Of a stretch of DNA of 64,000 bases, positions 1 through 64,000 are shown piece by piece. The position numbers were made by a program, and so were the translations under genes. The stretch spans positions 13,268,001 through 13,332,000 of the forward strand of contig OZ004610.1 of NCBI GenBank assembly GCA_963924565.1. Direction: 5' to 3'. The notes below the pieces were generated by a model. The model did no database searches and was not told the DNA's origin. It saw nothing but the letters and a program-made list of their open reading frames with translations. This DNA comes from Ascidiella aspersa (Eukaryota). Each line of letters opens with the position of its first letter. Positions within the stretch are counted from its first letter, which is position 1.

Positions 1-99
1 ACCTTTCAGTTTTTGGTTTGTGACAAACCTTGCTTAAAAAAACTCCGGCTACTATATATTTATCAGTTAGGCGTCCAGTAGTTTAATGCTGCAAATAGT

Positions 100-520
100 T
101 TATCGACAATCTGCTGCTGTAGCATTAGTTGGTACAGACCTAACCTCAAGCCCCGCACAAAGCGAATACGTCACCAGCGCGGCTGCCGCCTCGTTGTAGA
201 CTAGCGCTCCCTCCTTTTTTTCTCTCTCGCGTCGCGCGTGGCTTATTCTGGCACACACGCACCCACATTTGACCGCGCCGCGCTCCCTCCGTGCATTTTT
301 AAACTGCCTGGGCGCTGCTATGGCGCGGTTCGGCGTCAGTGAACGCAGTACGCACTCTTGTTGCCACTCTCCGTTGTTTCTCTTACCATCGGGACGGACG
401 CCGTCGTTCGCTCTATTTCGCGAAACACGCAAATAATTCTGGTTAAAGTAAGCACCGCCGCTTTTCACGTCGTGCATCGTTTTTTTTCGAAATTTGTTTT
501 TCAATATTACGGAGCATTAC
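100..520 (+). promoter_or_regulatory. CpG-rich promoter-like island and probable non-coding first exon of BCOR
   Basis: Dense CG dinucleotides at 150-480 next to a CpG-poor gene body. Strong donor TAC|GTAAGT at 520/521 and a second candidate AAA|GTAAGC at 447/448. Confidence 0.5.
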
Positions 521-859
521 GTAAGTCGCCTCAATTCTTTTCTACGTTGTTATGCTAAACGTTTTAAATATATGATTTTTCTTTTTGTTATTTAAAATTA
601 TTCTCGGATTCGGTTTCGGGTAATTAACTGAACCAATATTTTTCTTCGGTATTATTTATGACATATTTAAAATTTAAAACTTTTCAACATTAAATAGATT
701 ATTGTCTGAAGCTTACTGCAGAATGCTTCATCCATTTTATTACATCCCATTCTCAATTTTCGCCAGTACCTTAAAAAAATCTAGCGAATAATTGGAGATA
801 AGCCAACTAATCTAAAGGACATTGTTTTTTATTGGTTAAATTTTATTTTGTATTTTCAG

Positions 860-3800
860 GCTGGTGGGACAGCTTTGCATCTTGCAGCGAAAAGAGGTGA
901 TGTGGCCACTATTGAACTGTTATTGTTCTATGGAGCTGATCGAACGAAAAGGTAAGTAATGCCTAAGCATTGTAGCTTTCAAAGGAATGTGAAAGTTACT
1001 TGTTTGAACCTGTCGTGTTTGTTTTATAATGTGGCATTATGTAATTTATGAATATAAAATGTACTTCAAAGAATATTGAAGCTCTTCCCACATTTATTAA
1101 TTTACAATAAAATTTGTGTTAAGGGCAGAGTAGACTGTCATTTAAAACAAACTTGAATCAAAATTAACACTGCCTTTTGGTTATTATAACAGGGACAGCT
1201 TGGGATATCCACCTGAATTTTATGCAAATAAAAATGGACTTTCTATTGAAAAATTATATCAAAGTTTACAAATGGTCCTGGGTGAAAATACTAAAATGGT
1301 ATGTAATATCTCCATTATTCAATACTAAAAGTAAAGTGTATTTTTTATGGTTATTATTTTCTTTAAATAGTTTATGCAACTATAATACCAATATGTCCTT
1401 CAATCAAAATGTATTTTTTTTATGAAACCTTTGAATGTTTTGTTTAGTATAACTGTGTTTTGTTTTAGCATAACCTTGCTCTGCTGACTGGTGCAGCCAC
1501 AGAGAACATGAGACATGCTCAAGGAACATCACCATTCACAGAAATGGGAAGGCTACTGTACCAAACCTATCAGCCGCCCATTCTTGCTCAGGATTTGATT
1601 CAAAAGCAATTCAGTCACATGCTTGCACCTCAAGCAAGAAACCCAATGTTTGACTCAAATCACTCCTCAGGGTCCTATAACATACACTCAAATTCGTCAG
1701 TTAGTAGGATGAGGCCCGATGTTATGTTGGGTTACAACCCATTACCATCGCACTCACCTGGGTTTTCGCAAGCATCCTATGATAGATTCCCCATTCCCTT
1801 TGAGAATATGATGAGGCCATCATCACACAAACCTAGTTTGAACCCAACTGGCGTTAAACACCAAGTAGGCGATACTTTTGACATCTCAAAACAGAGAAAG
1901 AGTCCTTACAACAGTGCATCATCTCAATTCCAGCAACAGGCGAAGTCATTGTCAGGTGGCGATTCTTCGGTTTTTAAAACTTACATAAGAAATGAGTCAC
2001 ATCAAGGCCGAATAGACTTGCAAAAGTCCTCCAGGGAGAAAAGTTCTGACAGAAGGTACCAAGCGAGTGATTCAAAATCCTCATTTCACATTGACAGTCT
2101 TGCAAAATCACATGCAATCTCATCAATGGTCAACAAACCTATTGAAACAACAAATGAAGTAACACATCAACGAAGTTATGCTGCTACCAGTTATACGGAT
2201 TCCTTGTTATCAAGTGGGATTGATGCAGCTCAAATCCGATCACCTTTTTCAACTGATTTTTATCGCCACTCCGAAATACCTGGGCTTAATACCCCTGTGT
2301 CAGCATCTAATGTTAAAATGGCCCCAGGTTATCCTTACCACCACAGCTATCCAAATGGTGATGGCCAATTTCAAAATATTCCCCTTCCTTATATCGCACC
2401 TTACCCTTATTCTACCCACGATCCTAAATCAAAAAGGCCACAAGAACAAACAGTGTTATCCAGTAGAGGACATGAGTCCAGGCAGTTTAATCATCAACCT
2501 CCTTCACTGAAATCTAGCTTTGCTCCACTTGAACCAGTCCATAAAAAGTCCATGTTGGGTGCCTCAAACAGTCCTCCTGTAAGTGCAACAGGATTCTATA
2601 ACCCCAGCAAGAATGGACTTGAGACTATTGAGCTAAAAAGTTCGAAGAAACTAAATCGTTCTAGTAATGAACTTCACCCTACAACGATGACACATGAATT
2701 TGACGGGAGACTAGACAGGCCTGTTCAACGTAGCTTGTCAAAGATACATGAGCCAACAAAAGTGCCACAAGAGCATATTGTACTCACAAGAGGGTTAGTA
2801 GACAACGGAAGTAATCTCCATCCAGTAAGCAGAGAAATTCAAAATCCTCAAAATTTTGAAAATTACCCTGTTTCCTATTCACTGCAAAAACCTCCACTGC
2901 ATACTGTTGATAAAATTGTATCACCAGTACACAAGCCTGAAAAAGATGCCCCCTGTACATCCACTGCTCAGCCTCAGGCAAGTTACCATCCTGTGAAACC
3001 GCTCCCACCAGTGATTGTTATACCAGACGTAAATGAAAATTCAACTGTGGAAAATGATTCTAAACATGTAGTCGATACCCAAAAAGATGTACATAAGTCA
3101 AGCGGTGACACAATTTCTAAAGCTGATACTGACACTCTTACAAACACTGAAGGTATTGAACAGGACAATAAAAACTTGGATCCTCCAACAAATCAAGTAC
3201 CATCTCAAACTCCCATGGAATCAACATCTAAAGAAAAGATAGCCCAAAAAAGAAAGCTAGCACATGGTAAACTTGACATTGTGTATTTTTAGTTTTACCT
3301 TATTTTTTGCCTGAACTTAACTGATTGTTAAGTTTATAGTAGTGGTTTTCAAACGTTTTTTAACCTAGTACTAATACAGGCGATTTACCAGACAAGCTAT
3401 CAAATTATTTTTAATATTATTGTTATTAAAAATTAGTGAATAGAATGTGCACTAGCTAATATTATTTATCAGTCAATGAAATTATTGGATTATCGTGAGT
3501 CCACTGACCGCAGTTTTGAGAACCACTGGTTTAGAGATTAGATTTTACTTACACTTTAAAATATTTACTTTTAGATCCATCGGAGGACATTGCACAGAAA
3601 AAGAACAGATCAGAGAGTACGGATGTTGACTCCTTGTCTACAGATACTAACAGAAAACAATCCTCAGATGATGCAGCAAAAAGAGAAAAGCGACAGCGAA
3701 AATCTGAAACAGGTACATTGCCTGAAGTTCTTGGTGCCTAAGTATCTAATTCAGCTGTGGGCAAATGGGCTGTTTACTGGTATACTGGTATGTGCAAAAT

Positions 3801-6800
3801 TTTGCCTTGTTATATTCCCTCACCTCCTAATGTTGCTGTTTACCGTCTTTCTGAAAAGTAATAGACCGCTTGAAGTTTAAAATAGCCTCGGTTAACTTTT
3901 CATGATGGCATAAAACAAAACTGCAAACTAGGGATTGCACACAAAATTTCTGGCTTATACTGGTATTTTTCCTAAATTGCTTATAGTTGCATATCTTGAA
4001 AAGGACTTCAGCCTTCCGAAATTAGGACAACATTAACTTCAAAACAAAGGTAGTTGGGAATGGTGCGGAACCGGACAAATACCTAATAGAAGTCCATTGG
4101 AATCAGACCGAAAAGGCCAGAATAAAGCCTATACAACCTTTTATCTAACCCCACTCATTACCCGACATATTCCGACATGTTGGGTTGTTAATCTGTTATG
4201 ATTATTACTGCAAGTTTTGCTTTATTATGTTGTTGGTCTTAATGCTATTGTTGCTTTGTAGGTGTTATTGTGTGTTCACCTTGAAAGTACTGTAGAATCA
4301 ATGAGCTAACCTTATTTAAAAAAATATATATAGGTTTTTATGTTAAAGCTTTTTTTTCTGTTGCTCGCGGCGCACCGGTTAAGAAACGCTGCACTATTGG
4401 TTTGTTGCGCGATATTTTCCTGTCTGAAATATAGAGTATTGGTATCCGACATCCCTAGACCAAACCGAGTCCAATAAAAATGACAACATTTCGATAATTT
4501 TCAATAGATATTAATGTGTGTCTGGATAATGATGATGTATCTAGGGTTTTACTTTGGTATATACGTTGAAAACCATTGTTGTATTCTTTTGACACGGTAA
4601 TGGCCTGGTAGATTAGTTCGTTTTAAATTCGAAGAAACAGATTTAATAAAACTTTTGAATATTTAAAAGAGTTTAAAGTTACCTTAGTTATTATTGTAAA
4701 ATGCTAAAATGCCTGGTTAGGTGTCTGTTTTGGTAATAGTGCTGAATTACAGTATGTTTAATCCCTGGCATGGTCTTGCGGCACACCTTTTGCAGAGCAC
4801 TAGGCTTAGGTCCAAGTTTTTGAGAAAAACAGCAGTAATCTTACCAATCTTAGGTTTGTCTGTTGAAAAAGTCCAACATGTGCATATATTTACATTCAAG
4901 AACTATTTTGTTTAGCTTATTGTAACATACTTTTTGTTGTGCAGAGGATGAATTTTATTATGCCTGGGGTGATGCATATGATGACTTTTCCAGCACAGAA
5001 CCAGAAAATGATGATTCTAGTGATGAAGATTTTTGCTGTCCAATAACTAAGCAACCTATCATAAAATCAAAGTCTTTGGGAAAAAGAAGACCAAAACGCT
5101 CATCTTCTTTTAGAGCATCTGATTCTTTGAATGGAAGTTCCGACCATTCAATTGGGGACAATTTTAGTGAATCAGAACAAAGTTCAACCAAAAATCGTAA
5201 AAGATCCAAGGCGGAAACCTTGGAACACATGAAGAATAAAAAAAGGCAACAGCTTGCCAAAAGTATATTGCAGCATAAACAAAACAAAAAGAAGTTGAAA
5301 AAGAACCGCAAATTATCAAGTGACTCTGTATCCAGCAACTCTATAAAAAACAATCGCCTATCCCGGGCTGTTTTAGAGAAAGTGGATATATCTCAAAAAG
5401 ATAGACTGCGCAAGAAATCCAAGTTGGAGAAGCGCAAACAGCGTGGAAAGGCTAGAAATGAGAGAGATAAAAACACTGGTAAGTTTAATACCAGCGAGGA
5501 AAAAACATCTCCTGAAGGTAGAAAGAAGAGCAAATACTCCAAACGAGAATTTCAAAAGATTAAATTAGAGAAAAGGTCAAAAAAGAAAACTTTGCAGAAG
5601 CTAAGAGCAAACCAACCACCATTGAAGATTAGTACCTCAATTGAAAAAAAGGATGAGTCCCCCTGTCCTAAGATCTCAAAAACATTAATGGAGTTGTACA
5701 CAGGATCTAAACCTGAACCGGCCAATGTGGATCTCCACTCACCTGTCACAAACACAAGCGAGTCATCAAATTTATTTGGTGATGAACTTACTGAAAAGGA
5801 AGCCCAGGTTTTAAGCAAAATCCTGGAGAATGATAAACAGCCTTTAGTAGGCTCTTCTGCTGTTAGTTCAAATACTGTTTCCAGGCAAACAAACAACGAG
5901 GATAAACCAACAGAAGTGAATTTAGTGGAAAAACCTAAATCCGAAGAGAAACCTAAAAAGAAGCGAGGACGAAAGCCAAAGAACATTGTACGCGAAGAAA
6001 ATTTAAACTTAGTTTCAACTAAAGACACAAAACAAGTAGAAGCACTTTCTGAAATGAATGATAAGGATGAACTTTCTAAACAAGTTAAAAAGTTCAAACT
6101 GTCCAAAAAGTCTAATAAATACACTAAACAACCACATACACCATTAAGGTAAATTATCTTTACTTAAACATTGAAGTTCAATGTCTTAGTGTAATACATG
6201 TGATGTTTTGCAGAAACAAACTCGCAAATGCAATGAAGGACTTAAATGATGATAAATCTAACATTGATGATCACAAAATAAAAACAGAGGTGATTCCTAA
6301 TTAGTCTTGGTCAACTGGTTTAATTACTAATGTAAAATAAAAAAATATTTTTTTCTTTATAAACCATATTAGTGTGATTGGGATATATTATGTTAGTGCT
6401 ATTTTTTGCTGATCTACTGACTGTTAACATGGTTTCCATGAGAGGTGTCATCGTTTTATTCTACTTCATATGTTTATGTTTCAACATCTATATATGAAAT
6501 AAAGTTATCTGATTATTATATTCCAGAATTGTACAACTATTTACCTTTTACCGTTTATCTGAACAGATAACACCAATTGCACACCAGCACAATCAAGTGG
6601 CTTTGCCTTCCCTTCTTTCACGCTTAACCGACGCAGGTTCCATAAAAGTATGTATAATTTTTAAAACATGAAAAGTAAAAGTGTTTCCTTTATTTTGAGC
6701 ACTTTGAATTAAGACTTTTTTGTTTTGTTGAACCAGGCTGAAGAGGAACAGCTTCCAATTAAACCACAAACTTTTGATTCAAGATCTAATTCTCCCTTTT

Positions 6801-9800
6801 CTTCTCAACCCTCTTCCTCGGCATTAAATGACTTTAGAAGCTTCCAACATCCAAATCGTTCTCGAGCTTCAACCCCTCTCAGTATTTTCAAGGAAAGAAC
6901 GCCACACCCATCCCCTTTACCTCCCAGTAAGTTAACCTCATACTGTAAGTTTTTTCTGCAACTCTTGAATCATTATAGGGTTCTATGTAAAAGTGTCAAA
7001 TAGAGCAGTATTTCTTGGTAAATGGTTCATCCAAGGGTGGATTACATTTTTTTTCAAGGTTTAACCCACAGATAGGGGTAAATGGTTTATCAACTTGCTA
7101 TTTGTATGCATTGCCTACATAGTATAAAATGCACAACTAACCCAATCAGCCGTTAATAGTATTGTTATTACGGCAAGTTAAACAACTGATTCTCATGTAT
7201 ACCAAATGCATATTAGAATAGATTTTTTAAACTTTTTTAAGGACGAGAACTACTAATGGATAATACTGAAATATGTTGACTGTTTGTTTAATGGAAGTGG
7301 CACAAAAAATATAATTTAATCTCAATTTTCCACAAAATATTGGTAATTCCAGTATTGTCATCTACATACATAATTTTGTGCTGTTATTATTTTTTAATGC
7401 TTTTTACACACAGGCTTATTTACATAATTTATTATTGTAAATATGAATAAATCTCTAACGCTCCAATTGACGTGATAGAAAAATCTGAAGTTGTGAACCA
7501 CCAACCCTAAGTTAACATAAAACACCCATATATAGATATGGAGAAATTTTATTTTATCGTAACACACATACCTAAATTATATTGTATACAATACACGTTT
7601 ACAATAATAGATCTGGGGTGGATCCAGACAGGGGGTGGGCATAATCACTCCCTAATACTATATATTGTTTCAATTATACATAAATATAAGCGAAGATTTT
7701 CACAAAAATCTTATATGCCTTTGTAGTGTGTTTAATTAGTTTAGGGGGATTTACATACGTCAAATAACAGCCCTATTCAATATATTTTGTATTCAACTAA
7801 ATAAATGTAAATTTTGCCACTGTCCGAAAAGATTTTGATACCATTTTCTATGTTACCAGGCTTGTGCATCATGAACTCAGTCCCCTCCTATCTAAATAAT
7901 CTTAATAAATGCAATTTTCTTGAGTATATGAGTATCGTGTTCTTTAAAGTAAACTTTTGCAAATTTAAACCTATTATTCACCATTTTTCGCGATTTGCAT
8001 AAATGCTTTAATTCAACTTGACGTTTAATATGATGTCACATTGTGTCTTTATCACATCGTTTTTGAAACAAGTTTATAAACCCCTAAAAAATCGCCCTTG
8101 TAATCCATAGTTATTTATATATTCATACCTTTTACATTTGGGTAAATGGAATGTGGAATTCTGTTGTGTGGGGTGACTGAAAATTTTTAACAAACACTGA
8201 AATAGAGCTTGCTTTTATGGTGTTATTTGTTACCTATTATGTGTTTTCTGCCTATTTTTAAGATATTTACGATTGAACAAATTAAAAATCTATTTAAATT
8301 TTTTCATATGACTATGCCTAAACAACTAATATCTTCTTTTTGCCTTTAGACTTCAAGAAATTGTCCTGTAATTCTGCAATTGGGGAAACTGTCTTGCACA
8401 AGGCTGCCAGACATGGTTATTTGGTAAGTTGTCAGGCAGGTTTATACTTGTAGAGTTCTTACACTAGTCCCTAATCGTAGTATTTTTTGCTGTGTCAATG
8501 GAAAAGACGTCCTAGAAAATGGTCGTAGAAAGGACTTATCAGACGTTTATGTTCTATTTTTGCCTTGTGACAGTAATTTAAAAGTCATATGTTTATTTAT
8601 TTTTAGGACAACCTACAACACTACCTTGATCGTGGTTTTGATGTTAACACAAAAGACAATGCAGGTTACACCGCTCTACATGAGGCATGTGTTCAAGGTC
8701 GCCTGGACACTGCAAGACTTTTGCTTGAATTTGGTGCAAACTTAAACCTCAACTCAACAGATGGGACAAGGTAGTGGTGAAACAGGGCTTTCTGGTAACA
8801 TAAGCTAATCCAACACACTGTTAGAGAATGTATAATACCTTTGGGTAAAACCATTTAATTTTGTCTGTTTTGTGTTAGAATATAATGTGAAACAGTTGCT
8901 TGTATCATAAAAAATATATTTACAGGCCTGTGCACGATGCAATTGAGTATGACCATCTGGAAATGACAAGGTTGCTCCTTTCTTGTGGGGCTGATCCTTT
9001 GCTGAGTAAGTTTTCTGGCAGAGCGGTTCGGCACATGATTAGAAGTCCAGCAATGGACAAATTTATGACAGGTGAGTAGGCTTATAAGTTTTAATATGAA
9101 ACTATTGATTTATTTGCATTTTGTGGAGTTTTTATTACTTGCTATCTAAGAGTAAGGTTTATGATATCAAAAATAGCTGTCTAAAAAGTTCCAACTACCT
9201 CTGTTTTACAATAGGGCCTTATTTTCAGTGTCCTTTTTGCTAAAGTCAAATGGTAATTTAGTTTAGCCACATGTTTCTTTCTTTTGTATGTACATTGTTA
9301 ACACTTAACTAAAATGTGCATATCCTTGGTGCAAATTGTTTTTCTTTAAGAAATAAAAGTGAATAAAACCATTTTTGACATGCAGCTTACATCAAAGAAC
9401 TTAAGAAATTGAGCCAGGAAACAATTGCCGATTCAGGTTTGGAATGGAAACTTGCTGCTTCAAGCATTTTCGGTACTTTTCAGTGGATTGGTTATACACG
9501 TCTCTTTTTGTTGGTGAATCTTTAAATAAACTGTTAAATTTCAACAGATTCTGAAAAAAGTCAGGGATATAGCGTAACAGCAAATGTTCCTGAAGACATC
9601 ACATATGATGATTTCGTGGAGATTGAAGTGTTTGATGAAGCACCACTCCAGAGTTATTTTGTTCAGCCATCTTCCTCAAGCAGGTAAGTTTTGCGATGTC
9701 TGCTGAGGATAACGTTTCAAGTTTTGTCAAAAGAAAGTATGTTTGCAAAAATTATTGTTTACATGCTCTCAAGCCAAATGTTAAGCTACTAATTTATTAT

Positions 9801-10778
9801 TCAAATAAGTTATATCTAACGTTACACAGCATCATTAAAATCTATTATATTTTATCCTAATCTGCATATTTGTCTTTTCAGTCGTTCAAACTACTATCTG
9901 TTGGTTGATCTTCTGCAAAAGCACAAATGTTCAAGGGGAGAATTTTTATTAAAATTTCCAGTGGATATCAAGACAATGCAGTTGGAAACACTTATGGAGG
10001 AGGCCGCCACAAACACTGTAAGGGATAGTTCAAAATGTTATGTGTTTATGCATAAATATGACAATGATAACGTTCTGTATGGTTTTAGATTCAAAAGAAG
10101 TGTCAACACATTGACGAAACCATTACTGATTCTAATATAGTGGAACTGGTCGCAGTGGATAAAATTCATGAAAGTGAGACCATGTACCACATTTTCGAGG
10201 ATGGAGAAGTTAAAGAACAAATCAGAATCCCAAAGAAGCCTGTAGATTTACCAACTGAACCACCCACCTCATTGTGGGGCCCAGTCGCAACGGACAACAA
10301 TGTGTCAGACAGCGAAAAACCTGTGTCGATATTGAATAAGCAGCCGTGTTGCTCCTATAGGACTAAACCAGCTTTAGTGAATAAAAGTCCTCAAAGACAA
10401 AGTACTATAGAACATAGGACGCCGTCATGCAAACCCCTACAGCATCCTGCTGCATTCCAGCACCCACCTGGAATTTTTCATCCTCGGCCTGTTATGCCTG
10501 CTGCAGCTAACACTATGGCAATTCAGTCTGGTCATATAAACTATGGAGGTAACAACCCTCCTCCACCACCATTTCAAGGATATGGAGGCTGGAATAACTA
10601 TGCAATGAGTTCCCACCACAAGCCCTTGCAGGCCGGTGCTGCGGTGCCTAGTATAAACAAGTTTGATTACAGAGACAGATTATACAACTGTAAACCATCA
10701 CAAAGTGTTAATTTGGAGAATGGCTTCGGTGATTTAGAAGCTCAAGCGTTGCCAATGGAGAGGTTTTCAACCTTCTAA
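860..10778 (+). CDS. BCOR: BCL6 corepressor (BCOR/BCORL1) orthologue, 15 exons in window; 5' end may lie upstream of the window
   Basis: Phase-consistent GT-AG exons: 860-951, 1193-1298, 1469-3266, 3575-3712, 4945-6148, 6214-6289, 6567-6647, 6737-6944, 8350-8423, 8607-8770, 8926-9071, 9386-9472, 9548-9683, 9882-10017, 10089-10778 (5136 nt, one open frame; 1632 aa from ATG 1508). The ankyrin triplet [13 protein letters not shown] / [17 protein letters not shown] / [28 protein letters not shown], followed by [38 protein letters not shown], matches the BCOR ankyrin-linker-PUFD region as recalled. Confidence 0.9.
3340..3528. mobile_element. hAT (Charlie/Buster-type) MITE in a BCOR intron
   Basis: Termini TAGTGGTTTTCAAAC and TTTGAGAACCACTG. 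8-bp TSD GTTTATAG (3332-3339) / GTTTAGAG (3529-3536), one mismatch. Confidence 0.8.
7006..8199. mobile_element. Non-autonomous hAT-type element (~1.2 kb) in a BCOR intron
   Basis: Degenerate termini CAGTATTTCTT and AACAAACACTG, flanked by a perfect 8-bp TSD AAATAGAG (6998-7005, 8200-8207). No transposase ORF. Confidence 0.65.
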
Positions 10779-11155
10779 TTTTGTTGTGTTTTTCTTTTGA
10801 GTTCAAAAATTACAAAGTGTTTACTTTGAATTCACTAAATTTTTATTTTGTGATCATAGAAAATCTGTTTCATTGTCGTTTATATCTATGTTCTTTTGTT
10901 TGTGTTATTTTCCTTAACAAGACCTGTTTTTAACTTTGCGTTAAAGATTACGCAGCCGTCTGAAAATCATACAACTTATTTGCAACATCTTTACTTTTTG
11001 TGGCATGATAGGTCATCTATTTCTTGTGTAACAAAGTTCAATACAAGAAAACATGAATATTTTAAACTTATTATTAAAAAACTGAAAGTACAAAAATAGT
11101 TCACAGTCAACATTTTATGGCCATCGATGTGAATACTGCCATTCTGCATTGCACA

Positions 11156-13295
11156 TTAGTAGTAGAATATTCCAAATGCAGCAGTAACGCAGAACATGGA
11201 ACTCTGTAAACAAATAAAATACAAGAAGTTCATTAAGAGTAGAGTAAGGTATCCAATCGCTCAGCTTAAAACAAACCCCTCTTTTTTGCTTTTACAAGTA
11301 AATCATGCACTGTCAGTAAAATTTGTAACACCAGTAGACAAAATTACCTTGAGCAAAAATAATTGTAAAAAAAACGATTGATAATTTTTAGTAATGCTGG
11401 ATTAAAAGCGTTATTTACACATTTAAAAAAATTGTGGCCTTTTCAGTTACACAGTACATATTAAAGCATCGATGTTATAATAATAGCAACATGTGATGCC
11501 ATGGCCAAACAAAAAATTCTTGTTTTTGTAGTTATAGATGAACATAAAATACCTTGTAGTTTTTTGTAAGCACTTAATAGGGTGTTTTCACCATTATTAG
11601 TTACTGTGTTATATACTATTATTTTGAATTATTAACTGTATTGTTGAGTTTTTAGTTTTAGGTTAGTATTCTATTTGGCAGTTCTACTGTGGAAAGTATG
11701 GCAACTTTTAACAGACCAAACCTTAACCCCTGAAAAATAGAAATCGCACTAAAATTTTCCTATGTATACTTGAAATCAGCAGGTGTACGTTTCCTACCCT
11801 GTGACACTCTTTTTCTGGTGGTGCACCCACTTATTGTTAGATTTAAATAGCTTACATTCATAAAAACATCCTGTGCGCAATTATCAGTGTCAGAATCCCA
11901 AAAACATCTGCATCCCATCTTGACACCTTCACCACGCTGTTCACCAATCACACATTGAACGACAAACTTGTATCTATCAAACCCCATCTCTAAAAAAATA
12001 TAACATTGTCATATTACTATTAAAGAAGCCCATGGAAATATTAAAAAACATTTTAAATATTTAGGACCATAATGGTCGTAGTTTATAGTAAGAATATCAA
12101 AACCAGGGCTGGGGAGCTGGAGCCCGGAGCTAAGCATTTTCTCTGGAGCCAGGGCCGGAGCCATTTTTATTATTTTTGTGGAGCCGGAGCCAATGCTATT
12201 TTATGGTGGCTCCCAGCCCTGTTTAAGAGTATGACTTTTCATTCAATCTAATGTAAACTGCTTCTTTTTTAACAGAATTTTAAACTGATACAAAGCAAAC
12301 TACTAAACTGATGGATATTAACATACCTAATATAGTCAGAGCGAAAGCAGCTTTAAAAAAATGTTTGCCTATGGATCTGATTCTATTGGATAAGTGCCTG
12401 GTGGCTAAAAGAAAAGCTGGAGCCGGAGCCAATGCTATTTTACGGTGGCTCACCAGCCCTGATCAAAACCCATACAGATGTAGGTATCATTAATCGCTAT
12501 GTTGAAAATAAATAAAGAAATATTCAGAACGTTCAAAATGACCTACTACTTCTGTATGAGCTTTTATATTTTCACTCCATTTGGAATATTATTTCAGTTT
12601 GTTTTATTGTTGTACTACACATATACAATTAAGCTAGTGCAGTTTTGTAAATTAAATTCTTATTATCTTACCTTTAAGTTTAAGCTTTACACCATTTGAT
12701 ATTTCTTGGGTCCAATTAGCTACTTCTTCGGCTACATACTGTTTACCTTGTAAGCAGTCGTTCACCACTTGATGAATGCATTCTTTTACTATTGCCTTTT
12801 TAAATCTATACCAAAAAGAAATACAATAGAATTTTGGTGGACAAGGCGTACTGTAATTTAATGTAAGTTTATAGGAAACAGCTTTTTAAGTATATGCCAT
12901 AATTGGGCGCTGGTATAGAATCGATCACATTTTTGTCCAGCGTTTATATTGCTAACATGAAGGGTGCGAGTTAGCGTTTGGGTGGGTCAAGTATTATTAT
13001 TATACTTATTTTACCATACATATTTCAGTACTGGGGGTCTAGAATCCTATCACAGCGTTAAAACATTTATTGTATCAACACACAATATTTGGGTTAGGGG
13101 GCGGGTTAGTTTTTGGGTGTGGGTGGGTCAAGTATTATTATATTTATTATTTAATAATATTACATGACCGACCTACCCAAATAATAGTGGTAGGATATCA
13201 GCGCCCATTAATGTAACAACTTACTTGTGTTGGTAGTTAGGTCGTATCATATACGTATTTTCCGGTTGTTCCGATTCTATTGTAGTACTCGACAT
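11156..13295 (-). CDS. DYNLT2B: Dynein light chain Tctex-type 2B (TCTEX1D2), 128 aa, 4 exons
   Basis: Exons (minus): 13295-13225, 12805-12672, 11989-11856, 11203-11156 (387 nt). Translation MSSTTIESEQPENTYMIRPNYQHKFKKAIVKECIH...KLKEMGFDRYKFVVQCVIGEQRGEGVKMGCRCFWDSDTDNCAQDVFMNSSMFCVTAAFGIFYY* carries the TCTEX1D2 signatures. Confidence 0.93.
12104..12461. mobile_element. hAT-type MITE with GGAGCC subterminal repeats in a DYNLT2B intron
   Basis: TIR CAGGGCTGG...CCAGCCCTG. Perfect 8-bp TSD ATCAAAAC (12096-12103, 12462-12469). An internal second copy of the right end finishes at 12221. Confidence 0.85.
12905..13206. mobile_element. Unclassified MITE family, copy 1 (GGCGCTGGT.TAGAATC termini)
   Basis: Inverted ends GGGCGCTG...CAGCGCCC with internal GGGTGGGTCAAGTATTATTA repeats. 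Same terminal and internal motifs as 61243-61610. Confidence 0.6.
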
Positions 13296-13363
13296 TTTCG
13301 GTTAACAGTTTGTTGTCAAGTATTAACAAAAAATCCTACCAGAAGAACAATGATGTGTTAGCG

Positions 13364-13862
13364 CAGTGGTTCTCAAACTTTTTTGACAAAGTTACTCACC
13401 GGTCCCCCAGCAATTTTTGAATTACTCACGGTCCCTTAAAATATACACAAATAAACGCAAAATAACACGTTGTTTTCAATGGTATCAATGGGAGAGTGCA
13501 CTTGCTTTGTTGCTATCAGCTCGGCTATGTTAACCTCTAATTAACGAATCACTTTATGTGAGTAAAGCAATCACGAATAGTTTTAAAACCGTGACCGTAC
13601 AGCCCACAGTGTCAGCTCAGCAAACTGTAAAAACCTAATTCTCACTAGCACAACGCAACACTATGAAGTCACAATAGACTATTCCACTTTAAGCGTACAA
13701 TAACGTGAATGAACAACTAATGAGCTTGGTTTGGAAAAGTAAGTTGCCTGAAAAATTTATTGCACAAAAAGTTTTCTTTTTCTGGAGCGTCGTGTTGATT
13801 TTTTGTTAGGTGCTTCGCGGTCCCAGAAAATTGTCTCGCGGACCCCAGTTTGAGAACCACTG
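13364..13862. mobile_element. hAT (Charlie/Buster-type) MITE just upstream of DYNLT2B
   Basis: Perfect TIR CAGTGGTTCTCAAACT / AGTTTGAGAACCACTG. Perfect 8-bp TSD TGTTAGCG (13356-13363, 13863-13870). Confidence 0.92.
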
Positions 13863-16800
13863 TGTTAGCGTAAATTTTTTGTATTGTTTACCGTTTGCAA
13901 GAATAATCTCTGAAGCGTAACCAAAAAAGCGTAACCTAGGTAAAATATTTATACTGAGCGATTCACTCATCCGAACATTTTTATATTTCACGTCTTTTCG
14001 AGCTTCTCTAATTATTATTGATTATAAGTAACCTAATTTTTATAGGTACAGAATGATAGGCTATAATTTGCTGAAACTTTACTAATATCAAAGTTATAAC
14101 AATAATTTTCGCTTAAACTTTTAATCGCCATTACGGGGAAGTACCTTCGATAAATCTTTACGTCACAATCACACGCTAGACATAACAAATGTTAGTGAAC
14201 TGGAACTGAAACTCTCCAGTACTAAAGAGACGAACTAGTGATTTGATTGCTTCAATTTTGTTTTGACAGACGTGTCGTCCTGTTACTACCAGAAGCTTAG
14301 GCAATGTGCCTCGAACCTTGTGAGTTTGGCATGTTGTGAGTTGTTTTGACCCTTTTGATGTTATATTAGAGCAATGTTGGTTTCAGTATAATACGTGTCA
14401 TTTTGTGCATTTTTTGTGAAACCAAGTTATTAATACGGAAAATGTTTAATGTGGTTGTTATCAGTTACCACTTGAGTTTGCACAGAATAAAATGTTTGTT
14501 TGGGCCTACAACCATCATACAACAGCTACATAACAATAAAAATGGCTTTCATGAAATAACCTAAGTTTTAAGATAAATATATTGTGTTAATTTATGTTCA
14601 AACTTTCATCAAATAATATGTTGCATTTAACAAGTAAGGGCCAATATATAGCTAATGACAGCTGTTTTGCATTACAACATTTGTTAATGGCAAAACTAAG
14701 TTTAAATTGAAAATAATAACTTTAAACAAACTAGGCAATCTGACTTTAAAAATAATTAGCAACAAAACTTTTAAAGTTATACTTTTTTGCCTATTAATAC
14801 TTTTAGACCAACTAATTGTCCTATTTCCTAGCCACTTATGACTTAGTTTAACAGTTTGTAGATCAACTTCACTTTCAATCAAGTGTTTTTGTTTAATATA
14901 AATTTGTTGTTTGTATAGATTAACTTTTTTATTGTTCTACTGAAATACCTGACTGAAAAAATTACTGTATTGGAAAACATGTTTATTTGTTTCAAATATT
15001 AGAAAAAAGCATTAAGCAAAATATTGTTTTCATATTATTAATAGGAATATCACAAATTCATTTAATGATGCCTTATGTTATTTAAAAAAATGGTGGTTGA
15101 CCATTCTACTTAGTAGGTCACCATATGATATTTAATTTGTTTGTTGACATTTTTTCCATTTACCTAAAACTAAGTAAAATAAAATATATAACTATTTAGT
15201 AATTGTAATAATAAATGTACTTTATGTAAAGTTACCAACATATAAAACAAGACCAACGCTGCAGTGCTCTGTTACTGGACGCTGTTCAACATCCAGTCCA
15301 TTTATTTTATTACTCTTTGATCGCTCGCGCTTTTGTTCAGGTTGGCCGATTTAGCCAGTAAAACAAAACCCCAAACAGGTGAAAATGTCTTCTTCGCTTT
15401 GATGTATTGCCCAGTATGCAATCGACGCCGCACCATTTCCTCTGCGACCAATAATAACAAGCATGTAAAACGTGCTTGTTCCCTTTCTACAAATTCGTCT
15501 ATATTTAAACGTGTATTGCGCAATAAACCGAAGGTAAACAGTTTAACGGACAATTGTCGCTCTGCTACGGTATCCGCCGCGTCATCCTGGGTTATTACCA
15601 GCAACTTATCTGGTTTAAAAATAAACAGCATCTGGTGCGCGGTGATTCAGCCAATACCGGGTTCCATATGACTTGAAGTGTAGCCTCTTGAAAAACAAAA
15701 CGGTATTGATTACCTGCTACCAAACGAAACGAGGTTGTGTTAACCTCGCCCGTCGGCTATGCAGCGGTGTCCGATTGCCTCGCGATGTTATTGCCGCTCT
15801 GATTTTTTGGAAAAAAGGCCGCTTCTGTAATTGGCCCAATTTGCATGGCCACTTCAACAGGGAGGATTTTCCGTTTTACTACTATGTCCGCTCCATTCTT
15901 TTCACCTCAAGTGTGATGGGAAAACCGTTGGCTTCCAAACGGACAAGTTTGCTGTCCGTATAGATAAAAAATGGCACTGAAATGTTTGGCTGAAAAAGGG
16001 TGCCTGGCGCTCTTTTAAACGGCCATGGCTACTCGACATAAAGGCGACCAGCGCAACAACAATGGCGGGCGCAATATTTTACTTAGTGACATATTCTTTA
16101 GTGCTATTTTCGCGACTCGCTTTGTTGCACAAGCAGAGCGGGATCGCCCTTAACGACACCACGAGCCGTTATCGAATATCGGTAGCTATTCTCTTGCGCT
16201 GTCGTTTGGACATTTAATCCCTTTGTCTGCTCTGGCACGAGTGAATACCGATTAATTGTCGCCAGGTATTTAAACTCAGTGCTTCATTTGTTCGCGCTCG
16301 CGTATTCGAAGGCGTGTAGCAAACCCCCGAAAATATGCCGGATGCGGGGGCATGTATCGGTTTGTGTTTACGCGCTGCGCTGCTGGCATTGTCTTCCCGT
16401 CAGCGCGCTTTGCCGGATGACGCTCGGACTCTGGTATGTTACAGGCCATGCCACAAACGATATGTTTGAAAAGTAATCAGGCCGAGTAATTGTCGAGCCT
16501 GGCGTTAGCGAAAAGACTGAGCTATTTATTGGCTCGCCAGAAGTAGCGATCGCTCGCATCACGTTTGCATATTTTTTCGGGGTATCTTCGAATATGTGCG
16601 GGCGCGCGATCGAGTCGCCGGGATTTTTAGTTTTGCCCGCCGAATGCAATATTTTCGAGTCGTATACTTGCGCGTGACCGCCGTAAATTGCACACAATTT
16701 CGCGACAGCCAATGTAAGAGCCCGCGTAGAAGATGCGAAATCTTCGAAGGCATTAGGGGTTTTATTCAGTGCAGCAACTGGCAGCATCGCGTCGTTTTCA

Positions 16801-19800
16801 ACTGTGTGCAGTTTTCTTCAGGAATCGTGACGGTATACCGCGCATTGGTCGCCCGCTGGGATTTCACCATAAAATTAATTCGCTTTCAGAAACCGTTTAC
16901 AGCTAAGCCACATATTGCTGTAATGTCACATTGGTCTTGGAAGACGAAGAGTATGTTTCTTGGTTTGACGCAACTCGATGTACAACCGATTCACAAAATC
17001 TCAGCGTTATAGGTTTAATAACATAGTTATTGGAATAGCTGTAAATAAGCCCTTGATTTTACAATGGGTCTCAGCTGATGTTAAAACTGAATTTCCGGTG
17101 GCGGATGTGCATCTACTGCCTTTGTCTGTTGAACGCCGTTAAACCTGAGAGCTTCAGTCGAGTAATGTGATTGTTTATATCAGAGCTAACATAACATAAC
17201 GGGGAGAGTAACTCCCAAGCATAGGATCGATCAACAAGTTTCTTTGTGCCTGAGTTAATTTTTAACGGCGCCGTGTTAAACACTGATTGACTTTGCATGG
17301 TAGTAGCTGCGCGCCAACCAGACTGGTCGAGTTAATACAAGGTCGGTTAATTTTTAAAGTCCTTTAATCTTTATTTTGCCGTTTTTCAGTCATCAGTTAG
17401 TTAACACAGATGATGCAAAAACGCCGATATTTTTACCACATGTAGTTTGTTAAGATTGGAAAATAAGGCATGTAAAGCGGGCAAAAAAGGGAGCCGGCTG
17501 ATTTTAGAGCGCTCATGTAAACTGGCCAATATTATTTTATCGTTTGAGTCAACGTAGCGACTGATAACTGTTTCGCTGATGTTGTTCAAGCCAAATGAAT
17601 GTTTTTGGGGCTGTCTAGCGCATGTTAAAAGTTTTAGTGCCGACGACGCGCTTATTATGTGACATTATAATTGTCATATGGTTAAATTGCTTTAAGGATG
17701 ATCAGATTTAAAAGTATTCTTGTAAGTTATAAAATGCCTTTGTTTCTTTTTTTCTTTTTTTAAAGGCTGAGTCCCACAAAAAGTGTCGCAACAGTCAATT
17801 AAAAGAAAGTTAGCTGTGATACTTTTTGTTTAATTTGCGCCCGAAAAACCCAAAAATAGTTAGTTAATTGTTTGTCTTGAACTTTTAAATTGGCAAATCC
17901 TCGATAAACCTTTAACGGTTGTTGTCTTTAACAAATCTGAGGCTCAGCGACATTAGTAGTCAAAAGTGAGACGTTCTCCTAATTGGTTAGGAAACACCAG
18001 TATTGAGGCAGAACGAATAGGGCTGCTACGGTCTGCCGAGAGTGATTTATCCGTGATTGATTAAAGATTTAAATAGAGAAGATACAACCTGTTGGCGTTA
18101 AGCGTGGACTTGTAACCTTGTATAGCACAGCACATCTATACAGCTTGTACACTGCACAGTCATAAAAAACACAGGAACTTGGCCTCGGTGCAGATTACGC
18201 GGAAGGCGCGTGTTGTCGTTGTACATCACCATTCAACTGTCTACCGCGTCCCGCCCACGGTTGTCACTTATTTGCGTTGCCTGATACAGCAAATTATTAA
18301 TCATTTTCCGGTCGCGAACCCCTTACTGCATTGTTATTTGTGGTCAAACCTGAACAGCGAACAGTCTTTTTAGAAACCACCAGCGTTACAATATATAAAC
18401 TAGTTTACTTTGGCGGATCGTTGGCTAAGCTGATTTAACATTCCATATCCCAGAGTTCCTTTCGTATCGGTATTCAGCTTGTCGAGAAAATAGATCTACT
18501 TTAATTTAATCTTTCGTTTACAGTCATTAAGTCTGTTTTGCCTGATGAACGTTTGACCGTCCGTGTTTTTTGATTTTTGTAACTTTCAGCTATTTTAAAT
18601 GAATCACGTTCAAAATCACTTACGTTTATTTTAGGTGGGCTAATAACCATCTAAAAACGGTGTTATTTTTTATTGAAGCTAGCAAACATGTGTAAGGTAT
18701 TTGATTTTAGACAACATCTGTAGAGAACTGCAAAGCCCTTAGGTATGGAAGTATAGAGCTATGCTGCTGTGGCTAGCGCTAAAACAAACGACAAACAGTA
18801 TATGCAAATAATTCACAATCCGCAAGTTCGGTGTGCCGAGTTTTGCTTAACTACTGAATAGAGAAAGGCTTGTAGAATTTATGTTGCATGTAATGTATAA
18901 TTTGTGTTGCAAAATAGTAAATGATTTACTACACAACACATTTTGCCTGGGCTTGTTTTGTTTTTTTATACCAGCAAAGCATCACAAAGTGATGTTCGAC
19001 TATACCGGGTATATATATTTTGTATTATGATAAAATTAACGTAAAGGATGATGTTTATCAATTTTCAGTGCGCGATGACAAAAAAGAGTTTTAGTCGACA
19101 TTTCGAAATAGAGCGAACAAAAATTCCCGATTTGTTTTCTTCTTAAGTGAAATTACCCTTTTATAGATTTAGAGTCTCGCGGAAGCCTGCACATGCATAT
19201 GACTCGATGTCGGTAAATAATTTAGGCTTCAACTAAGTGCCAATAAAGAGAAGCGGCTATTAATTTCCGAAGCCGGACCAAAGCGGCGAAGCCGTTTTCG
19301 CCAATGAGCTACCTACTTTCGGCGAAAACACGTCGTAGGCAATTTGCCCGCCGACTGGTGTCCGCGAAATTGCCAAAAGAGTGTGAAAAAGGTTCCTCCG
19401 CCCCATTATCTCGCATACCCTCTTCCTTTCTCTTTCTAACTCATTGGGAATTTTCTGACGGCAATATTTCACTCTCGAATTTCCCTACCGCGGTCGCAGT
19501 CAAAGCAACTGCGCCGCCCGTTGAGCAGCAAAAGTCTCCATTCTCTTTATATCTTTGTATTCGCCAGCCTTGCGCCGCCAACGTGGCAGCCGCGCCGATT
19601 AATAATGTATAGCAATGATAACACATTTGCAGCAAAACGCCTGAAGCGTCTGCGTTTTTCCTGAGCCTCCGACCGATCGTCGCCTCTAATTAATGGTTCT
19701 TTCTTCATATCGCCCGATTCCAGATGGCGCCCCAGTAGCAAGCATGAAAACAGCAGTAAACCATTCCCACCCTGGTTTATAACTTGAGTTGGCGACGAAT

Positions 19801-22800
19801 ACTGCAAGGCAGTCTGAGTTTTCTCCGACGGTCGCCCCGTGCTCTACTCAAGCAAACCCTAGCCCTTGCACCGAAAGTTGCTTCATAAGTCCGCGCACGT
19901 GATAACCACATGTTCCACAGCTTGTTCCAGTCAGCAAGGCTCGCGATTCAGTGGGCGTCGTGCCGTTTTCCGCCTCGTGCGATAAATAATTTACCCCAGG
20001 TTGGCGGGCGCCGGCGAATCGATGATTCCGCCCTTGGCCGGAAAATGCCTATAATTTCGCATTTCGTCGTGGCCACCAAAGCTCAGCACGTGCGCGAGGC
20101 TTCCACGCTGTTTGCACCAAACCCGCTTTGCGACGTCTTGCGGTCGCTGCTTTTCCGCTGCTCTCGCTTTGCGCCCCTCCGGGAGACGCAGGGCCGCGAT
20201 TGTTTTAGATGCCCGCCAAACCTTTAACGTTGTCGTGTTTCTTCTGCGATTATCGCCGTTAAATTCCATGAGGTGGGATCAATTTTTGCTGGGTTTGTAT
20301 TCGAATCGTTAGGAATCGCAAGGCGGTTAACTTAAACGCTCTGGTGGGTTTAAAACTAAGCATTTAACGACCGACTCTTGGTTACTTGTTATCAAGGAAA
20401 GGGAAAATAATATGTGAACTGCGCTGTCGTTGGATCACCTATCTACATCAAACGTCTGAAGCGTTAAAACCTATAACACCAATTAGGACGCACTAGACAC
20501 AAAACCGTGTATAAAGCGAACTTTACATCAGTTTTTCCCGTAGTTTGGGTATTAATGGGGTTGAAAACTTGAAATTATTTTAGTATTGTCGCCATTAACT
20601 ATCGCACCAGGATCATCATTCTTGATGTTAGGTGAAATATGCACTCGTCTGCCGACATAGAACACAGAGAGAGAGTGGTGTAGAGATTGCGTGAAGATGC
20701 ATTGCTCAATCGAAAATAGAAATCGGGCATATCATAACGTTGTGTTAGCAAAACTAACAAAACGCGCGTTGTTTTGGACAAGTCCGATACTACGGCGGTG
20801 CTCTGGTTTACACACTTCTTCGCCACGACGCCGTCTTCATGCAGTACTCATGTAAGTTAGAGAATGGGTGGCGTTTTAGGCAACCTAGCGGACACATATC
20901 AGTCTGTGGGCTGGTGCTTCTCGTGGATAAAGCGCGCCTTATAAAATTCCCGTCTTGTTGCTGCTGGAGTTGCAGAGTCGCGCGCTAATGTTCCTGATTG
21001 CGCGCCAAAACGTGACTTTCTTTGCGCGCTTAGACTAGCTCCAGTCAGCGGCGACGAGCTTTGTGATTTCGATTGCTGCTTTAGTATATGCGGGCGTTCA
21101 CGCGTAGCGCGCGTCGCGTGAACTTCTTAAACGTTGCTGTTGTGTTCTCGCATTCACGCGCGCGTCATCAGTCAGTGAGCGCATTCTCCCGCGCACACTT
21201 GACACTGTCTTCGTGTTATTGTGGGTGTCTCTAAACCGACTTCTGATTACGAATGAAAATTGCTCCTATTAACGTCTCACCCTCCGCAGAAGACATCGGT
21301 CCGGTTTGTAGCGCTCGCTCGTAATTGCAGGTAATCAAAGCTATCCTTAAATTCCTTCAAGGCCAAAGTGGCGGCCTTGTGTAGGCCGGTGAACCCCCGC
21401 CGCCCGTCGCCCGCCTTTGCTCCGATTATGACGTAATAATTTGCGTCGCGGCTCGCTGATCACTCGAGTAATTATCATAATCAAAGCGCTAATAGGTACG
21501 GGTCTGGTGGGTGGTATTTGTTTGTCATCAGGCATACGGGCAAACGGTCAATTACGCAGTCGTAAACGGCCGCCTTCTGTTTTAGAAATCGTGGCGTTTC
21601 GGCGCAACGCTAGATGAACCATTTCGTCGTAACTGCGGTCGCCATCGCCGCAACCTGTACAGAGCCCTACGTGCGGCGCTTTTGGGACAGCAAGATTGCT
21701 GAGCGGTTCTGAAACTACTTATTTCCGAAGCAACAAGTACAATTTCGCTGTGCTTTCGCCGATGCCGTGTGCCCTAGGGTACGCACTACGCATCGGATCT
21801 TGTTTTGATAGAAGCTTGCGGCGAATCCGAAATTATTCGGCCAGGCGTTGCCGATGGCTTTTTGGTTATTTGCCGAGAGCGAGCGGCGTATTGCGATCAT
21901 AGAGAAGTGCGAGCGTATGCGAGCGAGACAGAGAAAGAGAAGGCCATAGTTTGGCAGCCATGTATGACGGGGGAGGTTGTGTATCACTGGCGTGCAAAAG
22001 GTCCGGATATCGCTCTGCGCCCTTTACATGTAAAACCTTATTCGAACGTGGGCATTTGTTGCATAGCATGGACATGGAGTTGGTGTAGTTTTCTTCAGCC
22101 GTGCTAGCCCGCACTGTACATGTGTATTTTTCCTGGCTCGTTGTTCACCTAGCACTTTGTCTCATCGTTTGCAGAGTGTTTGTGTGTGGGGTATCTTGTT
22201 TGTGTATTTAGTCTGGTAGCAGAGGCTTTGTAGCTGTGGTACATTGGACAGCGAAGAACAATTGAGTTTATTCGGCCGAATTTGCGGCGTTGAGCGAAAG
22301 TAGCGACCAAGCATAACAGTTTAGCGGGTTGTCGTAGGATACTATACTGCCATGCAATTGTGGCAGTGGTCGTCCTAAGCAAAGTAGATTTGTTAAAAGT
22401 CCTCGTCTGATGCATCCCAGTAGGCCAAAGGTTATCAGGTGGACGCAATTAGTAGCTGCAAAGTGCGCAATGCCAAGGTAATGCACAGTTTACGATAGTC
22501 TTAGCAGACGTGCCAGTCGACCGGCGCAGCGAATGCGCCTATTACTAGTTAATCGATAAGGGTAGTCGCATAGCGCGCTCACATTCGGCCATATGTCATC
22601 GGTTGCCACTAGTTAAGAGATATCGACCGTCGCCGCGCGCCGGTTAAATTCGTTTCACATCGATTTGCTCATCAGCGCGACATAGGTAACCTACGACCAC
22701 TGGCGTTGCCCCGCGGTGATCCAAGGGGGGAGTTCGACCCCCTCTTGGTTTTTATAGTTATGCGCGATTATTGATAATAATGTCATATGTCAACTGTTGT

Positions 22801-25152
22801 TGCGGTCCGCAGTTCGCAATGTGCTGCGGTTTATTTAAATTTATGGGCCTTAGTTGTTAACAGACACTGTTTTCTACACGGGATACTTCTTATGAAGAAA
22901 TAACGTTGCGACTATGACTGCTGGATAAATAGCTGTGTATTTAAAACGATTTTTTATGTTAATTTAATTGTGTGCCCCCCTCCTAAATCGCTGAACAATT
23001 TATCGATGTGCCATTGGCGATGTCTGCTAGAAAAAACGCACGATTCGCCGAGCCCTGTCGCACTACGGTGCGCTTCGGAAATTTGCGCTGTTCATGACCG
23101 TGAACCGTTTTTCTGCAGTTGTCTATTTTCGCTGGCCAATATAAGATTTTGGTAGCGTTATGTTTTGTATAACCAGTGTGTTGTTGTGTTATAAACAAGA
23201 GAAAAAACAAACAATTTTCATCAGCAGTCTTGTTGCAATTATGGTTCTGAAGGTTATTCACAGCCCTTTGCAGACCTTTGGTTTAGGCAGCACCAAAATA
23301 AATTGAATAAATCTAGTTGTGTATTTTTTTTAAATAAATTCTTAATTTTTTTTACCCCACTAGTCATGCAGAAAACAGAACGTTTCATTTCATCAACGCG
23401 ACGCCGCGACGTTTCGGCGCTTTTGTTGAATGAAAAGTTTTATAATAATGTTTGTTATTTTACCCGTCGAGGAATCTGGCTTCCGGAATGCGAGATTTGC
23501 TGCCAAAGTGTCCGTGCTCCAGCAAAGCACGTCGCGAACGATCGTGATCGTTTTTCAGCTCGCGCACAAGTTTTCGCACGAGACCTTGGCTTTGCAGCAT
23601 TTCGTGATCTCCTTTGTGTGTGTGCGTGTGTATGTGGATTGAGGCTTCTTTGAGCAGTGCAAATTACCGTCGCTTGTCTGCCGATGATTATCTGTTAGTT
23701 GCCTACAACGAGCCCAGCGCGGCTGTGCGGCTTTGTCGTGCGCAAAGAACTTTCCATAATCGTGTTTCAAGTTTAGTATCGAGGCAAAATTGCTGCATCT
23801 TGTCATTGCAGAGGCGCTTGACCCGTTTAGCCGTAACCAGACGAAATAGCGCGTGTTTTTCACTTTGATCGTTGCGTGTTAGACCTAGTGCTGTAGCATT
23901 GGAGTTGTGATGATGAGAGTCTAACAACTGCGCCAGTTTTAGACAACGATGTTTATCCAAGCTTGACGTCTTTGGCATTAAAGGTTGTGTTTTCGGGAAT
24001 GAAGCTTTAACATGTGTTGCTTGGGTCCCTCTTAAACTGGGATACTGGATATTTTTTGCAAAAGTTACCTTTAAGAAAAGCTGTAAACCTAGCCTTGATA
24101 AAACAAGAAAAAGCTTGTGTCCAGTAAGTTTGAAAAGGCACAGATGTCAACCTTCAGTTTGGCTAAACAGCACTTTGTCGCCTATATTGTATAAATGTTT
24201 GTTTTTATTAAAAATGCCATTTAAACCGACTTGCATATATAATCAAAATTAAAACACATTACTAGCCAGTAGTGTTTCGTTACCTTAAATTGCTACTTAT
24301 CGTAACCTTGTTATTCATTTTTTGTTACAAAATTGAAGTTGTGTAAGAACTGTTTTGCTTTGCCACGAACACTAAAACTTAGGACGACGCACCGATGTGT
24401 CGCGTCACGCAAGTTGAATACCACTGGGTAAGACCAGTGGCGGTTAAATTCGTTAGTATTCCGGTTTGACCTTGTTCAAAGCGCTGTCTATGTGTTTGGT
24501 GAAAGCCGTGTCGATGACGTGTTTACCAATTACACACCTGTTTAATTTTATTTCGAGCATACGTTAACTGCCCGCCGTTGACATTTTGCTGTTTAGTTAA
24601 ACGAGCTCTGATCAAACTGCTTTTGTTGCAAAAGCACAAAGCCGTAAGGGCACGCCGCTTTAGATATTTAGCTTTGATTGGATACAATGCGTGACAACGT
24701 CACTTCTGTTATGCTAGAGCGAAAGTACGCTTTTAGTGCAAGGTTGTTATAACCCTAACATAAACCTAAACAAACCAAAAAATGTGTTAAAGACAGTGAT
24801 AGCCCTTTAGTTTGGTCTGTGTCGTCTAGAACAGTGCTCCGCAACCGCGTGAGTACACTGTTGGTGTGCCTCAAGTGACTAAAGGTTGCGGAGAACTGAT
24901 CTGGAACCGCAGTTTGTCTCCATTGCTGGGGACTTGTATAAAAAAGCCAACCTCTTACTTGTGTTTTTAAACAGCTGCAGGATATAAGGTAGCAAAACAG
25001 AACCAAAAAATAGACTCACCAAAACCACGGCAACAGAAGATTCTCCGAACTGAATAGCGCGCTCCTGAATGCGCGTACAACTGCGTGAACGGCACGACAG
25101 CCGCTCGCGATTTCCTTCAACTCCTCATTTTTCGTCGCCCTTCTCCGCCGAA

Positions 25153-28100
25153 ATGGAGGAGCACGACAGCAGTCCTAAGTTCACAGTGAGCCAGATCGTC
25201 CTGCTGCAGAAGCTCAAGCAGAGCGGCCTCAGCAAGGACCAGATCGTTCGCGGCTTGGAGGAAATGGAAAAACTGGACGAGGTCGGACTTGGCAGTCCGG
25301 GTGCCAGGTACGATTGTTGTTGGTTCTTTACGTCTGGGCCCCCTTTCGACAAACTTTCGTACCTATAGCCGCCACTTTTTATAAGAACTTATTTCAGGGC
25401 CCACATAATGGCAGTATGGTGGCTAAACAATTTGCTTAAATACCAAACGCAATTCACTTACAATTTAAAACCGCTGGATCTCTAACACCAGTGTAATTAC
25501 GGAGATATAGGATTTGGTGGGAAAATCGATCATATCTATAGACATCTGAAATATATTGAGTTCTGGACGACAGGTTATAGATTCCATTTACCCTTACCAA
25601 AATTAAATTAGTCTAGTTAAAAGTTTCCCACTCCCTTGAAGAGCTTCGCGAGTCATGGGTTGAGAATCCTAATGGAAAGTTGTTAGTTAACGAAATAAAA
25701 TTTATTTATTTCAAACTTAACCACAGAAAAATTGAATAAGCAACCAGCCAGATTTACACAAAAGACAGTTAAAAACTTTGTTTTTGAAAAACGTTCGCCA
25801 GTTTGTGCAACGAAACCGTGCTAAAGTATTGAAAAGTGAAATCAAGGCAAGAGCTGCGACAAACGAGAACCTACATGTTAAACATTGTAATTTGTTTCTT
25901 TGCTCAGCTAAATGAAAAATTAAAAAGAACTCACATTTTGGTATTGTTTTACTGTGTTATCAGTTACTTGTATAACAGTAAAATTACAATGGTAGAATGG
26001 GTGTAAGAATTGATTGGTAATTTGATAGGGGCGCGAGAATTGGATTGTGATTTTAATAAACTATGACCACAATAATATCGGTATTTGGCCAATTGTGCGA
26101 TTGATCATGTTTCACGATGGTTTGATGTTGGGAATTTGGGTTTATAGAGCAAATAATCCAAAAATTTAACTCCAGTCTGCCGTTGCTTTGCCTAATAATG
26201 AGTTTTTTTCTATCAGCGTTTCGTCCAACACACACAACGGCGCCACCGGCGCGTCGCCGCCCAGCAGCTGCGGGAGCAACGGTCACCAGGCGCCCTCTGG
26301 TGGTGGCAGCGCGCAAAATCACTCGTCCTCATCATCTTTGCCCAAGGAGCAGGACTTTCAGCGAATCAGCACTAGTCCCCAGTCACCGCCACACGTGAGT
26401 AGAGATCGGTTGCCAATATTTCGCTCGGGATCGTGATTTATGCTTTCATGTCTTCCTGCGCGTTTGAACGGCGTTTCGGGTTCGGTGACGTGAAAACGTC
26501 TGCGTTTTCAAGTTGTGGTTGGGCTTCCTCAAGAGTGGCAAAAATAACTGGAGTGGTTCTGCTTATTGTCCAAGGATAAATAGTGGGATTTAAACGATTT
26601 TCTGGTAAACGGTAAAGCCTAAAAATAAACTTAAAAAAAAATAAAAAAAAAATGTGTATAAAATGTGGTAAAAGACGATTACGCTTTGACTATTTTTAAC
26701 GGCCCCAATTAACCAAATATTTTGGTTACTTTATTTGTAACCTGAATTTTTTCTGTTTAAAAAAAAACAATTTTTAACATGCTTTCGTTTTAATAGGCAC
26801 CGTACTGTCCACTAATTTAGTGGTAACCACACTTGTTTACTATTTAACTAAACAGGATAAATGGGCTTGTCAGGGAAACAGGCAGGGTCCCACTGAGTTT
26901 ACGACACCAATCTGTTTTGGCGTAAATATTAGCTTTTGTACAAAAAATGCCTTTTAAACTGTCGGCCAGGGACAGCATTCGACGTGATCTGCATCAGCAT
27001 CACGCCTGCAACTGTCAACAGTCGCATCCGACCAGTAACTGCCATCAACAGCGGCGCTGACAAAAAAAAACACTTGCATTAAGCGCGCGCTTTACACTTG
27101 ACACGACGACCAGAAAAAAAAAGGATGTGCACATGCGCACGAGTTAGCGGCACACTCGCGCCAACGCAATGCGCACCAGTAACTTTCAGCGCCTTGACAT
27201 TTCCATTCGGCGCGACCTTTTGCATGCGACGAGGGAGTCAGAGTCACGGGTCGAAGCCTCTCCCGCTTACTCTTGCCTTTTATCCGCTTGTTGTGACGTG
27301 ATACACGTTTTTGCAGTTGCCCGTGGCCAATTGGCTCGCGCTTCGGGCGCTGATTCGCGGGCTGTGTGCTTCATGAGACGTGATTGCCGCCGCTATGTTT
27401 AGCCGCGCCGGCTCTATTTAGCGGCGTCGCGAGAAAAAACGATTAGCCGCCGACGCGACGCGTGTTATTGCTAATTTGCGATCGGTCAATGGCGTGACTA
27501 GCTCTAATAAGCAACCAGCCAAAGACCGACAGCTGTATGCTAAGATGCAAACCGCGGCATGGACTACCCTCTGAAACGTTTTCCCTAAAAGCGGGCTGTT
27601 AAGCATCTACCCTACCTAAATGCAACTATCTTTAGCAACCATCCCCCTATCTTTGTTAAATATAACCAGTATGTTGGGCACAACATGAATTTATTGCAGA
27701 AAATGCAGAAAACATTTTCCAAATTCAAAACTGATAAAAAGGAGCGGTTTAGAAACACACAAAATTTGTCAGTAGATAACAAGGTTCCCTGTGACTGTGG
27801 GGTGCATTTGTCTATCACACATAACAAGTGCAGTTTTTGATGCGGAAAAAAGTAAGACCTATATCCAAAAGAATCCACTTTGGTGCCGAGTTTGGTCTAG
27901 CTGCGTAGAACCAACCTAACGAAATTGACCGCACTTATCAGTTTGTAGCGCGTAAAATTCCGATTCCTCGTTGAGCTGCAGTGAGGCATACACGCTGCAT
28001 TCGCAAAACAGTTTAGAAATTATATTTGATAAATCTCGTGTACTAGTGGGTTACACATTTTACAAAATCTAGTTCATTGATTGGTTTATTTATAGTTCGT

Positions 28101-31100
28101 TGTGTTCATTGGTGGTAGCGCTTTTGTGACTATGGAAAACATTTATAAAAATATTTAGGAGCAAAGCTCGTTTCTTTTTTTGTTCCTTTGTATGGTGGCC
28201 ATTTACGCTGTCGCAAATTTGAAGTGAAAAATATTGAACTCTTCGTTTCACAGTCTCTATATTGGCAGCTAACCTTTTTGTACAGTATCCACGAATTTCT
28301 CGGTGACTATTTTGTAGCGGTGTCCATCAACTGTTTAGCCAAATTGTAGCCTATTTTTATCAGGCCCGGTGAATTCTTCCAGTCTCTAACTACAAAGATG
28401 CTATCGCGCCTGATTTTGTCTTTGCTCTGTAAACGGACTGTTTTAAAATTGTCATACCCACTATGAGAATGAATACATAACATAATTCTCTTTTTTGACA
28501 GGTAAAGCTGAACCCAGGGCTTCCCCATCACATTGGTCAACACAATCCACTCATGTTTGGCGCGCATTTGCAGGTATAGCTCTTCGCTATCGTATTACCT
28601 TATTTGCTGGAGAGACGGTGTTCCAATTAAGTTTTATTCTTTACACTCTCTTCTACCAATTCGGAGCAGATTTTACGCAAAACCATTGTTAATCCAATGC
28701 TTAATTGCCTGCGTTATTTTTTATATAACAAAATGGTTAAACAGCTCAACTCCAAATTTATCTTTGCATAAAAAATATTCAAATAAAAATGGTTTAAAAT
28801 AGCATTATAGCGTGTATATAGTTTATTTTTTTTAGTGTTATAGCCAGGTAAAAATACTGGATATTACAGTTTTTAAATCGACTATTGACGGTCTTATGGA
28901 AATATTGAAACGTAAGTTTATTGTTTCTTTGGCCCTGATAGAGTCTCGGTCCAGAGCAACCTGGTATTAAATTACGCGCGTTGAGACGAACCGCTGTAAT
29001 TGCTTGTCCTTCTACAAACAAGCGCGACTATTATTTTCGTCAGGCCAACCGACCGCTTGATCAATATTCGATGCTATTTACACCCACTGTGGTGTGCGAA
29101 TCGTAACCACCCAATTTGACACTGTGTAACAAGACCAGGGTCTATCGCCGTCGCATCTTCAAAACGAGAGGCTATTTTACATTTAAGTTGCTTCGTTGCC
29201 TCTGTTGTGTGACAAGGCGCGAACCCACGTCGATTACCTTTTTTCTATGGTTTATTTTGCGTTCTCCATAGGTTTTGGGCGGCGCGAAAGTGCGAAGTAC
29301 GTAATTATATCGCATAGACACATCACAACAAACGACCATGCTTTTGACACTCTAAAAAGTTTTATCGTCAGCCACCACTGGTCCACCAGTCATTCGTTAC
29401 ATAGTGTTTGCTCGAAATTTCGTTATCGGTGATCAGATTTGTGATTTACAAAAAAGGTAAATAACTTCACAGCGCGCGTTTTCTAAATCCACTAAAAATT
29501 GGCTTGGCAAATCGAATTTTACATCGCTGGGATTTCATATTTTCTCTTACCGTAAAACAAAGACCGCGCTTACTGCGTCGCCATATCGTTGGTGTGAAGC
29601 AAACCTGTAGTCGGACGGCGCCTGTTAAAATGCGATCGGATCGCACCACCCGATCCTGGTGGGCCGATTGGTCGTAGACAGCAAAATCTGTTGATACATT
29701 GGCGCCTTACAGGTCCGTTGATTCAAATTTACCTGCTTTGAAATGCAAAACAAACGCCCGTCGCGGTGTCAGCGAGGCTATCATGTCTTGTCCCGATTCC
29801 GATCAAATTTGGGTCGTTGCGCGTTCGAATTTGGCAATACGACTCCCGGAAAAACAGATTGCCACAAAACCCGATACGTTCTCGGCGTTTGCAACCAAAC
29901 TAAGAAAAGATATTGCTTAAATCGTTTATGTGCTCCCTAAATTTTGTTTGGAGTTCCATACTACGTTATTTTAAATCAACCCTCGATCATCTGATCTAGA
30001 AATCCGTGTATTGCAATTTAAAACAAAGTTACATGTCGAAGCAGTACACAGTCATGGAAAGTAAAGTATAAAAATAGAGCAAAATAAGAATAGAGCAGCC
30101 TTGCGATTCTCTACAAAACGCTTCTAATTAAAATAAGTTCGTAAAATTTCCCGTTTTGCCGCAAAAGGATGAGAGTTACTGCCGAAATACCCACGCAAAA
30201 AATATCCAGATGGGATTTTAAACTATTTTTACCGAGTGTTACGCAAAAGAGTTACTCATGATATTTTATATATACGCGAATACACCAATCTAAATTCAGT
30301 ATTCGCCGTGCCACGTTTTAACTTTTTTATTTTTTTTATCAACTATCGTGGTTGCAGAATATCTTTGAAGAAAATAAGTGAGTCCACCTTTAAATGAGTC
30401 TAATACCGCCGTTCTGTAGTGCAAGAGTCTGTATGTTGTGATCATACTCGGCTGAACAGTTTCTTTTCGCAGAATCCCAATCAGCTCAGTCTGCTGCCCT
30501 CAGTTGCACAGTGGCCTAACACGTCACAGGCGGTTGCCGTGGCAACAGCAGCCAGTCTCCTCCAGAATGGATTCGCCCACGGAAATGTTGCACACTACCC
30601 TGGTCTCATCAACCAGAGAGGTAAGGATCGTCAAATCGAGGTTCAGTTGTAAATTGGAGAGTCAGGGGTAAGACATATATTTGTCTGATCATATTTTCCT
30701 GGTATTTGAAATTGACGATTAAGGCAGCTTCTTCTTAATCCTCTCATAACCAGTGTGTTTGCTCGTTTTTTCACCTTAACTTTTTTCATAAACGAACCTT
30801 AATTTTTAAGTATACTTCATCATTTTTTTAACGCTGGTAAATAATTCAAGTAACCCATCGCTAATTCTTGTCCTTTTTCAACCTGTTTAGTGAGTTTTAT
30901 ATTTTCACCTTCGCCGTCTGCCATATGCCGTTACTTAATCTTCTAATTGAATTGCACGTTTACGTTTCGGTGTTTATTAATTCCAATATTGCGACTCGCC
31001 CGAGCATTAAGTGCTATACCTTGCAGCTTTAATTTGTGTTCGAGTTATTTATCCGCCATATGGCCCGACAATGAATATTTCATGACATCTCGAGCTATTG

Positions 31101-34100
31101 TTTACGTGCTAAGCACCGCTGCCGAATGGTAAGTCATAACAATGGCGCGTGAAGAAAAACACGAGATACCTAACGCGGGGAACGGAACGTCAGTCGTAAA
31201 AATAGAAGCGAAAGTCGCACCGGACAAAGACAGCAACCGTTATAACGATATGCGTTGCTTACTTAGGACTGTTCTTACTAATATTGCCTGTAGCAAAAAC
31301 TGAAAGAGTTATGTTATGCATCGTAAAATTAACTTATTCGGGTTTAACAAAAGTTAAGCCGCAAACTTACTGGTAAGTTTAAATGCAGATTGTTTAATGT
31401 GAAACTATAAGCGGGCCGCCAATTCATTCGAGATGTCTCGTAATTCAATTAAGCTCATTTCTTTCAAGCCATATCGAAACATTCCAAACAAATGAACTCT
31501 TGTCGATATATTTGGTAAACATGCCAGTTTGCGCAGCGTTAGCGTGTACTTGGATAACCGTGTCTAGCGCTCCGGGCCTTATCTGTGGGTTGAACTGCAC
31601 GCTCGACCTTTAATTCAAAAACCAAACATCAAAATGATTTTTCTATATCAACGAATCGAAGAAACCGAATTGGACATTTGACTAAATCACTCAGCGCGCT
31701 TTGCCAATTGCGACCCTAACAAATAAACTAATACACAATCCCTCTCTTATTCCTAAGAGCCCATCCTCCAAAAACGTTCATAGAGAGTGTCACGAACACA
31801 ATAATGTCCCATCTATTTGGGTAACTTCGACGCTTTTCAGCCTACATACTCAGAAGTGTTAATGCTAACCTTCAGTTAGGCTTTTAGCTTGGGTTTTCAG
31901 TTGCACATAAAACACACGTGTTTTCACCACTTTTAATGTAGAATGACCTGCTTTAACGCAGTAAACATCACGCCACTTTTGGGGCATTATGACGCAACAC
32001 GAACGTCTAGTCGTAAACAAAACAACAAGTTTAACGCATCTGGAAAGAATGTTACACACAATCGTTAGACACTAATTTGTGACAGAGAGATATTTTTTTG
32101 TCTTCGCTTTCTTACAGCTTTATCAGTGGCAAATTGCCCTCTCCTCTTCCATACATTATTTTCCTCCTCCTCTCTCAGGCCTGATGCGCGGTAATGTGTC
32201 TTCCTCCGCGCCCGGGAGCACGGTGGTGGAGATCGACGGCGAGAAGGTGGACATCAGCGAAGAGCTGGAGGAGCTCTTCCGGAGGGATCAGGCCTCCGTT
32301 AAGGAGGACATCCGGAAGTTCATCAGCGAGCGCCACATCTCGCAGTCCTCGATCGCTAAGGCGACAAGAAACGGTGAGATTCCTTGATCGTTGTTTTGTT
32401 TAGGAACCAGTTCCAGAGTTTCCTCGAATGAAAAGGTTTTATAACTAAACTCAGCCGAACCCAAAATAGGTAAATGAAAATAAATGAAGCGAAGCAAGTG
32501 AACTCAATAACTTGTATTATATATTTTCATTTGACGTCCTTTATGTAGTGACGTTTTTCTTTTTTAGGTTATTTTTATTGCAAAGAATATTAGAAAAAAA
32601 ATCCATTGGGACCCCAACGTATTTGTTTTTTAGCTGAAAACCTTTGTTACGGAATATTAATTTTGCAATGCTGCACGGATATAGACAAGCAGAACATTTT
32701 ATCTAATGAACAACAGTAAATTTTAGGCAAACCTGCCACTGTATTTGCTTGATGTGAGATAGCGGTAATACCCGGGATGGGCCAACCGCATCAGCGACTA
32801 CTATTAGGCAACTGAGCCGAAGTGTGACTAACGCTGGGGTTATTTCAATACTTAGACTCGTGAATTAAATCGAGAATCGTGTCGATCGGTACGGCGATAA
32901 TTACTTGTACACAGTTTTACATGAATGTTTTAGGAGATGTTTTAGCAATGCCCTCATCTATCACATTTTATGGTGACATTATTACATTGTATATTGAACG
33001 TTTTGTCAAATGGTAAATTGTAAGTGAAGCAAAAAAAAAATTAACCTGTTTTTTTTTGGAAAAAACTTTGTTGTATTCACTTTGCTATTCCATCCGCTCA
33101 AAAAAGAAACCAAAAATTAAATTAAATAAATATTACTAGAAGCAATGGCATCCCCATCTTTCCAAACAAAATATTAAAATTTACTTCTGTCGCTCAATAA
33201 AATATGCCTTTTTGTTGCATGCCTGACAAATATGATTGGTTCACCATCGAGTCCTTGCTGCGAACTCGGCAGCTGACTTGCGGGTTGAGACATCAATCGA
33301 ACCGCATGCCTTGGGGATCTGTCTTCTATATGTTTGATGTAGATTTTTGACCTTTTGGTTACCCATAACGCTTATCACAGATCAGTTCGTACGTATAGCC
33401 TATATATCTACATTATAGGTAATTTTTGCACACACAATTTACCCGTCGATTTTATTCCTTTAGGTTTAGGTTTAGGCCTAAATTTATTCACCAATTGATT
33501 TTTGCGACCTCAAACTAAGTTAAACGTTAAATACCAACGATCCATAATAATCAGTTGAATATTGATTTTCTTTAGTAACACTGCTCGTAAATCATCAAAA
33601 ATACTTTGACACAAAGCGCAACATATCATACTGAATTCGACAGATTGTGATCTCTTCCCGGCTAGCTAAAATTTGAAAAGTCCCCAGTTTTTACTCTAAC
33701 GATAAAAGCTTTGCGCAAATGCACAATCTCCTCAAGACAAACGGATATCGGAAAACGAAAACCAATCGCACAAAATAAAAACGAATCCCAAATTGAACAA
33801 AGTAAAAAGGAATACCAAATCGGACAAAATAAAATCGATATCAAAATTGAACAAAATATAAACGAATACAAAATTAGACAAAATTAAAACGACTACGAAA
33901 TTGGACACAATGAAATGCCGACCATCAAAACACGGTGCAGTATTTGTGTTGGTGGCGGAGTTAGCTGAGGGTCAGATGCTGTACACTTGCGGTCGGTTTA
34001 GGAAAAGATGCGGTCAAGCAACGGATGGTCGTAAGTCGATGTCCTTTCGAATGACTCAATACCTGCGCGGGAGGCCTGTTTGTAGCTGGGAATGTATCTA

Positions 34101-37100
34101 AATTGCATTTATGTTTCAAACAATGGAACATAATAAACGATACAAACGACCCGGTTTCACGAGATATAGTCATGATTTTGTTTTTATCCAACATATTTTC
34201 TCATTTTTTCAAACCTATTGTAGGTATGACGTAATAAGAATATCAAAGCCCATACAGAAGTAGGTATCACCTACTTCTGTATGGGCTTTGATATTCTTAT
34301 TACGTCTTACTACAACCTCCAACCATTATGCTCCAAAGACTATTGTAGGTATAGTTTTCAACCGCGTTATTGCCTATTTTGAGACGTGGTATCACAAACT
34401 TACTGTTACGCATGTAACATATTGTTTTTTATTATTATTTAACTATATGTGACCGAATGTGTTTTATCTGTCGCAGTACTGTAATTACATTCAAATTTTC
34501 TTTCTCTGTTTTACGTTGCTGAAAATGTAGTCGAAATCGAAATCTTTCAGTTATTTTCTTTCATTTTTAAAACAAACGATACATATATATTGTATTTCAG
34601 AATCCAATAGCTGTAATTGTGAACAGCGGCATCAAATTCTCTGACGTAAGAGGCAGGCCATAATTATTTTGGGTGAAACGTACATTTAAAAGTGCTCATA
34701 GAACAAAAACAATCCATCGTGTGGCTTGAATATTTAATAGGTTCTCGCCTTTTGTTGTTTCAAAATATCAATTTCACGAACAAAATATGTGACTTATACA
34801 ATTTAAAATCTAACATAACTTCGGTGGAGAACATAGCTGATCAATCTCGAAATAACCTTCAATATTTATTTATAACTTTCTTTACAAATGGTATGCGTTG
34901 TGTCACGAGATAATCTCATGACCATAAAATAATCACACATAATCAATTGACAGTAATATAATCGATATTGCGCAGCAACCTAATAATGGCAATACTTTCG
35001 AAATGACCACAAACACCATTAAGAAACCCCTTGTGTGTAATAACCTCTCACTCAATTTTAGAGTGATGTTTCCCCCTAGTGTAAATGGTCGACGAAATAG
35101 AATTACAAGCCAGGTAAGTCAAAATGTTGTTAGGTCAAACATCGAGCTGTACCAATCGCAAAAACGGCATTCCGGCTCGAGGCCAGTGTCGTCCTTACCG
35201 AAAAGCAGAACTTTTCCTGTGTGAAAGTGAGGATCTGCGACGCTGGCCATGAAACCGGCCATTACCGAGAGTCTCAGTCGCTTATTTTCGTGTTTTGTTT
35301 TCGCAGCGATCAGCCAAAGCTACATCTCGCAGTGGCTGGCGCAACCCCAGGACATCAGCGGCCAGAAAAAGAAGGCCATGTACACCTGGTACATCATCGA
35401 AAAGCGAAAGCCGCCCGGCATGAACAATGGTAAGTTCGGTATATTTTGCGTTTATTTGTTTTTCAGTATTTTATTATTTGTTATGTGATTTCTAAGATCT
35501 TGGGATTGATTGTTAACTTGCATAGACGAGTTTTGCTATCTCACTGAGACATGGAAACTAATCTATATGCCCTATAGGAATAATTGCGCGATATAGTTAG
35601 ATGTAGTTTGGAAACGACGCTGGGAGGCATTGCTTCTACGCTTTACGTTTAGTTTCATCCACTTACTGCTGCGCATTCCGCGTTTATGTTGATTCCAAGG
35701 TTATTTCCTGTTCGCTGTCAAGTGACAACAAATAAATGCACAATGAAATGCTTTTCTAAAACAATGAAATGCTTTTCGGATAGCGCATTGTGTCGCCAGT
35801 TGCACATTTGATTTTAATTTTCGCGAATTGACGTTTTTCACGCTGTAAAAGTTGATAACCTCCTGGTTTACTCGCCAGATTGTACATCGAATGTAATGTT
35901 GGTTATTTTTGCGTTCATTAAATCATCTGGAGATTGAACGCAGTGATATGAAAGATCGTAGTTATGAGATTGTGTCGAAAATTTCCGCGGGCGATTCTTG
36001 CTTTCGTCATAATTGCGTGCGCCGCAAGTAATATACAACTTAATCGCAAACCTTTCGTACGTGGCAAGAATAAGTGATTATATCGAGATCAAGCATGAAT
36101 AAAATTCGTGCAGACGTCTAATCGAAACATCTCTTCAGGTTGCCAATTTCGCACTTTCGTCCATTGTTTAATAGTGTTATTGGCGTTTTTACAGCTGTAA
36201 TGGCAGACGCAATTACACCTGTCCGGACTGGTACATTACTGACATTACAAACAAAGGGTTGCCAAAGTGCGTAATTCCCGAATTACACCCGTCAGAAGCC
36301 ATTTGCTTGTGACACTAAGAGGGCGAGTTTGAGGGACGTTTTCGTGGGCGCATGGAGCATTAAACAAGCGGCTTGTGCACTTCTGCTTTGTCACTCTTGA
36401 TCGGATATTAGTTTACACCCGCGCGCTTCCCGCCCCTTTTGCCTTAACCGTGTTTAATTGTTTATCTTGGGCGCAATTTCCCGAGTCCTCGATTAACGCG
36501 CCAAATGCGCGTGTTTCGCGCTTGACACGACGCCCTAATTGCATGTAAAAGTCGTGCACGAAAACTCGGTTCGCTGCGGACAAGTGGATTGGCGCTTGCC
36601 CGGTGAGCAGCAACGCTTTGACGGGTTATTTACCAAACGGTGGCAAGCGCTTGGCAGTAGCGCGATCGTTTCGCAATAAGTTGCTCATCTTCTGCGTTTC
36701 GAGCCGCTCCTTAATATTCTTCCCGCTCGATCTCCAACAGTCGCTTGTCGCCGCACCACCGAGAAGTGTTTACGATTTGTATTAATAAGTAATGCCGGCT
36801 GCATGAATCATGGATAAAGTGGTGCGAGTTATCGCTGTCATACCCCCTCACTCTATCCCCCTCCCGCCGTATTAACCCATCTACCAAAAGGCCCCCGCTG
36901 CGCCAGACCTCGGCCTGTTTACATCCGGGCCCGGTGCTGTCAGTCTTTATTGCCTTGTAATTGCGCCGCCCGTCACTTGGCGCACTTCGCCGTTGTCACC
37001 CAGTCGTGTCGGGGTCGGCCCGATTGTTTTCGGTTTGACACCGACTGTCACTTTATACAACTTAATTCGATCACTCGAGATAGCAGGCTTGGTGGATCTG

Positions 37101-40100
37101 GTAGGTGTATTCTACAACAAGACATGAATGGCCTTCGCTGTCCTCCGTCTTAAATTCAACTCTCGATTCGAATCTGACCTGACAAGTTGTCATTTTAATT
37201 TATATAGGCGAGGCAATTTGTCAAGCCAGAAGTGGACACACGCGCCTCCTTTTGATTAAAATGTCGTTGGTTTTACATTAACGAGACGTTGCAATATTGA
37301 TTAGGGTTGCCCAATTTACCGCAAATAGCTAAAAGGTCGTTCAGTCAATTTAAACAACGACAAAACGTTGCGCGAGCTATGCTCTTTCGTATATTTTTTA
37401 TGTGATTTGAAAAGGCCAACTGTCATATACTGCCTAAGAATAAAATTCATGGTCAAGTAAAATTATTTGTGCCTTTTGCATTGTTGTGCCAAAAAGTGGC
37501 CACCACTGTAGCGCTAAATACGCTATAACCACTGATAACCCAAAGTGAAACCAGCGCTTAATTTTTGAATGCCATGGCATGACATCATTTTAAGTGACCG
37601 ATTAACCTCCACTGATACTGCCGTATTAGCACATGGAGCACAGTTGGACTTGGAAATCCCAAATTGGCGAGTCGGCAAAAACATAAGATCAATCATTCCA
37701 CCAGAGGCTCGGGCAAATATTGTGTCTGCGTAATTACTGGACTGATTGCTGTTTGGAACTCAAATTGCTCCACGAGTGTGTCGGCTACCTTCAAGTAGCA
37801 ATTTACTAAAAATAAGCCTATTTAATGCGATGCTGCGTCGTATTCCCGATCCGTTTCGGACCGTGTTACATCTTGTGTTTTCTACCCTGCCGGCGTCGCC
37901 AACTTAGATTTACCTTCTAGGTTTCTAGATTTAACTAATCGCCCTTATTGTACAAAAATGCTTAGAGTTCTTTATCGGGTTTGACTGTTCTCTTTTTTAG
38001 TAGTTTTGTTTATTATAAGGTACTATTAAGTACAGAGCAAGTCAATAATATTATGAACAAATATCCGGATAGACGCTGTCATGTCAGATCACGTATTTTT
38101 GTCACATTTATTCTGTTTAACTCAGCGATTTCCAATTGTTTTTAGTAAAAAAGGTTCAGTAATTCTCTAAAATACTGTAAATGGTATACGCATCCCGAAT
38201 TTTCAGTTGTCGTGAATATGTTTTGTTGATTTAAACCAGCCCACTTAAAGAATCGATTTTCAAATGAAAATAATAAAAAATATTGCCTTCGACTTTAGCA
38301 TCACCTTTACGAATAGCATGCGCTTTCTCGAGACAAATACTATTGATTCAACAAGGGCGGAATGCACCTGATCGATGAATAGGAAAGTCAGTCGTATAGC
38401 GCGGTTCTTTCCTTTAGAGAGCTTTCTATTAAAAAAAATGCATTGTGACGATCTGACTCCTCGATAAATTGTTAGCTGACTCACCAGTGGCAAGCTATTT
38501 TGCGGAGACCACTGTAATGCAGACCGGATTACCGGTTCTCTCATTATTCTCATCTCATGCTTTTTCTAACATATGATAGTAGAAGCAATTAAAATCCTAC
38601 AAAATTATAATCAACTGAATTTTGAGTAAATAATTCCCTGTTAAATGAATAATGAAAGATATGACAGAACTGATCATTTGCAAAAGTTGGTTTTAGTATT
38701 AAACACCTCCCCAAAATGACCCCCATTTTAATTTTGGTCTTGCGCTTGCCAAGATTATGTCGTTACACATCCGGACTTGAACCTGTGTAATCCGTTTGGC
38801 TCATAGATCAACGATGGATTTATGGGCTTTCTTTACGTCAAATATGAACTTATCAGTTTTTAAATAAATTACGTAAACTATACACCACACGCCCCGTACG
38901 AAAAAACAATAACTTTTTAAGACTGTTTTAACTATAGTTGCTCTCTGTACAATTTTACTAAGCAAATTGGACATGTTGTATGAACCCTGGGTATTATTTG
39001 CCATTTTTGATCGTTTGGCATTTCCAGGTGGTAAAAAATTCTCGTGTCTGTGGTGTGTCAACTCAGAGAGACCAAACACTAACTCAACATGTTGGCCGCA
39101 GTGCTCAACACAAGTAAGTTAATCTTTGCAGCGTTAACCACCGAAAGACAGTCGCCGCATACCTCCTAATAAGGTTCACCGTTCTAGAGGACCAAGTCGG
39201 CCCACGCTGCAATTACGGGATCGGCTTAATCGATGCCCCCGCACACACTTGATATCCACACATAGTTCTTTCGCGCGAACAAGTTGATTGGCGACCGCAA
39301 GAAATAAATAGCGGTGATTCAGCGATTGCGTTTTGCGCGAGCTTGTCTGGAATACGTAACTGTACACACGTAAACTCAAGAGCAGCGATAAATAATTTTC
39401 CAGCCCAGAGCAATGGAACGGGCCGCAGCGCTTAATTGGTTTGCATCGATAGTTGTGGTATTTTAACTGGGATTTTCCTGCTTAAACGTAATGATTTGAA
39501 GTGCGTTTGATTTTTATGGAATATAAGATTGTCTTACATGGCCACTCTAACTAAAATGGCTGGCCAGGTCTCCACTAAACTATTTTGGGAACCTGGGTCA
39601 ATTTGTTTTTATCGCCACCTATACCCCATCCAATCAAATATGCTATGTACTGATAATAACCCAAGTAAATGGTGCTTTTGTGTTCCTTTTCGTGTTTGCT
39701 TCTATTGGCATAAAGCAACCCACGTTCGCCCAATACACAATCGCGTCGACGATATTGGCCGTGCGGACAGCTCGTGTATTTAGACATCGCCTCGGTAGAA
39801 TCCCAACCGGTTTCGGCTTCCAAGTTAACCGAATCCGTAAACACGGCGCCGGCTCCCCCGGGGCTCGCAACAAGCGATTTAACGCTGGCCGTCCAAAGGA
39901 TCCCGATCCGATGCCCAGAGTGCATATGGAGGCGACGCACCCGTCTGACTCTGGAGCGCGCCTGAACGTGACTGCGGGCCTGCGTCTACTCACCAAGCCG
40001 CCTAACCGACTTATGTAACCCGAGCCTACCTTGCTGAGCGATTTTTTTGGTTGATAGCGTCTGGCCAGGTGCTACGGTGAAGCTGGCGTGTGCAGTCGGA

Positions 40101-53082: not shown

Positions 53083-53704
53083 CAAATATTCTTTAGACTT
53101 TTCTGTCTCGGTCAAAGTCAGTGACTAATAATTTCTAGTCATTTGAAAGAGAAATTTATTTCGCCACAGTTTATGAAAAAACAACCAGGTGGGTTGGTAA
53201 AGCGAAAATAAAAAATAAAAAAAGGGCAAGACGTGGCAACAAAGTAGATTATTTTTGCTTTTCTAACACAGCATGGTTGCTTTTTGCAAGACTTGGGCAG
53301 GATTGTTTACTTTCTATACCTATAATTTTTACCTAAGCAAGTAAGTAATGTTTATTTTCCGTTGGCGCTGAAATTAAAATACACAAAGTATGCTATGACA
53401 AGAAACAAATTCACGCGCGATACGGCCGGTGCAGCGATGGGTCCAATGGACCTTCCAGTCAGCTGTCTAGTGTTTTTTACCCACAATTACTTACCCCGTA
53501 TTTTGCTTTTGGTTCTACTGTCATTTTTACTTTTACTTTTAATTGCTAGCAACCAGTTTACGTGTTTGCATTGTTTTTTGTTGTTGTTTTTCTTCTTGAG
53601 ATTGGTGATGCTTTATTTTGTGGCGAAATATATTTCTCTTTTAAACGACTAAAACTTACTAATGACTGACTTTGACCGAGACAAAAAAGTTTAAAGAATA
53701 TTTG
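53083..53704. mobile_element. Foldback-like element with long imperfect inverted arms
   Basis: CAAATATTCTTTAGACTTTTCTGTCTCGGTCAAAGTCAGT...ATTTCGCCACA is mirrored by TGTGGCGAAAT...ACTGACTTTGACCGAGACAAAAAAGTTTAAAGAATATTTG (arms of at least 85 bp). No TSD seen. Confidence 0.7.
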
Positions 53705-54630
53705 TACCGAGAAATCCTTTTATTCGATACCGATAGTCGATATTTCGAGCATGAAATGCCGCGATCCGACCCGATGCTAAATTACGACATCATTTGCTAT
53801 AACAAGCAAAATAAATGAAATAGAAACGCACAAAGGTAACTTTTTCCAGTAAAATTTTTCAAATTTGCCTCAGCGTTAAGTTAAGTTATTTGCATTCGCT
53901 AACGTGCAATATTTTTTGATAAATTTACCGTTTCTGGTAGAATTCGCTGCGTTTGAACGCAAATCATGGCTTTAATAGCGATATCAATTTGGTATCGGAT
54001 CGTCATCGATACCATTTTGGTATCGGTCAATTACCGATAATACCACTTAATATCGGAGATCGACTCTGGTCCAATTTTATCGCAAATCCCCACAACTAAC
54101 CAAAACTTGCCCTATTGGTTCGTTAAGGTAACAAGTTTGCAAAAATAAAATACGATTGCAACGTTTTAGATTTATTTTTTCGACAAAATAATAATTAGGT
54201 TACTGAAACGATCTTTTCATGGATTTTTGTTTTTGAGATATCTGAAGAAGAATAAAGTGACACATAATAGTTATTATTTCTCAGATAATACTTAAACCAA
54301 GAATGCTTTACGTTTTTCAGCTTGTACCGCTCTAAAACAATGAAAAGTAGCACTTTAAAAACTAGACTAAGCAATAAAAAAAAATAGACTAAGAAAACCA
54401 ATCGTGTCTGTCAACGTGTGGTTAAAGGCGGGCGTCGTTTTTGAAGTACACTATTAAATAACTATCCAATACATTTTACCTATAAAATTTAACCTTATAG
54501 GGCCTACAATACCCATCAAGGCGAACGATTTGTACCAAAATGATATACCTTACTTAATTGTCCTATGGGTATTGGCTAGTGTGTATTCTATTCTACTCGC
54601 TTGCTAAAAAGCGTTTTAGTAACACTGTAC

Positions 54631-55029
54631 CATAGGCGTAGCCAGGGGGGTGTCAATGCCCCCACCCCCCCAATTTATAAATATTTTACTCTCAATAATT
54701 TGTTTTGTAGCATTTATAAGCAAAGCAGTACCACAACAGTCGATCACAGGCTGCCACACCTTCAATTGTCATGTGACTGTTATGTCACAAACGATGCAGT
54801 TAATATTACGTTTGCTATACATCAATGTAGTTTTACTACTATAGTCATTTTTTTCTCTTTGAATGGTTTTTGAGTATTGCGTTAAAACTCAGTCAGTTGC
54901 TGCTCGAAACGGTTTACTAGCATTGTTATTTGTGTTCGATACGGCAGTTAATACAATGAAAAAAGCTAAAGAAAAAAGTGTGACGTTTCCCCCCCTCAAA
55001 AAAAAAAAATTAGGCTGACTACGCCATTG
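54631..55029. mobile_element. hAT-type MITE (CATAGGCGTAGCCAG termini)
   Basis: Imperfect TIR CATAGGCGTAGCCAG / CTGACTACGCCATTG. Perfect 8-bp TSD CACTGTAC (54623-54630, 55030-55037). Confidence 0.85.
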
Positions 55030-55033
55030 CACT

Positions 55034-55171
55034 GTACCATAAATATATATATATTTTACAAATCGTTCCGCGGCAATAAAAAAAAAGTATATAGGTTACT
55101 GTAAGTGTGACACTAAAGAATCTCTAGTTTGCCGCGAAACGATTTGTAAAATATATATATATCTATGGTAC
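55034..55171. repeat. 43-bp near-perfect inverted repeat (short palindromic MITE-like element)
   Basis: GTACCATAAATATATATATATTTTACAAATCGTTCCGCGGCAA (55034-55076) versus TTGCCGCGAAACGATTTGTAAAATATATATATATCTATGGTAC (55129-55171), two mismatches. Confidence 0.85.
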
Positions 55172-55798
55172 TAAATGACTGAAGTAGTAAAACTATACCG
55201 CTGTAATTAACAGTTTAAGAGCCGCCATTTCGAACAATAGGTTTCGTGCTGACTATAGCAAATGACGTAATTTGGGAGTGTAGCGTATATTTGTGTGAGT
55301 ATTGTAGGCGTACATACCTCCTATGAACGTTTCTACGCACAATGGAGGTAACTGCTCAATATTCCTTTACTGACATTTCAACTCTTACGTGTTTTTGCCT
55401 CTGGCGTTTTGAAATCGTCAAATGCTAGTTTGCTTTGTAACACAAATCTTTCATATTTTATTCGAGTGCATTTTATCACTGAGAAGCTAAATTATATCAA
55501 AGAAAAATAATAGCCACCTAGATATTGCTTTATAGCATCTACCTGCCGCCGTGTGATTATGCGAAACACAGAGTTGGTGCGTAATATCAGTCCCTTGGTT
55601 GTCTCGCAGCTATAACGACTTCCTTGTGTAGCTTAACACTGACAACACTTAGTAGCAGTAATTAAAATCACGACCGAGTTTCCTGCTGTTATGCGAAGGA
55701 TTGTTCTAGCCTTTAGGGTTGAAGCAGCACATCAGTGAAACCATTTTTGTTAAGTTGAAGATAATTTTTACACTTTATTGTGCCTTGATTGGAACGCT

Positions 55799-57282
55799 AT
55801 GTCTCTGTATGACCAGTAAGTTAATAGCGTACAAAAACGCTTAGTATAGCACAAAATAACGAATTGTGAACAGAACATAACGTTATACTATTATAGATTG
55901 ACGAATGTATGTTTTTATTAGACGTCAGTTGGGGGAAACATATTCAGAAAGGTAGAGTGTATAACAAATAGGTTGTCGTATAGACTTGAAGAAGGGTTGG
56001 TATAACATATATTTTATTAGCTTAAGAAAGCCAAACAAAATAAGGACATTCGTTTATGACATATTTATATCTTAAAAACGGATAATTTAGATAAAAAGTA
56101 ATGAGTTTAATGGAAATGGTATTATTTCTGTGTAGTACAATTTAAAATGCAGTATTTTTTATGATCAGACCTTCTTAGTAGAATGGGGACTGTTGTGTTG
56201 TATAGTAGACTGCAAGCTTTTTTTCTTTCAGATTACACAAGTTGACCGACGACGTCAATAAATTCCTCATCGACGTCACAGGGAAAAGTTTGTCCGATCT
56301 CAATAGCCAGGATTTGCTGGGAAATAAATACAACCTGGCCTTGTTCGGCAGTGGGATTGCTTTTGTCTCCAGCATGTTAATTCTGCTCCTAATTGGTTGG
56401 TTTGTAGCTCATCCTAGTCCGAGTTCATTTTTGAATTTTATTTTGTCATTTTGTGTTGATTTGTTATCTTGTGCGGTTAGTGTTAAACAATACGTCTTAA
56501 AAGGGAGAAAACCTTAAAAATGGAACAACAATTTTTGCAATTTTATACTTTATGCACACCATATTTGTTTATTTTAATCATAATGGTAAAATACTATAAA
56601 AGCAATGTGTTCTCAACTTATTATCAATATTATAAAAATATCTATTTCGGTTTATTAAGGTCTGACTTACGATTGCTGCAGTTCCCATTCCGACACTAAG
56701 AAAACGCCTATGAAGAAACGTATGTTTTCAAGTCGCAAAAAGGTTAGTAATTTCAGTAATAAAGCTGTGGGAAATATACGCTACAATATATAAAAACTGG
56801 GTTTGTGTCAAGCTTATTCAATTCAACTTACTGTTTTAATAAATGTGCTTTTATGGAAACTTAAACATTATACTAGAACAGCGTTACTTAACTGGAGGGT
56901 CGATTACAAATAAAAGCCTTATCTTTGGCCTAGAGCCCTAGACCTAGACCTTCAGATACGTGTATCGACAATCGTCCTGTATTGAACATTGGCATCCGTG
57001 ATAAACTGGTTACAAAGGAAATCCACTGACGACGCTCGAGCACTATTCAAGATTCACTAACGTTTTTACCCTTTAAACTAGGAATTTTAAAGCTTGTGTT
57101 CTAGCATATTATCAGCTTCGAAATAACATTAAGTGAACCACGCTGCAGAACCTTGAATCTTTACATCGTAATATATTGTAATTTTCCTGCAGAATTACAA
57201 AGAACGTTTGGAGTTGGAAAACAAGAACAAAGTGAACGATATTTCTGCTGAGGACAATACGACTGTGACCACCTTTCACTGA
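55799..57282 (+). CDS. Small single-pass membrane protein (117 aa), SMIM5/18/22-like
   Basis: Exons 55799-55815, 56232-56395, 56660-56742, 57193-57282 (354 nt, phases 2/1/0) give MSLYDQLHKLTDDVNKFLIDVTGKSLSDLNSQDLLGNKYNLALFGSGIAFVSSMLILLLIGLTYDCCSSHSDTKKTPMKKRMFSSRKKNYKERLELENKNKVNDISAEDNTTVTTFH*. One hydrophobic helix, then a CC pair, then a basic cluster. The last splice has alternatives. Confidence 0.65.
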
Positions 57283-58631
57283 AAGCTTTCGTATTGCAAT
57301 TTTTTTCGTTTAATTTGTATTAGTCATTATAAAGCCAGGGCCACGCGAGAAATGATATTGCGGTACAACCTCCCTTACTTTTAACTTTGCCTAATGGTAC
57401 GATTGTATGAAAGGGCACAAATGGACGTCAAGGTGTACCGAGCAATGAACATAGTTTTATATATACACAATGTGAACATACTTGATATTTTGTTGGTTTG
57501 GCACTTATATTTGCATGGATTAAGTTACGCCAAAATATTCGTCGCTGCTATATGGAATTGGCGCCAAAGAGTTTTTGTAATATAACGACAAGTCCAATCG
57601 TTAATTATTTATTCTTCTGCTATTCTGCAACTTCATTATCTTACGAATGTACAACTAAGGAGTTTTAAATATTTATAGTTTAATTGCATTTAAGGTGAAA
57701 TAGGCCAAAGTTTATATAATGCGACAATAAAAAAATATTCAAAAATTATGACGTGTTAGCAACTTGCAAAGTGTTCGCCCAACATACCTAATAGAATAGA
57801 ATGGTTTGCTACCCCAGCATGAAACTTTCCAAGAACAACGCCGCATAACTGCCCCATTAGATAGCCTATAACAAAACGTAATGTGAATTTATAAATCATG
57901 ATTGTAACTAACCAAAGAGCTGACGTATGACTGATCAGACGTTTTTATATTTCGCGCGGAATATAAAAATAATGCAAAGTACAAAAAGCACCCAGCTAGA
58001 TTCATTTTGCTTTTTTTGGTAGGCACATCGAAATAAACAAATGTTTTTTTTGTCACGTGTCTGGATTTTAATAAGGTTGACTTTATGGTTGATATATCGT
58101 AGAATCGCAACCAACTCCACTTACTTGGCGGGGAACCACCGGTCACACAGGACGGTATTGAATTCAAAGGTCCCGTTAGCCAAATTAAAACTGCAAAAAC
58201 GGAAACATGGCCCAACTAGTTGAAATCTTGGGCTGGTTGGGGTAAACACGATGCAATGACCTTGCTGCAAGGAAGTTAGATTTTTGCGAAAAAAGTAGCG
58301 CTCAATAAACTCCATTGACTAGTACTAGAACTATAAGTTTACATTTTTTTTGGAAAAAGTCTTATCACGGCGCTTTTTGGAAAAAGTCTTATCACGGCTC
58401 TAGACTATGCGGTAAAATAAAACAGCTGTAACCTAATAGTAGTAATTTCGATAAGTGGGATAAATTTGGTCGTTGATTGACTTTACGTCAGCAAACGTCA
58501 TATTTCGAGTAGGGCCGTTACACTCTCGTGAGTTTGACATTTAGAAGACATAAAACAGTCGCGCGAATGCATTTATATTGATCAATTATGTCCGTAGGAA
58601 TATAAAATGATCCGCGAAACCGCCTTTAAAT

Positions 58632-58866
58632 CACGGAGTCGAACCGGAACCGAAAAACTTTATGAACCGGTTTTGGGTCAATTTTTTCCTAACCGTAAAC
58701 GAACCTGAACCGTTTTCGGTAAGATTCCAAGGAGCCGAACCGGAACTGAACCGAATAATTTGAAAGAACATGAACCTTAACCAAAGAGACTTCAACAATT
58801 TAAATCTCCTTGCCTTACCTTAACCGAACCCGAACCCATGCCTATAACAAAAGCGGTTCACTCCCT
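58632..58866. mobile_element. GAACCG-repeat MITE family, copy 1
   Basis: Termini CACGGAGTCGAACCG / CGGTTCACTCCCT with internal (GAACCG/GAACCT)n. Alignable along its length with 63826-64000. Confidence 0.75.
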
Positions 58867-59085
58867 TATGACGTCACAACTTGAATTTTATAGAATCAAG
58901 TTATGCAATCGTCTTGCACTGTTGTTAAAAACTATGAAGCAGTTTTGTGGTGAGAATGGGATCCAAGTTGTTTTCCACCAGCAGATCTTATAGCCGAATC
59001 TTAAATCTTTAACCACCAGACCACACGCTTTTTCCAAACATACTTTGGTTACGCATCAAAATCGTTTATGTTGTTCATATAATTT

Positions 59086-60401
59086 TTTTTTTTTTGCAGC
59101 ATCCTTAGATGCTAAGGGGGGTAGATTTATTTGGGGACGCGAGAAATGTAAACAAGTACGTGATGGGAAAATAACAAAAAAGGGGGAAACAAATGTGGAG
59201 AGAATATTGTGTACGTGAGCATGGCACTGTGGTTTTAGGAATAAATTCTTGTTTTGGGTTACTTGAGTTGCTTTTTTGGCATCGAGGTTAAATGTGTTGC
59301 AGATTAGAACCCGCAATGGCAAACGGTGTTGCGGTCAAATAGTTGTCCGCAATCCATACATCTTTCAAATGAGGTGTAGCATTTTGAACAGTGGTATGTT
59401 TTGTCACCTTCTCGGTGTCTGGTGGGTCGGCTGCAATATGTACATTTCAATTGAGGGTCCTGTGTGGGGGGAGTCGGTGGGGTTGACGATTTGGTTGATT
59501 GAGGTGCTCGTGAGTTGGTCTTCTTTGGGTTGCTTGCTTGTGGGGGGAGTTGTTTTGTTCTTCCTTTTCTCGGACTTTGATTTGTTGGTTTTGGGGGCAG
59601 CGTCGTGTTGTTCAACTATTTCTTCCGGCCCAAAGTGTATCAGGTCCGTTGGGTTGTTGCTATTGGTTGGTTCGGAAGTTGCTTTTGATTGGTTGATTGG
59701 TTGTTGATGGTGGTGGATTGCTTTATGTGTTGCTGGTGATTTCCTTATGGTGAGATGATGTAGTGGCTTCGAATTGGCTTTTGGGGGGGTGGGAGTTTCG
59801 CTGGAGTGGTGGGGATTAGTAGGAGGGCTATGCAGTCTTCTTTAATATGACCGAAGTCTTTACAGAGGTAGCATTGCGGTGGTTGGCCCAGGTACCTAAC
59901 CGGGAAAGTGAGGCCCTGGCACCCTACTGTAGCTGGGATCTTTCGTTTTCATGTTCAAATCTTTCGTTTTTATTTCCAGGGTGATTCTACCATCGGGGAG
60001 TCCTGCGAAACGGTCTTTATTTCTTTTTGTTTCTTTGATGTTTGGGTTGAACTACGTTGATGATCTCTCCTATGTTGAAGCGGGGAGGTACATGGGCGAG
60101 CTCTACGCTGGTGAATTCTGCTTCGTAGCGTCGAGCGAACTCGACTTCAGGAATTCTGCCTTATTTGCATACGAGTTCTTGTGCCTGAGGTCCAGTGTGG
60201 CACGTAAAGTCCACAAATCCAGATTTTCGATCGATGATACCTTCGAGATTGCATACTTCGAATGAGATGACTTCTAGGATCTTGTAGATATATTCTCTTG
60301 ACTTCTTCTCCGGGAATCTCGCTAATACTTCCGTTTCTCTCGAGAAGATCTCCTTTCGTCCTGACATGTTTCTTGCTTTGTCGAGTTAAAAATTCGAACT
60401 G
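59086..60401 (-). mobile_element. ORF1-only non-LTR retroelement (half-L1-like), complete, with degraded ORF
   Basis: 14-bp TSD TGTTCATATAATTT (59072-59085, 60402-60415) and a T run at 59083-59095 (poly(A) on the minus strand). ATG at 60367, a CCHC knuckle RYLGQPPQCYLCKDFGHIKEDC (Cys codons 59873-59832), and a Cys-rich C-terminus with stop at 59304. One premature stop (60161-60163) and several frameshifts. No endonuclease or RT. Confidence 0.82.
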
Positions 60402-60719
60402 TGTTCATATAATTTAGGAAACCACTTACAAGAGCCATGGGATTGCCTTCATCCGATAGAAAAATTAATCAGTCCATGATTTGTGCAATCCTTTTAATGT
60501 GAAATCTCAAATTTATAAGATGTCTATGTACTGTAGTGATTGGCAGCATTTCATACGATGGAAATACCACAACTCCATAAGTATGTTGTAAAAAATATTC
60601 AAATAATTAAACCAAAAAAATAATATTTAAAAATTTGTTGATGAATAGCTTTTGGCCTAAGTTTCGTGTTAACATCAAGATGGTTATAAATGTATTATTT
60701 TCCAACTAGAAAAAGTTAC

Positions 60720-60798
60720 CAATATTTCGCCCTTCCACTTTGACGTTTTTACTTCAACAAAACAGCTTAAAAATGGCTGTCTGTGTACGGTGAAAAGG
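60720..60798 (+). promoter_or_regulatory. Probable promoter and non-coding first exon of CSNK2B
   Basis: YY1-like AAAATGGCTG at 60770-60779 and a strong donor AAGG|GTAAGT at 60798/60799. The next good acceptor is TTTATTTAG at ~62554, just upstream of the CK2beta ATG. Confidence 0.45.
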
Positions 60799-61242
60799 GT
60801 AAGTGATGAAACTGTTTTTCAGGCAATACTTCCAAAATTGTGACTATCGCGGTTAGAAGTACCCAGTTCTATAATGTTTAATGGTATATATATGATTAAT
60901 ATATATTTCTCCATTTGGACGTCGAACTGCGACTTTTATACACAGGTCAAACTCCGCTGGTTCACACTGGACGCATTAAGTCCAGTTCACACATAACGAG
61001 TTGCCAGCGTTAACAGCAAATTTCCTCGCTTCTAACCGAAGGCGTCAAAGTTGAATTATTTCAACTTTCCTCAACCGAAAGCGTTTTTTAAAAAACGATT
61101 TACGTCAACAACCTTAATAATTGTACAACGATACCATGTCCATATTGACAGTTAATGTCACTTATACGTCGCAACATCATAGTGCAATGTAAAGATATAC
61201 TTGTATAATATTTAAAGCATCTATTGTAATATATGCCTTTTT

Positions 61243-61610
61243 GGCGCTGGTCTAGAATCCTACTTTTTATAATTACGAAAGAAGAAACGCGTTGTTAAAA
61301 TTGAATTGCAATGAAGAAATAAATATTGGATAATAAAGGTAATAATAATACTTGATTTACTCCACCCACTAACTCGCACCCTTACCCAAATAATGTTAGA
61401 AATGTAACCACCTGGTCTAGAATTTTACCACCGTGTCGAAACAATTATTATTAAAGCAATGCACAATAGTTGGGTTAGGCTGTTGGTTTGTGTGATAGTG
61501 GATAAAGTATTATTATATTTATCATTTAATAATATTGCTTAACCTACCTAAACGCTAACCCACATCCTAATCCAAATTATGTTTGTTGTGGTAGGATTCT
61601 AGACCAGTGC
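61243..61610. mobile_element. Unclassified MITE family, copy 2
   Basis: TIR GGCGCTGGTCTAGAATCCTAC / GTAGGATTCTAGACCAGTGC, with internal GGGTTAGG/CTAACCC and AAGTATTATTA motifs shared with 12905-13206. Confidence 0.7.
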
Positions 61611-62679
61611 AATATAACCCCATAAAACAAACTGTGGTTGAATTCCACCTGCGATTGTTTAAAAGTGATTATGCATCCTTCATGAGGTAAACTAGCAGGG
61701 TGCACTTTTTACCTTTTATGCACCAAGTCACCCTCTAGTTTTTTTCTTGCATCAGTGGTGCCATGGGTGTCTGTCAACATTTCATGACTGGTTTAAACTG
61801 CACAGTATTTTTGTGCCTGTAAATTCCCCACTTAAATGTAAGGGACTCAGGGTTAGTTCATTTAAAGGGGGATTACATAATCAAGTATAACAAGTCACAG
61901 AAAATTATGTTGACAGTTACAAATGTCCCACTAATCTGGGTATAGAACACCCTGATAGAGTATGCATACCTAAAAATTTGTTGATTTAGTGATTAGAAGG
62001 GTAGTTGCTACCGGTCAGTAGGCGCTGGGTCTTAAGGCTGGCTGCCTAAGTCTCCTATTCGTTTTCTTCTGAATCCAACTGGACCCGCAGCCCTAAAATA
62101 CCTGTCCTTAAATTTTTGAACTCAAAACAGTCACTTTTCTTTAGTTGATGTTGCTCATCGAGTATATATTCACAAATCTATATTGTAACACAGTGATTCA
62201 AGTCGCCAGTATAAAAGCTGTATAAAGTAGAATGAATCCCAAAAACGCTCGGTTTGGGTGCTGGTCATATCCTGAATAAAACTGTAGACAATTTAAGTGC
62301 CAATGGTTTATATTTATTTTGCAAATGTCAAGAATAATTTAATTGACTTAAGTTCTATTGCCTCAAGTGCTATGCAAAAGCTTTGTTTTGTCGACAGCTT
62401 GTGGTGTGCTTGATAACCATCACATTTCAGAAATAATGAATATATTCTTGCTTTGTTGAAATCATCAATCGATGTTCTGAACAACTTATTGGTCTTCCCC
62501 AGGTTAAAACTTTCTAATAGTTACCAACAATTGTATGAAATTTATTTTATTTAGGGTTTGTCAGCAGCCTCTAATTTCTTGGCCAATGCCAACCATTTAA
62601 ATTTAGGGAAAATCATTCGACAAAATTATCAAAGCCTTTTAGGCATAATTGAAACTGGGGAGTCCAAATTTTAGAGGTA

Positions 62680-63367
62680 ATGAGTTCCTCGGAAGAAGTG
62701 TCGTGGATAGCGTGGTTCTGTGGACTGAGAGGAAATGAATTCTTTTGTGAAGTCGATGAAGACTACATACAAGACAAATTTAACTTGACAGGTCTTGGTG
62801 ACCAAGTGCCTCATTACAGGTATTTGTGTAATTGTGTTATAAACATATTTCTTAAATTCTGCCAAAGGTAAACAGAAGCATTCTTAATTCACTGGTATAA
62901 AAAAGTTTTTTGATAAAATATTATACTATTTGAATATGACACACTGTAATAAGTTTTATAGTTATACAGTGATATACTTAAGTATTCAAATGCATTAATA
63001 AGAGTTAGAAATCAATATAAATTTTGAGGCACATTGATATTTTTAGCCATTTGTGGTGTCAATCAAACTGGAAACAGATAAAAATTTAAAAAAGTGTTTC
63101 CTTTTTTAATATATTATTATTTTTTTTTAAATCCTTTCAAGCATAGTGTTGTTATTGCCCATGAGTCTTTCTTAATATTTCTCCTAAAATGTTTGGTTCA
63201 AATTGTTATCTTTAAGACAAGCTTTGGACATGATCCTTGATTTGGAACCGGATGATGACATTGACGATAACACAAATCAATCAGACTTAATTGAGCAGGC
63301 GGCTGAGATGCTTTATGGATTAATTCATGCCAGATATTGCTTAACAAACCGTGGCATTGCACAGATG
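62680..63367 (+). CDS. CSNK2B: Casein kinase II subunit beta, first two coding exons (continues beyond the window)
   Basis: Exons 62680-62819 and 63217-63367 encode [97 protein letters not shown], near-identical to the canonical CK2beta N-terminus. Confidence 0.97.
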
Positions 63368-63825
63368 GTGAGAAAAAAATAACTTTCTACCTATATAATT
63401 AATTACAATGTCCTTTTAAAACCATTTTGCTTAATTTTCCTTACCATATGATTTAAGGTTTCAATAGTTTAATTCTTGTAATCTGTATAAATTCTTGTAA
63501 ATCTGTATAAATATACCATGGTTTATGGTGAATCAAGTGATTTGTTGGGTTGTATTTTTTAACTGCCAAGAAGAGGGAAACTGGGAGCAAAAAATACTTT
63601 TAAACCTACCTACCTTTAAGGGTCGAATTCATAAACTCGGATCAGTATTGATCCATGATCCTGGATCAATTGATCTGAGATTTACAATCCTGAGCTGGGT
63701 TTATTCCACAAACTCGGGTCAACTGATCCTGGATCAGTTTCGTGATTTGTGATGCATTTTCAGCGATGTTGTATAACTTAAATTTCACGGTCGGGTGGTT
63801 TCAAAAGTAGTTGCCGAGGTTATAT

Positions 63826-64000
63826 CAGGGAGTCGAACCGGAACTTTATGAAGCGGTTTAGGTCAATTTTTTTCCGAACCGTAACCGAACCTTAACCGTT
63901 TTTTATAAGATTTTAAGGAGCCGAACTGGAACTGAACTGAATAATTTGAAAGTACATGAACCTTAACCGAACCCGAACCTTTAAATAAAAGCGATTCACT
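63826..64000. mobile_element. GAACCG-repeat MITE family, copy 2 (CSNK2B intron; runs to the window edge)
   Basis: CAGGGAGTCGAACCGGAAC...AAAGCGATTCACT, colinear with 58632-58866. Confidence 0.75.

What the first reader, a model, noticed from the sequence alone, without database searches (positions are those of the whole stretch)
59072..60415. Complete ORF1-only ('half-L1'-like) retroposon with a second Cys-rich module
Seen: a 1316-bp unit between two copies of a 14-bp TSD. On the minus strand it starts CAGTT, has a 34-nt leader, one ORF1-like coding region, a ~210-nt 3' UTR and poly(A). The coding region has an N-terminal domain, a YxGQPxxCxxCxxxGHxxxxC knuckle, a P/T/K-rich linker and CTYC..HCSKC..CMDC..CHC. 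Known: poly(A) plus a long TSD marks LINE-type target-primed reverse transcription; the YxGQP-CCHC knuckle is typical of L1/Tx1-clade ORF1 and ZCCHC3-like proteins; truncated LINEs normally lose ORF1 and keep the ORF2 3' end, and ORF1-only HAL1 elements are described mainly from vertebrates. Inference: this is a non-autonomous family that supplies its own RNA-binding protein and borrows RT in trans, with an unusual extra C-terminal zinc-binding module. The alternative is a processed pseudogene of a domesticated ORF1 gene.
Basis: partly seen in the sequence, partly recalled or inferred. Interest (0 to 1): 0.8.

Follow-up and report, generated by a model that had tools for sequence, protein, structure and literature searches.

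The report
Histone-headed ORF1-only retroposon, dead copy
This is a dead, silent copy of a small jumping gene that keeps only the RNA-binding half of a LINE and begins with the first 46 letters of a histone H4 messenger RNA, which suggests its parent was switched on by a histone gene's own promoter.

Summary
The unit is real. It is 1316 bp on the minus strand (59086-60401), with a perfect 14-bp target-site duplication and a short poly(A). It holds an ORF1-like region and no ORF2. It is not intact: the coding path has one stop and four frame changes, and RNA reads give about zero depth.

It belongs to a small family of 13 independent loci on five contigs. Other members have their own TSDs (20 and about 19 bp). 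One is 5'-truncated, and one keeps a 360-aa ORF. Subfamilies are mosaics, and dN/dS is about 0.17.

Element bases 1-46 are the 5'UTR plus codons 1-4 (MSGR) of this genome's histone H4 genes, starting at the predicted H4 start site. Sister copies carry the H2B leader plus MAAS instead. Related L1-type LINEs and a sister ORF1-only element sit inside histone gene 5' ends in the histone cluster.

The "extra" C-terminal Cys module is shared with the autonomous LINE ORF1s and with ascidian homologues, so it is not special to this family.

Best reading: an off-target retrocopy of a HAL1-like family transcribed from histone promoters. No H4-resident master is in the assembly, which holds 6 H4 genes against at least 60-fold read depth.

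The parts
60402..60415 (-). Upstream copy of the 14-bp target-site duplication (AAATTATATGAACA on the minus strand).
   Evidence: The match is exact, and 0 of 300 shuffles reached its score.
60356..60401 (-). Histone H4 head, element nt 1-46: the 34-nt H4 5'UTR starting at the CAGTT initiator, plus ATG TCA GGA CG(C), which encodes MSGR.
   Evidence: Searches show it is identical or near-identical to the leader of the 6 H4 genes at C8:18246926-18299170. In one search, DNA depth here is about 460x against about 7x nearby. About 1000 loose read ends on each side read into H4 codons 5 onward and into the H4 TATA promoter.
59895..60367 (-). N-terminal ORF1 region, broken in this copy. It starts at the ATG at 60365-60367. 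It carries a TAA at codon 69 (60161-60163), an 8-nt deletion and a 4-nt insertion relative to its relatives.
   Evidence: In the intact relative L002 this region is predicted to be two RRM-like domains, with pLDDT above 92 and Foldseek matches to tandem-RRM proteins.
59832..59894 (-). CCHC zinc knuckle YLGQPPQCYLCKDFGHIKEDC.
   Evidence: Y, Q, C, C, H and C are at least 90% conserved in 62 homologues. The Pfam zf-CCHC match is only weak: E=0.051, below the curated cut-off.
59445..59831 (-). P/T/K-rich linker. It is read in a different frame from the knuckle and the Cys module in this copy. In L002 the equivalent region is predicted to be disordered.
59304..59444 (-). C-terminal 8-Cys module (C-x2-C ... 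C-x2-C ... C-x2-C ... C-x-C), including the stop codon at 59304-59306.
   Evidence: The module is shared with the LINE456, LINE427 and LINE498 ORF1s and with homologues P0001, P0004, P0007 and P0012-14. In the L002 model its pLDDT is 84-91. Zinc binding was not tested.
59096..59303 (-). 3'UTR. It contains AATAAA (59126-59131), a C-run and a terminal 7-bp hairpin AGCATCT-AA-GGATGCT (59098-59113).
   Evidence: The hairpin is kept in 7 of 7 folded 3' ends. By eye it is also kept in L009, with an A-U to G-C change on both sides in the L004/L009 type.
59086..59095 (-). Poly(A) tail: 10 A, or 13 A counting the AAA shared with the TSD.
59072..59085 (-). Downstream copy of the 14-bp target-site duplication.

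Best explanation
The window element is an old, inactivated and untranscribed off-target retrocopy. It was made by LINE target-primed reverse transcription.

Its family is a small HAL1-like, ORF1-only, non-autonomous family. The family derives from an L1/Tx1-type LINE lineage that lives in the 5' ends of this (probably ascidian) genome's histone genes.

The family RNA encodes a protein with two RRM-like domains, a CCHC knuckle, a disordered linker and a Cys-rich C-terminal module. The RNA ends in its own AAUAAA, a C-run, a hairpin and poly(A).

The family has no promoter or start codon of its own. Its 5' end is the histone H4 mRNA leader plus codons 1-4, or in sister subfamilies the H2B leader plus codons 1-4, fused in frame.

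What is shown:
- the hallmarks of retroposition;
- the family structure;
- the histone origin of the head, which starts at the histone initiator;
- constraint on the ORF;
- decay and silence of this copy.

What is inferred:
- master copies sit, or sat, inside H4 and H2B genes, are read from the histone promoters and translated from the histone ATG;
- reverse transcriptase is supplied in trans by the poly(A)-tailed 427/498-type LINEs that use the same H4 junction.
For: Retroposition:
- The TSD is 14 bp, with poly(A).
- Relatives have their own TSDs: L004 20 bp and L011 about 19 bp. L011 is 5'-truncated at nt 1020.

Family:
- The own-genome DNA search gave 28 matches. Eight of these are head-only. 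The rest merge into 13 independent loci on C1, C3, C4, C8 and C9.
- No close copy has an ORF2. The nearest ORF2-bearing relative, LINE456, has an ORF1 only 46-50% identical.
- In the tree the family is sister to the 392-aa ORF1-only genes (support 98/92), and the two together are sister to the LINE456 ORF1 (93/90).

Head:
- nt 1-46 equal the H4 leader plus MSGR.
- The leader occurs 12 times in the assembly: 6 genuine H4 genes, 4 family copies and 2 heads of 427-type LINEs.
- The junction GGACGC|AA.GAGATC occurs in exactly 4 places.
- 427-type LINEs L026 and L027 join the H4 head at the same point, within 1 nt.
- L005, L006 and L010 carry the H2B leader plus MAAS instead.
- L026 carries an H2B head followed by an H4 head.

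Resident insertions in sister lineages:
- The 392-aa element lies between 256 bp of H2A/H2B promoter (98% identical) and the rest of the H2B 5'UTR.
- LINE427 lies in the H1 5'UTR.

Constraint:
- dN/dS is 0.17 for L002 vs L009 (dS 1.26) and 0.18 for L002 vs L006.

L1 affinity of the relatives:
- Their ORF2 has Exo_endo_phos, RVT_1 and zf-RVT domains.
- The best PDB match is human L1 ORF2p at 7.5e-59, against 6.6e-19 for R2.

Death and silence of this copy:
- One stop and four frame changes.
- RNA depth is 0-0.67 over the element body.
Against: - No copy of this family is preceded by an H4 promoter. All 4 H4-headed copies are dispersed.
- L007 and L008 touch only 9-10 nt of H2B codons 9-12.
- No autonomous LINE shares the family's 3' end. 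The tail patterns hit only family members, in 2 and 5 places, so the partner is only inferred.
- Copy number is low, and 4 of 8 copies examined show no detectable TSD.
- Expression from histone promoters was not observed for this family. The one RNA run showed only H4 reads on the head.
- A low-copy, selected ORF also fits a host gene.
Confidence: 0.7

Rival explanations
1. A domesticated host gene with processed pseudogenes. An ORF1-derived cellular gene, driven by a captured histone promoter, is under host selection. The window unit and its relatives are ordinary processed pseudogenes of its mRNA.
For: - Copy number is low.
- Purifying selection is strong, with dN/dS about 0.17.
- L002 keeps an intact 360-aa ORF.
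- The sister 392-aa genes stand as an intact tandem triplet behind a 98%-identical H2B promoter.
- No matching autonomous 3' end was found.
- Phallusia homologues are annotated as a zinc-finger gene.
Against: - No promoter-bearing intact locus of this family exists in the assembly.
- No intron-bearing parent exists. The apparent 'first exon' hits are H4 genes and LINE heads.
- The family is a set of recombinant subfamilies with two different heads and two different Cys/3'UTR modules, each represented by retrocopies.
- The cluster copies lie in a nest of LINE fragments.
Confidence: 0.15
2. A template-switch chimera. The histone head was added during reverse transcription, when the LINE RT jumped from the 5' end of the element RNA onto an abundant histone mRNA and ran to its cap, as in U6-L1 chimeric retrogenes (recalled). 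No element was ever resident in H4.
For: - Heads start at the histone start site and end at internal mRNA positions.
- No H4-resident copy is present in the assembly.
- The mosaic bodies show frequent template exchange or recombination.
Against: - The same junction is shared by 4 copies whose bodies differ by up to 28% in the N-domain.
- Two autonomous-type LINEs share that junction within 1 nt.
- The fusion is in frame and supplies the only start codon.
- Sister lineages are seen physically inserted in histone genes, with promoter upstream and the rest of the gene downstream.
- All element heads share a base that differs from today's 6 H4 genes, which points to inheritance rather than repeated capture.
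Confidence: 0.12
3. A one-off product: a single LINE copy that lost ORF2 by deletion or premature polyadenylation.
For: The ORF1 is homologous to autonomous LINE ORF1s.
Against: - 13 independent loci share the same 3' end, and none has an ORF2.
- The nearest ORF2-bearing ORF1 is only 46-50% identical, with dS saturated.
Confidence: 0.02

Closest known systems
HAL1 ('half-L1') elements of mammals
   Same: Both are non-autonomous L1 derivatives that encode only ORF1p. HAL1 arose repeatedly (PMC5753468, passages read). Both have a poly(A) tail and TSDs, and mobilisation in trans is presumed for both.
   Different: - The ORF1 here has RRM-like domains, a CCHC knuckle and a Cys module, not the coiled-coil/RRM/CTD type of mammalian L1 (the mammalian type is recalled).
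- The host is probably an ascidian.
- The 5' end is a histone mRNA leader and start codon, not an L1 5'UTR.
- Copy number is tiny.
- No partner with a shared 3' end was found.
Target-specific LINEs co-transcribed with their host gene (R1/R2 in rDNA; Tx1-clade elements in snRNA, 5S or repeat targets; recalled)
   Same: Relatives of this family sit at fixed sites in a tandem multigene family, in sense orientation, and lack a promoter of their own.
   Different: - The target is a Pol II protein-coding gene family, the histones.
- The host leader and start codon are retained on the element RNA and used in frame.
- Searches found no paper describing this. These were listings only, and subscription journals are not covered.
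L1 5' transduction and chimeric retrogenes (recalled)
   Same: Host sequence at the 5' end of a retrocopy marks the upstream promoter used, or a template switch.
   Different: Here the head is heritable, shared across subfamilies and with autonomous-type LINEs, and supplies the start codon.
ZF(CCHC)-19 of Phallusia mammillata (P0001, P0005)
   Same: These are the best named homologues (profile E=3.3e-68 and 3.0e-54). The architecture is the same, including the C-terminal Cys module.
   Different: They are annotated as a zinc-finger gene from transcripts. Their genomic context is unknown, and no histone-derived N-terminus was examined.
ZCCHC3 (Pfam RBD_ZCCHC3_1st/2nd plus zf-CCHC)
   Same: The layout is similar: two RNA-binding domains followed by a CCHC knuckle. 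ESM Atlas feature hits scored 0.89 and 0.87, which is lead level only.
   Different: L002 has no Pfam match. Only 2 of 62 homologues match RBD_ZCCHC3_2nd, weakly, at best 3e-4.

Membership tests
LINE-mediated (TPRT) retrocopy | 3' poly(A) directly followed by a target-site duplication that also precedes the 5' end. | tested here: met
   The TSD is 14 of 14 bp, with a 10-13 A tail.
LINE-mediated (TPRT) retrocopy | Other copies at unrelated sites with different TSDs, and 5'-truncated copies. | tested here: met
   L004 has a 20-bp TSD. L011 has a TSD of about 19 bp and starts at nt 1020. Three of 8 copies have clear TSDs, 1 is marginal and 4 have none.
HAL1-like ORF1-only non-autonomous LINE derivative | Encodes an ORF1 homologue and no ORF2, EN or RT. 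| tested here: met
   Full-length copies run from the head to poly(A) in about 1.3 kb. In tblastn, ORF2 matches only neighbouring nested LINE fragments.
HAL1-like ORF1-only non-autonomous LINE derivative | The ORF1 derives from an L1-superfamily LINE. | tested here: met
   The ORF1 groups with the LINE456 ORF1. The related ORF2s have Exo_endo_phos, RVT_1 and zf-RVT domains, and their best PDB match is L1 ORF2p. L1 versus Tx1 clade was not resolved.
HAL1-like ORF1-only non-autonomous LINE derivative | Mobilised in trans by an autonomous partner, for example through a shared 3' end. | tested here: not met
   The 3' tail patterns hit only family copies. The LINE456, LINE427 and LINE498 tails differ. 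Poly(A)-dependent trans-mobilisation remains possible but cannot be tested here.
LINE ORF1p of the RRM plus CCHC type ('type I'; name recalled) | RRM fold followed by a CCHC knuckle. | tested here: met
   The AF2 model of L002 has pLDDT above 92 for residues 10-185. Foldseek matches tandem-RRM proteins at E about 3e-7 with probability 1.00. The CCHC residues are conserved. This was tested on the intact relative, not on the broken window copy.
ZCCHC3-like proteins | A match to Pfam RBD_ZCCHC3_1st or RBD_ZCCHC3_2nd. | tested here: not met
   L002 matches 0 families at E<=0.01. Two of 62 homologues match weakly.
Processed pseudogene of an intron-bearing host gene | A parental locus with a promoter and introns that the retrocopy lacks. 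| tested here: not met
   The separate hits to nt 1-52 are H4 genes or heads of other LINEs, not a first exon. No promoter-bearing family locus was found.
Histone-resident (target-specific) LINE guild of this genome | A copy flanked by the histone promoter and leader upstream and the rest of the same histone gene downstream. | tested here: inconclusive
   This is met for the sister 392-aa element in the H2B 5'UTR and for LINE427 in the H1 5'UTR. For this family there are only heads on dispersed copies and 9-10 nt of H2B at L007 and L008. The assembly holds 6 H4 genes against at least 60-fold read depth.

The most novel reading that the evidence does not exclude
An ORF1-only retroposon lineage has survived for a long time, with dS saturated against its nearest LINE. 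It may do so by living as an in-frame fusion to histone H4 or H2B start codons. It would borrow promoter, leader and AUG from replication-dependent histone genes, so that it is probably expressed in S phase. It exchanges heads, RNA-binding domains and Cys/3' modules with sister lineages. A conserved 3' hairpin may serve as the handle for a partner RT.
Probability: 0.45. Interest if true: 0.75.

Novelty: new variant of a known kind. Interest (0 to 1): 0.6.

Why it matters
ORF1-only LINE derivatives are described mainly from mammals (HAL1). Target-specific LINEs are known from RNA genes and simple repeats. This case is a non-autonomous, protein-coding retroposon outside vertebrates whose promoter, leader and start codon all come from histone genes. 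If masters really sit in the histone arrays, the system offers three things:
- a natural case of a mobile element tied to S-phase transcription;
- a test of what ORF1p alone contributes to mobilisation;
- a marker of turnover in concerted-evolving histone arrays.

The window copy itself is an ordinary dead retrocopy. Its value is as a fossil of that lifestyle.

Tried and rejected
Intron idea. One search showed nt 1-52 hitting separately in C8, a few kb upstream of L007 and L008, and I suspected a spliced host gene. Searches showed that those hits are genuine H4 genes or heads of other, 427-type, LINEs. I dropped the idea.

L002 as a promoter-bearing master. Its upstream sequence contains CAATAG and GTGACGTAA, and H4 identity extends about 6 nt further. 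However, alignment to the H4 promoter scored no better than shuffles: 35.7 against a mean of 35.7, with a fraction of 0.476 reaching the observed score. Control flanks scored 29-40. I rejected this. The 6-nt extension remains unexplained.

H4 homology past nt 46. BLAST extended the window copy to H4 codon 8. The A/G-rich hexamer there is also present in H2B-headed copies, so I count it as element body.

Empty site. No listed joint skips 59086-60401 in X6, X1 or X3. However, 111 joints were not shown and X6 depth was only about 7x. X1 bridges only the 3' junction (record 3). Its record 7 starts 16 nt inside the element, which is too short to count as bridging.

Searches that returned nothing:
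- The search for homologous proteins with the L002 ORF.
- Pfam on the ORF1s, apart from a weak zf-CCHC match.
- A PDB sequence search with the ORF1 profile, which gave only two insignificant hits.
- Papers on histone-targeting LINEs (listings only). Supplements were closed and not consulted.

I did not fold the C-terminal module on its own, did not resolve L1 versus Tx1 by an RT tree, and did not identify the species.
Full report
**1. Observation**

On the minus strand, 59086-60401 is a 1316-bp unit flanked by two exact copies of AAATTATATGAACA. None of 300 shuffles of the downstream flank reached the same match score.

The unit starts CAGTT and has ATG at nt 35-37. It contains:
- a CCHC knuckle (59832-59894);
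- a P/T/K-rich linker;
- an 8-Cys module (59304-59444);
- a 3'UTR of about 205 nt with AATAAA;
- 10-13 A.

The coding region is not intact. Against the intact relative L002, the homologous path changes frame four times and has a TAA at codon 69. The longest ORF from the ATG is 68 aa.

**2. A family, not a one-off**

A DNA search of the window's own genome (308.6 Mb, 75 contigs) gave 28 matches. Eight cover only nt 1-52. The rest merge into 16 places, or 13 independent loci when four segmental copies of one insertion (L011, L012, L013, L015) count once. The loci lie on C1, C3, C4, C8 and C9.

L002 and L003 align over 1-1316, at 77% and 78%. L004 aligns over 1-935 plus 1228-1316.

TSDs and tails:
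- L004 has its own 20-bp TSD.
- L011 starts at nt 1020 and has poly(A) plus a TSD of about 19 bp.
- L006 is marginal.
- L002, L003, L005 and L010 show none.
- Seven of these eight copies show an A-run at the 3' end; L006 ends in a broken one.

ORFs:
- L002 keeps a 360-aa ORF.
- L009 has 348 aa. Its start codon is recruited from the 3'UTR of an upstream fragment.
- L006 has 388 aa, with its C-terminus lost.

No close copy continues into an ORF2. In the tblastn map, ORF2 pieces next to L008 begin at ORF2 residue 294 and belong to a nested 427-type LINE.

**3. The head is histone H4**

The nt 1-52 hits in C8 are six genuine H4 genes. After the shared leader they read [37 protein letters not shown] lies 31 nt upstream of CAGTT, preceded by CCAAT and TGACGTCA.

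BLAST of one 4.7-kb histone unit (H1-H4-H3-H2A/H2B) against the family loci gave these results:
- WIN, L002, L003 and L004 carry H4 positions 18246925-18246971, that is the 5'UTR plus ATG TCA GGA CGC.
- L005, L006 and L010 carry H2B positions 18249159-18249215, that is the 5'UTR plus ATG GCT GCA AGC.

Genome-wide, the H4 leader occurs 12 times at up to 3 mismatches: 6 H4 genes, these 4 copies, and 2 heads of degenerate 427-type LINEs, L026 and L027. The head-body junction occurs in exactly 4 places.

All element heads differ from today's six H4 genes at one shared base (GCAAG or GTAAG against GCTAG). In L026 and L027 the H4 part ends within 1 nt of the family's junction. L026 carries an H2B head directly followed by the H4 head.

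Raw DNA reads agree. Depth over 60340-60456 is about 460x against about 7x nearby. About 1000 reads on each side run off into H4 codons 5 onward and into the H4 TATA region.

**4. Context in the histone cluster**

C8:18.245-18.301 Mb holds histone units interrupted by full L1-type LINEs.
- LINE427 has an ORF1 of 427 aa and an ORF2 of 1142 aa. It sits in the H1 5'UTR about 14 nt before the ATG.
- LINE498 has an ORF1 of 498 aa and an ORF2 of 1141 aa. It sits in the H4 promoter.

Next to the array, LINE456 (ORF1 456 aa, ORF2 1140 aa) and a 392-aa ORF1-only gene flank one H2A/H2B bidirectional promoter. The promoter segment is 256 bp and 98% identical. Each element is in sense to the histone gene it replaces. 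The rest of the H2B 5'UTR plus 13 codons follows the 392-aa element and is fused to a further 516-aa ORF1-like frame. This block is tandemly triplicated.

I found the histone head, before consulting the scan's earlier notes. Those notes describe the same guild of histone-resident LINEs in this genome. I treat them as agreeing leads, not as evidence.

**5. What the protein is**

The ORF2s of the autonomous relatives have Exo_endo_phos, RVT_1 and zf-RVT domains. They match human L1 ORF2p best, at 7.5e-59 against 6.6e-19 for R2.

A profile of five ORF1s found 380 proteins at E<=1e-3, and 12 at E<=1e-30, among 1.84 billion. Of the ten I looked up, two carry a name, both 'ZF(CCHC)-19' of the ascidian Phallusia mammillata. 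Eight are unnamed.

An AlphaFold model of L002 built on 62 sequences has mean pLDDT 77.8. pLDDT is above 92 for residues 10-185, 84-91 for the Cys module, and low for the linker. Foldseek matches the N-terminal half to tandem-RRM proteins such as NONO, Sxl, HuR and hnRNP A1, at E about 3e-7.

Pfam gives only a sub-threshold zf-CCHC match, and no ZCCHC3 domains.

The C-terminal Cys module occurs in the LINE456, LINE427 and LINE498 ORF1s and in the ascidian and metagenomic homologues. It is therefore a feature of this ORF1 clade, not an addition in the ORF1-only family.

In the tree the family is sister to the 392-aa ORF1-only genes (98/92). Both are sister to the LINE456 ORF1 (93/90), and then to the Phallusia proteins (97/94).

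**6. Evolution of the family**

Segment-wise identities show mosaics.
- N-domain: {WIN, L007} 92%; {L002, L004} 94%; a beta group {L003, L005, L006, L008, L009, L010} at 89-98%. Alpha against beta is about 72%.
- Linker: L002 groups with L005, L006 and L008 at 94-96%.
- Cys module and 3'UTR: WIN groups with L003, L010 and L011. L004 groups with L009 at 93%, and these two are only about 50% identical to the rest.
- L003 joins an H4 head to a beta body.

dN/dS (Nei-Gojobori) is 0.17 for L002 vs L009 (dS 1.26), 0.18 for L002 vs L006, 0.43 for L006 vs L009 and 0.29 for L002 vs L004.

The 3' end keeps AATAAA, a C-run and a 7-bp hairpin just before poly(A) in all 7 ends folded. In the divergent L004/L009 type, one pair changes on both sides (A-U to G-C) and one becomes a wobble pair.

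This tail occurs only in family copies. The LINE456/392 tail (GCGAATAAAC.AACATA, no poly(A)) and the 427/498 tail differ from it.

**7. State of the window copy**

Its five lesions are not shared with L007, its closest N-domain relative. This fits decay after insertion.

In the RNA run X7, with about 6% of the run read, mean depth over the body is 0-0.67 per bin. Only the H4 head bin (2.9 and 0.7) and the flanking repeats are covered.

DNA run X6 covers the element at the same depth as its flanks, about 4-10x. No listed joint removes it. X1 bridges the 3' junction. X3, which carries another organism label, holds body pieces with 0-1 differences. So there is no sign of an empty allele, but power is limited.

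**8. Reading**

I think the most likely account is this. An ORF1-only lineage derived from histone-resident L1-type LINEs is transcribed from histone promoters and translated from the histone ATG. The window copy is a dispersed, off-target, now dead retrocopy of an H4-headed RNA.

The weakest links are:
- the absence of an H4-resident master in a collapsed assembly;
- the unidentified RT partner;
- the lack of expression data for the family.

The host-gene and template-switch readings remain open at roughly 0.15 and 0.12.

**9. Known or new**

I found no paper on LINEs or ORF1-only elements that use histone genes this way (listings only). Subscription journals and supplements were not seen. 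Other windows of this scan had already noted the guild.

I rate this window as a new variant of a known kind.

Noticed in passing
window 58585-58935 and 60925-61500: High-copy repeats flank the element. DNA depth is about 250-830x against about 7x, with many internal joints and some RNA reads. Their family was not identified.
   Followed up: no
G000 C8:18246926-18299170 (L059-L064): Only 6 H4 genes with this leader are assembled, and the region has a 200-N gap. Read depth on the H4 leader is at least 60 times single-copy depth, so the histone array is strongly collapsed in the assembly.
   Followed up: partly
L026 (C8:18721943-18722026, minus strand): A 427-type LINE copy carries two stacked heads. 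Thirty-nine nt of H2B 5'UTR (100% identical) are directly followed by the H4 leader plus 5 codons. This looks like heads accreted over successive stays in different histone genes.
   Followed up: partly
L065/L066 (C8:18307650-18316800): A tandem triplet. Each unit has the H2A/H2B promoter, a 392-aa ORF1-only gene, the rest of the H2B leader plus 13 codons, and a 516-aa ORF1-like frame beginning MAASKGTKKAV.
   Followed up: partly
L009 (C1:21667890-21669215): A 5'-truncated family copy lies inside the 3'UTR of another fragment. Its 348-aa ORF takes its ATG from that 3'UTR.
   Followed up: partly
L002 (C1:18340275-18340281): Identity to the H4 gene extends about 6 nt upstream of CAGTT (GATTT-A) in this copy only. 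This could be an alternative start site or chance. The rest of the upstream flank is not promoter-like.
   Followed up: yes
G000 C3:26631-27137 and C5:21119-21625: Two ORF1 matches with identical scores to the LINE498-type copy in the histone cluster lie within 30 kb of contig starts.
   Followed up: no
window 1508-3292 and 5076-6152: Long open frames of 594 aa (Ser/Pro-rich) and 358 aa (Lys/Ser-rich) on the plus strand. They are probably exons of host genes. I did not examine them.
   Followed up: no
P0001 and P0005 (Phallusia mammillata ZF(CCHC)-19): These proteins are annotated as a zinc-finger gene. They share the whole ORF1 architecture and group inside the LINE ORF1 clade, so they may be LINE ORF1 products or derivatives.
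   Followed up: partly
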